A stretch of DNA of 43,846 nucleotides from Pseudomonadota bacterium. GTDB taxonomy: Bacteria; Pseudomonadota; Alphaproteobacteria; UBA2136; UBA6156. Positions within the stretch are counted from its first letter, which is position 1. Every line of letters begins with the position of its first letter. This document shows positions 1-43,846 of the stretch, piece after piece. The notes under the pieces are model-generated. The model was not told where the DNA came from. It did not search any database and worked only from the letters and a program-made list of their open reading frames with translations. The stretch lies in the NCBI GenBank assembly GCA_009927255.1, contig RFNJ01000124.1, forward strand, positions 1 to 43,846, in the 5' to 3' direction. A program made the position numbers and the translations under genes.

Positions 1-83
1 GCGGGTCAGCATTTGCGTCTGTGCAAATGCTGGGGCCCCGCTAGCTATCCGGCACCACCCGTGTCGCCCACTCTCCACAAAGC
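1..83 (-). repeat. Nested palindromic repeat, family B, copy B1 (inverted orientation, cut by the window edge)
   Basis: The reverse complement reads GCTTTGTGGAGAGTGGGCGACACGGGTGGTGCCGGATAG followed by an inner hairpin (CAGCATTTGC/GCAAATGCTG). The same conserved arm occurs at 9696 and 10486. A CCTAAC-type short repeat tract follows at about 98-135. Confidence 0.7.
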
Positions 84-141
84 ACATAATCACCGCAAGC
101 ACCAAAACCCCTAATACCTAACACCTAACACCTATTACCTC

Positions 142-699
142 TCACTTCACACCCTGATTCTGCAAAAATATCGTCAAATACCCCACCGGCAACCCAAACT
201 TATACATCGTCGTCACATTCATCACATTCCCCGGGCTGATAATAAACATCCAATCATCCAGCGTCAGCCGCACAATGCGCGGGTTAGGCTGGCCAATCGG
301 CACATTCAGCTGGTAGCGCCAGTTCATCGCGTTGCCGCTCATCTGGCTGGTGGCCATGCCATGAATATCCCCCGCCGTCCCCTGCCACTGGCCATCGGGT
401 AGCTGCTGCACTTGCCACAGGCGCTTTTGCACTTCGCCATCAGCCCAGTAAAAGGTCTCATCCAGCGTGCCGCGCCCAGCAGCAAACGTACCCTTAATAT
501 CCACCGTAAAGCGCCGTGTCGTCTGCCCGCGCCAATCTTGCAGCATCCCCCAGCCCTTCACCTGCCCACCAAACACGTCCTCCAGCTTAAAAACCGGCGT
601 CTCAGCTTGGTAAACAGCAGGGTTCATCGCACAACCTCCCAGATTAAGTATTAAAACAAGCATGATAACCACGTAACCTAAGCCATATCTCGGTGTCAT
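142..699 (-). CDS. DUF3833-family lipoprotein
   Basis: ORF 142..822 trimmed to MTPRYGLGYVVIMLVLILNLGGC (lipobox LGGC). The body matches my recollection of DUF3833 (KGWGMLQDWRGQ..RRFTVDI.G...G.GTLDE.F.W.DGE). The upstream part of the ORF runs through repeat A1. Confidence 0.6.
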   Translation of the reverse strand: MTPRYGLGYVVIMLVLILNLGGCAMNPAVYQAETPVFKLEDVFGGQVKGWGMLQDWRGQTTRRFTVDIKGTFAAGRGTLDETFYWADGEVQKRLWQVQQLPDGQWQGTAGDIHGMATSQMSGNAMNWRYQLNVPIGQPNPRIVRLTLDDWMFIISPGNVMNVTTMYKFGLPVGYLTIFLQNQGVK

Positions 700-768
700 C
701 CCGGGGCATGGCTGGGCCGATTTTTTCCTACAAAAAATCGGGGTGCCCAGCCTGAGCCCGGGGTTACA
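687..768. repeat. Nested palindromic repeat, family A, copy A1 (82 bp)
   Basis: ATCTCGGTGTCA(T/C)CCCGGGGCATGGCTGGGCCGATTTTTT-loop-AAAAAATCGGGG(T/C)GCCCAGCC(T/C)GAGCCCGGGGTTACA. Near-identical to 1561..1642. Confidence 0.85.
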
Positions 769-828
769 GAACTGTTTAAAAAATCCTACATCAGCAACAA
801 AGGCAGTGGCCATTGTTTCCATTATCAG

Positions 829-1443
829 CTAGCGCCCCACCGGCTGATAACGCGCCTGTTGCATGGGCTTGTTACCCAGCAGCTTCCGCCGAAAATCTTG
901 GTCTTTCGCATCTTCACCCAACCAAATCTGAAAGAAGTATTGGGCAAAATGCGGGTTCCGAATACTCCCCAGTTTACGCTGTCCGTCGCGCACAAACAGC
1001 GTCGCACCATCTGCGGTGCGAATCGCCGCAATCCTGGTTCCTTTCTTAATATCCGCAAACATCTCTTCCAGTTTGGGGCGCAAGGCTTCAAGCGTGGCCG
1101 CATCGGGGTAACCCAAACGCTGCATTTCCGTAATCGTCGCATCAGCCACCCCACTGGCAGTCAACGGGCGCTGATAGGTCAACTCCAGCATAAATTTTCG
1201 ATCGGCCGCAAATTGTTTTTTGGGGGCATACAGCGCCGCACTAAAAACATCCCAAAACAAAAACCGATAGTCCGCCGTGCCCACCTGCTGTGGCTTCAGT
1301 TGCCGGTAACTTACTTGGTAGTTTGTTGAAGCACTTACCGGATAAGCAAAGCCAAATGCAACCCAAATCCCACCCAAAAAAATACCTAAAAAATACCAAA
1401 AGCGCATCAAACCAGCCCCACATCCAACCCACATCAGCACCAT
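829..1443 (-). CDS. Chalcone-isomerase-like family protein (secreted or membrane-anchored); start may be M13 at 1407
   Basis: 204-aa ORF with a hydrophobic N-terminus (MRFWYFLGIFLGGIWVAFGFA). Motifs YRFLFWDVFSAALYAP and LTYQR resemble the bacterial chalcone isomerase-like family. Confidence 0.5.
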   Translation of the reverse strand: MVLMWVGCGAGLMRFWYFLGIFLGGIWVAFGFAYPVSASTNYQVSYRQLKPQQVGTADYRFLFWDVFSAALYAPKKQFAADRKFMLELTYQRPLTASGVADATITEMQRLGYPDAATLEALRPKLEEMFADIKKGTRIAAIRTADGATLFVRDGQRKLGSIRNPHFAQYFFQIWLGEDAKDQDFRRKLLGNKPMQQARYQPVGR

Positions 1444-1560
1444 AGCTTTTGTAGTGCGGAAAGCTTACCAAAACCATCCAACTTTTGCAAGCTTTTTCCA
1501 ATACCTAAGTAAGATTAGTTACATCCAAAACTGCCTCATTGCTAGTAAGTAGCCTCCTTT

Positions 1561-1642
1561 ATCTCGGTGTCACCCCGGGGCATGGCTGGGCCGATTTTTT
1601 ATTTTAAAAAATCGGGGCGCCCAGCCCGAGCCCGGGGTTACA
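1561..1642. repeat. Nested palindromic repeat, family A, copy A2 (82 bp)
   Basis: Same length and near-identical sequence to 687..768; only the loop (ATTTT vs CCTAC) and three stem positions differ. Confidence 0.85.
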
Positions 1643-1709
1643 TCTTTATATTTAAAATCAAATAATTAAACGCAAACTAAAACTCATTATTTCCCTAAAA
1701 ATCTCGCCA

Positions 1710-2609
1710 TCAACCAATCCCATGCGCCCGCAGGGCAGGGGAGGGGTCAACACTCAACCGATTGAATCCAAGCGTCTTTTCGTCCAAACCAAACGCCTTG
1801 CCAACCAGTTGCGCAATGTTCATTTCCGGCAAGTTAATGCTCGTTCCCATCGCTTTCTCGCTGCGGGCTTGGTAAGCACCAAGCGCAAAATCGCATAAAG
1901 TACAAGGGCTTACCATTATTTCCGCCCCCGCATTCTTCGCCTCCAAACTATGCCCGCCCGACATATGCAGGAACTCCTTTTCATTTACCAGCATATAATG
2001 GAACCCACAGCACTTATCTTTACCATAATAATCAACACTTTGCGCCCCCAAAGTCTGAATAATCGTTTCTAAATATTTCGGCCCCTGCACCGTACCACCG
2101 CGCTGGACCCCTTGATTTATAAAGATTTCCGAAGGCCGCATCGCATGGCAACCATAAAACGGCGCAACTCGCAGTCCATTCAGTGGGTTAGTAATATATT
2201 TCTTCAGTTTGGCTTCCCCCACATTCTCCACCAAAACCCAAATCAAATGCTTCACCTCAATCGTGCCCCGATATGGCCGAACTCCGGCCTTTTCCAGCAC
2301 TGCATTAATGTTGGCAAGCAATTCTGGCTCATTAGTAAGCCTATGATTCGCATAGCTAAAAGTCTGCAAGCAAGTATTGCAAATCGTCACAATATCCATC
2401 CCCATTTCCTCAGCCTGCGAGAAAATCCGCGCATTAATCGCCAAAGCCGCCGCCAAATCATGCTCCTGCAAATTCCCCGCCCCACAGCAAGTTGCCGCAG
2501 GCATATCGTGCAGGCCAATGCTGAGTTTTTCGGCAATCGCGCGAGCAGACCAATCGGCCTCCTTCTGAATCTGCTTGGCGGCGCAGCCGGGATAGTAGGC
2601 GAATTGCAT
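1710..2609 (-). CDS. HdrB/SdhE-like (Fe-S)-binding protein with two CCG cysteine-rich domains
   Basis: ORF 1710..2666 trimmed to MQFAYYPGC. Contains CCGAG, CNTC, YGCH, CCGF and PCTLC motifs typical of heterodisulfide reductase subunit B-type CCG domains. Confidence 0.7.
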   Translation of the reverse strand: MQFAYYPGCAAKQIQKEADWSARAIAEKLSIGLHDMPAATCCGAGNLQEHDLAAALAINARIFSQAEEMGMDIVTICNTCLQTFSYANHRLTNEPELLANINAVLEKAGVRPYRGTIEVKHLIWVLVENVGEAKLKKYITNPLNGLRVAPFYGCHAMRPSEIFINQGVQRGGTVQGPKYLETIIQTLGAQSVDYYGKDKCCGFHYMLVNEKEFLHMSGGHSLEAKNAGAEIMVSPCTLCDFALGAYQARSEKAMGTSINLPEMNIAQLVGKAFGLDEKTLGFNRLSVDPSPALRAHGIG

Positions 2610-2683
2610 GGTTTTACGGTTGGTTGGGAGGTGGTTGCTGGTAGACTTGGTTGGAGCCGCGTGCATCGTGTTATTCCTTATTT

Positions 2684-2803
2684 TTAGTAGGATTTAGAAG
2701 GGGTTATTTTGCCATCGGGCGTTTTGGGATAGACCCGACTGCCGCAGGCGGAGAGGCTGAGAGCGATGCAGAGCATGAGGCAGATGAGGGTGGGGAATTT
2801 CAT
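2684..2803 (-). CDS. Possible small lipoprotein (39 aa)
   Basis: Internal start MKFPTLICLMLCIALSLSACGS with lipobox LSAC. No clear SD. Confidence 0.35.
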   Translation of the reverse strand: MKFPTLICLMLCIALSLSACGSRVYPKTPDGKITPSKSY

Positions 2804-2856
2804 GGGGGTATTTTTATGGGGTTGCGGGGCGGCGTCAAGCACGCTATGAGAGATGG

Positions 2857-3912
2857 ATGGCGCATTTTGAGACCGATGTGGCAATTGTGGGGGCAGGCCC
2901 GAGTGGGCTGTTTATGGTGTTTGAGGCCGGATTTATGGGCTACCGCAGCATTGTGCTGGATGCACTGCCACAGGTGGGTGGGCAATTGGCGGCGCTTTAC
3001 CCCGAAAAACCGATATATGACATTCCCGCCCACCCAAGCATTTTGGCGGGCGAGTTGGTGGAGAAGTTGAAGGTGCAGGCAGAAGCTTATGCACCGCACT
3101 ATTTGCTGGGCGAGCCGGTGCTGAGCCTTGAGGGCGCGCCGCGGGAGTTTATGTTGCGCACGGCGAGCCATGTAGTGGCGGCGAAAGTAATAATTTTGGC
3201 GGGTGGTGGTGGGGTTTTTACCCCGCGCAAGCCGACCCAGCTGACCAACCTAGAAACCTTTGAAGACAGCTGTGCGGTGCTTTATGCGGTGACAAATAAG
3301 AAAGCGTTGGCGGGCAAAACCGTAGTGTTGGCCGGTGGTGGCGACAGCGCGGTGGACTGGGCGGTGGAACTAGCAAGCATGTGTGCGCATGTGCACGTGG
3401 TGCATCGGCGCACGGATTTTCGGGCCGCTGCCGCCACCGTGCAGCAAATGATGGACTTGGCGGCGGCGGGTAAGATTACGTTGCATACCCCCACCCAACT
3501 GCATGAATTGGTGGGTGAAAATGGAATTTTGCAGCGGGTGATTTTGGCTGATAATGATGAGAAGCTGAAGGAAATTAATGCCGAGCGGGTGGTGTGCTGC
3601 TTTGGCATGGCGCCTAATGCCGGGCCGCTGGGCAGCTGGGGCTTGGGGTGGGATAAGGGCAAGGTTCCGGTTGACCGCGCCACGATGGGCACCAGCCGCA
3701 AAGGTGTGCTGTGCATTGGTGATTTGGCAGACTATGAGGGCAAAGTGGCGCTGATTTTGACCGGCTTTGCTGAAGCTGCGGTGGCAGCCAAAACCTGCAT
3801 GAGCATTATTGAGCCAGAGCGGAAGTTTAAGGTACAGTATTCCACCAGCAAGGGCGTGCCTGCTGTTGGCGCCACAGGGGGTGCGGCGGATGCGGGGGCG
3901 GGGGTAGCTTAG
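2857..3912 (+). CDS. Ferredoxin--NADP(+) reductase, thioredoxin-reductase-like type
   Basis: 351 aa. N-terminal DVAIVGAGPSGL FAD fold, GGQL..LYPEK.IYD motif, second GGGDSAVDWA nucleotide-binding motif. Confidence 0.85.
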   Translation: MAHFETDVAIVGAGPSGLFMVFEAGFMGYRSIVLDALPQVGGQLAALYPEKPIYDIPAHPSILAGELVEKLKVQAEAYAPHYLLGEPVLSLEGAPREFMLRTASHVVAAKVIILAGGGGVFTPRKPTQLTNLETFEDSCAVLYAVTNKKALAGKTVVLAGGGDSAVDWAVELASMCAHVHVVHRRTDFRAAAATVQQMMDLAAAGKITLHTPTQLHELVGENGILQRVILADNDEKLKEINAERVVCCFGMAPNAGPLGSWGLGWDKGKVPVDRATMGTSRKGVLCIGDLADYEGKVALILTGFAEAAVAAKTCMSIIEPERKFKVQYSTSKGVPAVGATGGAADAGAGVA

Positions 3913-3939
3913 TGCCTGATTTTGGCCTATAATAATAAG

Positions 3940-4431
3940 ATGAAGATCTCTTATTTGGTTGGTTGTGTTTTGCTGGTAGCTTTGATGCTGTTGGGTGGTG
4001 ATGTTGTGGCGCAGGCTCAGGCGGGGGATACGGCAATTTCCCAAGCCAAAGTGGTTTATTGTGGGATGAAGGGGTTGATTGAAGGCAATTTGGGGCTGGT
4101 GGCAGGGTTGATTATGGCATTTTTGGGCGTGTGGGGGCTGATTAATGGCGGCAGCTTGATGACCGGCATTGTGTTTATTGTGGCAGGGGCCAGTTTAACC
4201 GCCATTCCGGGAATGGTGGAAAGCACGCTGGGTGGGTTTGGTGCGCTGATTAAAGAAGCAGGATTTACCACAAAAGAACAGAGTATAAGTGCTTTTTTGT
4301 GCACGAGCAGTGATTCTCCAAGCCCGGTACAAGATTATGGTAACGAAAAACCACTAACATCTGAACAGCTTGATCAAAGAAATAGAGCTGCAAACGAGCA
4401 GTGTACTGGCGGCCATCTTGATTGTCTCTAA
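3940..4431 (+). CDS. Secreted/membrane protein with VirB2/TrbC-pilin-like layout plus a Cys-containing C-terminal tail
   Basis: ATG at 3940 (the track start 3922 is TTG). Signal peptide ends AQAQA, followed by two Gly/Ala-rich hydrophobic helices (LGLVAGLIMAFLGVWGLI, GIVFIVAGASLTAIPGMV) and a lower-GC polar tail. Confidence 0.4.
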   Translation: MKISYLVGCVLLVALMLLGGDVVAQAQAGDTAISQAKVVYCGMKGLIEGNLGLVAGLIMAFLGVWGLINGGSLMTGIVFIVAGASLTAIPGMVESTLGGFGALIKEAGFTTKEQSISAFLCTSSDSPSPVQDYGNEKPLTSEQLDQRNRAANEQCTGGHLDCL

Positions 4432-4455
4432 CCTCAGTTATGGTAGGTTATTACG

Positions 4456-5028
4456 ATGAAACTAATCATTGGCCTCGGCAACCCAGGTTCTGAATATACC
4501 GCCACACGGCACAATGTGGGCTTTTGGGTGGCGGATGCGCTGCAAGAGGTGTTTGGTTTGCCGGGCTTTGCCAAAAAATGCAAAGGGTTGGTGGCCAAGG
4601 GGCGGATGGTGGGGATGGATGTGGTGGTGCTGAAGCCGCAGACGTTTATGAACCTGAGTGGTGAGAGTGTGCAGGCGGCGATGGCATTTTATAAGGTTGC
4701 GGCGGCGGATATGTTGGTGATTCATGATGAGCTGGATTTGGTAGTGGGGCGCTTAAAACACAAAATTGGCGGCAGTGATGCTGGGCACAATGGACTGAAA
4801 AGTATTACGGCGGCGCTGGGGACGGGGGAGTATCCCCGCCTGCGCATCGGTATTGGCCGCCCTGAGCACAAAAGCCAAGTGAGTGACTATGTGCTGGAGC
4901 CTTTTGGCGCTGCCGATGCCCTGTTGATGCGCGAGCGGGTGGCGTGGGTGGCGGAAAATATGCCGAAATTGGTGGAGGATCCGCATGTGGCTTTGGCCAA
5001 GCTTGAGGCTGTGGCTAAAAAAGCTTGA
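4456..5028 (+). CDS. pth: Peptidyl-tRNA hydrolase
   Basis: MKLIIGLGNPG..Y..TRHNVGF, FMNLSGESV and GHNGLKSI motifs. Confidence 0.95.
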   Translation: MKLIIGLGNPGSEYTATRHNVGFWVADALQEVFGLPGFAKKCKGLVAKGRMVGMDVVVLKPQTFMNLSGESVQAAMAFYKVAAADMLVIHDELDLVVGRLKHKIGGSDAGHNGLKSITAALGTGEYPRLRIGIGRPEHKSQVSDYVLEPFGAADALLMRERVAWVAENMPKLVEDPHVALAKLEAVAKKA

Positions 5029-5085
5029 ATTGTTAGTTATTTAATGAAATAAGCGGCCTATCCGCAACCTAGCTGGAGAAACACC

Positions 5086-5619
5086 ATGAAAGTGATTTAT
5101 GCACGGCAGCCTTTGCCGTTTGTGAACAGAGCTGGTGGGTTGGTAAGCCAAAGCATCTTTTTGGTTGGGCCAACACCGCGTGAACGTTCTATACCAAGTT
5201 GGCGGCCTGAAGCACTGAAAATACTTGAAGATCTGAACTTTGAAGGTACCGTATTTGTACCCGAAGATGAGGGTTGGGGGCACTTTAGCCCCGATACTCA
5301 TCAGGAACAGATATGGTGGGAAATCAAAGCTTTGGGGGTAACCAGTTGCGTAGCAGTTTGGCTTAACCGCGAGCTGCCACACATGCCTGCTTTTACCACC
5401 AATACTGAAGTGGGGTTGCTCCTTGCCTTCAAGCCAGAGCGACTTGTCTTTGGTATTCCGCCAACGGCACGCAAAACCAACTATCAAGCCACGTTGGCGC
5501 GAGACTTGGTGCAATTGCATGAGGCTTTTGGGAGGTATTATGTAAATGCAAATAATGCTCCCATTGCCGATACGATGCACGGAATGCTGAGTATTGCCGT
5601 ACAAATGGCTGATGTTTGA
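5086..5619 (+). CDS. Nucleoside 2-deoxyribosyltransferase-like domain protein
   Basis: SIFLVGPTPR...WR.EA..L....FEGTVFVPE...W......QIWWE...L......VW..R.L.HMPAFTTNTEVG matches the Nuc_deoxyri_tr2-like pattern as I remember it. Confidence 0.55.
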   Translation: MKVIYARQPLPFVNRAGGLVSQSIFLVGPTPRERSIPSWRPEALKILEDLNFEGTVFVPEDEGWGHFSPDTHQEQIWWEIKALGVTSCVAVWLNRELPHMPAFTTNTEVGLLLAFKPERLVFGIPPTARKTNYQATLARDLVQLHEAFGRYYVNANNAPIADTMHGMLSIAVQMADV

Positions 5620-5697
5620 CTTTAAGGGCTGCCCCCACGGGTGGCCCTTTCGGTTTGTGATAGTTTGGTGTATGGAAGGGGCAGAAAGGGTTATACA

Positions 5698-6786
5698 ATG
5701 GGATTTTCGTGCGGGATTGTGGGGTTGCCGAATGTGGGCAAGAGCACGTTGTTTAATGCCCTGACCCAAACCATGGCGGCGCAGGCGGCGAATTTTCCGT
5801 TTTGCACGATTGAGCCGAATGTGGGGCGGGTGGCCGTGCCAGATGAGCGGCTGGACGCGCTGGCAACGATTGTGAAGCCCAACAAAATTGTGCCCACCCA
5901 GCTGGACTTTGTGGATATTGCGGGGTTGGTGGCGGGGGCTAGTAAGGGCGAAGGGTTGGGGAATCAGTTTTTGGCGAACATTCGGGAATGCGATGCGGTG
6001 GCCCATGTGGTGCGCTGTTTTGAAGGGGAAGTTACCCACGTGAGTGGCAGTGTTGATCCGATTCGGGACATTGAGGTGATTGAAACCGAGCTGATGCTGG
6101 CCGACCTTGCGAGTGCCGAAAAGCGCTTGGCGGCGCTTGAGAAAAAGGCCAAAACGGGTGACAAGGGGGCGGTGGAGGAAATGGCTGTTGTGCAGCCGGT
6201 GCTGGCGGCGCTGGGAGCGGGCAAGCCTGCGCGCACGGTGGAAGGCATTGATCGTGGCCATGCGTTTTATAAAAGCCTGCTTTCGGGCAAGCCGGTGCTG
6301 TATGTGGCCAATGTGGGCGAGAATGAGGCCGCCAGCGGCAACATGCTGAGTGCCAAAGTGGCGACCCATGCGGCGGCGCAGGGGGCGGGGTGTGTGGTGA
6401 TTTCCGCCGAAATTGAGGCCCAAGTGGCGCAGTTGCCGGTGGCGGAGCGGGTGGAGTTTCTGGAGAGCTTGGGGTTGGCAGAGCCAGCGTTGAATAAGCT
6501 GATTCGCGCGGGGTATCAGCTGTTGGGATTGATTACATACTTTACCGCAGGTGTGCAGGAAGTGCGGGCTTGGACGGTGCGCAAGGGGGCAACCGCGCCT
6601 GAGGCGGCGGGGGTGATTCATACCGATTTTATGCGCGGATTTATTAAGGCTGAAACCATTGCCTATGCCGACTTTGTGGCGCTGAAGGGCGAAGCTGGAG
6701 CTAAAGAAGCTGGCAAGATGCGCGCCGAAGGCAAGGATTACGTTGTGAAGGATGGCGATGTGATGCATTTTAGGTTTAATGTTTAG
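5698..6786 (+). CDS. ychF: Redox-regulated ribosome-binding ATPase YchF
   Basis: [33 protein letters not shown] and a C-terminal TGS-like [11 protein letters not shown]. Track ORF trimmed from 5641. Confidence 0.95.
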
Positions 6787-6795
6787 GGCCTTGCA

Positions 6796-7335
6796 ATGCC
6801 CACAAAACCCAAGGCAAAAGCGACTGTTGCGCCCCAGCGGATTGTGATTATGGGCATGAGTGGTGCGGGCAAGAGCACGTTGGCGGCAGCGGTGGGAGAG
6901 AGGTTGGGGGTGCCGTATTATCACCTGGATAACATTTACCACTTGCCTGGTTGGGTGGCGCGGCCTGAAGACGAGGTACGCCGCGAGTTTACGGCATTGG
7001 CCGAGCAGGAGAAGTGGGTGGTGGATGGTAACTTTTTTAGGCTGACTGGTAGCTTTAGGCAACGGGCAGATGTGTTGGTGTTTTTGGATTATCCGCGCTG
7101 GTATTGCATGGCGCAGGTGTTGCTGCGCTTTGTGCGCCACCACAGCGGCTGGCAGCGGCGGGTGGATTTGGCGGCAGGATTTGAGGAGAAATTCTCGTTT
7201 TCGTTTTTATGGTGGGTGTGGAATTGGCAATCTACCAACCGCCCGCGCTGGCTGGCAGAACTTGAGAACTTTCGCAGAAAGTGTGTTAGGTTGCGTAGCA
7301 GAAAGGAAACCGCACGATGGCTGGAAACGCTGTGA
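6796..7335 (+). CDS. P-loop kinase-like ATPase (adenylate kinase / topology-modulation FlaR-like family)
   Basis: Walker A GMSGAGKST near the N-terminus. Size and the W..P....R pattern resemble the small AAA/kinase family. Confidence 0.6.
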   Translation: MPTKPKAKATVAPQRIVIMGMSGAGKSTLAAAVGERLGVPYYHLDNIYHLPGWVARPEDEVRREFTALAEQEKWVVDGNFFRLTGSFRQRADVLVFLDYPRWYCMAQVLLRFVRHHSGWQRRVDLAAGFEEKFSFSFLWWVWNWQSTNRPRWLAELENFRRKCVRLRSRKETARWLETL

Positions 7336-8213
7336 AAGGGCCGCTGTTGCTCACTCCCGTGGGAGTGGATTATGTGCTGCTAGATAGCGGTCATGGGCGT
7401 AAGTTGGAGCGTTTGGGCGGGATTGTGACCGACCGGCCAGAGCCGCAGGCGATTTGGGCGCCCAAGCTGCCCGAGAGTGAATGGCAGCAGGCGGCGGCGG
7501 TTTTTTCGCCCAAAAGTGGCAAGCCGGGTGGCGATGATGACGGAGAAGGCGGCAACTGGGAAGTACGCGGCAATGTGCCAGAGCGCTGGAAGACCCAGTT
7601 TGAAAGCATGCCTTTTTATGCACGGTTGACGCCGTTTCGGCATTTGGGGTGCTTTCCGGACCAATCGCCGCAGTGGCGCTGGCTGCGGGACGAAGCGAAA
7701 AGTGGCATGAAGGTGCTGAATTTGTTTGGTTATACCGGCGTAGCAAGCTTGGTGGCGGCCAAGGCTGGTGCTGAGGTGGTGCATGTGGATGCGAGTAAAA
7801 AAGCGATTGGTTTTGCCCGCGAAAGTGCGGAGATTGCGGGGTTGACTGCGGCGCCGATACGGTGGATTTGCGATGATGCTTTGGCGTTTGTGCAGCGTGA
7901 AGTTCGGCGCGGAAACCGCTATGATATCATTATTTTAGACCCCCCTAAATATGGACGGGGGCCGGATGGGGAGCGGTGGGAATTTTTTGCCGATATGCCT
8001 AAGCTTATGATAGATATGGCTAAAATCAGTAATCCACTGTGCAAGGTGTGGTTGACGGCTTATGCGTTGCGGGTTTCGAGCGTCGCTTTGGGGAGTATGC
8101 TGTTGGAATCATTGGGGTCGGCGGGGCAGGTGACGACGGGTGAATTTGTGAGTGAGGACGCCGCGGGGCGGCGCTTTACTAACAGCATGTGGGCGCGGTG
8201 GGAGGGGCGGTGA
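7317..8213 (+). CDS. Class I SAM-dependent (rRNA) methyltransferase, RlmI/RlmK-like short form
   Basis: LDSGHGRKLE, FPDQ, VLNLFGYTG, VHVDAS and ILDPPKYGRG motifs. Confidence 0.75.
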   Translation: MAGNAVKGPLLLTPVGVDYVLLDSGHGRKLERLGGIVTDRPEPQAIWAPKLPESEWQQAAAVFSPKSGKPGGDDDGEGGNWEVRGNVPERWKTQFESMPFYARLTPFRHLGCFPDQSPQWRWLRDEAKSGMKVLNLFGYTGVASLVAAKAGAEVVHVDASKKAIGFARESAEIAGLTAAPIRWICDDALAFVQREVRRGNRYDIIILDPPKYGRGPDGERWEFFADMPKLMIDMAKISNPLCKVWLTAYALRVSSVALGSMLLESLGSAGQVTTGEFVSEDAAGRRFTNSMWARWEGR

Positions 8214-9019
8214 TGGAGCCACTGGTGATAACTTCGGTAAATAATTCAAAGGTTAAGGAGATTGCGGGGCTGGCCTTGAAGAAAAGGCGGATTGAGAGCG
8301 GATTGTATGTTGTTGAGGGGTTACAATTGGTAGGGTTTGGGGTGGAAAATGGTTGGGTTTTGGACACTTTAGTGGTGCAAGAGTTTGAAAAACATCCGGT
8401 TTTGGTGCAGGCGCAGCGGGTGGCCAAGCAGGTTTTAGTAGTGGGGCCGGCGGTGATGGCAAAGCTGAGCCGCAAGGATAATCCGCAGGGGGTGTTGGGG
8501 GTGTTTCGGCAACGCCGATTGCCGCTGGGGCAACTGGTGCCCAAGGCGGGTGAATTATGGATTGTGCTGGAGCAGGTGCGTGACCCGGGGAACTTGGGGA
8601 CGATTATTCGCACTGTGGACGCAGTTGGGGCGACGGGGGTGATTTTACTGGGCACTTGCACCGATGTGTGGAGTGCGGAATGTGTGCGGGCGACGATGGG
8701 CAGCATCTTCCATGTGCCTATTGTGATGGCCGAGGTGGATGAATTTTTGGCGTGGCGGCGTGGGGTGGCGGGGCTGATGGTGGGGACGCATTTGCAGGGG
8801 GCGGTGGATTATCGGCAGGTGGCTAAAGAGTGGGATGCGGTAAGGTTGCCGTTATGGTTGGCAATGGGCACCGAGCAGAGTGGCCTGAGTGAAAAACTGA
8901 CGCAGGCGTGCGATATGCGGGTGAAAATTGCGATGGCAGGGCGGGCCGAAAGCTTGAACTTGGCGATGGCCACCGGCGTGTTGCTGTATGAGGTTTTGCG
9001 GAGTAAGCTGCCTGCATGA
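8213..9019 (+). CDS. TrmH/SpoU-family RNA 2'-O-methyltransferase
   Basis: ATG at 8213 overlaps the upstream TGA. Motifs PGNLGTIIRT, EQSGLS and ESLNLAMATGVLLYE. Confidence 0.85.
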   Translation: MEPLVITSVNNSKVKEIAGLALKKRRIESGLYVVEGLQLVGFGVENGWVLDTLVVQEFEKHPVLVQAQRVAKQVLVVGPAVMAKLSRKDNPQGVLGVFRQRRLPLGQLVPKAGELWIVLEQVRDPGNLGTIIRTVDAVGATGVILLGTCTDVWSAECVRATMGSIFHVPIVMAEVDEFLAWRRGVAGLMVGTHLQGAVDYRQVAKEWDAVRLPLWLAMGTEQSGLSEKLTQACDMRVKIAMAGRAESLNLAMATGVLLYEVLRSKLPA

Positions 9020-9519
9020 CAACAGATTTGCAGCGGCGGCAATTTTTACAACGCATGGTGGGAACGGTGGCAGCGGTGGTGGTTTTCCCGATGCTTGCCA
9101 AGGCGGAAGGAGTGGTGAAGATGGTGCAGGAGAATTGGAATTTAACCGCGGATGAATGGCGTAAACGTTTGACGCCAGAGCAGTTTAGAGTGTTACGCGA
9201 GCATGGCACCGAGCGGGCGGGAAGCAGCCCATTGGACAAAGAAAAGCGTGCGGGCCTTTACCATTGTGCCGGTTGTGACTTGGAGCTTTATGACGCCGCG
9301 CATAAGTATGACAGTGGGACGGGGTGGCCGAGTTTTTATCAGCCGATTCGGCCTGAGGCGATTGGCACCAGCGAAGACCGTGGCTGGCTGGGCGTGCGCA
9401 CCGAAGTGCACTGCGCACGCTGCAAGGGGCACCTTGGGCATGTGTTTGAGGATGGGCCAAAGCCGACGGGTTTGCGGTATTGTATGAATGGGGTGGCGAT
9501 GGTGTTTAAGAAGAGTTGA
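9016..9519 (+). CDS. msrB: Peptide-methionine (R)-S-oxide reductase MsrB with twin-arginine signal peptide
   Basis: The ATGA start overlaps the upstream stop. N-terminus MTTDLQRRQFLQRMVGTVAAVVVFPMLAKA. Two CxxC pairs, GTGWPSF and RYCMN motifs. Confidence 0.9.
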   Translation: MTTDLQRRQFLQRMVGTVAAVVVFPMLAKAEGVVKMVQENWNLTADEWRKRLTPEQFRVLREHGTERAGSSPLDKEKRAGLYHCAGCDLELYDAAHKYDSGTGWPSFYQPIRPEAIGTSEDRGWLGVRTEVHCARCKGHLGHVFEDGPKPTGLRYCMNGVAMVFKKS

Positions 9520-9695
9520 GGGTGTTTAGGATATTTAGGTTTTCAGGATGTTAAGGTTTTAAGATTTATTCTTCGTGCTGGTTTGGTGGAGGTGAAGCGA
9601 GGTCGTTGATGGGTCCCCGAATGGCCGAGAGTTTATTGCTTTTGATAGGTTGGTGCTTTGGCCATTCGAGGACGGGCGGTATTTTTGAGGTGGGA

Positions 9696-9800
9696 GCTTT
9701 GTGGATGGTGAGCGACACGGGTGGTGCCGGATAGGGGGTGGGCACCCCGATTTTTTGATAGAAAAAAATCGGCCCACCCGCCTTCCGGCACGGAGGATTA
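9696..9800 (+). repeat. Nested palindromic repeat, family B, copy B2
   Basis: GCTTTGTGGATGGTGAGCGACACGGGTGGTGCCGGATAG, then an inner hairpin (CCGATTTTTT/AAAAAAATCGG), then CCTTCCGGCACGGAGGA. Preceded at 9521-9695 by a TTAGG-type short repeat tract and another 8-bp stem hairpin (GAATGGCC/GGCCATTC). Confidence 0.8.
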
Positions 9801-9835
9801 GGGTTGGGTTCGTTGTAGAGAGGAGGCAAGCGATT

Positions 9836-10417
9836 TTAGAGAGTAGGGAATTGGCGCTTGGTTTTGAGGTCGGTGGCGAGGGCTTGGAGGGCTTGGTGGA
9901 GGTCGGTGAATTCGTGGGGGATTTGGCCGGATTTTATCATGGTTTGGCATTCGGCGAGGGTGAACCATTTGAAAGCTGCGGTTTCGGGTTGGGGAGTAAG
10001 TTGAGGGATGAAGGATTCGGGCACTTCGAACACATAGTAGGCGATGACGGCGTGGGAGGATGATTCTTCGAATTTTTGCTGATTATACACCTGAAAAATG
10101 TAGGTGGGTTGGCTGGGCATGTGAGTGGGATTTAGCTGGAAACCCGTTTCTTCGAAGAGTTCGCGCACGGCGGCTTGGGCGAAGGTTTCGGCCAACTGGA
10201 CTTCCAGATAACCTCCTATACTTCCCCAACAGCCTGCATGTTCGATTTTACCTGCGCGTTGGCCGAGAATAACTTTGCCTTTGCAGGTAAATATAATGGC
10301 GCTGCCAGCAGCAACTTTCATCCAGGGGCTGATGTAGTGCCATTTGCGGCCATAGATGAGGCGCAGGCACCATTGGGCCAAAGTGTAACGCCAGTCGGGT
10401 TGGATGCGGTGGGGCAT
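9836..10417 (-). CDS. NUDIX hydrolase
   Basis: Track ORF 9836..10732 trimmed to MPHRIQPDW (ATG 10417). Contains the NUDIX box E-x7-RELFEETGF. The upstream part of the ORF runs through repeat B3 and into petC. Confidence 0.75.
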   Translation of the reverse strand: MPHRIQPDWRYTLAQWCLRLIYGRKWHYISPWMKVAAGSAIIFTCKGKVILGQRAGKIEHAGCWGSIGGYLEVQLAETFAQAAVRELFEETGFQLNPTHMPSQPTYIFQVYNQQKFEESSSHAVIAYYVFEVPESFIPQLTPQPETAAFKWFTLAECQTMIKSGQIPHEFTDLHQALQALATDLKTKRQFPTL

Positions 10418-10485
10418 AAGTGGGTATGTTAGGATGATTGTATGTTGGTATGTTGAGGGTTTTTGTTTGATGAGGTGAGTTAAGC

Positions 10486-10591
10486 GCTTTGTAGAGAGTT
10501 GGCGACACGGGTGGTGCCGGATAGGTGATGGGTGCCCCAAAATTGCATAACGGCAATTTTGACCCATCATCCTTCCGGCACGGAAGGACTT
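10486..10591 (+). repeat. Nested palindromic repeat, family B, copy B3
   Basis: GCTTTGTAGAGAGTTGGCGACACGGGTGGTGCCGGATAG, then an inner hairpin (CAAAATTGC/GCAATTTTG), then CCTTCCGGCACGGAAGGA. A GTTAGG-type tract lies at about 10424-10460. Confidence 0.8.
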
Positions 10592-10602
10592 ACATTTGGT
10601 GG

Positions 10603-11325
10603 TTAATGTTTTTTGATGTCTTTCCAGATGGCGCGTTTGGTGAGGAAGGCCAGGATGGTGAAGATGAACAGGTAGATGAGCACGTAGACGCCCAGATGTT
10701 GGCGTTCGAAGCGCTCGGGCTCGGCTGTCCATTGCATGAAGGTGCTGACGTCGCGCGACATTTGATCGACAGTGGCGCTGGTGCCGTCGTGGTAGGTGAC
10801 CATATCTGGGCCGCTGAGTGGATTGGGCATGGCGATGGCATGGCCGGGGAAGTATTTGTTGAAGTGGGCGCCTTGGGGCACGCCTTCGGGGAGGTAGTGT
10901 TTGATAAGCTCGGGGTCTTCCGAGTAGCCCACCAGCACGGCGTGGGAGTAGTCGGCACCGCCAGCGCGGGCTTTGTTCATCATGGATAAGTCGGGTGGGA
11001 TTTTGCCGTAGGTTTCCTTCGCGCTCGCTTCATCGAGAGCACTGATGAGCTTGGCGTTGATATCCATATTCAGCGCTTTGGCCAGCGTTTGCACTTCGGC
11101 TTCGGTGAAGCCGACGCGCATCAGGCTGCGGTGGTTGATATATTTGAAGCTGTGGCAGGCCAAGCAAACTTGGGTGGCAACCGTATAGCCGCGGTAGATT
11201 TCGTCTTTATCCCACTTGCCTTGCAGGCCTTGGAAGGACCATTTTTCTTGCGGAACTTCTACCCCGCCGCCCGCGTGGGCGAGTGGTGTGATGAGGAAAG
11301 CAGCAAGGAGGAGGAGGTTTTTCAT
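10603..11325 (-). CDS. petC: Cytochrome c1 (bc1 complex)
   Basis: Signal peptide, CLACH heme motif, C-terminal TM anchor. Follows petB. Confidence 0.9.
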   Translation of the reverse strand: MKNLLLLAAFLITPLAHAGGGVEVPQEKWSFQGLQGKWDKDEIYRGYTVATQVCLACHSFKYINHRSLMRVGFTEAEVQTLAKALNMDINAKLISALDEASAKETYGKIPPDLSMMNKARAGGADYSHAVLVGYSEDPELIKHYLPEGVPQGAHFNKYFPGHAIAMPNPLSGPDMVTYHDGTSATVDQMSRDVSTFMQWTAEPERFERQHLGVYVLIYLFIFTILAFLTKRAIWKDIKKH

Positions 11326-11337
11326 GGGCGGTATCCG

Positions 11338-12540
11338 TTAGATGGTGGCGGGGATGGGGTGGGGTTTTTCGTACTTGGCAATGAGCGGCAGTAGCGCGAA
11401 GAAGGCGAAGTAGAAGGTGGTGGCCACTTGCGAGATGGTGACGTAAATGCCTTCCGCTGGCATGGCGCCGCACCAGCCCAGCACAAAGAAGTTGGCGACG
11501 AACAGCCAGAACATTTGCTTGTAGATGGGGCGGAAGCGGGCGGAGCGGACTTTGGACCGATCCAGCCACGGCAGCACGAACATGATGAGGATGCTGCCGA
11601 ACATGGCGAGCACGCCGAGTTCTTTAATGGGGATGGCGCGCAGGATGGCGTAGAAGGGCAGGAAGTACCATTCCGGTACGATGTGTGCGGGCGTAACCAG
11701 CGGGTTGGCGGGGATGTAGTTGTCGGGGTGGCCCAAGTATTCCGGCAGGAAGAACACCATGAAGGTGAAGGGGATGAGATAGACGCCGAGGCCGAAGACG
11801 TCTTTGGTGGTGTAATAGGGGTGGAAGGGGATGTAGTCGGATTGTTTGGTGAGGTCTATCCCCTTCGGGTTATTGGAGCCGTGCAAGTGCAGGGCCCAGA
11901 CGTGGAGGATGACCACGCCGACGATGACGAAGGGTAGGACGAAGTGGATGGCGTAGAAGCGGGTGAGGGTGGGGTCTCCGACTGAGTAGCCGCCCCACAG
12001 CCAGACGACGATATCCGGGCCGAAAAATGGGATGACGCTGAGCAGGTTGGTGATGACGGTGGCGCCCCAGTAGCTCATTTGTCCCCATGGCAGGACGTAG
12101 CCCATGAAGGCGGTGGCCATCATCAGGAGGAAGATGACCAGGCCGAGGCCCCAGAGAACTTCGCGGGGGGATTTGTAGCTGCCGTAATAAAGGCCGCGGC
12201 CGATGTGGATATAGACCACGATGAAGAAGAAGCTGGCGCCGACCATGTGCAGGTTGCGGATCAGCCAGCCCCATTCTACGTTGCGCATGATGTGCTGGAC
12301 GCTGTCGTAGGCCATGTTGACATCCGGCTTGTAGTGCATCGCCAGAAACAGGCCGGTGAGGATTTGGAGGATGAGGGCGATGCCGGCCAAGCTGCCGAAA
12401 TTCCACATATAGTTGAGGTTGCGGGGGGCTTGGTAGTCGGCCAGGTGTTCTTTAAGGAAACTCAGCAGTGGCAGGCGGTCATCGAACCAGCGGTAGGTGT
12501 TGCGGATGTCTTGTTCGACTGCTTTGTGGTGGTGGCCCAT
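11338..12540 (-). CDS. petB: Cytochrome b (bc1 complex)
   Basis: 400 aa, multi-TM, WNFGSL and [13 protein letters not shown] motifs. Confidence 0.95.
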
Positions 12541-12558
12541 GGGTGGTTTTGCCTTTTG

Positions 12559-13134
12559 TTAGCCGATGCGGATGGTGGTGTCGTTGAGGAAGCGGTAGGG
12601 CGGGATTTCGAGGTTTTTGCCAGCGGGGCCTTTGACCACGCGGCCGGATAAATCGAACTGGCTGCCGTGGCAGGGGCAGCGCCAGCCGTCGGTGCCTTTC
12701 ATCGGCACGCAGCCCAAGTGGCTGCAAATGCCCATCACCACCAGCCAGTTGGGCTTTTGCACGCGGAGAGCATCGGCTTCGGGCTGGATGGTGGCGGTGG
12801 CGTCTTGCTCGGCAGCCTTGGTAACTTGCTGGGCGCTGCGGTGCCAAATAAACACTGGCTTGCCTTGCCACAGGTAGGTTTTGAAGTCGCCTTCGGGGAT
12901 TTCGGCCAAATTCACATCCAGCGTGGCCATGGCTTGCACGGCGCGGTTGGGGTTCATGCTTTGCACAAAGGGCAGTGCCACGCAGGCCGCGCCTGCCAGG
13001 CCGAGTGCGGTGGTAGTGTTGATAAGGAAGCTGCGGCGGTCGGCGTCGACATCGCCGATGGGGGCTTCGTCTTTGGCGACTTGCGAATTCAGTTTTGGGG
13101 CGGATTTGGTGGGTTTAGTTGTAGATTTGGCCAT
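12559..13134 (-). CDS. petA: Ubiquinol-cytochrome c reductase Rieske iron-sulfur subunit
   Basis: Tat-type RRSFL N-terminus. CSHLGC and CPCHGS Rieske boxes. Confidence 0.95.
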   Translation of the reverse strand: MAKSTTKPTKSAPKLNSQVAKDEAPIGDVDADRRSFLINTTTALGLAGAACVALPFVQSMNPNRAVQAMATLDVNLAEIPEGDFKTYLWQGKPVFIWHRSAQQVTKAAEQDATATIQPEADALRVQKPNWLVVMGICSHLGCVPMKGTDGWRCPCHGSQFDLSGRVVKGPAGKNLEIPPYRFLNDTTIRIG

Positions 13135-13364
13135 GGTGGGTGCTTTGGGCTTTTACTTGATTACATCGCTGACAATGGGCGCAACCTAGCAAAGCCACCC
13201 TGTGTGGGCAAGGGGGCTTGGTGATTTTGGTAACATACGTGTGGCGCAGAGGATTAGGCCAGCAGTTGCTATCATGAAGAGATTCCAGATAGCTTGGTTT
13301 TGTGGATTCGCGATGCTCATCTCACAAAACCTAAGCTTCTGGAATGACGGCCTTTTACAAAGGC

Positions 13365-13934
13365 CTAGATTTTATGCTGGGTGCTGTAGGACTTGTTGTT
13401 GAGGATGAACTGCACGCCGGTTTGGGTTTGGCTTTCCACCAGCACCGGGGCCTTCAAGTTAGCGGTGAGGTAGTAGCTTTCGCCGCTATCGTAGAGGGTG
13501 AGAATGGTGAGGAATTGGGTGGTTTTGCCGTTCAGTTTGGTTTGCTTAAGGGCATCGGTTTTATCTTCTGCGCTGATTTCGAGGCCCAACTGGGAGGGGT
13601 CGGCCACCAAAAAGGCGATGGCGGGCTGGTTGGTGCATTGCATCAGCATCAGTGGGCTAGATTCCATCCCCGGCAGTTTGGCGAGGCCGAACTGGGTGCA
13701 TTCGCGGAAGCCGAACAGGCCGTGGGGGAATGACAGCAGCAAGTTGGGGTTGAGCGTAATTTCGCCAAACTTGGTGGTGAAAGTGAGGTTGCTGGCGGAT
13801 GTTTTGCTGGCTTTGGCAGTGCTGGCGTGTGGCATGGCTTGGCCCTTGGTTGTGGTTTTGCTGGCGGTTTGGAGACTCATGTTCTTAACTTTCTTATTAT
13901 GATTTGGATTGATGGGGGGCTTGGGCGGGCGCAT
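13365..13934 (-). CDS. fliW: Flagellar assembly factor FliW with a roughly 50-aa Lys/Thr/Ser-rich N-terminal extension
   Basis: TKFGEITLNPNLLLSFPHGLFGF...FLVADP core. ATG 13934 lies 6 nt after an AAGGAG that overlaps the csrA stop. Confidence 0.8.
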   Translation of the reverse strand: MRPPKPPINPNHNKKVKNMSLQTASKTTTKGQAMPHASTAKASKTSASNLTFTTKFGEITLNPNLLLSFPHGLFGFRECTQFGLAKLPGMESSPLMLMQCTNQPAIAFLVADPSQLGLEISAEDKTDALKQTKLNGKTTQFLTILTLYDSGESYYLTANLKAPVLVESQTQTGVQFILNNKSYSTQHKI

Positions 13935-13944
13935 GGGGGGCTCC

Positions 13945-14241
13945 TTATTTTATGCCGCCCGGGCCGCGCGGGTGGCGAAGCTTTTGCAGGGCGGTGTTAA
14001 GGTTGGTGGTGGCCTCCGTTGCATTGGCGGAAGCGGGTGTTGCCAGCATGGGCTGCAAGGTTTGCGCCGCGGCTTGGTTTTCTTGCTGGATTTTGGCAAA
14101 CAGTTCTTGCCGAAAGACGGTGTTGCCGGCTGGATACTCGAAGCCTAGTTTGACGCGGCCGCCACGAACTTCGAGCACCTTGACTTCGATGCTGCCGTTG
14201 ATGACAATCCCTTCCCCTTCCCGCCGTGTAAGCAACAGCAT
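13945..14241 (-). CDS. csrA: Carbon storage regulator CsrA (flagellar type) with a long C-terminal tail
   Basis: MLLLTRREGEGIVINGSIEVKVLEVRGGRVKLGFEYPAGNTVFRQEL matches the CsrA fold consensus. 98 aa total. Confidence 0.85.
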   Translation of the reverse strand: MLLLTRREGEGIVINGSIEVKVLEVRGGRVKLGFEYPAGNTVFRQELFAKIQQENQAAAQTLQPMLATPASANATEATTNLNTALQKLRHPRGPGGIK

Positions 14242-14308
14242 GGCTAGCCTGCCCTTGCGCTGAGATGGGTGAGGTGGAGGGGGTGATGCATGCCATGAGA
14301 TTAGCCCT

Positions 14309-15220
14309 TTAGCGGAGGAAATCCAAGAGTGAAAGTTGATTCACCCGTGCGATGATTGACATACTTGCTTGCAGCGTAGCCTGCTGTTGCGAAAATTTGG
14401 TGATGGCTTCTGAGACATCGACCTTTTCAATATCGTCCAGCTGAGTGGTGAGAAATTGCTGCTGGCTGGTTTGGCGGTCTTCTACCAACTGGGCGGTATT
14501 CAGCTGGCCGCCCACTTGGCCAAGCAAGGTGCTAAGCCCTGCTTTTGCGGTGTTCAGCGTGGCAATCGCGTTATCCATTTCGGCGGTGTTGTTGGTTTGC
14601 AGGCCAAACCAGAGGGCTTCCAGCCCAGCTTTAAGTTGGGCGAAAGTCGGGTCATTCCCCAACACGCCATATTGCAGCGTGGTGCCGGGGCCAGTCACCA
14701 CCGTGGGCAGAGTGCTATCGCCCTGATAATAGGTGGTGGGGGGCGGAGAGCCGGGGAATGCGGTGGCAGTGGCGCTACCAGCAATGGGCGGCTGGGCGCC
14801 GTTGGAACCGCTGAACAGGTGCGTGCCGTTATATTGGCTTTTAAAGATGGTATAAAAACTTTCGGCCAAGCTTTGCGCCTTGGGCACCAAGGTGGCGCGG
14901 GTTTGGGGGGAGTTTTCGTTACGGGCCAAGGTGGCGGTACTGCTGGCATCGGCCAGTAAGTCGGTAAGCTGTTGCAGCGCGGCTTCGCTGGCGTTCAGTT
15001 GGTTTTTGGCGCTGACAACGTTGTTAAGGTAGGTTGCGGTTTTGGTTTTAACATCGCGCAAGTTAAGCAACTGGTTAGCGTCGGATGGAATTTCCGACAG
15101 GCTGCGGGCCTTGAGGCCAGTGGTGACTTGGTAGGTGCTTAAATCCAGCCCTTCATTCGCCTGTTGCAGCGTGCGCAGGGTGCTTTGGTTTTGGAAGGCG
15201 GTGGCGATGCGTGTGACCAT
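14309..15220 (-). CDS. flgL: Flagellar hook-associated protein 3, FlgL
   Basis: Flagellin-like N- and C-terminal helices. Position immediately after flgK. Confidence 0.8.
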   Translation of the reverse strand: MVTRIATAFQNQSTLRTLQQANEGLDLSTYQVTTGLKARSLSEIPSDANQLLNLRDVKTKTATYLNNVVSAKNQLNASEAALQQLTDLLADASSTATLARNENSPQTRATLVPKAQSLAESFYTIFKSQYNGTHLFSGSNGAQPPIAGSATATAFPGSPPPTTYYQGDSTLPTVVTGPGTTLQYGVLGNDPTFAQLKAGLEALWFGLQTNNTAEMDNAIATLNTAKAGLSTLLGQVGGQLNTAQLVEDRQTSQQQFLTTQLDDIEKVDVSEAITKFSQQQATLQASMSIIARVNQLSLLDFLR

Positions 15221-15235
15221 AATTTTGCCCTTTGC

Positions 15236-17032
15236 TTAGCGGATAATATTCACAAGTTCTTGCAGCATTTCGTTCACCACCGTGATGATGCGCGCGCTGG
15301 CTTGAAAACTGTTTTGATAGACCAGCATTTGGCTGAGTTCTTCGTTAATGTTCACGCCGGCAATGCTGCTGAGCGATTGGTCGAGCTGTTGCTTGAGGTT
15401 TTCGTTGAAGCTGACGCGGTCTTTGGCATCGGCCACCTGCACCGCCAAGTTACCGGCCACTTGGGTGGTATAGCCCACCAAGGTGGCGGTTTGTGCGGCC
15501 AGCCCGCCCGCGGCGGGAATGGAGAATTTGGTATCGGCGAGTTTGGCAAGGTCGGTAATATTGCGGTTATCGAGGCTGCTGAGGCCGCCATCGGTGGTGC
15601 GCATGCGGGCGGTGGGGAGGTTGTCGGGGTTGTTGAGCATTCCAGACGCAACTGCAATATTCGTGCTGCTGGTGCCGGTGAAGAGGTTGTTCATTCCCAA
15701 AATACCCAGCGGGTTGCCGCTGGAGTTGTTGCTCAGCACAATCCGGTGGTTGGGGTTGTTGGCTTGGATTTGCAGGATGGGGCGGCCATCGGAATTGGTG
15801 AGGGCGGTGGCTGTCATGGTGGCGCTGACGGCACCGTTGGCGTTGATGGTGTTGGCCAAGTTGGTGAGCGAATAGGGGCCGGGCAAGCCGGGGATGGTAA
15901 CGGCGGTGCCGTTGATGGTGCTGGCCACGGGGTTGCCCAAGGTATCCACTACGCTGATGTGGAAGCTTTGGTTGGCCAGGGCGGGGTCGAGGTCGGTAAA
16001 CATATTGCTTGCCGTGCTGGACATCACGGTGGTGTTGGCGCTGGTAAGCGCGCGTACGGGGGGAAAGCTGCTGCCTTGGCTGCTGAGCCTGTTCACTTGG
16101 GTAATCAGGGTGCTGGTGAATTGGTCGATTTGGGCCAGCAAGTTGGGGACGTTGGTATCGCGGACATCGACCAGCGCTTTGATTTTGCCGCTGGTGAGGG
16201 TGGCGGTGTTGATGTCGAACAGGGTGGGGTCGAGCGTGCCATCCACCTTAACGTTTTGCACGCTGATGGCGCTGTAGGGGCTGCCGGTGGTGCGGGTGAG
16301 TTGGACGTAGGAGACATCGTCCACCAGCTTGCGACCATTTTCGGTGGTGATGCGCACGCCGCCGTTGCTGGTGTTTTCGCTGACTTGGATTTTAAAGCGT
16401 TCAGCCAGTTGGTTGATTTTGGTAGCGCGGGCGTCGAGCAAGTCATTGGCATTGGCGCCGTTGCTGCTGCTGAGTCCTTGGGCGGTGATTTGGATGTTGA
16501 GGTTGTAGATATCTTTGATGATTTGGTTGGTTACTGCAAGGTCAGCACTAATGGCATTATCGGCATCGGTGGCGATGGTTTTGAGTTTACCACCGACATC
16601 TTGCAGGGTGCGGGCGAGTAAATCGGCCTGCTGGATAACGTTGCGTTTAAGTGCGGAGTTGCCGGGTTCGTTGGAGGCTTGGTTGAGGGATTCGATGAAG
16701 CTCCCCACGGTGGCATCCAGCCCGCCTTGGCTGCCGGCGTTGCTGAGGGTATTTTCCAGCGATTCCATCAGCGTGCGGCGCTGGGTGGCGAAGGCGGTAT
16801 CGGACCCCGCGTTGATTTGGCGGCTGGCGATGAACCTATCGGTAATGCGTTGGATGCTATCGAGCTGCACGCCGTTGCCGAAGCCGTTGGCGCTGGTGGC
16901 GCTGGTTTGCACCTGTTGGCGCGAATAGCCAACCGTGTTGATGTTGGCGATGTTGTGCGACACCGTGCCCAAGCCCAGCTGGGCCAGCTGCATGCCAGAA
17001 GTGCCGATGCGGAGTGAATTGCCTAAACTCAT
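15236..17032 (-). CDS. flgK: Flagellar hook-associated protein 1, FlgK
   Basis: N-terminus MSLGNSLRIGTSGMQLAQLGLGTVSHNIANINTVGYSRQ. C-terminus EELSQMLVYQNSFQASARII. Confidence 0.9.
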   Translation of the reverse strand: MSLGNSLRIGTSGMQLAQLGLGTVSHNIANINTVGYSRQQVQTSATSANGFGNGVQLDSIQRITDRFIASRQINAGSDTAFATQRRTLMESLENTLSNAGSQGGLDATVGSFIESLNQASNEPGNSALKRNVIQQADLLARTLQDVGGKLKTIATDADNAISADLAVTNQIIKDIYNLNIQITAQGLSSSNGANANDLLDARATKINQLAERFKIQVSENTSNGGVRITTENGRKLVDDVSYVQLTRTTGSPYSAISVQNVKVDGTLDPTLFDINTATLTSGKIKALVDVRDTNVPNLLAQIDQFTSTLITQVNRLSSQGSSFPPVRALTSANTTVMSSTASNMFTDLDPALANQSFHISVVDTLGNPVASTINGTAVTIPGLPGPYSLTNLANTINANGAVSATMTATALTNSDGRPILQIQANNPNHRIVLSNNSSGNPLGILGMNNLFTGTSSTNIAVASGMLNNPDNLPTARMRTTDGGLSSLDNRNITDLAKLADTKFSIPAAGGLAAQTATLVGYTTQVAGNLAVQVADAKDRVSFNENLKQQLDQSLSSIAGVNINEELSQMLVYQNSFQASARIITVVNEMLQELVNIIR

Positions 17033-17043
17033 ATCATTGCCTT

Positions 17044-17059
17044 TGCAAGTTGTGTGCCA
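17044..17059 (-). promoter_or_regulatory. sigma54 -24/-12 promoter for flgK (TGGCAC-ACAAC-TTGCA)
   Basis: The minus strand reads ATGGCACACAACTTGCAAAGGCAATGAT-ATG. GG and GC are at consensus spacing, with 12 nt from the C of GC to the flgK ATG. Confidence 0.7.
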
Positions 17060-17071
17060 TGGGCGATTTTA

Positions 17072-17518
17072 TTAGACATGGCGAGCCACCAAGCGGGTTT
17101 GGGCGTAGGTATTTTGGTAAGCGCCGGTGGCAGAATACAGCTGGGCTTTGGGGGCATTTGCCTCCATTTCATCGCGCACCGCCACAATGATATCGGCGCG
17201 CACTTGGTGGGCGGCTTGCAGCGCAATGCTGTTTTGTTTGCTCATCAGTTGGAAGTGCTGCATTTCTTCCGCCAACTGGATAGCTTGATAGCGGCTGGCG
17301 GTATCGGTTTTCCAGCCCGTGCCTTGCTTTTTAAGCTCGGCAAGGATTTGCTCCAGCCGAATAGTGAGGCGTTTTTTGTGTTGCAGCAGGGTTTCGAGTT
17401 GGGCGGATTGATGGCGGCCGAGCATGGCATTTTCTTGCGCCATCACCGCCATCAGTTCGCGGCAGGTTTGGCTGGCGTGTTGCATCAGTTGCAATGCGGG
17501 GGTGGCGGGGAGGTTCAT
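17072..17518 (-). CDS. flgN: FlgN-like flagellar export chaperone
   Basis: 148-aa helical protein directly upstream of flgK. N-terminal L..L...C.EL..V...EN..L pattern. Confidence 0.55.
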   Translation of the reverse strand: MNLPATPALQLMQHASQTCRELMAVMAQENAMLGRHQSAQLETLLQHKKRLTIRLEQILAELKKQGTGWKTDTASRYQAIQLAEEMQHFQLMSKQNSIALQAAHQVRADIIVAVRDEMEANAPKAQLYSATGAYQNTYAQTRLVARHV

Positions 17519-17543
17519 GGGCTTAGCTTTCTCTTATTCTGGA

Positions 17544-17909
17544 TTATTTTGGAAGTTGGGTTTGGGTGTTAATCAGGGCGGATTCGGGGATGGTTTGTTG
17601 GCTTGGCAGAGCCGTATTTTGCCCTTGCTCTTGCTTGCGCAGCAGCTCGGCATAAACTTGCTTGGCGATGCCGAAGCCGCCAGTTTGCGCAATGTTGTTA
17701 GCCAGCTGTTCTTGCAGGTGGTGGCTGAACATCTCTTCGCCCGCGCCGCCGTTCATCACCTTGCTCTCGTTTTTGGGCATTGTAAGGTTAATAAACTGGT
17801 AGATATAAAAGGCTTCGAACTCCTGCGATTTTTGCTGGAGCTTGGCCTTAACCTCGGCGGGCACGGTGCTGCCCAAATTGGCCGAGATTGGTGTGAGTAT
17901 ATTAACCAT
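17544..17909 (-). CDS. flgJ: Rod-binding protein (FlgJ N-terminal domain / CheL-like)
   Basis: SQEFEAFYIYQFINLTM...GGAGEEMF...L...IAQTGGFGIAKQVY. No muramidase domain. Confidence 0.7.
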   Translation of the reverse strand: MVNILTPISANLGSTVPAEVKAKLQQKSQEFEAFYIYQFINLTMPKNESKVMNGGAGEEMFSHHLQEQLANNIAQTGGFGIAKQVYAELLRKQEQGQNTALPSQQTIPESALINTQTQLPK

Positions 17910-19039
17910 TAGAGCACCACCAATTCAGCTTGCAGGGCGCCTGCGGCTTTGATGTTTTGCAGGATGCTGATGATATCGCGTGGTTTAACACCCAGTGCAT
18001 TGAGGCCGCTGACAAGGTCGGACAGCGAGGCGCCACCTTGCAGGATGCTGAACTTGCCTTTGGCGGGATCGTTATCAATTTTCTCGATGGTGGTTTTATC
18101 AATGGTAACGGTTTCGCCAGCCACGTTGAAGCTGACCGGTTGTGACACCTGTTTTTCTTCGGTAATTTTAATAATTAAGTTGGCGTGGCTGATGGCAACC
18201 GGGGCAATCCGCACGTTTTCGCCCATCACCACCGTGCCGGTTTTTTCGTCAATCACCACGCGGGCTTCGGTGGCGGGTTCCACTTGCAGGTTTTCAATTT
18301 TCTCAATAATCGCGGCGATTTCGCCTTGATAACGGGTGGGCACTTGCACTTTAATCAGGCCGTTATCGGCGGTGCTGGCCAGTTCTTCCTTAAAGGCTTT
18401 GTTGATGCTTTCCTTCAGGCGCATGGCGGTGGTGAAATCGGGCTGGCGGAGGATGAATTTAAGCTGGTTGCCAAGTTGGGAGAGTTCAAACCCCGATTCA
18501 CGCTCTACCAGCGCACCCGCGGCAATCCGCGCCACGGTGGGGTGGTTTTTACTAAGGCTAGAGCCATCCTTACCCGTGGCCTGAAAACCGCCCACCACCA
18601 TCGCGCCTTGGGCCACGGCATAGGTTTCCCCATCCGCCGCCACCAGCGGTGTGGCCAGTAGCATGCCGCCTTCCAGCGATTTGGCATCGCCCAGCGAACT
18701 GACGGTGACATCTACTTTGGAACCTTGGCGGGCAAGGCTGGGCAGCTTGGCGGTGACCATCACCGCCGCCACGTTTTTGGTTTTGATTTGGCTGAGCACA
18801 TCTTTAGCGTTCACGCCCAAACGCTCCAGCATGTTAGAGAGTGATTGGCGGGTGAAGGGGATGCCGTTGGCGCTGTCGCCCGTGCCTGCCAAACCGACCA
18901 CCAGGCCGTAGCCCACCAGCACGTTTTCGCGCACACCTTCAATATCGGCAAGGTCTTTCACTTTGGCGCTGGGGGCAGCGTGCAAGCTGGGGGAGAACAT
19001 GATGGCGACGGTGAGGAGCAGGGTGAGGAGTGTTTTCAT
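17909..19039 (-). CDS. flgI: Flagellar P-ring protein FlgI
   Basis: Signal peptide then KDLADIEGVRENVLVGYGLVVGLAGTGD. C-terminus LNALGVKPRDIISILQNIKAAGALQAELVVL. Confidence 0.95.
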   Translation of the reverse strand: MKTLLTLLLTVAIMFSPSLHAAPSAKVKDLADIEGVRENVLVGYGLVVGLAGTGDSANGIPFTRQSLSNMLERLGVNAKDVLSQIKTKNVAAVMVTAKLPSLARQGSKVDVTVSSLGDAKSLEGGMLLATPLVAADGETYAVAQGAMVVGGFQATGKDGSSLSKNHPTVARIAAGALVERESGFELSQLGNQLKFILRQPDFTTAMRLKESINKAFKEELASTADNGLIKVQVPTRYQGEIAAIIEKIENLQVEPATEARVVIDEKTGTVVMGENVRIAPVAISHANLIIKITEEKQVSQPVSFNVAGETVTIDKTTIEKIDNDPAKGKFSILQGGASLSDLVSGLNALGVKPRDIISILQNIKAAGALQAELVVL

Positions 19040-19050
19040 GCCATGCCAGA

Positions 19051-19066
19051 TGCATGGGGCGTGCCA
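19051..19066 (-). promoter_or_regulatory. sigma54 -24/-12 promoter for flgI (TGGCAC-GCCCC-ATGCA)
   Basis: The minus strand reads TTGGCACGCCCCATGCATCTGGCATGGC-ATG, with 12 nt from the C of GC to the flgI ATG. Confidence 0.6.
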
Positions 19067-19105
19067 AGGTTTATTTTATGTTGTTGCACAAGGGGTTATT
19101 TTGGT

Positions 19106-19121
19106 TGGCATGGGGTGTGCA
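19106..19121 (+). promoter_or_regulatory. sigma54 -24/-12 promoter for flgB operon (TGGCAT-GGGGT-GTGCA)
   Basis: GG/GC at consensus spacing. Followed by a roughly 33-nt leader with [10 protein letters not shown] before ATG 19165. Confidence 0.55.
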
Positions 19122-19164
19122 TTAATATGAACAATTGGCATAACGGAATAAGAGGAGAATAACC

Positions 19165-19548
19165 ATGGCCAGCGTAAGTGATGCCCTGAGTGCCCGGATG
19201 AACTACCTGATTGCGCGGCAGGGAATGATTGCCAGCAACATTGCCAATGCCGATACACCCGAATATCTGCCCAAAGATTTGGTGGCGCGTGCTGGTGGCA
19301 GCGCGCGCAGCAACTTTGGCATGGCCGTAAGCAACGCCATGCACATGGCGGGTGGCAGCGGCGCCAAACTGAAGAGCCTTGGCAGCGTGGTGGAAGACCA
19401 ACGCTTTGTGCAGCACAACGGCAACGGCGTGCGGATTGACCAAGAAATGCTGAAGATGAACGAAACCCAGCTGAATTATCGGCTGATGACCGAGCTTTAT
19501 AGCAAACAAGTGAACCTGCAGCGCATTGCAATGGGCCGTGGGCGCTAG
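19165..19548 (+). CDS. flgB: Flagellar basal-body rod protein FlgB
   Basis: NIANADTPEY motif. 127 aa. First gene of flgB-flgC-fliE. Confidence 0.85.
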   Translation: MASVSDALSARMNYLIARQGMIASNIANADTPEYLPKDLVARAGGSARSNFGMAVSNAMHMAGGSGAKLKSLGSVVEDQRFVQHNGNGVRIDQEMLKMNETQLNYRLMTELYSKQVNLQRIAMGRGR

Positions 19549-19568
19549 AGGATAAAGGAGCATAAACC

Positions 19569-19976
19569 ATGGACTTAATGGATAGCCTGAAAGTAAGTTC
19601 CAGCGGCATGCTGGGGCAAAGCCAGCGGATGAAGGTGGCCGCCGAGAACATTGCCAACGCCGATAGCATGCAGCGGGCGAATGGCGAGGGGCCGTATCGC
19701 GCCAAACAGGTGGTGTTTAAAAGCGTGCTGAACCGCGTGAGTGGCCTCACCGAACTGCAAGCCAGCGTGCAAGAAGATAATGTTTCGCCGCTGCGGCCGG
19801 AGTATCGGCCCGGCCACGAACTGGCCGATGCCCGCGGCTTTGTGCTGCTGCCCAATGTGGATAGCACGGTGGAAAGCCTGAACATGCGCGAGGCCCAGCG
19901 CAGCTACGAAGCCAACATGGCCGCCATTACCACCGCGCGGGATATGATGGGGCGGAGCTTGGATATGCTACGATAA
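19569..19976 (+). CDS. flgC: Flagellar basal-body rod protein FlgC
   Basis: AENIANADS, LPNVD and REAQRSYEAN motifs. Confidence 0.9.
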   Translation: MDLMDSLKVSSSGMLGQSQRMKVAAENIANADSMQRANGEGPYRAKQVVFKSVLNRVSGLTELQASVQEDNVSPLRPEYRPGHELADARGFVLLPNVDSTVESLNMREAQRSYEANMAAITTARDMMGRSLDMLR

Positions 19977-20050
19977 TCGGGGGTTTTGATGGATTGCGAT
20001 TGGGCGGTTTTTAGGGTAGATTACGGCAAAACAAGAAGGACTTAAACTTG

Positions 20051-20350
20051 ATGGACGTGATGAAAATAGGTTCCGGCATGGCTGCCAGCTTGGCCAAGGT
20101 TGGAGCAGCTGCCAGTGATGCCAGCGTGGCTGGCAACTTTGGCGATGTGCTGAAAAACATGATGAGCCAAACCGTGCAAGCCCAGCAGCAGGCCAGCAGC
20201 CTAACCCTTGCCACCGCCAGTGGTGACAGTGTGGCGATGCAAGACGTGGTGGCGGCAGTCAGCAAAGCGGAATTGACGCTGCAAACACTGGTGACAGTGC
20301 GTGACCGTGCGGTGGAGGCGTATCAGGAAATTATCCGGATGCCGGTCTAA
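20051..20350 (+). CDS. fliE: Flagellar hook-basal body complex protein FliE
   Basis: The ATG at 20051 is preferred over the TTG at 20048. C-terminal AELTLQTLVTVRDRAVEAYQEIIRMPV. Confidence 0.85.
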   Translation: MDVMKIGSGMAASLAKVGAAASDASVAGNFGDVLKNMMSQTVQAQQQASSLTLATASGDSVAMQDVVAAVSKAELTLQTLVTVRDRAVEAYQEIIRMPV

Positions 20351-20478
20351 AGACGGTTAACGGCTGCACGGATTAAGGGATGAACGAATAACAAGATTTG
20401 GCGCTTAAGTGGTGGGCGTGGTGGTGGATGGACTTGGGCGTTGTGTGCTAATCTTAGGTTTATGAAAGTAGCCAGTGC

Positions 20479-20778
20479 ATGACCCCCGATAGCGTGGCCA
20501 CCGTGGCGCGCGAAGCCGTGCTGGCGCTGCTGATGGTTTCGGCCCCCGCCATGCTGGTAGCGCTGGTGGTGGGGTTGTTGATTGGCTTGTTTCAGGCCCT
20601 TACCAGCATTCAGGAAGTGACGCTCACCTTCGTGCCGAAAATTATTTTGGTGTTTGCCGCGCTGCTGATGACCATGCCCTTTATGGCCAGCCAAATGCAA
20701 GAGTTAACCAATGACCTGTTTGAGCGCATGGCCTTTACCGATAAAGTGGTGAGTGATGTGTCGGAGCAAGCGCCATGA
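20479..20778 (+). CDS. fliQ: Flagellar export apparatus protein FliQ
   Basis: Two TM helices and an LFQALTSIQE.TLTFVPK motif. Confidence 0.9.
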   Translation: MTPDSVATVAREAVLALLMVSAPAMLVALVVGLLIGLFQALTSIQEVTLTFVPKIILVFAALLMTMPFMASQMQELTNDLFERMAFTDKVVSDVSEQAP

Positions 20779-21551
20779 TTGGCGCTTACTTAGCGGAACT
20801 TTTGGTCTTTCCCTTTTTCTTGATTTTCGCTCGCCTTGGGGCGGCGGTGATGGTCTTTCCGGCCCTTTCGGATATGGCGGTGCCGGTGCGGTTTCGGTTG
20901 CTGATGGCGGTGGCGATCAGCGCAGTATTTTTTCCGCTGTTACAGCCGGGGTTACCCGCGATGCCCGGGCAAACCGGCGCGATGCTGGCACTGGTGTTGG
21001 GGGAAATTTTTGTAGGGATTTTGATGGCGCTGGGCGCCCGTCTGTTTATCGCCGCCTTTGCAGTAGCGGGTGAGATTATTGCGTTTATGGCAGGCTTCCA
21101 AAGTGCCACGTTGTTTGACCCCCAAAGCGCCAGCAACACCGTGGCACCCACGCTGTTTTTAAGCATCACCGCCGCCGCCATGCTACTGGCGTTGAATTTG
21201 CACCACGATCTCATCCGCGCGGTGGCCGCCAGTTATGTCGCATTTCCGGCCGGGGTTTGGCCGGAGATTGAGGATGTGAACATGGCGGTGATTGAAATTG
21301 TCGCGCAGCTGTTTGCGCTGGGCGTGCAGCTGGCGGCGCCGATTATTCTGGTGGGGCTGCTGGCCAATGCCTTGTTTGGCGTGCTGGGGCGTTTAATTCC
21401 CCAGTTGCAGGTGTTTTACGTCAGCATTCCGGTGAGCATTACCCTTAGCCTGCTGGTACTGGCGGCGGGGCTTAGTGCGATGATGGAGTTGTGGACGGAT
21501 ACGGTTGCGGGTAAGATGAGCGTATTCCAGATTGAAGAAAGTTTGCGCTGA
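20775..21551 (+). CDS. fliR: Flagellar export apparatus protein FliR
   Basis: 258-aa polytopic protein. The ATGA start overlaps the fliQ stop. Confidence 0.9.
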   Translation: MIGAYLAELLVFPFFLIFARLGAAVMVFPALSDMAVPVRFRLLMAVAISAVFFPLLQPGLPAMPGQTGAMLALVLGEIFVGILMALGARLFIAAFAVAGEIIAFMAGFQSATLFDPQSASNTVAPTLFLSITAAAMLLALNLHHDLIRAVAASYVAFPAGVWPEIEDVNMAVIEIVAQLFALGVQLAAPIILVGLLANALFGVLGRLIPQLQVFYVSIPVSITLSLLVLAAGLSAMMELWTDTVAGKMSVFQIEESLR

Positions 21552-21955
21552 TGGTGCTGAATATTCAAGGTTTAAAAGGGCCGCAGGCGGCAGATAAAGC
21601 CAAAGGCAAAGCCAAAGTTGGTGAAGGCGGGGCCAAATTTGCCGAACTTTTAGAGGCCGCGCAAACAGGCGAAACGCCTGCGCCAGCGCCGACATTTGGC
21701 TTAGGCGTGCAAGTGCCAGTGTTTGGCTTGGCAGATGAGGTGCCGCGTGATGCCAAAGGCCAAGCGCGAGAGCTTTTGAAAACTTTGCGCGAGGTTGCCG
21801 ATGCCGCCTTGGGTGGCGAAAACATGCAGCGCGTGCAGCGGCTGGAAGCTTTGGCGAATGAGGTGGATGAAAGCACCCTAAGCAGCACGCAAAAAGAAGC
21901 ATTGGCCGAAGTGCGCACCCGTGCCGCGGTTGAGGTGGCGAAGCTGAAAGGCTAG
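21551..21955 (+). CDS. fliX: FliX-like class II flagellar assembly regulator (tentative)
   Basis: 134 aa. The ATG overlaps the fliR TGA. The C-terminus ALAEVRTRAAVEVAKLKG and the central RELLKTLREVADAALGG resemble my recollection of Caulobacter FliX (..IETRAAVE.AKLE). Confidence 0.5.
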   Translation: MVLNIQGLKGPQAADKAKGKAKVGEGGAKFAELLEAAQTGETPAPAPTFGLGVQVPVFGLADEVPRDAKGQARELLKTLREVADAALGGENMQRVQRLEALANEVDESTLSSTQKEALAEVRTRAAVEVAKLKG

Positions 21956-21959
21956 GCCG

Positions 21960-23030
21960 ATGGCGGATGATGAGGACCAGGGCAGTAAAACCGAAGAGCC
22001 AACCGAGCAGAAACTGCGCAAACTCCGCGAAGACGGCAACGTGCCCACCAGCCGCGAAGTGAATAATCTGTTTGCCATTTTGGGCATGGTGATTTTGGCC
22101 GGGCTGGCGGCACCGTGGGGCTTTGGTAAAATTCTTGAGTTGGCGGCGGCGGTGATTCAGAATGCGGGAGTAACGCAGTTAGAAGACGGCGCCAGCGTGG
22201 GCGCGGCTTTGGTGCAGGTGTTCATGACGTTTCTGATTGCTTTGGTGCCGCTGTTGGGGATTTTGATGGTGCTGGGGTATTTGGGCGGGTTTTTGCAGAA
22301 TGGGGCAATTTATTCTACCAAGCCGATTACTCCCAACCTTGAAAAGATTAGCCCGTTGGCAGGGTTTAAGCGGCTTTTTAGCCTGAAAAGTTTGGCTGAA
22401 TTTGTGAAGGGTATTATTAAGATGTTGGTGGTGGGTGCAGCGATTGTGATGGTGGTTTATGGGCAAAAAGATAGCATGTTGGCGTTGATTAATGGCGAAA
22501 TTTCCGACCTGCTTTACCTCACCCAAAAAATGCTGCTGTGGGTGCTGGGAGCTGCGTTGGCAGTGATGATTGTGCTGGCGATTGTCGATGTGCTGTTTCA
22601 GCGCTTTCAGTTTTTAAAGCAGCACCGGATGAGCCGCTACGAAATGAAGGAAGAAATGCGCGACAGCGAAGGCGACCCGCACATGAAAGCGCGGCGGCGG
22701 CAAATTCAGCGCGAACGCAGCCGCAAGCGGATGATGGCCAACGTGCCCAAGGCCGACGTGGTGATTACCAACCCCACCCACTACGCCTGCGCCCTGCGCT
22801 ACAAGCCCGCCGAGGGCGACGCCGCCCCCATTTTGCTGGCCAAGGGGGTGGACGCGGTGGCGCTGCGCATCCGCGAAATTGCCAAGGAAAACGACATCCC
22901 GCTGTTCGAAGACCGAATTCTCGCCCGCCAACTATGGCAGGATGTGGAGATTGACGACGCCATCCCCGTGCAGCTGTATGAGGTGGTGGCCAAGGTGATT
23001 GCTTTGGTAGCGAAACTGAAAAAGGCTTGA
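21960..23030 (+). CDS. flhB: Flagellar export apparatus protein FlhB
   Basis: N-terminus DQGSKTEEPTEQKLRKLREDGNVPTSRE. The NPTH autocleavage motif is present (ITNPTHYA). Confidence 0.95.
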   Translation: MADDEDQGSKTEEPTEQKLRKLREDGNVPTSREVNNLFAILGMVILAGLAAPWGFGKILELAAAVIQNAGVTQLEDGASVGAALVQVFMTFLIALVPLLGILMVLGYLGGFLQNGAIYSTKPITPNLEKISPLAGFKRLFSLKSLAEFVKGIIKMLVVGAAIVMVVYGQKDSMLALINGEISDLLYLTQKMLLWVLGAALAVMIVLAIVDVLFQRFQFLKQHRMSRYEMKEEMRDSEGDPHMKARRRQIQRERSRKRMMANVPKADVVITNPTHYACALRYKPAEGDAAPILLAKGVDAVALRIREIAKENDIPLFEDRILARQLWQDVEIDDAIPVQLYEVVAKVIALVAKLKKA

Positions 23031-23031
23031 T

Positions 23032-23748
23032 TTAAAACGGTAAAATCTTATCAATCATCCGCACGCCATATTGCGGTGTTTGGGCTTCATCAACCATGCC
23101 CTTGCCAGCGTAGGCAATGCGGGCTTCGGCGATTTTTTGGCTGCTGATGGTGTTCTGTGCGGTAATGTCTTCCGGCCGCACCATGCCTTGCAGAATCAGC
23201 ACTTGTTTTTCGTAGTTTACCACCACTTCGCGCTGGCCCTGAATCACCAGCAGGCCATTGGGTAGAACTTGGGTTACTACTGCGGCGATGTTGGCGGTGA
23301 GGCTGTCTTTTCTATCGGTTTTACCATCACCTTGGAAGTCGCGGTTGCTCGAGCTATTCACCAAGTTATTGGCAATGGTGGGGATGCCGCGCTCTTTCAG
23401 TTTACCTTCAAGGTTGAGGAAGTCGAGCAGGCTGGCGCGCTGAGTATGGTCGCGCGAGGCATCGGTTTTGGCTTCGGTTTTGGCGGTGGCCGATTCGTTG
23501 ACGACCACGGTGACGATATCCCCCACCGTGCGCGCGCGGCTATCCTTAAAAAACTGGCGGCTGCCCGGCACCCACAGGGCGCCAGCGGCGGGCTTGGGCG
23601 CTTGCGGGATGGCCACCGGCGTGTTGATGGCCATTTGGCTATTGGTGCCAAGGCCGGCATTCAGCGGAGTTAATTCTGGCCGCACCATGCTTTGGCAACC
23701 CGTGGCAGCCAAGGCAGTGAGAGTAAGGAGAGTGGCTGTGGATTTCAT
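23032..23748 (-). CDS. flgH: Flagellar L-ring lipoprotein FlgH
   Basis: Lipobox LAATGC. GDIVTVVV.E and LVIQGQREV motifs. Confidence 0.9.
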   Translation of the reverse strand: MKSTATLLTLTALAATGCQSMVRPELTPLNAGLGTNSQMAINTPVAIPQAPKPAAGALWVPGSRQFFKDSRARTVGDIVTVVVNESATAKTEAKTDASRDHTQRASLLDFLNLEGKLKERGIPTIANNLVNSSSNRDFQGDGKTDRKDSLTANIAAVVTQVLPNGLLVIQGQREVVVNYEKQVLILQGMVRPEDITAQNTISSQKIAEARIAYAGKGMVDEAQTPQYGVRMIDKILPF

Positions 23749-23769
23749 GATGGTGGCCTTTCGTAAGTA

Positions 23770-24228
23770 CTAGTTAATCTCAACAATGTTATTTGCATGA
23801 ACCGTGCCGATAAGCGTGCTGCGGGTGGCGGGGTTCAGCACTTTAATCGTTTGGCCTACTTGGCCATCTTCCAGTGCGGTGCCGCTGCCGGTCAGTTCAA
23901 TCCCGCCACGGCTAAAGCGCAGTACCACGGCGGTGTTGCGCGCAATGGCGGGCGCCACGCGCAGGTGCAGTTTGCTAATCGGCTGGCCCGCAGCTAGGGG
24001 GCGCACCGCTTGCAAGCCCTCTATTTGCTGTGGTTGGGTTACGGTGCTGGCAAACACGCTGCCTGCGCTGGTGGCTTGCAGCATGATGTTTTCGGGCATA
24101 ATTGTTTGGCCTTTTTGCACCGCTTGCTTCAATACCGGCACGCTGATGGTCGGCAGCGGTGCCTCTGCCCAGCTGCTGCCCGCGCTGAACACCAGCAGCA
24201 GGGTGATGGGGATGTTGATGAGTTTCAT
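23770..24228 (-). CDS. flgA: Flagellar P-ring assembly chaperone FlgA
   Basis: Signal peptide, SAF-like domain, C-terminal GQTIKVLNPATRSTLIGTV. Confidence 0.8.
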   Translation of the reverse strand: MKLINIPITLLLVFSAGSSWAEAPLPTISVPVLKQAVQKGQTIMPENIMLQATSAGSVFASTVTQPQQIEGLQAVRPLAAGQPISKLHLRVAPAIARNTAVVLRFSRGGIELTGSGTALEDGQVGQTIKVLNPATRSTLIGTVHANNIVEIN

Positions 24229-24236
24229 GCGCCTGC

Positions 24237-24434
24237 CTACGACATTACAATCACGGGGATTGCCACCACCACAATGAAAATGGCCATTGCTGCGCGGAAA
24301 GTAAGCGTAACGGGTTCAGCCTGCTGGGTTAGGTCTTTCCAAGTTAGCAGGGCAAACACGCCGTCGCGTTGCAGCACGGTGGTTTCTTCGGGTTCGGAGT
24401 TGAGCCAGTTGATGGTTTTAGCAATCAGTTTCAT
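24237..24434 (-). CDS. Small hypothetical protein with C-terminal TM anchor (65 aa) between flgG and flgA
   Basis: An ORF in operon context whose stop lies 8 nt before the flgA ATG. C-terminal AAMAIFIVVVAIPVIVMS. No family recognised. Confidence 0.3.
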   Translation of the reverse strand: MKLIAKTINWLNSEPEETTVLQRDGVFALLTWKDLTQQAEPVTLTFRAAMAIFIVVVAIPVIVMS

Positions 24435-24528
24435 GGTGTTGTTCTTTCTGTGACGTTTGGCGTCACCCCTTATTCGGCCTTTGCTCCTAGCTATTTTGGG
24501 GCAAGGGTCTCCTCCTGCCTATTTATTA

Positions 24529-24544
24529 TGCAGGAGGCGTGCCA
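24529..24544 (-). promoter_or_regulatory. sigma54 -24/-12 promoter inside the flgG-flgA spacer (TGGCAC-GCCTC-CTGCA)
   Basis: The minus strand reads TTGGCACGCCTCCTGCAT. It overlaps the hairpin CCTCCTGC/GCAGGAGG. About an 84-nt leader runs to ATG 24434. Confidence 0.5.
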
Positions 24545-24590
24545 ACTTTCTCGTCACCCAGTTTAAGCTATTGTTTATTAATCCTTATTG

Positions 24591-25373
24591 TTAGCGGAGC
24601 TGGGTGAGGGTTGTCAGCATTTCATCGGCGGTGGAGATGACGCGGCTGTTAAGTTCATAGGCGCGCTGGGCGGTGATGAGGCGGGTAATGCTCTCAATTG
24701 CGTCCACGTTGCTGGTTTCTAGGAAGTTCTGGCTAAAGGTTCCGGCGCCATTTTCGCCCGCCGTTGCATCGGTGGCGGCGCTACTGGCTTCGGTTTCGCG
24801 GTAAAGATTATTCCCAATATTCTCCAATCCAGCTTCGTTGGTGAACATCGCCAATGTGAGTGTGCCAAGCTGGGTAACAACGTTATTTACTTTGGCGCTT
24901 ACCGTGCCGGTGGCAGTCACAGTGAAGTCGGTAGCATTGGTGGGCACGGTAATGGCGGGGTCAATCGGGTAACCATCTTTGGTCACAATCTGGCCGTCTT
25001 GGTTCAGTTGGAATGAGCCATCGCGGGTGTAGGCGGTGGTGCCATCCGGCATGGTGATGCGAAAGAACCCGCGCCCCGAAACCGCAAGGTCAAACTGGTT
25101 GCCAGTATTCTGCAAATTCCCCTGTTTCATCAGCTTATACACACTGCCCACACTCACGCCTAGGCCTACTTGCAGGCCGGTGGGAGCCAAGTTGCCCGCG
25201 CTGCTGGTAATCGCGCCAACGCCAATTTGGTTTTGGTAAACCAGGTCGTTAAAGGTGGGCATTTGCTGCTTAAAGCCGGTGGTGTTCAGGTTGGCAATGT
25301 TGTTCGAAAGCACGTCCACATTCAGCTGCTGGGCGTGCATGCCGGTGGCGGCGATTCGCAGGGCTTGCATCAT
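24591..25373 (-). CDS. flgG: Flagellar distal rod protein FlgG
   Basis: MMQALRIAATGM.AQQ..VDVLSNNIANLNTTGFK. C-terminal ITAQRAYELNSRVI. SD AAGGAG lies 8 nt upstream. Confidence 0.95.
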   Translation of the reverse strand: MMQALRIAATGMHAQQLNVDVLSNNIANLNTTGFKQQMPTFNDLVYQNQIGVGAITSSAGNLAPTGLQVGLGVSVGSVYKLMKQGNLQNTGNQFDLAVSGRGFFRITMPDGTTAYTRDGSFQLNQDGQIVTKDGYPIDPAITVPTNATDFTVTATGTVSAKVNNVVTQLGTLTLAMFTNEAGLENIGNNLYRETEASSAATDATAGENGAGTFSQNFLETSNVDAIESITRLITAQRAYELNSRVISTADEMLTTLTQLR

Positions 25374-25400
25374 GGTTTTAGGCTCCTTTTTTCATAGTCA

Positions 25401-26132
25401 TTATTGGCTGCCACCAAGGGTGCGGATGGCACGGCTTTCAAGTTCCGAAAGGCTTTGCAGGCTGCTCAGGCTGCTTTCATAAGCTTTGGAAACCATCTGC
25501 ATCGTCACCATTTCCTGCACCGCATTCACATTGCTGGCTTCAATGTAACCTTGGCGGATGATGGGCGTTTCCAGCGCCACCGGCCCACCACCGCTACCGG
25601 GCACAAAGGCGGTATTGCCCGCGCGTTGCAGGGTTTTCAGGCCTTCGGGGCTAAACTGATACACCCCAATTTGCGCCAGCTGGCCTTGCTCGGTGCTCAG
25701 CGTGCCATCATTGGCTAGCCGAATATTCCGCACTTCGGGCTGAAACTGGATGGGCGCCCCCGCATTATCCAGCACCGCATAACCTTCCGGCGTGCTCAGT
25801 TGCCCTTCGGCATTCAGCACAAATTGGCCTTTGCGGGTGTACTGGGTGGTGCCATTCACCTCAATCGCAAAAAAGCCGGGGCCACTAATTGCGGCATCCA
25901 GCGGGTTGCCAGTTTGCTGCAACGCACCGTCGGTTTGGTTAAGGCTGATAGAACGGTCTTGCACATAACTAAGCCCGCGCGATTGCGGATTCTGGCGGCT
26001 CAGTACCTCTTTAAAATCCATTTCAATCCGCCGGTAGCCCGCAGTGTTCACGTTGGCCACGTTATCGGCCACCGCGTTAAATTGGTTGCGCATGGTAAGC
26101 GCACGAGAGGCGAGGACGGCGATTTCTTGCAT
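25401..26132 (-). CDS. flgF: Flagellar proximal rod protein FlgF
   Basis: Track ORF trimmed to MQEIAVLASRALTMRNQFNAVADNVANVNTAGYRR. C-terminal rod-protein helix. Confidence 0.85.
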   Translation of the reverse strand: MQEIAVLASRALTMRNQFNAVADNVANVNTAGYRRIEMDFKEVLSRQNPQSRGLSYVQDRSISLNQTDGALQQTGNPLDAAISGPGFFAIEVNGTTQYTRKGQFVLNAEGQLSTPEGYAVLDNAGAPIQFQPEVRNIRLANDGTLSTEQGQLAQIGVYQFSPEGLKTLQRAGNTAFVPGSGGGPVALETPIIRQGYIEASNVNAVQEMVTMQMVSKAYESSLSSLQSLSELESRAIRTLGGSQ

Positions 26133-26143
26133 GCCCTGTGTAA

Positions 26144-26159
26144 TGCAACAGCCGTGCCA
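26144..26159 (-). promoter_or_regulatory. sigma54 -24/-12 promoter for flgF (TGGCAC-GGCTG-TTGCA, full consensus)
   Basis: The minus strand reads TTGGCACGGCTGTTGCATTACACAGGGC-ATG, with 12 nt from the C of GC to the flgF ATG. Confidence 0.75.
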
Positions 26160-26220
26160 AGATGGTGACACACTCGCCACAGGCGGCATTACGCGCCATG
26201 TGGCTACCGCAACAAAAGGG

Positions 26221-26239
26221 TTGTGCTGCGGCAGCACAA
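26221..26239. promoter_or_regulatory. Perfect 19-bp palindrome TTGTGCTGC-G-GCAGCACAA, candidate enhancer-binding-protein or repressor site
   Basis: 9-bp perfect arms. It lies about 60 bp upstream of the flgF -24 element, in the divergent flgF / GGDEF-like spacer. Confidence 0.4.
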
Positions 26240-26296
26240 AAGGCACAATGGCGACAATCTAACCCCTGAAAAAACAACGAACAAAAAGTGCTCTGC

Positions 26297-27025
26297 ATGA
26301 AAGACGCCCCCGCGATTCTGCACGATATTCGCACCATCCGCGACATTGAAAGCAGCCTTGAGGAAGCCGAAACCTTTATTGGCCGCGTAAAAGCCAACAA
26401 GGTGCGCCTCACCCTTAACAACGGCAATATCTCTATCTCGCGTGAAGAAATGGCCAAAATTACCGACTTGGTGATAACGCTCGAACGCAGCGGCAAAGCT
26501 TTAGAAAGCGCCGTGCGCTACCTGCGTGAACTGATGGCCTATGATGAAGTGACCCAACTGTTCAGCCGCCGCTACTTGTTTCATTTGCTGGAAAAAGAGC
26601 TGCACCGCGCCCAACGCTACGACAACCCCTTCGCCATTCTGGCCTTTGAGATCGACCCCTTCAGCCACAACCCCGAACTGAAGCACCTGCCGCAAGACGA
26701 CCAAAACCTGCTAATGGCCGAAGCCGCCCGCGTGGTGCGCAAGTTTATCCGCGATAGCGACAGCGGCGGCCGCACCGGCGAGCGCACCATTATGCTGCTG
26801 CTACCCGAAACCGATGCCAAAGGCGCCCTGGTGCTGGGTGAAAGAATCCGCAAAAGTATTGATAAAACCTACGATTTAAGCATCGGTAAAACCCCCATGA
26901 CGGTCGTGGGCGGCATTGTTGAAAGCGCCGACCCCGCCGCCACCGATATGGCCGGATTACTGTATTTGGTAGACCAAAAACTAACGGAAGCCCGCGCCAA
27001 AGGGCCCAATGTGATTGTCAAATAG
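26297..27025 (+). CDS. Degenerate GGDEF-domain protein (signature GGDEF replaced by TGERT)
   Basis: YDEVTQLFSRRYL...RAQRYDNPFAILAFEID...DSGGRTGERTIMLLLPET is the GGDEF fold with a non-canonical active site. ATG 26297 is preferred over GTG 26288. Confidence 0.7.
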   Translation: MKDAPAILHDIRTIRDIESSLEEAETFIGRVKANKVRLTLNNGNISISREEMAKITDLVITLERSGKALESAVRYLRELMAYDEVTQLFSRRYLFHLLEKELHRAQRYDNPFAILAFEIDPFSHNPELKHLPQDDQNLLMAEAARVVRKFIRDSDSGGRTGERTIMLLLPETDAKGALVLGERIRKSIDKTYDLSIGKTPMTVVGGIVESADPAATDMAGLLYLVDQKLTEARAKGPNVIVK

Positions 27026-27091
27026 CATGGGGGCGGCGCACTGTCAGCGGTGGCGTCAGCTTCTGGTTGCTTGCATGGGGATAAGCGATTG

Positions 27092-29218
27092 ATGGAAAAA
27101 GACAGTGCCTTGGCGCAATTGGTTTTATTTGGCGCACCGGATGTTTTGCAAAAAGCCACCGGCTTTCTGCGTGCTGGCGGCGGCGCGTGGAGCACCATCC
27201 AACCCACCACCGTGTCCCATGTTAGCCAAATTACCCAACAAGCCAAAGCGGCAGCCCAAAACCCCGATAGCGAGCCAGTCGTGGCCCTGATTGCCGCCCA
27301 ACACGCCGATGAAACATTGAAAAACTGGCTCGATGAAGCCAGTAAGTTCGGTAATTTGGCAGTTGTCATGCTTAGTGACGCCGCCGATGTCACCGAAGCC
27401 GCCATTCTGCGCGGCCAGCCGGTGGTGCTGGCAGTGCGCGACATGACCCCCATTTTGCTGAACGACAGCCTGCGCTTAGCTCTTGAATTCCAGCATCTTA
27501 AGCACCAACAGCGCGGCATGCAGCAACATTTCGATTTGGCCGAAGCCCGCTTCCGCGATATGGCCGAACTCTTTGCCGACTGGCTCTGGGAAATCGATAG
27601 CCAGCTGCGCCTTACCTTCAGCAGCACCCGTAAACGCCCCGCCCAAGGCGCCACCAAGGGTAGCCTGCTCACCGCCAGCTTTTTGCCAGAAGAAAAGTTG
27701 CGAATTGAAGACGACTTTGCCGAACTGCTCCGCAGCCCACGCCCCTTCCATGACCGCGATTACTGGAGCGCCGACCCCTACGGCAGCCGCATTTGCTGGA
27801 GCGTCTCCGGCGTGCCGGTGCAAGGCGGCAATGGTGAGTTACTTGGATTTCGCGGCATTGCCCGCGATATCTCCAACATCAAAGCCTCCACCGACCAAAT
27901 TTACTATCTGGTCAATCACGATGCCCTCACCGGCGTAATGAACCGCCAACGCTGCCAAGACGAACTGGTGCGCACCCTGCGCAGCGCCAAGCGCGAAAAA
28001 CGCAGCGGCGCACTCCTCATGATGGACCTCGACCGCTTCGGCTACGTCAACCAAACCTACGGCCACTTGGTGGGCGATAAACTGCTCATCCACTTCGCCC
28101 AAGTGCTCAAAGACAACGTCCGCAGTGGCGATTTGGTCGCGCGATTGGATGGCGACCAATTCGCCGTGCTGTTGCGCGACGTCCGCCCCGAAGATGTGGA
28201 AAACCGCCTTGAGCGCTTGCAAAGTGCAATTGCGAGCCGCCCAATGCCCACCGAGCAAGCGACCGTCACCCTCAGCGTCTCCGGCGGCGTCGCCATCTAC
28301 CCACACGATTCCGACAATGCCGATGAACTTTTGGCCAAAGCGCTAGATGCACTCTCCCTGGCCAAGCAGCGCGGCCCCCGCCGGTTTGAACGCTTCGACG
28401 CCGCCAACACCACCGCCAAAGCTGCTGGCGGGCAAATGGAATGGGTGGAAATGTTGAACGAGTGCTTGAACAACCACGAAACCCGCTTGGTGCTCTATTA
28501 CCAACCCATCGTGCCGCTGGTGGGGCCAGCGTTAAAGGAAAAAGCCGAACACTACGAAGTGCTGCTCCGCCTTGCCGACCGCGACGGCAACATGCTGGCG
28601 CCGAGCAAGTTTATCTCCACCGCCGAAGAATTTGGCTTGGTGGCCAAAATCGACCATCTGGTAACAACCCGCGCGATAGATATGCTGAAAATCTGGCACG
28701 AACAAGGCCGCCAAGTGCACCTAAGCGTCAACTTATCCGGCAAAACCTTTGACGATAAAAACTTCTTAAACGTTATCAAACAATATCTCACGGAAGCTAA
28801 TCTGCCAAAGAAAGCTCTGATATTTGAAATCACCGAAACCGCCCTGCTGCGCGACTTACAACTGGTGAAGAAATTCATGACCGAAATGCGCGAAGCCGGC
28901 GCCGGTTTTGCCCTCGATGACTGCGGTGTTGGCTACTCCAGCTTCAACTACATCCGCCAACTGGAACTGGATTTTATCAAAATTGATGGCAGCTTCATCC
29001 GCAATCTGCACCTGAACAATGACGACCAAGCCTTTGTCAAAGCACTGGCCGATGTTGCCCGTCAAAAGAACATCTCAACGGTAGCAGAAATGGTCGAGCA
29101 CGAAGGCGCGATGATCGCCCTGCAACAATTGGGAATTGACTTCGGCCAAGGCTTCTTCTTCGCCCCTCCGGCTGCCGAATTATCTGTACAGGGTTGGACT
29201 AAAAAGTTTGTAAATTAA
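27092..29218 (+). CDS. REC-like / PAS / degenerate GGDEF (DGDQF) / EAL multidomain c-di-GMP protein
   Basis: HDALTGVMNR...RLDGDQFAVLL. The EAL domain has YEVLLRL, EITET, DDCGVGYSS, KIDGSFI and QGFFF. Confidence 0.85.
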   Translation: MEKDSALAQLVLFGAPDVLQKATGFLRAGGGAWSTIQPTTVSHVSQITQQAKAAAQNPDSEPVVALIAAQHADETLKNWLDEASKFGNLAVVMLSDAADVTEAAILRGQPVVLAVRDMTPILLNDSLRLALEFQHLKHQQRGMQQHFDLAEARFRDMAELFADWLWEIDSQLRLTFSSTRKRPAQGATKGSLLTASFLPEEKLRIEDDFAELLRSPRPFHDRDYWSADPYGSRICWSVSGVPVQGGNGELLGFRGIARDISNIKASTDQIYYLVNHDALTGVMNRQRCQDELVRTLRSAKREKRSGALLMMDLDRFGYVNQTYGHLVGDKLLIHFAQVLKDNVRSGDLVARLDGDQFAVLLRDVRPEDVENRLERLQSAIASRPMPTEQATVTLSVSGGVAIYPHDSDNADELLAKALDALSLAKQRGPRRFERFDAANTTAKAAGGQMEWVEMLNECLNNHETRLVLYYQPIVPLVGPALKEKAEHYEVLLRLADRDGNMLAPSKFISTAEEFGLVAKIDHLVTTRAIDMLKIWHEQGRQVHLSVNLSGKTFDDKNFLNVIKQYLTEANLPKKALIFEITETALLRDLQLVKKFMTEMREAGAGFALDDCGVGYSSFNYIRQLELDFIKIDGSFIRNLHLNNDDQAFVKALADVARQKNISTVAEMVEHEGAMIALQQLGIDFGQGFFFAPPAAELSVQGWTKKFVN

Positions 29219-29245
29219 TCTAACTTACAATTATAAATATTTGAA

Positions 29246-30064
29246 TTAAAATATATCTTTAATTCCTTCACCAACCCGTTTCGCCCAGGATTTTTCGCCT
29301 CCCTTGGGGGCAAGGTTTTGGGCGGTGAGGAGGCCGTAGGCTTTTTGGTACCAGGGGCTGGCGGGGTAGTTGTAGCCTAAAATGGCAGCGGCGCGGGTGG
29401 CTTCGTCGGTGACGCCCAAGGTGAGGTAGGATTCGGTGATGCGGTAGAGGGCTTCGGGCGTTTGCGCGCTGGTTTGGTAGGCGCGGACGACCTCGCGGAA
29501 GCGGTTGATGGCGGCCAAGTGCTGGCCTTGGGTTTGATAGAACCGTGCCACCGCCATTTCTTTGCCGGCCAAGTGGTCTTCGCACAGGGTGATTTTCAGT
29601 TTGGCGTCGCGGGCGTAGATGCTGTTGGGGTAGCGGCTGACCACTTCTTGGAAGGCTTCCAATGCATCGCGGGTGTGGCCTTGGTCGCGGTTGACATCGG
29701 TCATGCGGTAATAGTGGTTGAGGCCCTTCAGATAGAACATATAATCGAGGTTTTGGTGGCCGGGGTGGAGTTTGATGAATCTTTCGGCGGTGAGGATGGA
29801 TTCTTCGTGGTCGCCCTTAATCAGCTGCGCATAGGCGGTGAGGATTTGGCCGCGGGTGGCCCAGCCGCTGTAGGGATATTGGCGTTCCAGCTCACTAAAA
29901 TTATGCACGGCGGTGTCATACTTTTTCTCAATCAGCGCATCGAGGCCGTCGTTATACAGCGTGCCGACGGTGCCGGTGAGGTCGCCTTCTTGCGGGCCGC
30001 TGGCGCAAGCGGTGAGCGTTGTTGCAGCGAGGAGAGCGAAGGCGAGGCGGAGATTGTTTTTCAT
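29246..30064 (-). CDS. bamD: Outer membrane protein assembly factor BamD
   Basis: Trimmed to MKNNLRLAFALLAATTLTAC (lipobox). TPR-like repeats; YPYS and RYPNS motifs. Confidence 0.85.
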   Translation of the reverse strand: MKNNLRLAFALLAATTLTACASGPQEGDLTGTVGTLYNDGLDALIEKKYDTAVHNFSELERQYPYSGWATRGQILTAYAQLIKGDHEESILTAERFIKLHPGHQNLDYMFYLKGLNHYYRMTDVNRDQGHTRDALEAFQEVVSRYPNSIYARDAKLKITLCEDHLAGKEMAVARFYQTQGQHLAAINRFREVVRAYQTSAQTPEALYRITESYLTLGVTDEATRAAAILGYNYPASPWYQKAYGLLTAQNLAPKGGEKSWAKRVGEGIKDIF

Positions 30065-31020
30065 GCCCCTAGACTGCCGTAACTGTGCAGGCCCGACAAG
30101 AACATATTGACGCCAATATAACAAAACAGCGTGGCGGCGAAGCCCACCAGTAGCCACCATGCCAGCACCGCAGGATTGGGCTTACGGGTAAGGCGGGTGT
30201 GCAGATAGGCGGCGTAGACCAGCCAGACGATGAGGGCCCAGGTTTCTTTGGGGTCCCAGCTCCAGTAGCCGCCCCAGGCTTGATAGGCCCAGATGCAGCC
30301 GAGCAAAATGGCCAGCGAGAACATCGGGAAGCCGATGCGGATGGCGTTGTAGCCGATTTTTTCGAGCACCGGCACGCTGGGCAGTTTGCTTGCGGTTTTG
30401 GTTTTATCGGCGCGGAGGCGCAGGAGCATCCCCGCCCCTGCTGCTGCGCCGATGGCGAAGCAGCCGTAGCCGATGAAGTTGGCGAGGACGTGGAGTGGCA
30501 GGATGCTGTTTTTCAGCGCGGGAACCAGTTCTTGCGGCGTGGCGGCGCCGATGCTGGCCAGCCAGGCCATGAACAGGGCGGCGGCGGCGAGGATGGGGCT
30601 TATCAGGGGGAGGAGTTTGCCGTTGGGGGTGTGGGTTGTGTCAAAAACCAAGGCCAGCGTGCCGGTGATGGCGAGAGTGAGGACGGAGACTTCGTAGAGG
30701 TTGCTCATCCCCCAATGGCCGCTGCTAAGGACTTGCGCGGCTTCCCACGGAATGGCGATGGCCATACCGCCGCTGATGCCGGTGGCGGCGAGCAGCAGCC
30801 ACCAACTGAGTTCGGATAGTTTGGGCCAATACATTCCCAGCATGGCGAGGGCGGCGGAGAGCACGAATAATATTGCGAGCGGTGCCGTGAGGGCAATGGA
30901 GAGCAGCGTGGCGGGGTTGGTGGTAGTGCTGAGGTTGGGTTGGGCGAGCACGAGCAGCGCAAAGGTGGCGATGCTAAGGATGGCCACTTGGGCGAGGATG
31001 AGCAGCGTAACGCGCTTCAT
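30061..31020 (-). CDS. Cytochrome c assembly family protein (CcsA/YpjD-like)
   Basis: Polytopic, with the Trp-rich motif WGGYWSWDPKETWALIVWLVYAAYLH. Its stop overlaps the bamD ATG. Confidence 0.75.
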   Translation of the reverse strand: MKRVTLLILAQVAILSIATFALLVLAQPNLSTTTNPATLLSIALTAPLAILFVLSAALAMLGMYWPKLSELSWWLLLAATGISGGMAIAIPWEAAQVLSSGHWGMSNLYEVSVLTLAITGTLALVFDTTHTPNGKLLPLISPILAAAALFMAWLASIGAATPQELVPALKNSILPLHVLANFIGYGCFAIGAAAGAGMLLRLRADKTKTASKLPSVPVLEKIGYNAIRIGFPMFSLAILLGCIWAYQAWGGYWSWDPKETWALIVWLVYAAYLHTRLTRKPNPAVLAWWLLVGFAATLFCYIGVNMFLSGLHSYGSLGA

Positions 31021-31026
31021 GGCCGC

Positions 31027-31815
31027 TTAAGAGTAGAATTTGTAGGCGTTGCGGCCGGCTTTTTTCACCGCATACATCGTTTCATCGGCGGCGTGCATCA
31101 GGGCCTCCACCGTGGCGCCATCCTGCGGGGCAACGGTGATGCCGATGCTGGCGCCGAGCTTAATGCGCACATCGTTCACCCAGATGGGTTCGTTGATGAG
31201 TTCTAGCACTTTTTTGGCGCGTTCTTCAATCAGTGCTTTATCGGTCAGGCCGTAGAAGGCGATGAGGAATTCATCGCCGCCCAAACGGGCCACCGTATCG
31301 TTATCGCGAACGCAGGCGAGGAACAATTCGGCGACTTTTTTGAGCACGGCGTCGCCCATTTCGTGGCCGTATTGGTCGTTAACCGGCTTAAATTTATCAA
31401 GGTCGAGGTAAAACAACGCCAGTGGTTGGTTGCGTTTGAAGGCGTTATCGAGCTTTTGCAGAATGCCGCGACGGTTGGCGAGGCCGGTCAGGGGGTCGGT
31501 GTTCGCTTGCTGGGTGGCTTTGTCGTGGCGGCCAAGGCGGTTGATGGCGGCTGCCAGCGTGCCGAGTTCATCGGTGCGGGTGGTGGGGAGAGGGTCCGGC
31601 AGCACGCCGCTTTCGACTTTTTCTGCCGTGATGCGGATTTGGTTGATGAATTTGGCGTCGCTGCTGGCGTTGCTGAAGATAATCCCCAGTGTGCCCACGG
31701 CGGCCACCAGCCAGCCGACCAATGGGCCGACGGCGAACATGAGGGCGGCGCCCACCACCAATGCGGCGGCGACGGGAATGAGATAACGCTGGATGAAGGG
31801 GTTCATGGATGGCAA
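31027..31815 (-). CDS. Membrane-anchored diguanylate cyclase (intact GGDEF, RxxD I-site)
   Basis: Two N-terminal TM helices. DPLTGLANRR and RDNDTVARLGGDEF. Confidence 0.85.
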   Translation of the reverse strand: MPSMNPFIQRYLIPVAAALVVGAALMFAVGPLVGWLVAAVGTLGIIFSNASSDAKFINQIRITAEKVESGVLPDPLPTTRTDELGTLAAAINRLGRHDKATQQANTDPLTGLANRRGILQKLDNAFKRNQPLALFYLDLDKFKPVNDQYGHEMGDAVLKKVAELFLACVRDNDTVARLGGDEFLIAFYGLTDKALIEERAKKVLELINEPIWVNDVRIKLGASIGITVAPQDGATVEALMHAADETMYAVKKAGRNAYKFYS

Positions 31816-31897
31816 GATTAGGGGTAATTTGGGGCTTCGGCAAGGGTGGGAGGTGTGGAAGATGTTGATTTGGTGGGCGCATGGCCACTACCTATGT

Positions 31898-31926
31898 AAA
31901 AATGGCCGGATACTTCCGGCCATTTT
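31898..31926 (-). terminator. Rho-independent terminator after hsp20
   Basis: AAAATGGCCGGA-TACT-TCCGGCCATTTT. Perfect stem; a T-run follows on the minus strand. Confidence 0.7.
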
Positions 31927-31945
31927 AGCAGGCTTGTGTAGCTTG

Positions 31946-32419
31946 CTACTTCTTCCCCACGCCCTTCACCGCCACCTTCTTCACCTCAATTTTCGCCGCA
32001 TCGGGCTTGGGCAAATGCAGGTGCAGCACGCCATCGGCAAAAGTGGCCTCCACCTTGTCGTTCTCCGGCGTAAACGGCAAGGTTAGCACGCGGGCAAAGC
32101 TTCCGCTGCTGCGCTCCGCCACATGCCACGTCTTGTCTTTGCTTTCGCGCACTTCTTCGCGCTGGGCCTTAATGCTCAGCACTTTGCCATCCAGTTGCAC
32201 GTCAATGTCGCTTTCTTTCACCCCGGGCAGATCGGCCTTAATCTCCAGCCCGTCTTTGGTTTCAGCCACATCCAGCCGTGGCGCCAAGGCACCAGCCGCG
32301 CCACCTTCCGCCAACGGAAACCCTCGAGCAAAGGTGTCAAACACTCTCTCAAATTCGCCAAACACATCGGCCAACCCATCATTGCGCCGCATCAGCGGGG
32401 CTACTTGAAACATTCTCAT
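31946..32419 (-). CDS. Hsp20/alpha-crystallin family small heat-shock protein
   Basis: P.LDV.ETKDGLEIKADLPGVKESDIDVQL....L.I.A and R.L.LPF...DKVEA.F.DGVL.L.LPK. Start MRMFQ, with an AGGA SD about 8 nt upstream. Confidence 0.9.
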   Translation of the reverse strand: MRMFQVAPLMRRNDGLADVFGEFERVFDTFARGFPLAEGGAAGALAPRLDVAETKDGLEIKADLPGVKESDIDVQLDGKVLSIKAQREEVRESKDKTWHVAERSSGSFARVLTLPFTPENDKVEATFADGVLHLHLPKPDAAKIEVKKVAVKGVGKK

Positions 32420-32464
32420 CGTCTTATCCTTTCCTTTATGTTCTTCCTCAAGCGCTAATCCCAA

Positions 32465-32491
32465 TTAGCACTCTCATATATATAGTGATAA
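32465..32491. promoter_or_regulatory. CIRCE-like inverted repeat 1 (TTAGCACTC-N9-TAGTGATAA)
   Basis: The left arm is identical to the CIRCE consensus TTAGCACTC. The right arm matches GAGTGCTAA at 7/9. Lies in the hsp20 5' region. Confidence 0.5.
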
Positions 32492-32507
32492 TAAAAATGT
32501 CATTTGT

Positions 32508-32534
32508 CAAGCACTCAAACATATAGAGTGATAA
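32508..32534. promoter_or_regulatory. CIRCE-like inverted repeat 2 (CAAGCACTC-N9-GAGTGATAA)
   Basis: 7/9 and 8/9 matches to the CIRCE half-sites with an exact 9-nt spacer. The left arm overlaps a minus-strand TTGACA. Confidence 0.5.
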
Positions 32535-32758
32535 AATATCTATATAAATCAAATAAAATCAATAATATAAAAATCTACTTCCCCCGCCCCACCCGCACCT
32601 CTGGCGGAAAAGGCACCCCATTATACATCAGCGGCGTCATCAGCCGTCCGCTGGTAAAAACCACCAAAAAAACCACCAAAGCGGCAATCTTTATCATCTC
32701 CATAGCTACTTATGGCCCCCCAGCCCAAAACTCCTAACAGCCACCAATCAAAAACTGG

Positions 32759-35692
32759 CTACTTTAATAAAGCCGCCAAAAACCGCCCCGTATGGCTCGC
32801 CTTATGCCGTGCAATCTGCTCCGGCGTGCCCTCGGCCACCAACTGGCCGCCACCGGTGCCGCCCTCGGGGCCAATGTCCAGCACCCAGTCGGCGGTCTTA
32901 ATCACATCCAGATTATGCTCAATAATAATCATCGTGTTGCCCGCATCCACCAGCCGGTGCAGCACTTTTAGCAACTGGTCAATATCCGCAAAGTGCAGGC
33001 CCGTGGTCGGCTCATCCAAAATATACAGCGTCCGCCCCGTGGCAATCTTCGCCAGCTCTTTCGCCAGCTTCACCCGCTGCGCCTCACCGCCACTCAGCGT
33101 GGTGGCTTGCTGGCCCAACTGAATATAACCAAGCCCCACATCCTCCAGCGTCTTAATATGCTTGGCCAAGCGGGGGATGCCGCTAAAAAACGTATAAGCT
33201 TCGCTCACCGTCATCGCCAGCACATCGGCAATGCTCTTGCCCTTGTAATGTACTTCCAGCGTCTCGCGGTTAAAGCGCCGCCCTTTGCACACTTCGCACG
33301 GCACATACACATCCGGCAAAAAGTGCATTTCCACCTTAATCACGCCGTCACCTTCGCATGCCTCGCAGCGCCCACCTTTCACGTTAAAGCTAAAGCGCCC
33401 CGGCCCATAACCGCGCGTTTTGCTCTCCGGCAACGCCGCAAACCAATCCCTTATCGGCCCATAAATCCCCGTATAAGTCGCGGGGTTGCTGCGCGGCGTC
33501 CGCCCAATGGGGGATTGGTCAATGTTCACCAGCTTATCAATGTGCTCAAGGCCGGTAATATCCTTATGCGCCGCCGCATGCTCTTTGCTGCCATGCAACC
33601 GCGCCGCCAGCGCATTGTGCAGCGTGTCCATCACCAGCGTGCTTTTGCCGCTGCCGGAAACCCCCGTCACGCACGTCAAAACCCCCAACGGAAACCGCGC
33701 CGTCACGTTCTTCAAATTGTTGCCACTCGCGCCATGCACCGCAATCGCCAAGCCATCCTTGGCCTTGCGCCGCTTGGCGGGCACCGCAATCGCCTTTTTG
33801 CCGCTCAAATACTGCCCCGTCAGGCTGTCTTTGGCGGCAATAATGTCCGCAACCTTGCCCTCCGCCACCACGTGGCCACCATGCACACCCGCCTTGGGGC
33901 CCATATCAATCACATGGTCAGCCAACCGAATCGCATCCTCATCATGCTCCACCACCAGCACGGTGTTATCCAAATCGCGCAGCTTGGTCAGTGTCTCCAG
34001 CAGGCGGTGATTATCCCGCTGGTGCAAGCCAATACTCGGCTCATCTAGCACATAAAGCACGCCGGTCAGCCCGCTGCCAATTTGCGATGCCAACCGTATC
34101 CGCTGGCTCTCCCCGCCCGAAAGCGTCCCTGCCGTGCGCGCAAGGCTCAGATAGTTCAGCCCCACATGGTTTAAAAACCCCAACCGCGCATAAATCTCGC
34201 GCAAAATCGGCGCGGCAATTTGCGCCGCATTGCCCTTCAAACCCTTCTGCAAACTTTCCGTAAACGCCAAAGCATCGGTGATGGAGAGCGCACAATAATC
34301 CCGAATATTGCGTGCCTGCTTACCAATCGTCACCGCCAAAGCCGAAGGATTCAACCGCGCCCCATGGCAAGTGGGGCAGGGGGCCGCCGCCCGATACCGA
34401 TTCAAATCCTCCTTGGCATAAGGGTTATCACTCTCATCCCACCGCCGCTTCAAAATATTCAGCACCCCATCAAAAACCTTCAGCGTCTTAAACTGGCTCT
34501 TGCCCCCCTCAAACACAAACTCCATCTTCTCCTCACCGCTGCCATTCAGCAAGCTGTGGCGAACCTTTTCGGGTAGTTTATGCCACGGCGTATCAAGGCT
34601 AAAACCATAATGCCGCGTCAACGCCTTCAGGTAATAAGCCCCCGTCTTATTCAGCTGCGCATTCGGCGTCCCCGGCTTCTCACTCCACGGATGAATCGCC
34701 CCCTGGTTCAACGTCAGCCGCTCATTCGGCACAATCAGTTCGGGGCTAAAATAAATCACCTCACCCAACCCATCACACGCCGCACAGGCGCCAAACGGAC
34801 TATTAAAACTAAACAACCGCGGCTCCAACTGGGTGCTGTGCCCACAGCGCGGGCAGCTATGCTTCTCGCTAAACAACTGCCGCAGTTTAGAAGTCTCTGC
34901 CCCCTCAATCGCCGCCACCTCCGCCAATCCCTCCGCCAACCGCAAGGCGGTGGCAAGGCTATCACTCAGCCGCTGCGCGTTCTCCGGCTTCACCGCCAAG
35001 CGGTCAATCACCAGCGCAATGTTATGCTTCTCATTCTTCTCCAGCTTCGGCGGCGCACTCAGCTCCACCAGCTCGCCATTCACTTCCGCCCGCGTATAAC
35101 CCTGCTGCTGCCACACCGCAAATTCCTTACGATATTCCCCCTTGCGCCCGCGCACCACCGGCGCCAGCACCATCATTTTGGTGCCCGCGGGCCAGGCCAG
35201 CACATGGTCCACCATCTGGCTAATCGTCTGCGCGGTAATTTCCACATCGGGATGGTTCGGGCAATGTGCCGTCCCCGCGTTGGCAAACAGCAAGCGCAAA
35301 TAGTCATAAATTTCGGTAATCGTTCCCACCGTGCTGCGCGGATTTTTGCTGGTGGTCTTCTGCTCAATCGCAATCGCCGGCGCCAAACCCTCAATCCGCT
35401 CCACATCCGGCTTGTTGTTCAGTTCCAAAAATTGCCGGGCGTAGGCCGAAAGACTCTCCACATACCGCCGCTGCCCCTCGGCATAAATCGTGTCAAAAGC
35501 AAGGCTGCTCTTGCCACTGCCCGAAACCCCCGTAATCACCGTCAACGTATGCTTCGGAATATTCAACGAAACATCCCGTAAATTATGCTCTCTTGCCCCC
35601 CGAATCATCAAGTGCGTATTCGGCGTCGGAACAACCGATGAGCTTTTTGCGGAACTTTTTTGAGCAGAGGATAAAGAAACAGAGCGGGCCAT
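32759..35692 (-). CDS. uvrA: Excinuclease ABC subunit A, UvrA (start uncertain: TTG 35728, ATG 35692 or ATG 35608)
   Basis: [43 protein letters not shown], zinc-finger cysteines and a second ABC module. Confidence 0.95.
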
Positions 35693-35740
35693 AGCATGCG
35701 TTGTCGCACGCCATAGCCCGCTCGGCAAGGGGGAATAGGG

Positions 35741-36010
35741 TTATGCTTTGTTGACAATATCTTCCCACCCAACAGGAACTGTTTTTCCCCAAGGACCAAA
35801 GATTGGCTGACCATCCTGATTGACAGAAATCAGGCGGTAATGAGGCGTTGCAGTCATTCCTAGAAAGAAAAGGAGGGATTGCCAAAACGGTAGCCCTTTT
35901 TCCAGCATAGTAGTGTTTTCATCATTGATGGTAACGGCCCAAAGCATAATTCGGGCTACTTTCCAATTCCGGTAGCTTTTGGTCGGATTCCGCAAATAAA
36001 ACGTCGACAT
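35741..36010 (-). CDS. Hypothetical protein, MSTFYL paralog B (89 aa)
   Basis: ATG 36010 is preceded by GGAGG. Shares MSTFYL, T.MLE, YRL, G.W..T.P..W with the ORF at 36552..36866. No family recognised. Confidence 0.6.
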   Translation of the reverse strand: MSTFYLRNPTKSYRNWKVARIMLWAVTINDENTTMLEKGLPFWQSLLFFLGMTATPHYRLISVNQDGQPIFGPWGKTVPVGWEDIVNKA

Positions 36011-36030
36011 GGATTCCTCCAAGGATAAGT

Positions 36031-36079
36031 CTGGCACAATCGCCACCCGTCATGTATCCAATTCTAGGTAAGCCGTCAA
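36031..36079 (-). promoter_or_regulatory. Putative sigma70 promoter plus conserved leader box, cassette B (TTGACG-N17-TACATG-ACGG-GTGGCGATTGTGCC)
   Basis: Read on the minus strand. Same architecture at 36440..36488 and 36891..36938. Confidence 0.45.
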
Positions 36080-36114
36080 TAAAAAAGCCACAGCAACCCG
36101 CAGGTCGCCATGGC
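36080..36114 (-). terminator. Rho-independent terminator after the 3-TM gene
   Basis: Minus strand: GCCATGGCGACC-TGCG-GGTTGCTGTGGC-TTTTTTAT. The stem contains wobble or mismatched pairs. Confidence 0.55.
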
Positions 36115-36138
36115 CATTCAGTAGGAGAAGCTTAAAGC

Positions 36139-36420
36139 TTAGGCATTAAGCCAAGCTAGCATTAGTGCGTACATTAGTATCCAACCTAGTAATAGTAAGG
36201 TAAGAAATTTATTAAGGCTCTTTCGGTTTGCGTGGCCAGTAAGCAAAAGCCCACCCAAACCAGAAAGTATAATCAATTGTCCTACAATAGGAAGTGAAGT
36301 CTTGACGTAGTCCGCAAGATGCTCAGGAGGAATAAAAGACACTATCCCAGCAACACAACCACTCAAAAACCCTGCAACATAGCAAGCAGTCTCTTTCGCT
36401 GATTTCGTAGCCAACGGCAT
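36139..36420 (-). CDS. Hypothetical 3-TM membrane protein (93 aa), low GC
   Basis: Three hydrophobic segments, SD GGAG, own promoter-like region and terminator. No family recognised. Confidence 0.55.
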   Translation of the reverse strand: MPLATKSAKETACYVAGFLSGCVAGIVSFIPPEHLADYVKTSLPIVGQLIILSGLGGLLLTGHANRKSLNKFLTLLLLGWILMYALMLAWLNA

Positions 36421-36439
36421 GGAACGTCTCCAGATGAAT

Positions 36440-36488
36440 CAGGCACAGTCGCCACAGTATTTGTATATAATTCTCCTAATCCGGTCAA
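36440..36488 (-). promoter_or_regulatory. Putative sigma70 promoter plus conserved leader box, cassette M (TTGACC-N17-TACAAA-TACT-GTGGCGACTGTGCC)
   Basis: Read on the minus strand. Aligns along its length with 36031..36079. Confidence 0.45.
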
Positions 36489-36524
36489 CAAAAAAGCCAC
36501 AGCAAACCAAAGGGTCGCTGTGGC
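36489..36524 (-). terminator. Rho-independent terminator after MSTFYL paralog A
   Basis: Minus strand: GCCACAGCGACCC-TTTG-GTTTGCTGTGGC-TTTTTTGTT. Confidence 0.7.
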
Positions 36525-36551
36525 CTATGTTGGGAGGTAAAGGGCAGGGGC

Positions 36552-36866
36552 CTAAGCCGCCGCCGTTACTTCGGTCCACTCTGCAGGAATCGTCGATTGC
36601 CAGCCACCATAATGTACATTGGCATTTGGCTCGCAGGTAAGCAGGCGGTATTGTTTGGTGGTTGCTCCACCACCGCGCCAAATGGTAAGCCAAGCTGAAA
36701 TATCCCGCTCTTCCAGCATCAAAGTAGGCCTCTGGTAGCTGAAGGCAATCGAGCGTAATTCACTATAAGCCTCTTTTTCATCAGTGAAAGTCTTTACCAT
36801 ACTCTGCGGTTCACCATCAGCTGGGGCCGGCACAACATCCGGATCTACCAAGTAAAAGGTCGACAT
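36552..36866 (-). CDS. Hypothetical protein, MSTFYL paralog A (104 aa)
   Basis: ATG 36866 is preceded by GGGAG. Paralogous to 35741..36010. No family recognised. Confidence 0.6.
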   Translation of the reverse strand: MSTFYLVDPDVVPAPADGEPQSMVKTFTDEKEAYSELRSIAFSYQRPTLMLEERDISAWLTIWRGGGATTKQYRLLTCEPNANVHYGGWQSTIPAEWTEVTAAA

Positions 36867-36890
36867 GGGCTACTCCCGTGTTGGGTGTTT

Positions 36891-36938
36891 CACTAAAGTC
36901 GCAACCGCCTGAATATGTGAACCCAATTCCTTCGTCAA
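36891..36938 (-). promoter_or_regulatory. Putative sigma70 promoter plus related leader box, cassette A (TTGACG-N17-TATTCA-GGCG-GTTGCGACTTTAGTG)
   Basis: Read on the minus strand. This is the third copy of the same architecture. Confidence 0.4.
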
Positions 36939-37161
36939 TATCCCCTGCCATCCGTGTACCCGCGCAGCGGTCATGCCGGCGAGGGCCGGTATCCACGAAA
37001 AATCATGAGCCATAGGCGAAGTATGTTATTGAAAAGATAAAGTATGAGTGCATCGAACGAGGTGATAGTTTATTGGTAATGTCAACAACCCCATCTTTTT
37101 TACACCCAATACCCCACCTTAGGGCTTGCCTTGGTGGGGGCCCATAGCCCACATTACAAAG

Positions 37162-39417
37162 GTGATACGCCAGTATGAACTCATCGAAAAAGTCCGCGCC
37201 TACAACCCACGGGCCGATGTCGGGCTCATCAACCGCGCCTATGTTTATAGCATGAAGGCCCACGGCAACCAAAAGCGCGCCAGCGGCCAACCCTACCTCG
37301 TCCACCCCCTCGCCGTGGCAGGGATACTCGCCGAACTCAAAATGGACGACGCCACCATCGCCGTCGGCCTGCTGCACGACACCCTAGAAGATACGCTCAG
37401 CAGCTACGACGAACTCAAAAATCTGTTCGGGGTGGAGGTTGCGGACCTCACCGACGGGGTAACAAAACTCTCCAAAATCAGCTTCGAAGACAAAGCGGTC
37501 GAGCAAGCCGAAAACTTCCGCAAATTGCTCCTCGCCATGAGCAAAGATATCCGCGTGCTGCTGGTCAAGCTGGCGGATAGACTCCACAACATGCGCACCC
37601 TCGCCGCCTTCAGTAAGGAAGAAAAAAAGCGCCGAATTGCTAAAGAAACCCTCGATATCTATGCCCCACTCGCCGATAGAATCGGCCTCCACGTCATCAA
37701 GGCCGAACTCGAAGACTTGGCATTCAAGGTGCTGGAACCTGAAGAATACGCCCTCATCGAATCCCGCATGGCCGAATGGCGCGCCGAAGACCAACTGGTG
37801 CCCCGTGTCATCGCCGTGCTGCAAGAAGAACTGCAAAAGGCAGGGATAAAAGGCGAAGTCAGCGGCCGCGAAAAAGCCGTCTACTCGGTCTACCAAAAAA
37901 TGGTGCGCAAAAGTTTAGCGTTCGACCAACTCACCGACATCATCGCCTACCGCGTGGTCGTCGATAACAAACGCGATTGCTACGAAGTCTTAGGGTTAAT
38001 GCACGACAGGTTCAAAGCCATCCCCGGCCGCTTCAAAGATTACATCAGCGCCCCCAAACCAAACGGCTATCAAAGCCTACATACGAGTGTCATCGGCCCC
38101 TTTGGCAACCGAATGGAGGTACAAATCCGCACCAAAGAAATGCATGAAATAGCCGAAAACGGTGTCGCTGCGCACTGGGTTTATAAGCCACCCAAGGGCG
38201 AAAATGGCAAAACTATCACGCAAAATAATATTGAAACCAGCAAAGAAGGCAGTAAAGATTTAAAACACAGCCCCTACCGCTGGCTGCGCGGCCTGATAGA
38301 ACAGCTACAAGGTGTTGAAGACCCAGAAGAATTTTATGAAAACGCCAAACTGGAATTATTCACCGAAAACGTCTTCGCCTTCACCCCCAAAGGCGATGTC
38401 ATCCAGCTGCCCAAAGGCGCCACCCCGCTCGATTTTGCTTACTCAATCCACAGTAATTTAGGCAACCGCACCGTCTCCGCCAAAGTCAACGGCAGCGTGG
38501 TTCCTCTCCGCCGTATTCTCGAAAATGGTGATATGGTTGAGATAGTTACCGGTGCCCACCAGCATCCCAATCCCGGCTGGAAAGAGCTGGTGGTCAGCAG
38601 CCGCGCCCGCAGCGCCATCAACCGCTACCTGCGCCAGCAAGAGCAAGCCGAACTGGTGCGCCTCGGCCGCGAAATCCTCGAAAAAGCCGCAAGGCGCGAT
38701 GGCTGGAGCTGGGACATCAAAGACGTCCAACATAACCTTAAAAAACTTCCTGGAAATCAATTTGATACGATTGATGACGTCTTCGCCGCCCTCGGCCAAG
38801 GCCGCCTCTTTCCCCGCCAAATCCACGATATCCTCTACCCGCCAAAACCCACCATCACCAGCGAACCCAAGCTCCTCCCCCCCAAAAAATCCACCAAAGA
38901 CAAACTTCGCAACCAACAAACGACTGAACATGCACGCAGAGAAGACAACACCAACAAAGTCGCCATTGAAGGCGGCCTCGCCGGAATGGTGGTCAATTAT
39001 GCCAAATGTTGCAGCCCTTTACCGGGCGAAGACATCGTCGGCATCATCGCCACTGGCAAGGGCGTCAGCGTCCACATGCGCACCTGCCGCAACTTAGAAC
39101 AATTTGCCGACCAACCCGACCGCTGGCTGCCGGTCAGCTGGAGCAAAGCCGCCGAAAATGGCGACTTGCGCCACTTCGTCTGCCGCCTGCGTTTCCATGT
39201 AAGGAATGACACCGGCGCACTCGCCAGCATCACCAACGTCATTGCCAACAGTAATGCCCAAATCATTGAAATTGCAACAGAAAACCGCAATGCCGATAGC
39301 ATGACCATCCGCTGCGAAATGGAAATCACCAACAAAAACCACCTGAATCGCTTGATCCAACAGCTCTCGGGCCTTAAGGTCATGCTCAGCGTGGAAAAAA
39401 TTTACGGCTGGAATTAG
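37162..39417 (+). CDS. spoT: Bifunctional (p)ppGpp synthetase/hydrolase, RelA/SpoT homolog
   Basis: The GTG at 37162 gives (M)IRQYELIEKV. HD domain (HGNQKRASGQPYLVHPL), synthetase domain (YRVVVD, GYQSLHT), TGS and ACT regions. Confidence 0.95.
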   Translation: MIRQYELIEKVRAYNPRADVGLINRAYVYSMKAHGNQKRASGQPYLVHPLAVAGILAELKMDDATIAVGLLHDTLEDTLSSYDELKNLFGVEVADLTDGVTKLSKISFEDKAVEQAENFRKLLLAMSKDIRVLLVKLADRLHNMRTLAAFSKEEKKRRIAKETLDIYAPLADRIGLHVIKAELEDLAFKVLEPEEYALIESRMAEWRAEDQLVPRVIAVLQEELQKAGIKGEVSGREKAVYSVYQKMVRKSLAFDQLTDIIAYRVVVDNKRDCYEVLGLMHDRFKAIPGRFKDYISAPKPNGYQSLHTSVIGPFGNRMEVQIRTKEMHEIAENGVAAHWVYKPPKGENGKTITQNNIETSKEGSKDLKHSPYRWLRGLIEQLQGVEDPEEFYENAKLELFTENVFAFTPKGDVIQLPKGATPLDFAYSIHSNLGNRTVSAKVNGSVVPLRRILENGDMVEIVTGAHQHPNPGWKELVVSSRARSAINRYLRQQEQAELVRLGREILEKAARRDGWSWDIKDVQHNLKKLPGNQFDTIDDVFAALGQGRLFPRQIHDILYPPKPTITSEPKLLPPKKSTKDKLRNQQTTEHARREDNTNKVAIEGGLAGMVVNYAKCCSPLPGEDIVGIIATGKGVSVHMRTCRNLEQFADQPDRWLPVSWSKAAENGDLRHFVCRLRFHVRNDTGALASITNVIANSNAQIIEIATENRNADSMTIRCEMEITNKNHLNRLIQQLSGLKVMLSVEKIYGWN

Positions 39418-39422
39418 GGAGA

Positions 39423-39911
39423 ATGGTGCGGGTGAATTTAAAAAATTTCTGGCAAAAAACCCGCGAAAAGTTAAAGGACGAAGCACGTCACCCTCATAAG
39501 GTCGCACTTGGCGCTGCGGTAGGAGTGGGAGTTAGCTTCATTCCACTACCAGGTATGGGCGCTATTATGGCATTAGCAGTAGCATGGTTGGTACGCGGCA
39601 GTATTCCTGCAGCCTTGGTGTCACAAGTAATTGGAAATCCATGGACATTCCCTTTCATTTGGGCTGCCAGTTTAGCAGTAGGTAAAATTGTTTTGCCCGT
39701 ACAAGAAGGGGTTAACCTAGTTGCCTTAATGAATAATCTAACATGGCAGTTTTTTATCGATAATCGCCAAGATTTATTAATGAATATATTAGTCCCCATG
39801 GGTCTTGGCGGTCTTATTTTGGGCTTTATTTTTGCTCTACTTACCTATGCAGTTGTATTGTGGGAACTTCGCCGCTGGCTGATTAAACACGGGCAGGAGG
39901 CCCAAGGCTAA
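39423..39911 (+). CDS. DUF2062-domain membrane protein
   Basis: SD AGGGAG. P.KVALGAAVGVGVSFIPLPG....LAVA......IPAAL.SQV.GNPWTFPFIW pattern. Confidence 0.7.
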   Translation: MVRVNLKNFWQKTREKLKDEARHPHKVALGAAVGVGVSFIPLPGMGAIMALAVAWLVRGSIPAALVSQVIGNPWTFPFIWAASLAVGKIVLPVQEGVNLVALMNNLTWQFFIDNRQDLLMNILVPMGLGGLILGFIFALLTYAVVLWELRRWLIKHGQEAQG

Positions 39912-40261
39912 TGCTCGGCATTGGCACCGATATCTGCGCCATCACGCGGATAGAAGCACTCTTGCAAAAAGACGCTCCCCGCCTGCTTGCCCGTATCCTA
40001 ACGCCGCAAGAACGCACCGAGCGCGAGTGGGATGCCCCCAGCCTCGCTCGTCGCTGGGCCGCAAAGGAAGCCGTGGCGAAAGCCTTCGGCCAAGGCATCG
40101 GCGCTCAAGTCGGATTTCAAGAAATCGAAGTGCAACACACTCCCCATGGCGCCCCCACAGTGCACATGCACGGCACCATGGCCGGCGCAGTGGTACATTT
40201 AAGTGTCAGCGACGACGCTGGCACCGCCATCGCCTTCGCAATCATCGAAAAATTAGCATGA
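39911..40261 (+). CDS. acpS: Holo-[acyl-carrier-protein] synthase
   Basis: MLGIGTDICAITRIE...FAAKEAVAKA-like (WAAKEAVAKAFG)...LSVSDD. Confidence 0.9.
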   Translation: MLGIGTDICAITRIEALLQKDAPRLLARILTPQERTEREWDAPSLARRWAAKEAVAKAFGQGIGAQVGFQEIEVQHTPHGAPTVHMHGTMAGAVVHLSVSDDAGTAIAFAIIEKLA

Positions 40262-40539
40262 ACACTCCCAAACAAACCAACCGCCTCTCCGTGCAAGTCG
40301 TCGCCGTCGCAGGCGGCATCCAATTCATTAAGCCAATGCTAGTGCCCCGCAGCCAAACAGTGGGCTGGTGCGCCAACGCCAGCGGCGTCTACAGCCTCCA
40401 CCCCCAGCTCCAAGGCGCCAAGCTCGGTATCTGGGGCAAACTCACCAAACCCAACACGGTGGTAGAAGAAGGCGACAGAATCGAAATCTACACCCCCGCC
40501 ACCAGCAAACAAAAATCCAAAAAAATGAGTGAAAAGTGA
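40258..40539 (+). CDS. rnfH: RnfH-family ubiquitin-like protein (UPF0125)
   Basis: The ATG overlaps the acpS stop (ATGA). LGIWGKLTKPNTVVEEGDRIEIYTP resembles the RnfH C-terminus. Confidence 0.65.
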   Translation: MNTPKQTNRLSVQVVAVAGGIQFIKPMLVPRSQTVGWCANASGVYSLHPQLQGAKLGIWGKLTKPNTVVEEGDRIEIYTPATSKQKSKKMSEK

Positions 40540-40580
40540 GTAAGTAGTTATAAAGTATAGCATATAATAGATTAGTTAGT

Positions 40581-40624
40581 AGCTACTCCGGTAAAGGATC
40601 ATTAATAAGCCTAGCCGGAGTAGC
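40581..40624. other. 11-bp perfect stem / 22-nt loop hairpin in the AT-rich convergent rnfH/nusA spacer
   Basis: AGCTACTCCGG...CCGGAGTAGCT. No T-run on either side. Confidence 0.4.
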
Positions 40625-40650
40625 TGCGTGAAAAATTATCCCAAAGTATT

Positions 40651-42312
40651 TTAAGCTACAGGTTGGGTAGATGCGGTTACAGGCTTAGCTTCCACTTTTT
40701 CCTCTTCCTCGTCGTCTTCCTCTTCGGCGAACCAGTGTTGGCGGGCGGCCATGATGAGCTTTTGGGCTTGCTTTTCGTTCAGCAGGCCTTGGGGAAGTAG
40801 TTCTTGCAGTTCGTCGGTGGCCAAGTCGCCCAGGTCATCGAGCGTTTTGATGCCTTTTTCGCCGAGTGCCAAAATCAGGTCGGCGGTCATGCCGGGCATT
40901 TTTTTCAGTTCTTCGGTGACGCCGAGTTTGGCGAGTTTTTCGGCGGCGGCGTTAATGGCGTTTTGGGCGCGGGTTTGGATTTCAGTCGCAATGCCCAAAT
41001 CCAGCCCTTCAATGCCGGCGATTTCTTCGGGGGTGACTTTCAGCAAATCATCCACGCTGCGGAAGCCTTCGGCGATGAGCAGGCGGGCCAGAACTTCATC
41101 CACATCCAAGTTCTGCATCAGGTTGGCGGAGAGCACGTTATATTCGTTGGTGCGGCGCTCGGATTCTTCGGCGTCGGTCATCACGTCGATATCCCAGCCA
41201 GTGAGGATGCTGGCCAGGCGGACGTTTTGGCCACGGCGGCCGATGGCGAGGCTGAGGTTATCTTGCGGCACCACCACTTCGATGCGGTTGTCGTCTTCAT
41301 CCAGCACCACTTTGCTGACTTGGGCGGGCTGCATGGCGCGCACCAGGAATTCGGCGGCGTTGGCGCTCCATTCGATGATATCGACACGCTCGCCTTGCAG
41401 TTCTTGCGTAACCGCTTGGACGCGGACGCCGCGGATACCGACGCAGGCGCCGACGGGGTCGAGGTTTCTATCATAGCTCTTCACCGCGATTTTGGCGCGG
41501 AAGCCGGGGTCGCGGGCGGCGCCCATCACTTCAATTGTGCCGTTGGCAATTTCGGGCACTTGCTCTTTGAACAATTCCACCAAGAACTGTGGGTGGGTGC
41601 GGCTAAGGAAGATTTGCGGGCCGCGGGCTTGGGGGTTTACTTTATAGATATAGGCGCGCACGCGGTCGTTCTGTTTGAACATTTCGCGCTGGATGATTTC
41701 GTCCTTTGGCAGCCAGGCTTCGGCGCGGCCGAGGTCCACCAGTGCGCCATTGAAATCGGCGCGTTTGACGATGCCGCTAACGATGGTGCCGACGGCGTCT
41801 TTGAACACTTCCAGCTCTTTGCTGCGTTCAACGTCCTTCACCTTTTGGAAGATGACTTGTTTGGCGGCTTGGGCGGCGACGCGGCCATCGAAGTAGCTGA
41901 GTGGCAGGTCTTGCATCAGGTATTCGCCGATTTGGATGGCGGGGTTGTTTTTTTTGGCTTCGGCCAGCAGGATTTGGCTGGGGTTGCTTTTCAGCGGGTA
42001 GCCGCGTTTATCGGACGCCGGGCGCAGTTCCGGCTCGCGGCCTTCGCGGGCGGCGGCGCGGGCTTCTTCCGGGCTGGTGGGTTCCATCACCATTTGCACC
42101 ACTTTGATGAGGCGCTTGATGGTGACGTCGCCGGTGACCCTATCAATGTGGCCTTGCACCAGCAAATCGAGAGGTTGCAGGCCGAGTTCGCCCGCCAGCT
42201 TTTTGCGGGCGGCTTGCTGGATGGCTTGTTCCATCACTTGAATCACTTGCTCTTTTTCAATGTCTTTTTCGCGGGCGACCATTTCGGCGATTTGTAGGTA
42301 TTCTAGGGCCAT
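40651..42312 (-). CDS. nusA: Transcription termination/antitermination factor NusA
   Basis: S1 and KH domains (GACVGIRGVRVQAV, AIGRRGQNVRLAS), HhH repeats, acidic tail. Confidence 0.95.
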   Translation of the reverse strand: MALEYLQIAEMVAREKDIEKEQVIQVMEQAIQQAARKKLAGELGLQPLDLLVQGHIDRVTGDVTIKRLIKVVQMVMEPTSPEEARAAAREGREPELRPASDKRGYPLKSNPSQILLAEAKKNNPAIQIGEYLMQDLPLSYFDGRVAAQAAKQVIFQKVKDVERSKELEVFKDAVGTIVSGIVKRADFNGALVDLGRAEAWLPKDEIIQREMFKQNDRVRAYIYKVNPQARGPQIFLSRTHPQFLVELFKEQVPEIANGTIEVMGAARDPGFRAKIAVKSYDRNLDPVGACVGIRGVRVQAVTQELQGERVDIIEWSANAAEFLVRAMQPAQVSKVVLDEDDNRIEVVVPQDNLSLAIGRRGQNVRLASILTGWDIDVMTDAEESERRTNEYNVLSANLMQNLDVDEVLARLLIAEGFRSVDDLLKVTPEEIAGIEGLDLGIATEIQTRAQNAINAAAEKLAKLGVTEELKKMPGMTADLILALGEKGIKTLDDLGDLATDELQELLPQGLLNEKQAQKLIMAARQHWFAEEEDDEEEEKVEAKPVTASTQPVA

Positions 42313-42325
42313 GGGGCTATCCTTT

Positions 42326-42868
42326 CTACTGTTTTAGATTTTGCTTGAGATTGGCGTTTTTGATGAGCTGATTCAGTTCATCTTCGGTGGGGTTAAGTTC
42401 GGCATTGCGCACCATTTTGAAGGGGAAGGTGATGGTGGCGGTGCCGCTGTTGATGGCCAGCGAAATTGCCTCGTCTTTAACTTCAGTAATGAACCCCGTC
42501 GCGGCGCCCAGCGGCGTTTTAAGGGCTGGAAACTGCTGCGGGCCGTGGAATTGGAAGCGCGCGTGGCGGCCAACAAAGCGCAGGCAATCGGCGGCGCTGG
42601 TGAGGGGGCGTTCGGCGCCGGGGCTGCCAACTTCCAGCGTGTAGCGGCTTTTGATGAGGTCGGCGACGTCCATTTGCGCGGAAAGGGTGCGGCTGGCTTG
42701 GGTGCAGTCTTCCAAACTGGCGGCGGTGCCGTTGGGGTTTTCGGCAAACACTTGCAGGGTGAGGCGGCCATTGACGCCCGAGAGCCGCGCCTGCACCAGC
42801 ACCAAGCCATGCGCCGCCAGCGCCTGGGCGGCGAGGGTGCTGACTTGTTGCTCGAGGGGGCTGGTCAT
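42326..42868 (-). CDS. rimP: Ribosome maturation factor RimP
   Basis: Position upstream of nusA. YTLEVGSPGAERPL motif. Confidence 0.9.
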   Translation of the reverse strand: MTSPLEQQVSTLAAQALAAHGLVLVQARLSGVNGRLTLQVFAENPNGTAASLEDCTQASRTLSAQMDVADLIKSRYTLEVGSPGAERPLTSAADCLRFVGRHARFQFHGPQQFPALKTPLGAATGFITEVKDEAISLAINSGTATITFPFKMVRNAELNPTEDELNQLIKNANLKQNLKQ

Positions 42869-42907
42869 GCCGTTTGGTTCCCTTGGTTCACTTTTTGGCC
42901 CCTGCTA

Positions 42908-42930
42908 ACAAAAACGTGGCCCTTGGCCAC
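42908..42930 (-). terminator. Possible terminator downstream of trmB
   Basis: Minus strand: GTGGCC-AAG-GGCCAC-GTTTTTGTT. Confidence 0.4.
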
Positions 42931-43008
42931 GCTGTTCAATTTTCAGCAGGGAGGCTTGATGGATTGGTATCAAGCGTTGGGCGCAATGTAGCGGGTTGGG
43001 GGGGAATG

Positions 43009-43725
43009 TCAACCCAATTTTAAACTGTTGATAAACCAAGGGAGGCGGCCAACTTTGGCGGCTTTTTGTTGGTATTTGGTGGGTATCCACCAGGTTGGTG
43101 GAGTAGCTAAATGGTGCGGGCCGAGGGTTTGCTGGTGGTTGATGGGTGATTGGGCGTTGGCTTTTACCTTGCACGCGGCGGCAGCCAGCGCGGTTTGCGG
43201 GAAGGCAAAGTGTGGCGCGTTTTGCAGCAGAGCAATGGTGTGGAAGGCATAGTCGGGCCAATCCGTTACCAACCAAAACTCCCCTTGCGGGCGCAGGGCT
43301 TGGGCGATGAGCTGAAGCAATTCCGGCTGGAGCAGGCGGCGCTTGTGGTGCTTGGATTTGGGCCAGGGGTCGGGGAACAACATAAGGATGCGGGCGGCGC
43401 TGGCGGGGGGGATGGTTTGCAGGAGTTCGCGCGCGTCTTGGTTGCAGATTTTCAGGTTGGGTTGGGGGTGTTTTTGGAGCTGTTGATGGACGACTTCGAG
43501 GCCGTTCAGGTAAATTTCGCAGCCTAAAAAGCTGGCTTTGGGGTTATTTTGGGCACGATTGAGTATCGCCATGCCGTTGCCGATGCCGAGTTCGATTTCG
43601 AGTTCATTTGTTTGGGCCAGCCAGTTGGCAGTGGGGGCGTGGGATTGGAGGGATTGTTTGAGGGCGGCTTGCTCGCTGGGCTTCATGCGGCTGGCGAGGC
43701 GGCCGGTGGTGGGGAGGGGCTTCAT
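43009..43725 (-). CDS. trmB: tRNA (guanine-N7)-methyltransferase TrmB
   Basis: ELGIGNG, FLGCEIY, LFPDPWPK.KHHKRR motifs. Confidence 0.9.
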   Translation of the reverse strand: MKPLPTTGRLASRMKPSEQAALKQSLQSHAPTANWLAQTNELEIELGIGNGMAILNRAQNNPKASFLGCEIYLNGLEVVHQQLQKHPQPNLKICNQDARELLQTIPPASAARILMLFPDPWPKSKHHKRRLLQPELLQLIAQALRPQGEFWLVTDWPDYAFHTIALLQNAPHFAFPQTALAAAACKVKANAQSPINHQQTLGPHHLATPPTWWIPTKYQQKAAKVGRLPWFINSLKLG

Positions 43726-43846
43726 GGCTTTGATTTAGCGGAGAGTGGGGGATGGGGCAAGGTGGAGGGTTGTTTTATTTTGAGTTTTAATGTATGCGGG
43801 TTGTGACGACATCGCGGTTGGTCACCGCTTGCCTTTTGGAGATGCC

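Follow-up and report, generated by a model that had tools for sequence, protein, structure and literature searches.

In an uncultured freshwater alphaproteobacterium, the flagellar genes flgK, flgI and flgF are each preceded by a sigma-54 promoter whose -12 GC stands at exactly the same short distance from the start codon, and related genomes hold the same spacing in a large part of their orthologous promoters. The distance is the one that would place the first transcribed nucleotide on the A of the ATG. We therefore propose, with good but not full confidence, that the three genes are expressed as leaderless mRNAs, transcribed from sigma-54 promoters and starting directly with the initiation codon. 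Sigma-54 promoters and leaderless mRNAs are both known, each alone; no description of their combination was found in a full-text literature search.

The stretch of DNA that was analysed, called the window here, is 43,846 nucleotides long and belongs to a metagenome-assembled genome, whose contig is present in NCBI as GCA_009924635.1. The nearest matches to its FlgI protein come from uncultured Alphaproteobacteria (75-84% identity), followed by Magnetococcales with ~60% identity.

The flagellar gene cluster

Pfam scans outlined a flagellar cluster divided between both strands and flanked by housekeeping genes (bc1 complex, uvrA, spoT/relA and nusA). One part, located on the minus strand, begins with flgF (25401..26132), which codes for the proximal rod protein of 243 aa. 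It is followed by flgG (24591-25373), by a small conserved ORF of 65 aa (24237-24434), and by flgA and flgH. A gene of 59-76 aa is called in relatives at the place corresponding to the small ORF. The plus-strand part is composed of flgB and flgC, starting from position 19165, and then fliR, fliX (21551..21955) and flhB. The second minus-strand part starts with flgI (17909..19039), coding for the P-ring protein of 376 aa with a signal peptide (Pfam FlgI, E = 1e-132). Downstream of it are a flgJ-like rod-binding gene (17544-17909), an ORF of 148 aa (17072-17518), and flgK (15236..17032), which codes for hook-associated protein 1 of 598 aa with domains FlgK_D1, Flg_bb_rod and Flg_bbr_C. Genes flgL, csrA and fliW close this part.

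The assignment of fliX is based on Pfam PF10768 (FliX; 27.3 bits against the cut-off of 25). This gene is a marker of the Caulobacter-type control of flagellar sigma-54 promoters by FlbD and FliX. Sigma-54 promoters are present in the cluster before flgB, flgF, the small ORF preceding flgA, flgI and flgK. Two traits of the Caulobacter-type FlbD/FliX hierarchy are thus found together, namely fliX inside the cluster and sigma-54 control sites ahead of the operons for rod, ring and hook-associated proteins. The window contains neither rpoN nor a gene for an flbD-type activator, both of which lie outside it. No ftr-like inverted repeat or enhancer common to the relatives was found up to 200 nt upstream of the promoters.

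Sigma-54 promoters adjoining start codons

The promoter of flgK, TGGCACACAACTTGCA (minus strand, 17044..17059), is an exact match to TGGCAC-N5-TTGCA, with the GG doublet at 17057-17058 and the GC doublet at 17045-17046. An 11-nt spacer, AAGGCAATGAT (minus strand, 17033..17043), separates it from the start codon, and the complete site, read on the minus strand from 17059 to 17030, is TGGCACACAACTTGCA-AAGGCAATGAT-ATG. The promoters of flgI, TGGCACGCCCCATGCA (minus strand, 19051..19066), and flgF, TGGCACGGCTGTTGCA (minus strand, 26144..26159), are placed in the same way: their complete sites read TGGCACGCCCCATGCA-TCTGGCATGGC-ATG (minus strand, from 19066 to 19037) and TGGCACGGCTGTTGCA-TTACACAGGGC-ATG (minus strand, from 26159 to 26130), respectively. 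In each of the three cases, 12 nt separate the C of the -12 GC from the A of the ATG; in flgK, these are the A of TTGCA and the 11-nt spacer. When compared with TGGCAC-N5-TTGCW, where the GG and GC doublets are 10 nt apart, the sites of flgK and flgF have no mismatch and the site of flgI has one. The pattern common to all three is TGGCAC-N5-(T/A)TGCA, then 11 nt, then ATG. All three sites precede a flagellar gene, lie on its coding strand and have orthologous motifs in relatives.

The frequency of such sites was compared with dinucleotide-preserving shuffles of the window. The motif TGGCAC-N6-TGCA was found four times against 0.26 expected, always on the minus strand and inside the flagellar cluster. 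Extended to TGGCAC-N6-TGCA-N11-ATG, it was found three times against 0.00 expected. A preliminary description of this DNA had noticed three minus-strand sigma-54 matches lying against start codons at a distance of 12 nt and had judged the triple occurrence of identical geometry unlikely to be due to chance. The first observation is confirmed letter for letter, and the shuffles bear out the second.

Predicted start of transcription

The usual initiation point of sigma-54 transcripts can be taken from Caulobacter, where global 5'-RACE (PMC4287350, S15 dataset) listed transcription starts preceded by GGCNC-N4-CTTGC, together with the position of the 5' G. Among those motifs of this dataset that contain proper GG...TGC, the 5' G is located at -26 in ~10 cases, at -27 in 3 and at -25 in 2. 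With the 5' G at its modal position, the C of the GC falls at -13 and is separated from +1 by 12 nt; the preliminary description had given about 11-13 nt past the -12 GC as the initiation point of sigma-54 polymerase. Combined with the 12-nt spacing described above, it makes the A of each ATG the predicted +1. The predicted 5' ends of the transcripts therefore coincide with the ATGs at 17030-17032 (flgK), 19037-19039 (flgI) and 26130-26132 (flgF). As sigma-54 start sites vary by approximately 1 nt in either direction, a leader of 1 nt, or a start within the AUG itself, may occur in part of the transcripts.

Transcription preferentially starts at a purine preceded by a pyrimidine. The base before the ATG fits this preference, being C or T in every gene with spacing of 11-13 (14/14 spacers compared).

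In the predicted mRNAs of flgI and flgF, the initial 25-40 nt have hardly any structure (dG of 0 to -0.2 kcal/mol over 25-30 nt) and belong to the least structured 4-11% of segments within these genes, while the 5' end of flgK is average. Weak structure is common at gene starts generally, and folding of 5' ends discriminates poorly. All sequencing runs found to contain the locus are DNA metagenomes, and three metatranscriptomes from one of these studies yielded nothing from it except a 36-nt chance piece.

Spacing in related genomes

The comparison covered 80 flgI loci from GTDB genomes and 14 further loci obtained by exact-protein look-up, three of which (L169-L171) duplicate the contig of the window. 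A scan of metagenome contigs with an FlgF alignment returned nothing from the lineage, just distant FlgF/FlgG relatives with at most 38% identity.

Thirty orthologous promoter-gene pairs are available in the lineage of the window. The spacing is 12 in 18 of them, 11 in one and 13 in one. The other ten pairs have spacings of 28-52, mostly accompanied by Shine-Dalgarno (SD)-like sites. The distribution thus has two peaks, with 20 pairs at 11-13, none at 14-27 and 10 at 28-52, as would be expected under selection against short leaders. In Caulobacter reporters, each nucleotide added before a leaderless AUG lowers translation approximately two-fold and non-AUG codons perform poorly, and natural Caulobacter mRNAs with leaders of 1-10 nt are depleted relative to those with zero leader (PMC8459731). 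The two-peaked spacing matches both this depletion and the published two-fold loss per added 5' nucleotide.

The three genes differ in their constancy. The constant member is flgK, whose geometry is of leaderless type in all eight genomes (12 in the window, L002, L004, L166, L173 and L174; 13 in L001; 11 in L172), with none at 28 or more; the spacing of 12 is kept even in L004, where flgK has other genomic surroundings. The flgF spacing equals 12 in seven of 11 genomes (window, L161, L162, L163, L164, L167 and L174) and 37-52 in L165, L166, L168 and L172, three of these four having an SD-like site. For flgI, the spacing is 12 in five of 11 (window, L002, L003, L005 and L173) and 28-45 in L001, L004, L165, L166, L172 and L174, mostly with sites like GAGAGGA or AAGGAAG. 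Individual genomes combine both states: spacings of flgK, flgI and flgF are 12, 12 and 12 in the window, 13, 28 and 12 in L001/L161, 12, 30 and 12 in L174, and 12, 42 and 52 in L166. Such a mosaic indicates that the leaderless-type geometry was gained or lost more than once and that the pattern is not one inherited accident.

The length of the 11-nt spacer is fixed, while its sequence identity between relatives is no more than 29-45%. The conserved positions are the first two (T or A), -3 (G in 12/14) and -1, with the pyrimidine mentioned above. The start codon is ATG in all 20 genes with spacing of 11-13. ATG dominates among start codons of these genomes anyway, and this uniformity is weak evidence.

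A sigma-54 promoter upstream of flgI is present in nearly all of the 80 alphaproteobacterial loci. Outside the lineage of the window, the earliest in-frame starts are mostly located 20-75 nt beyond it. An in-frame ATG at spacing 12 was found in one of ~75 such loci (L054), which also has an SD-led ATG at 36. In Magnetococcales-like outgroups, the leader of flgK is ~50 nt long and contains an SD.

Shine-Dalgarno sites and leadered transcripts

A transcript starting at the ATG has no upstream sequence and hence no SD site available in it. The DNA upstream of flgI and flgF is, according to SD-energy scoring, without SD-like pairing. Upstream of flgK it reads TTGCAAAGGCAATGATATG, which contains a weak AAGG located 7 nt before the ATG and overlapping the -12 region; GAAAGG-type sites occur at the same spacing before neighbouring flgH, flhB and flgL. 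The preliminary statement that no SD can fit is thus not strictly true for flgK. Co-oriented genes end 39 nt upstream of flgK, and its AAGG would occur solely in read-through transcripts coming from them, so that flgK is probably also translatable from read-through mRNA.

Other genes of the cluster present leadered contrast cases, as had been remarked before. The operon-internal flgG has a normal SD, AAGGAG, 8 nt before its ATG. The sigma-54 promoter of flgB-flgC, TGGCATGGGGTGTGCA (plus strand, 19106..19121), has its C 44 nt from the ATG at 19165, which is preceded by AGAGGAG. This promoter and that of flgI are divergent, arranged back to back 39 bp apart, and the arrangement is conserved in relatives. 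Another sigma-54 promoter, TGGCACGCCTCCTGCA (minus strand, 24529..24544), follows flgG; it lies ~95 nt from the small ORF that precedes flgA and flgH and is leadered too.

Absence of an SD alone is not diagnostic, because many genes of the organism have weak, purine-rich SD-like sites (SD-energy scoring) and because alphaproteobacterial mRNAs lacking an SD are translated well, SD-less initiation being efficient in Caulobacter. It was therefore not used as primary evidence. The same efficiency gives some room to a different explanation, in which the sigma-54 promoters are real, yet their transcripts serve mainly the downstream cistrons, and most FlgK, FlgI and FlgF comes from different transcripts that have leaders, with initiation either independent of an SD or at a weak one. 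Such transcripts would arise by read-through into flgK from the flgI operon, or at promoters of flgI and flgF that lie further upstream and have escaped recognition. We consider this unlikely, although it is the most serious competitor. It fits flgK best, with its co-oriented neighbours, 39-nt gap and weak AAGG, and promoters of types beyond the model of a simple scan could be present in the 125 nt of intergenic DNA before flgI and the 155 nt before flgF. However, flgI and flgF face divergent genes, which makes read-through into either of them impossible. A scan of the flgI-flgB and flgF upstream regions for sigma-70-type promoters revealed no alternative site, a weak negative as the consensus used is of E. 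coli type. Leadered transcripts also give no reason for the fixed spacing of 12 nt in the midst of spacer drift, for the missing spacings of 14-27, or for the 12 nt kept before flgK of L004 in its different neighbourhood. Finally, the cell requires rod, P-ring and hook-junction proteins in set quantities, and leaving the first cistron of a transcript untranslated behind its own promoter would be wasteful.

The spacing could also have arisen by chance, or once as a neutral trait that close relatives have inherited, and the cases are indeed not fully independent, since several of the relatives share 75-85% FlgI identity. We regard this as very improbable in view of the shuffles, the presence of the spacing in three different genes, the diverged sequence of spacers that have kept their length, the mosaic of leaderless and leadered states among genomes, and the rarity of an in-frame ATG at 12 in outgroups.

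Start codons

The reading of the three genes as leaderless depends on correct assignment of their start codons. In flgK and flgI, the ORF offers no start codon earlier than the ATG in question. The assigned ATG of flgI is the first codon of the signal peptide, MKTLLTLLLTVAIMFSPSLHA/AP, which aligns with signal peptides of 32 homologues; the ATG of flgI is the true start because this signal peptide requires it. The FlgK N-terminus, MS..N.LRIG, is common to relatives. The N-terminus of FlgF (MQEIAVLASR in the window) conforms to MQE[IL]AVLASR, shared by ~40 homologues of 241-247 aa. Taken together, N-terminal homology, the signal peptide of FlgI and the limits of the ORFs show the ATGs of all three genes to be the true starts; the preliminary description, which had relied on N-terminal homology, is upheld in this respect.

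The database call of flgF, 262 aa long and starting 19 codons upstream, is not supported and represents a gene-caller error, because the ~40 homologues begin at the conserved motif. Four starts in the set are mis-called, that of flgF in the window and those in L003, L163 and L173, and we attribute this to the absence of an SD.

Translation from a downstream codon such as Met14, which would turn the sigma-54 transcripts into mRNAs with a 39-nt leader, is hardly credible: in all three window genes the first ATG is indeed followed, exactly 39 nt downstream, by another one in frame, but its use would deprive FlgI of its signal peptide and FlgK and FlgF of their conserved rod-family N-terminus, Met14 is absent from relatives, and none of the second ATGs is preceded by an SD.

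Comparison with known systems

The closest known counterpart is the set of FlbD/FliX-controlled sigma-54 flagellar promoters of Caulobacter crescentus, where the flgF, flgI and flgK/flaN operons are headed by the same genes as in the window. Start sites of these sigma-54 units in Caulobacter have been published and re-mapped. Gene neighbourhoods are shared as well (flgF-flgG-flgA-flgH, flgI followed by the rod-binding gene, and fliX in the cluster), and so are the sigma-54 motif and its distance to the transcription start. The difference lies in the leader. In the Caulobacteraceae loci compared (L026, L046 and L075), the flgI promoter is 40-52 nt from the start codon and the gene is leadered, whereas in the window the promoter abuts the ATG.

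A classic leaderless mRNA is that of phage lambda cI transcribed from PRM, which starts on the A of the AUG and has no SD. It resembles the mRNAs predicted here in its start and SD-less translation and differs in being a single phage gene expressed from a sigma-70 promoter activated by CI. Leaderless mRNAs are numerous in Alphaproteobacteria, with 375 reported in Caulobacter, 171 in S. meliloti and 192 in B. japonicum. They share with the predicted ones a 5'-terminal AUG, lack of an SD and an apparent intolerance of short leaders; a 5' end free of structure, also typical of them, is predicted for flgI and flgF.

Promoters reported for leaderless mRNAs in the literature searched are, in contrast to those of the window, of sigma-70 type, with a -10 or extended -10 element at fixed distance, as described in C. 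jejuni (PMC3847290), B. japonicum and M. xanthus pexR. According to the B. japonicum paper, no specific promoters had previously been described for leaderless genes. Here, the element at fixed distance is the -12 GC of sigma-54, which implies that initiation would be activator-dependent. In Epsilonproteobacteria (Porcelli et al. 2013, PMC3847290), some orthologues have a promoter element that adjoins the ATG and others a leader containing a ribosome-binding site, an alternation that does not strictly follow the species tree. The same mosaic is seen here in flgI and flgF; the epsilonproteobacterial cases, however, involve sigma-70 -10 boxes and mostly stress and repair genes, while those of the window involve sigma-54 and structural genes of the flagellum. 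A full-text literature search found no description of sigma-54-driven leaderless mRNAs, though single cases may be hidden in tables of start sites.

Proposed mechanism

From the arrangement of promoters and start codons we infer the position of the 5' ends, the dependence on sigma-54 and its activator, and the leaderless mode of translation. The canonical -24/-12 promoters are set so that the usual start point, at nucleotide 13 counted from the C of the -12 GC, is the A of the ATG. An enhancer-binding activator, presumably of FlbD type and controlled by the FliX encoded in the cluster, would remodel the closed complex and let RNA polymerase start at this A. The role of FliX in FlbD control of flagellar sigma-54 promoters has been reviewed (PMC3930126). 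The predicted product is an mRNA with 5'-pppAUG. Its first cistron would be translated by a 70S ribosome bound to the 5'-terminal AUG, without SD pairing, and the downstream cistrons (flgL after flgK, the flgJ-like gene after flgI, flgG after flgF) by means of ordinary SDs. This translation step is plausible in the organism of the window because Alphaproteobacteria have many leaderless mRNAs and translate them efficiently.

Selection would then keep the GC-to-ATG distance at 12 (11-13), the alternative for a gene being a change to a leader at least ~15 nt long, mostly with an SD; both states are present among relatives. The constraint on spacing would arise because leaderless translation needs AUG and falls roughly two-fold with each extra 5' nucleotide. 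The leaderless sigma-54 reading was already proposed for the first genes of these operons in the preliminary description. It gains support from the Caulobacter geometry, the conservation of spacing, its two peaks, the uniform ATG and the pyrimidine at -1, and has to be modified in one point, as flgK, with co-oriented genes 39 nt upstream, is not the head of an isolated operon.

Implications

If the proposed mechanism is confirmed, an activator-dependent sigma-54 promoter would be able to yield a 5'-AUG transcript as well, the -12 GC serving as a ruler that fixes the start codon, and a whole lineage would use the sigma-54/leaderless design for structural genes of its flagellum. Such genes could be searched for in genomes by the signature TGGCAC-N5-TTGCW-N11-ATG. 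Gene calls could also be corrected where no SD is present.

Whether this geometry is more than tolerated is a separate matter. Tentatively, and with considerable doubt, sigma-54-driven leaderless mRNAs might be regarded as a selected regulatory design of the lineage. In that case, the lack of a 5' UTR would leave the first genes of late flagellar operons under purely transcriptional, activator-gated control. Post-transcriptional regulators that act through the UTR, such as CsrA/FliW, whose genes close the same cluster, would then have no hold on them. Repeated switching of flgI and flgF between the leaderless and SD-led states would, on this view, mark shifts, genome by genome, in the balance of transcriptional and post-transcriptional control. 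The mosaic of leaderless and SD-led orthologues presents a natural experiment on how modes of translation initiation interconvert.

Start codons of flgK, flgI and flgF

In the genome studied here, codon 14 of flgK, flgI and flgF is a second in-frame ATG, located exactly 39 nt past the first one (MSLGNSLRIGTSGM, MKTLLTLLLTVAIM and MQEIAVLASRALTM, respectively; window 16991-16993, 18998-19000 and 26091-26093, minus strand). None of these three internal ATGs is preceded by a Shine-Dalgarno (SD) sequence, and the equivalent position is occupied by residues other than methionine in the relatives. The presence of this codon in all three genes, odd as it is, is probably a coincidence.

Gene callers misplace the starts of SD-less flgI and flgF genes, both in the window and in three loci of its lineage relatives (L003, L163 and L173). 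The window flgF was called as a protein of 262 amino acids, 19 codons too long (26133-26189). Calls are also three codons too long for flgF of L163 (MGD-MQE) and flgI of L003 (MLA-MRAF). The flgI call of L173 is 13 codons too short and deprives the signal peptide of its charged start.

Surroundings of the flgI and flgF promoters

The sigma-54 promoters of flgI and flgB are placed back to back and face outward (window 19051-19121), with a gap of only 39 bp between them; the upstream enhancer side of each promoter therefore falls within the region transcribed from the other. This layout is kept in relatives; the L173 promoter pair, separated by 14 bp, makes up a near-perfect inverted repeat.

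Upstream of the flgF promoter, about 62 bp away edge to edge, lies the perfect palindrome TTGTGCTGCCGCAGCACAA, followed by CCCTTTTGTT (window 26221-26239, minus strand). The palindrome was scored as terminator-like in a terminator scan and is not kept in relatives. It could represent a regulator-binding or enhancer site, or could insulate against transcription arriving from upstream.

Additional sigma-54-like sites and ORFs

A weaker sigma-54-like site, CGGCACGGTTCATGCA, is found inside the 3' end of flgA (window 23794-23809, minus strand), 46 nt upstream of the flgH ATG. In Caulobacter, one mapped start site of flgH lies within the gene upstream. Of the relatives' loci scanned, eight contain flgA-flgH, and in none of them did a motif at the corresponding place in flgA score 6.0, the scan threshold, or higher. 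In L161, a lineage relative's locus from the RI_491 genome, flgC and fliE are separated by an inserted gene (18369-19763) for a cytosine/purine-type transporter, and a strong sigma-54 motif, TGGCACGCTGGTTGCT, is present on the minus strand just upstream of fliE (about 18391-18406), as if a new promoter restored expression of the genes severed by the insertion.

Two ORFs of the cluster, both on the minus strand, have counterparts in relatives. The first (window 24237-24434) separates flgG from flgA, encodes 65 amino acids and has no Pfam match. A sigma-54 promoter of its own (window 24529-24544, minus strand) precedes it, with a leader of approximately 83 nt. The relatives examined each have a called ORF of 59-76 amino acids at the equivalent place. 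The second, a conserved ORF of about 148 amino acids between the flgJ-like gene and flgK (window 17072-17518), matches solely the BrnA antitoxin, below threshold, and relatives carry an ORF of 146-158 amino acids at this position. Between 4000 and 24000 of the window, a region with most of its genes on the minus strand, the plus-strand GC skew is strongly positive (0.14-0.33 in 4-kb windows).

Loci with two starts

Two loci, one from a lineage relative (L005, 9920-9975) and one from the outgroup (L054, upstream of flgI), contain dual starts: an in-frame ATG at spacing 12 from the sigma-54 GC is followed, in the same frame, by an SD-led start, namely AAGGAG-N8-GTG at 39 in L005 and AAAGAGG then ATG at 36 in L054. 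Such loci may be intermediates linking leaderless and leadered genes, or may be sources of two N-termini.

Follow-up and report, generated by a model that had tools for sequence, protein, structure and literature searches.

Between uvrA and spoT, flanking genes recognised by their Pfam labels and by tblastn, an uncultured freshwater alphaproteobacterium carries an islet of ~1.35-1.4 kb, which extends roughly from 35712/35732 to 37090 of the window (by which we mean the whole 43.8-kb stretch of DNA analysed) and holds three short genes, here called A, B and C. Our main reading, to which we give a probability of roughly 0.55, is that this islet is a group of moron-like orphan cassettes that were gained by horizontal transfer and are transcribed independently of one another, as judged from sequence signals and composition. 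All three open reading frames lie on the minus strand, the same strand as uvrA, and their coordinates as given in a preliminary description of this DNA proved exact when the window was read again (Table 1). The genes nearby (uvrA, spoT, acpS, nusA, hsp20) are housekeeping genes; spoT starts with a GTG at 37162, and homology to related genomes resumes near 37100.

Table 1. Features of the islet between spoT and uvrA, listed in the direction of transcription of A, B and C (window positions)
Feature	Positions	Strand	Details
Spacer between cassette A promoter and conserved spoT upstream region	36939-37090	.	window-specific; no feature recognised
Cassette A promoter-like site and box	36891-36938	-	-35 TTGACG 36938-36933, 17-nt spacer, TATTCA 36915-36910
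Cassette A box	36905-36891	-	GTTGCGACTTTAGTG, 4 nt after TATTCA
Gene A	36552-36866	-	104 aa, soluble, acidic (pI 4.6), orphan, paralog of C; starts MSTFYL
Direct repeat, copy 1 (block preceding B, made of terminator, promoter and leader)	36421-36524	-	SD GGAG
Terminator after A	36490-36524	-	stem GGCCACAGCGACC / GGTTTGCTGTGGC, then T6; -20.9 kcal/mol, z -3.9
Cassette B promoter-like site		-	-35 TTGACC 36488-36483; TACAAA 36465-36460; within repeat copy 1
Cassette B box	36455-36442	-	GTGGCGACTGTGCC; within repeat copy 1
Gene B	36139-36420	-	93 aa, basic (pI 9.1), three hydrophobic segments, orphan; GC3 0.35
Terminator after B	36115-36086	-	then T6; -24.3 kcal/mol, z -4.2
Direct repeat, copy 2 (upstream of C: terminator after B, then promoter, leader)	36011-36114	-	SD GGAGG
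Cassette C promoter-like site		-	-35 TTGACG 36079-36074; TACATG 36056-36051; within repeat copy 2
Cassette C box	36046-36033	-	GTGGCGATTGTGCC; within repeat copy 2
Gene C	35741-36010	-	89 aa, soluble, basic (pI 9.5), orphan, paralog of A; starts MSTFYL
Hairpin after C	35672-35723	-	GAGCGGGCTATGGCGTGCG-ACAA-CGCATGCTATGGCCCGCTC, then TGTTTCTTTA; -39.2 kcal/mol, z = -8.3
Probable uvrA promoter and start	35692-35731	-	TTGCCG 35731-35726, N17, GACAAC, N7, ATG 35692

The pattern TTGAC(G/C)-N17-TAY occurs only three times on both strands of the window (0.58 expected), each time at the equivalent position upstream of A, B or C, and a search for the promoter core together with the box, allowing up to two mismatches, returns exactly the same three sites versus 0.01 expected. 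The claim that this arrangement precedes each gene is thereby borne out, as is that of strong Shine-Dalgarno (SD) sites, GGGAG, GGAG and GGAGG, which lie 5-7 nt before each ATG (6 nt in the case of A). The -10 hexamers of all three genes are devoid of the usual final T, and a generic promoter scanner called none of the three candidate promoters. Judging from consensus matches, we propose that the islet consists of three autonomous one-gene transcription units with sigma-70-type promoters (near-consensus -35 TTGAC, weak -10), each of which would comprise a 9-14-nt box that is common to all three and lies close to the predicted start of the transcript, a strong SD and an intrinsic terminator at its end.

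The blocks upstream of B and C are 72% identical over 81 ungapped nt (z = 21 against dinucleotide shuffles), so that the ~100-nt alignment described between 36011-36114 and 36421-36524 holds. The triplicated leader proposed at the same time stands for B and C; the leader of A aligns with those of B and C no better than shuffled sequence does (z = 1.0 and -0.1), and by formal alignment the triplication therefore is only a duplication. As a spaced pattern, the site of A fits a 24-position pattern derived solely from B and C at 17 positions, and since only about 0.012 sites of this score are expected in its 260-nt upstream region, promoter and box of A are probably a much older copy of the same pattern. 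The ~100-nt block around B, on the other hand, either was copied at a moderately recent time or underwent homogenisation; a later duplication or homogenisation by recombination would leave B and C with almost the same control region. The box would most simply be a common protein-binding site, through which co-regulation of A, B and C is plausible. A role of the box as an RNA element was rejected, as the leaders fold no better than shuffles; pairing of the box with the 5' arms of the terminators (5'-3' interaction or antitermination) likewise was no better than in shuffles, and Rfam gave no match in the region at a permissive threshold.

The twin terminators reported after A and B were recovered with z-scores of about -4. 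All three terminators of the islet are more stable on the sense than on the antisense strand because their substitutions keep G-U pairs, for example -38.8 versus -26.5 in the hairpin after C. This third structure, a 19-bp stem beginning 17 nt past the stop codon of C, contradicts the earlier statement that the last cassette has no terminator; it likely acts as terminator and insulator of cassette C. The suggested read-through into uvrA is disfavoured as well, given that this very strong hairpin with its T-rich tail stands between C and uvrA. The 3' arm of the hairpin contains the probable uvrA start codon (ATG 35692), upstream of which the geometry cTTCCnn-N17-AAYAAA-N6-7-ATG is found in six relatives too, and uvrA thus seems to keep its own promoter geometry. 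The start at 35692 is without SD, suggesting a leaderless mRNA. In the proposed arrangement, the third terminator, built partly from the first uvrA codons, should stop C transcripts. For uvrA, transcription would come from a promoter of its own that has been retained and is probably leaderless; the uvrA transcript, starting inside the hairpin, would escape termination. Of a conserved palindrome that precedes uvrA, and that reads TTTGWT-N8-AWCAAA in the relatives, one half is missing here, and the long hairpin with the uvrA start codon stands in its place: the islet illustrates that inserted DNA can remodel the regulatory region of a core repair gene.

The proteins A and C, described as paralogs sharing the start MSTFYL, can indeed be aligned end to end with 25% identity (E 5e-9). 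Their supposedly recent duplication is not in line with this value, nor with the nucleotide similarity (z = 4.6 only), both being near saturation; A and C are paralogs that separated long ago and belong to a new family of soluble alpha/beta proteins, A being acidic and C basic. The AF2 model of C, made from two sequences, is confident (pLDDT 80.6, pTM 0.69) and has the topology beta-beta-alpha-beta-alpha-beta-beta-alpha, while that of A (pLDDT 50) was too poor for structure search. Foldseek found no match to the C model in PDB and BFVD at E <= 0.001; there is a weak likeness to uncharacterised phage proteins of 81-92 aa (TM about 0.5, E 0.09-0.24). The only sequence matches of A and C are marginal ones to FN3-like repeats (E 1e-4 and 5e-4, summed over repeats), where the C-terminal motif T-x-Y-R-L/V ... 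G-x-W/G ... T/S resembles the F-G hairpin. An FN3 domain was nevertheless rejected: this fold is an all-beta seven-strand sandwich whereas the C model has three helices, Pfam fn3 does not match, and no FN3 structure was retrieved through Foldseek. Gene B encodes a small three-segment membrane protein unrelated to A and C. Its three peaks of hydrophobicity, around residues 13-30, 43-61 and 72-92, are of membrane-spanning length, in agreement with the earlier 3-TM assignment, and its C-terminus (...MLAWLNA) is hydrophobic. A frame-shifted or diverged copy of A or C was considered for B and dismissed, there being no similarity in any frame.

None of the three proteins can be placed in any family, as had been noted before. 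Searches of the profile libraries Pfam, NCBIfam, PHROGs and PADLOC returned no significant match, and among 5.8 billion proteins each of the three stands as a singleton. With the A/C profile, 1.84 billion representatives were searched exhaustively by HMMER, which recovered A and C only (the exhaustive search covered this profile alone; B was searched by word-indexed search). No match was obtained by tblastn in 50,697 phage records, no homolog of A, B or C was found in PDB or plasmid records, and scans of viral contigs and, with the A/C profile, of metagenomes found nothing. A metagenome scan anchored on the UvrA N-terminus yielded, among the matches listed, relatives at 58-68% identity, no closer than the genome matches. 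All three genes are therefore species-specific orphans in the sense that a homolog is not detectable outside the species, for B by word-indexed search.

In the six nearest genomes (SpoT 74-76%, UvrA 72-80% identical), uvrA and spoT are divergent neighbours. Two of these (L012, L014) have an empty spacer of roughly 110-160 bp, and the other four (L010, L011, L013, L015) contain unrelated orphan ORFs on the other strand. The window ceases to be homologous to these relatives at about 35712-35732 on one side and about 37090-37100 on the other. Neither did tblastn detect any trace of A, B or C in the relatives' loci, nor are remnants of their junction ORFs present in the window, for which reason an antisense or pseudogene ancestry of the islet from such ORFs was discarded. 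With nothing or unrelated ORFs in the nearest six relatives, the view that accessory DNA restricted to this lineage was inserted at a junction of housekeeping genes is supported: the uvrA-spoT spacer is fast-changing, and the islet occurs in this species only. Within the species, no differences other than scaffold Ns separate nine contigs that stem from different samples; the islet is also present in each of the three contigs retrieved by way of SpoT, and it is fixed in the sampled population.

Regarding base composition, the islet has a GC content of 0.43-0.51, compared to 0.55-0.62 in the flanking genes. The GC drop pointed out previously is real (down to 0.42-0.46 versus 0.55-0.62) but weaker than stated: similar dips exist elsewhere in the window, for example at 32400-32700 and 39600-39900. 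The difference is more pronounced at third codon positions: GC3 amounts to 0.50 in A, 0.35 in B and 0.44 in C versus 0.67 +/- 0.07 (minimum 0.53) in host genes, and the codon-usage scores of A, B and C fall under the typical range of the host. The codon composition of the three genes is foreign to the host. The pattern GC1 > GC2 >= GC3 in the islet genes (0.51/0.41/0.35 in B) corresponds to a donor with about 42-50% GC and, in a host with 56% GC and a GC3 of 0.67, indicates horizontal acquisition. The source would be an unsampled gene pool, most plausibly of mobile-element or phage-type accessory genes. No integrase is found among the neighbours within about 6 kb, no tRNA in the 43.8-kb window, and no phage, plasmid, integrase or tRNA signature was seen in or near the islet; a mobile origin is thus read from composition alone. 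Inverted repeats of 12 nt flanking the islet were dismissed, since by our estimate chance alone would produce about 2.5 pairs of this kind.

Alternatively, the genes could have arisen de novo, or diverged beyond recognition, within the expanding and fast-evolving uvrA-spoT spacer, with tandem duplication of an original promoter-ORF-terminator unit afterwards, all without horizontal transfer. We consider this unlikely, though worth serious attention: the junction is a hot spot whose orphan ORFs differ, or are absent, from one related lineage to the next, our searches found no homolog or mobile-element mark, and many species-specific orphans have been argued to be native (PMC11293555). Furthermore, the low GC of the islet (0.43-0.51) is near that of the relatives' empty spacers (0.44-0.48) and resembles the genome's own intergenic DNA, so that in this respect a native origin fits equally well. 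However, a compact, confident model as that of C and the regular membrane-length segments of B would be unusual for young de novo products, the codon-position values of B are those of an established gene from a lower-GC genome, and A and C, at 25% identity, represent an old family, yet tblastn reveals no trace of it in relatives with 74-80% core identity.

It may also be asked whether the region is translated at all, or whether it comprises non-coding RNAs or a repeated intergenic terminator/promoter element with ORFs that are chance frames. The low codon-usage scores would agree with this, as would the fact that B was skipped by the gene callers on long contigs (L001-L004; it was called on L005-L008), the lack of homologs for a selection test and the identity of all nine contigs. 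Still, we regard this as very unlikely, given that every ORF fills the gap between a correctly spaced strong SD and a terminator, and that in A, B and C alike the annotated frame outscores the five others, the likeness of A and C being strongest at the protein level in this frame (36.6 bits versus <=25 for other frame pairs). The confident fold modelled for C and the three hydrophobic segments of B argue in the same direction, as do the missing Rfam match and the lack of significant leader structure.

Under the horizontally acquired cassette reading, the most likely class of function, stated with low confidence and by analogy with moron products, would be an accessory one at the membrane, such as exclusion, immunity or envelope stress, with B as partner or target of A and C. 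What ties the three genes together is their adjacency and the shared control region. A dedicated toxin-antitoxin, holin-like or bacteriocin-immunity module, with B damaging or protecting the membrane and A and C as its soluble partners, seems quite improbable to us. Small proteins, a membrane protein flanked by two soluble paralogs of opposite charge, a control region common to the three genes and the weak resemblance of C to phage proteins mentioned above would suit such a module, but neither PADLOC nor Pfam, PHROGs or NCBIfam give a match, the genes form separate transcription units with terminators between them and no operon, B has no charged C-terminal tail and no lysin nearby, and a secretion leader as well as processing or export genes are missing. 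It is a similarly long shot that A, B and C constitute a small module of a kind not seen before, perhaps for phage exclusion or protection from envelope stress, in which the two oppositely charged MSTFYL paralogs would work on or together with B under one regulator binding the GTGGCGAYTGTGCC box, or that the islet arose by gene birth and tandem amplification; if the latter were true, this would be a rare documented bacterial case inside a hypervariable spacer between two core genes.

On present evidence, the islet is mainly relevant to orphan-gene research and small-protein annotation, as a clean, well-delimited orphan-gene example with complete predicted expression signals. Because each related lineage has different orphan content, the uvrA-spoT junction could serve as a natural system for studying the origins of orphan genes. 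No new mechanism is demonstrated by the islet.

Several known systems were compared with the islet. Type II toxin-antitoxin systems consist of two co-transcribed genes with a known domain, whereas here terminators separate the genes and Pfam, NCBIfam and PADLOC give no match. Integron gene-cassette arrays are promoterless, with attC sites and an integrase; in the islet, each cassette has its own promoter-like site, and the inter-cassette hairpins are of the terminator type, with G+C-rich stems followed by T-runs and, on reading, no GTTRRRY / RYYYAAC cores. A class I holin, which has three membrane segments and a charged C-terminal tail and is encoded next to a lysin gene, was excluded for B based on the absence of such a charged tail, the lack of a significant PHROG/Pfam holin match and the absence of a lysin nearby. 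The closest parallel in architecture are phage morons, autonomous accessory units with their own promoter, their own terminator and deviant GC, for example HK97 gene 15 (PMC3594210). Like these, each islet gene has, at the sequence level, its own promoter-like site and intrinsic terminator, GC deviates (0.43-0.51 versus 0.55-0.62), a comparison with related genomes reveals the units as additional DNA flanked by conserved neighbours, and the products are small and include one small membrane protein. Unlike morons, the islet lies outside any phage or prophage, among housekeeping genes and without sequence-level phage similarity, and its three units follow one another and have a control block in common, an arrangement that is not among the traits that define morons. 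With species-specific orphan genes (PMC11293555, PMC12315717) it has in common short proteins with non-optimal codon usage, no homolog beyond one species-level population and a variable locus between conserved genes. It differs from them in being internally duplicated and architecturally regular, with a paralog pair, and in a GC content below that of host genes; one of the two studies found that the GC of orphans usually matches the host except in the virus-like subset. Taken as a whole, it is a neat case of an orphan gene islet confined to one species rather than a new kind of system.

The junction between uvrA and spoT in this alphaproteobacterium (contig RFNJ01000124.1, GCA_009927255.1) contains three small clustered genes (A, B and C), which are species-specific, clearly bounded and equipped with complete and regular expression signals; two of the genes in this islet are old paralogs, one control block was duplicated more recently, the composition looks foreign, and no relatives are known. 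The three ORFs claimed in the preliminary description for the minus strand of 35741-36938 were found in the window at exactly the claimed coordinates (see table), with GGGAG, GGAG and GGAGG, respectively, read from the sequence 5-7 nt 5' of the ATG. According to Pfam labels on identical metagenome contigs and tblastn to relatives, the flanking genes are uvrA on the minus and spoT on the plus strand.

Positions of islet genes and of features compared with them (L010-L015, uvrA-spoT loci of the six nearest relatives)
Feature	Locus	Coordinates	Strand	Remarks
Gene A	window	36866-36552	minus	104 aa
Gene B	window	36420-36139	minus	93 aa
Gene C	window	36010-35741	minus	89 aa
Hairpin after C	window	35723-35682		19-bp stem; -39.2 kcal/mol, z -8.3; tail TGTTTCTTTA
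Palindrome TTTGWT-N8-AWCAAA	L010	9398-9417
Palindrome TTTGWT-N8-AWCAAA	L011	381-400
Palindrome TTTGWT-N8-AWCAAA	L012	9848-9867
Palindrome TTTGWT-N8-AWCAAA	L014	9862-9881
Palindrome TTTGWT-N8-AWCAAA	L015	8661-8680
Palindrome counterpart	window	35699-35722
Junction ORF	L010	9506-9814	spoT strand	102-163 aa (range of all junction ORFs)
Junction ORFs	L011	584-1481	spoT strand
Junction ORFs	L013	2678-3691	spoT strand
Junction ORFs	L015	8781-9874	spoT strand

Comparison with the six nearest genomes among 185,579 species representatives (uncultured alphaproteobacterial MAGs, SpoT 74-76% identical) revealed uvrA and spoT as divergent neighbours in all six. Homology with these relatives stops at ~35712-35732 on the uvrA side and restarts at ~37090-37100 on the spoT side, so that ~1.35-1.4 kb are specific to the organism carrying the islet. 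The spacer is nearly empty in L012 and L014 (roughly 110-160 bp), in L010 it measures about 500-600 bp and holds a single small ORF, and in L011, L013 and L015 it measures about 1.2-1.3 kb and holds two. These ORFs have signal-peptide-like N-termini and belong to no Pfam family; those of L013 and L015 are weakly related (E 2e-5 and 8e-4). The accessory character proposed earlier thus agrees with spacers that are nearly empty or hold other ORFs, no trace of which is left in the window, and the junction is therefore a hot spot with different orphan content in each lineage. The MAG records of L012 (VAFM01000001.1) and L013 (QFOU01000048.1) are titled 'Blastochloris viridis' and 'Pseudomonas fluorescens', respectively; their SpoT and UvrA are 74-80% identical to those of the window and their synteny is shared with alphaproteobacterial MAGs, and both species labels look wrong.

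A and C share the MSTFYL start, as described previously, and align over their full length (25% identity, E 5e-9). Among all-frame translations the annotated frame pair scores highest (36.6 bits; two in-register off-frames 25 bits, others lower), so that A and C are collinear homologs whose similarity is best kept at the protein level. At the nucleotide level it is nearly lost (local score z = 4.6), the remaining likeness being confined to the ribosome-binding region and the start of the coding sequence, where 13 of 14 bases agree; the duplication is hence old, contrary to the recent one first proposed for the module. B shows no relationship to A or C in any frame and displays three hydrophobic peaks, each long enough to span a membrane. 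The pI is acidic for A (4.6) and basic for B and C (9.1 and 9.5). On the longer public metagenome contigs carrying the islet (L001-L004) gene B was omitted by the gene callers, on the short ones (L005-L008) it was called, the DNA (equivalent of window 36139-36420) being identical. Atypical codon usage (GC3 0.35) is the probable cause of this omission, which illustrates how annotations come to miss small foreign genes of this type.

In the control regions, the core TTGAC(G/C)-N17-TAY occurs three times in the 43.8-kb window, both strands counted (0.58 expected), always at the equivalent position upstream of A, B and C, and when the core is combined with the downstream box, a shared motif near the predicted transcript start, the same three sites alone are retrieved with two mismatches allowed (0.01 expected). 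The upstream blocks of B and C, each spanning the preceding terminator, promoter, box and Shine-Dalgarno site, are evidently copies of one another (81 ungapped nt at 72% identity; local alignment score 41 versus 9.1 +/- 1.5 for shuffles, z = 21), whereas the region upstream of A aligns with either of them at the level of shuffled sequence (z = 1.0 and -0.1). The triplicated leader of the preliminary description, which had itself named a shuffled-level alignment as counting against it, consequently holds, by formal alignment, for B and C and not for A. When a pattern is derived from B and C only, the A site still agrees with it at 17 of 24 specified positions, a score that only four others among 87,700 positions reach (~0.012 expected in the 260-nt upstream region of A), and its distance from the ATG equals that in the other cassettes. 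We read it as part of a much older copy of the B/C control unit, which agrees with an old A/C split. None of the -10 hexamers (TATTCA, TACAAA, TACATG) ends in the customary T, and a generic promoter scanner called none of the three; we infer promoter activity at the predicted sites and transcription from three promoters. Secondary structure in the leaders is not significant (z -0.2 to +1.1) and pairing of the box with the terminator arms is not above chance; the box, if functional, is therefore better explained as a site for protein binding than as an RNA element, and through it A, B and C might be co-regulated.

A T6 run follows the hairpin after A (-20.9 kcal/mol, z -3.9) and the one after B (-24.3 kcal/mol, z -4.2), and the last cassette, previously thought to lack a terminator, also has a hairpin 3' of C. 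All three fold more stably in the gene orientation than as the complementary strand (-22.9 versus -11.2, -38.8 versus -26.5 and -20.5 versus -17.9 kcal/mol), since differences between the copies preserve G-U pairs, as would be expected of hairpins acting as RNA in the gene sense. UvrA in the six relatives begins with M(S/P)K..., continuing through ...TPTSHLIIKGAREHNL, and its counterpart in the window, ATG 35692 (MARSVSL..., 977 aa), is the most likely uvrA start; TTG 35728 and the gene callers' later 35608 and 35566 were rejected, as the relatives' N-termini match ATG 35692. With this start, C stops 48 nt before uvrA, whose ATG lies within the 3' arm of the hairpin.

Just upstream of uvrA, all six relatives contain the block cTTCCnn, 17 nt, AAYAAA, 6-7 nt, ATG, without a Shine-Dalgarno site. 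An imperfect palindrome of ~20 bp, present once per ~22-kb locus, is embedded in it and ends 6-7 nt before the ATG. The spacing suggests that uvrA is transcribed as a leaderless mRNA from a promoter overlapped by an operator, which may be an SOS box particular to the lineage. The window has kept the geometry (TTGCCG 35731-35726, 17 nt, GACAAC, 7 nt, ATG) and lost the left half of the palindrome, the substitute sequence generating the long hairpin. Read-through from C into uvrA seems unlikely, because a C transcript would carry both hairpin arms and terminate, while one from uvrA's own promoter would carry the 3' arm alone; the third hairpin would insulate uvrA. For spoT, GTG 37162 (VIRQYEL, in relatives MIRQYEL; 751 aa) is the most likely start instead of TTG 37126. 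A TTGnnn-N17-CACAAT-like block upstream of it is conserved in the relatives and probably represents the spoT core promoter of the lineage. In window 37100-37160 and the equivalents in L010-L015 it takes a form like cTTGt-N17-(G/C)CCACAAT and precedes a leader that is very short; an ACACCCC block lies ~60-80 nt upstream of the spoT start.

Host genes in the window have a GC3 of 0.67 +/- 0.07 (minimum 0.53), compared with 0.50 in A, 0.35 in B and 0.44 in C; the annotated frame of each islet gene has the best codon score of six, yet under the host norm, and the codon positions of B (GC1/GC2/GC3 0.51/0.41/0.35) are composed as in an established gene of a lower-GC genome. Based on these data horizontal acquisition is favoured, although the islet may also be native, its GC being near that of the relatives' empty spacers (0.44-0.48). 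No tRNA, integrase or phage gene was found near the islet. Low GC by itself does not single it out. Other marked dips in the window are the hsp20-uvrA spacer (32400-32700, 0.34) and 39600-39900 inside a DUF2062 gene (0.38-0.40). The identical islet was found on nine contigs from different public samples, one record being labelled freshwater metagenome, with scaffold Ns as the only apparent differences, and on 3/3 contigs retrieved by the exact SpoT protein and thus not selected for A; it appears to be fixed in the sampled population.

As anticipated, none of the three proteins could be placed in a recognisable family: Pfam, NCBIfam, PHROGs and PADLOC gave no match, and among 5.8 billion proteins each forms a singleton. 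Searches of phage and plasmid records (tblastn), viral and metagenome contigs (pattern scans) and PDB sequences (E <= 10) yielded nothing. When 1.84 billion cluster representatives were searched exhaustively by HMMER, an A/C profile retrieved A and C alone, plus two marginal matches (E 1e-4 and 5e-4) to FN3-like-repeat proteins with a T-x-Y-R-L motif. The C-terminal thirds of A (36552-36650) and C (35741-35840) read T-x-Y-R-L-(L/I)...G-x-W-x-x-T-(I/V)-P. This motif, which resembles the F-G hairpin of FN3-like repeats, gave rise to those marginal matches, the only ones in any database, and may be a convergent beta-hairpin motif. An FN3 fold was ruled out by the helices in the model of C and the absence of any FN3 match. 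AlphaFold2 modelled A poorly (pLDDT 50) and C fairly (pLDDT 80.6, pTM 0.69), in beta-beta-alpha-beta-alpha-beta-beta-alpha order. Foldseek with the C model found nothing significant in the PDB (best E 0.48, TM about 0.3) or among viral models (best E 0.09-0.24, TM about 0.5), the best viral-model matches, uncharacterised phage proteins of 81-92 aa, giving only a hint of resemblance.

Among functional classes, the likeliest for A, B and C is a membrane-associated accessory role, a suggestion of low confidence. The islet units share the sequence-level architecture of phage morons, whose defining traits are a promoter and a terminator of their own and a deviant GC content (PMC3594210); morons, however, must by definition lie in a phage genome, and the islet units do not. 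They fit among the species-specific orphan genes common in bacteria (PMC11293555): the islet is genuine and neatly organised, yet of a familiar category.
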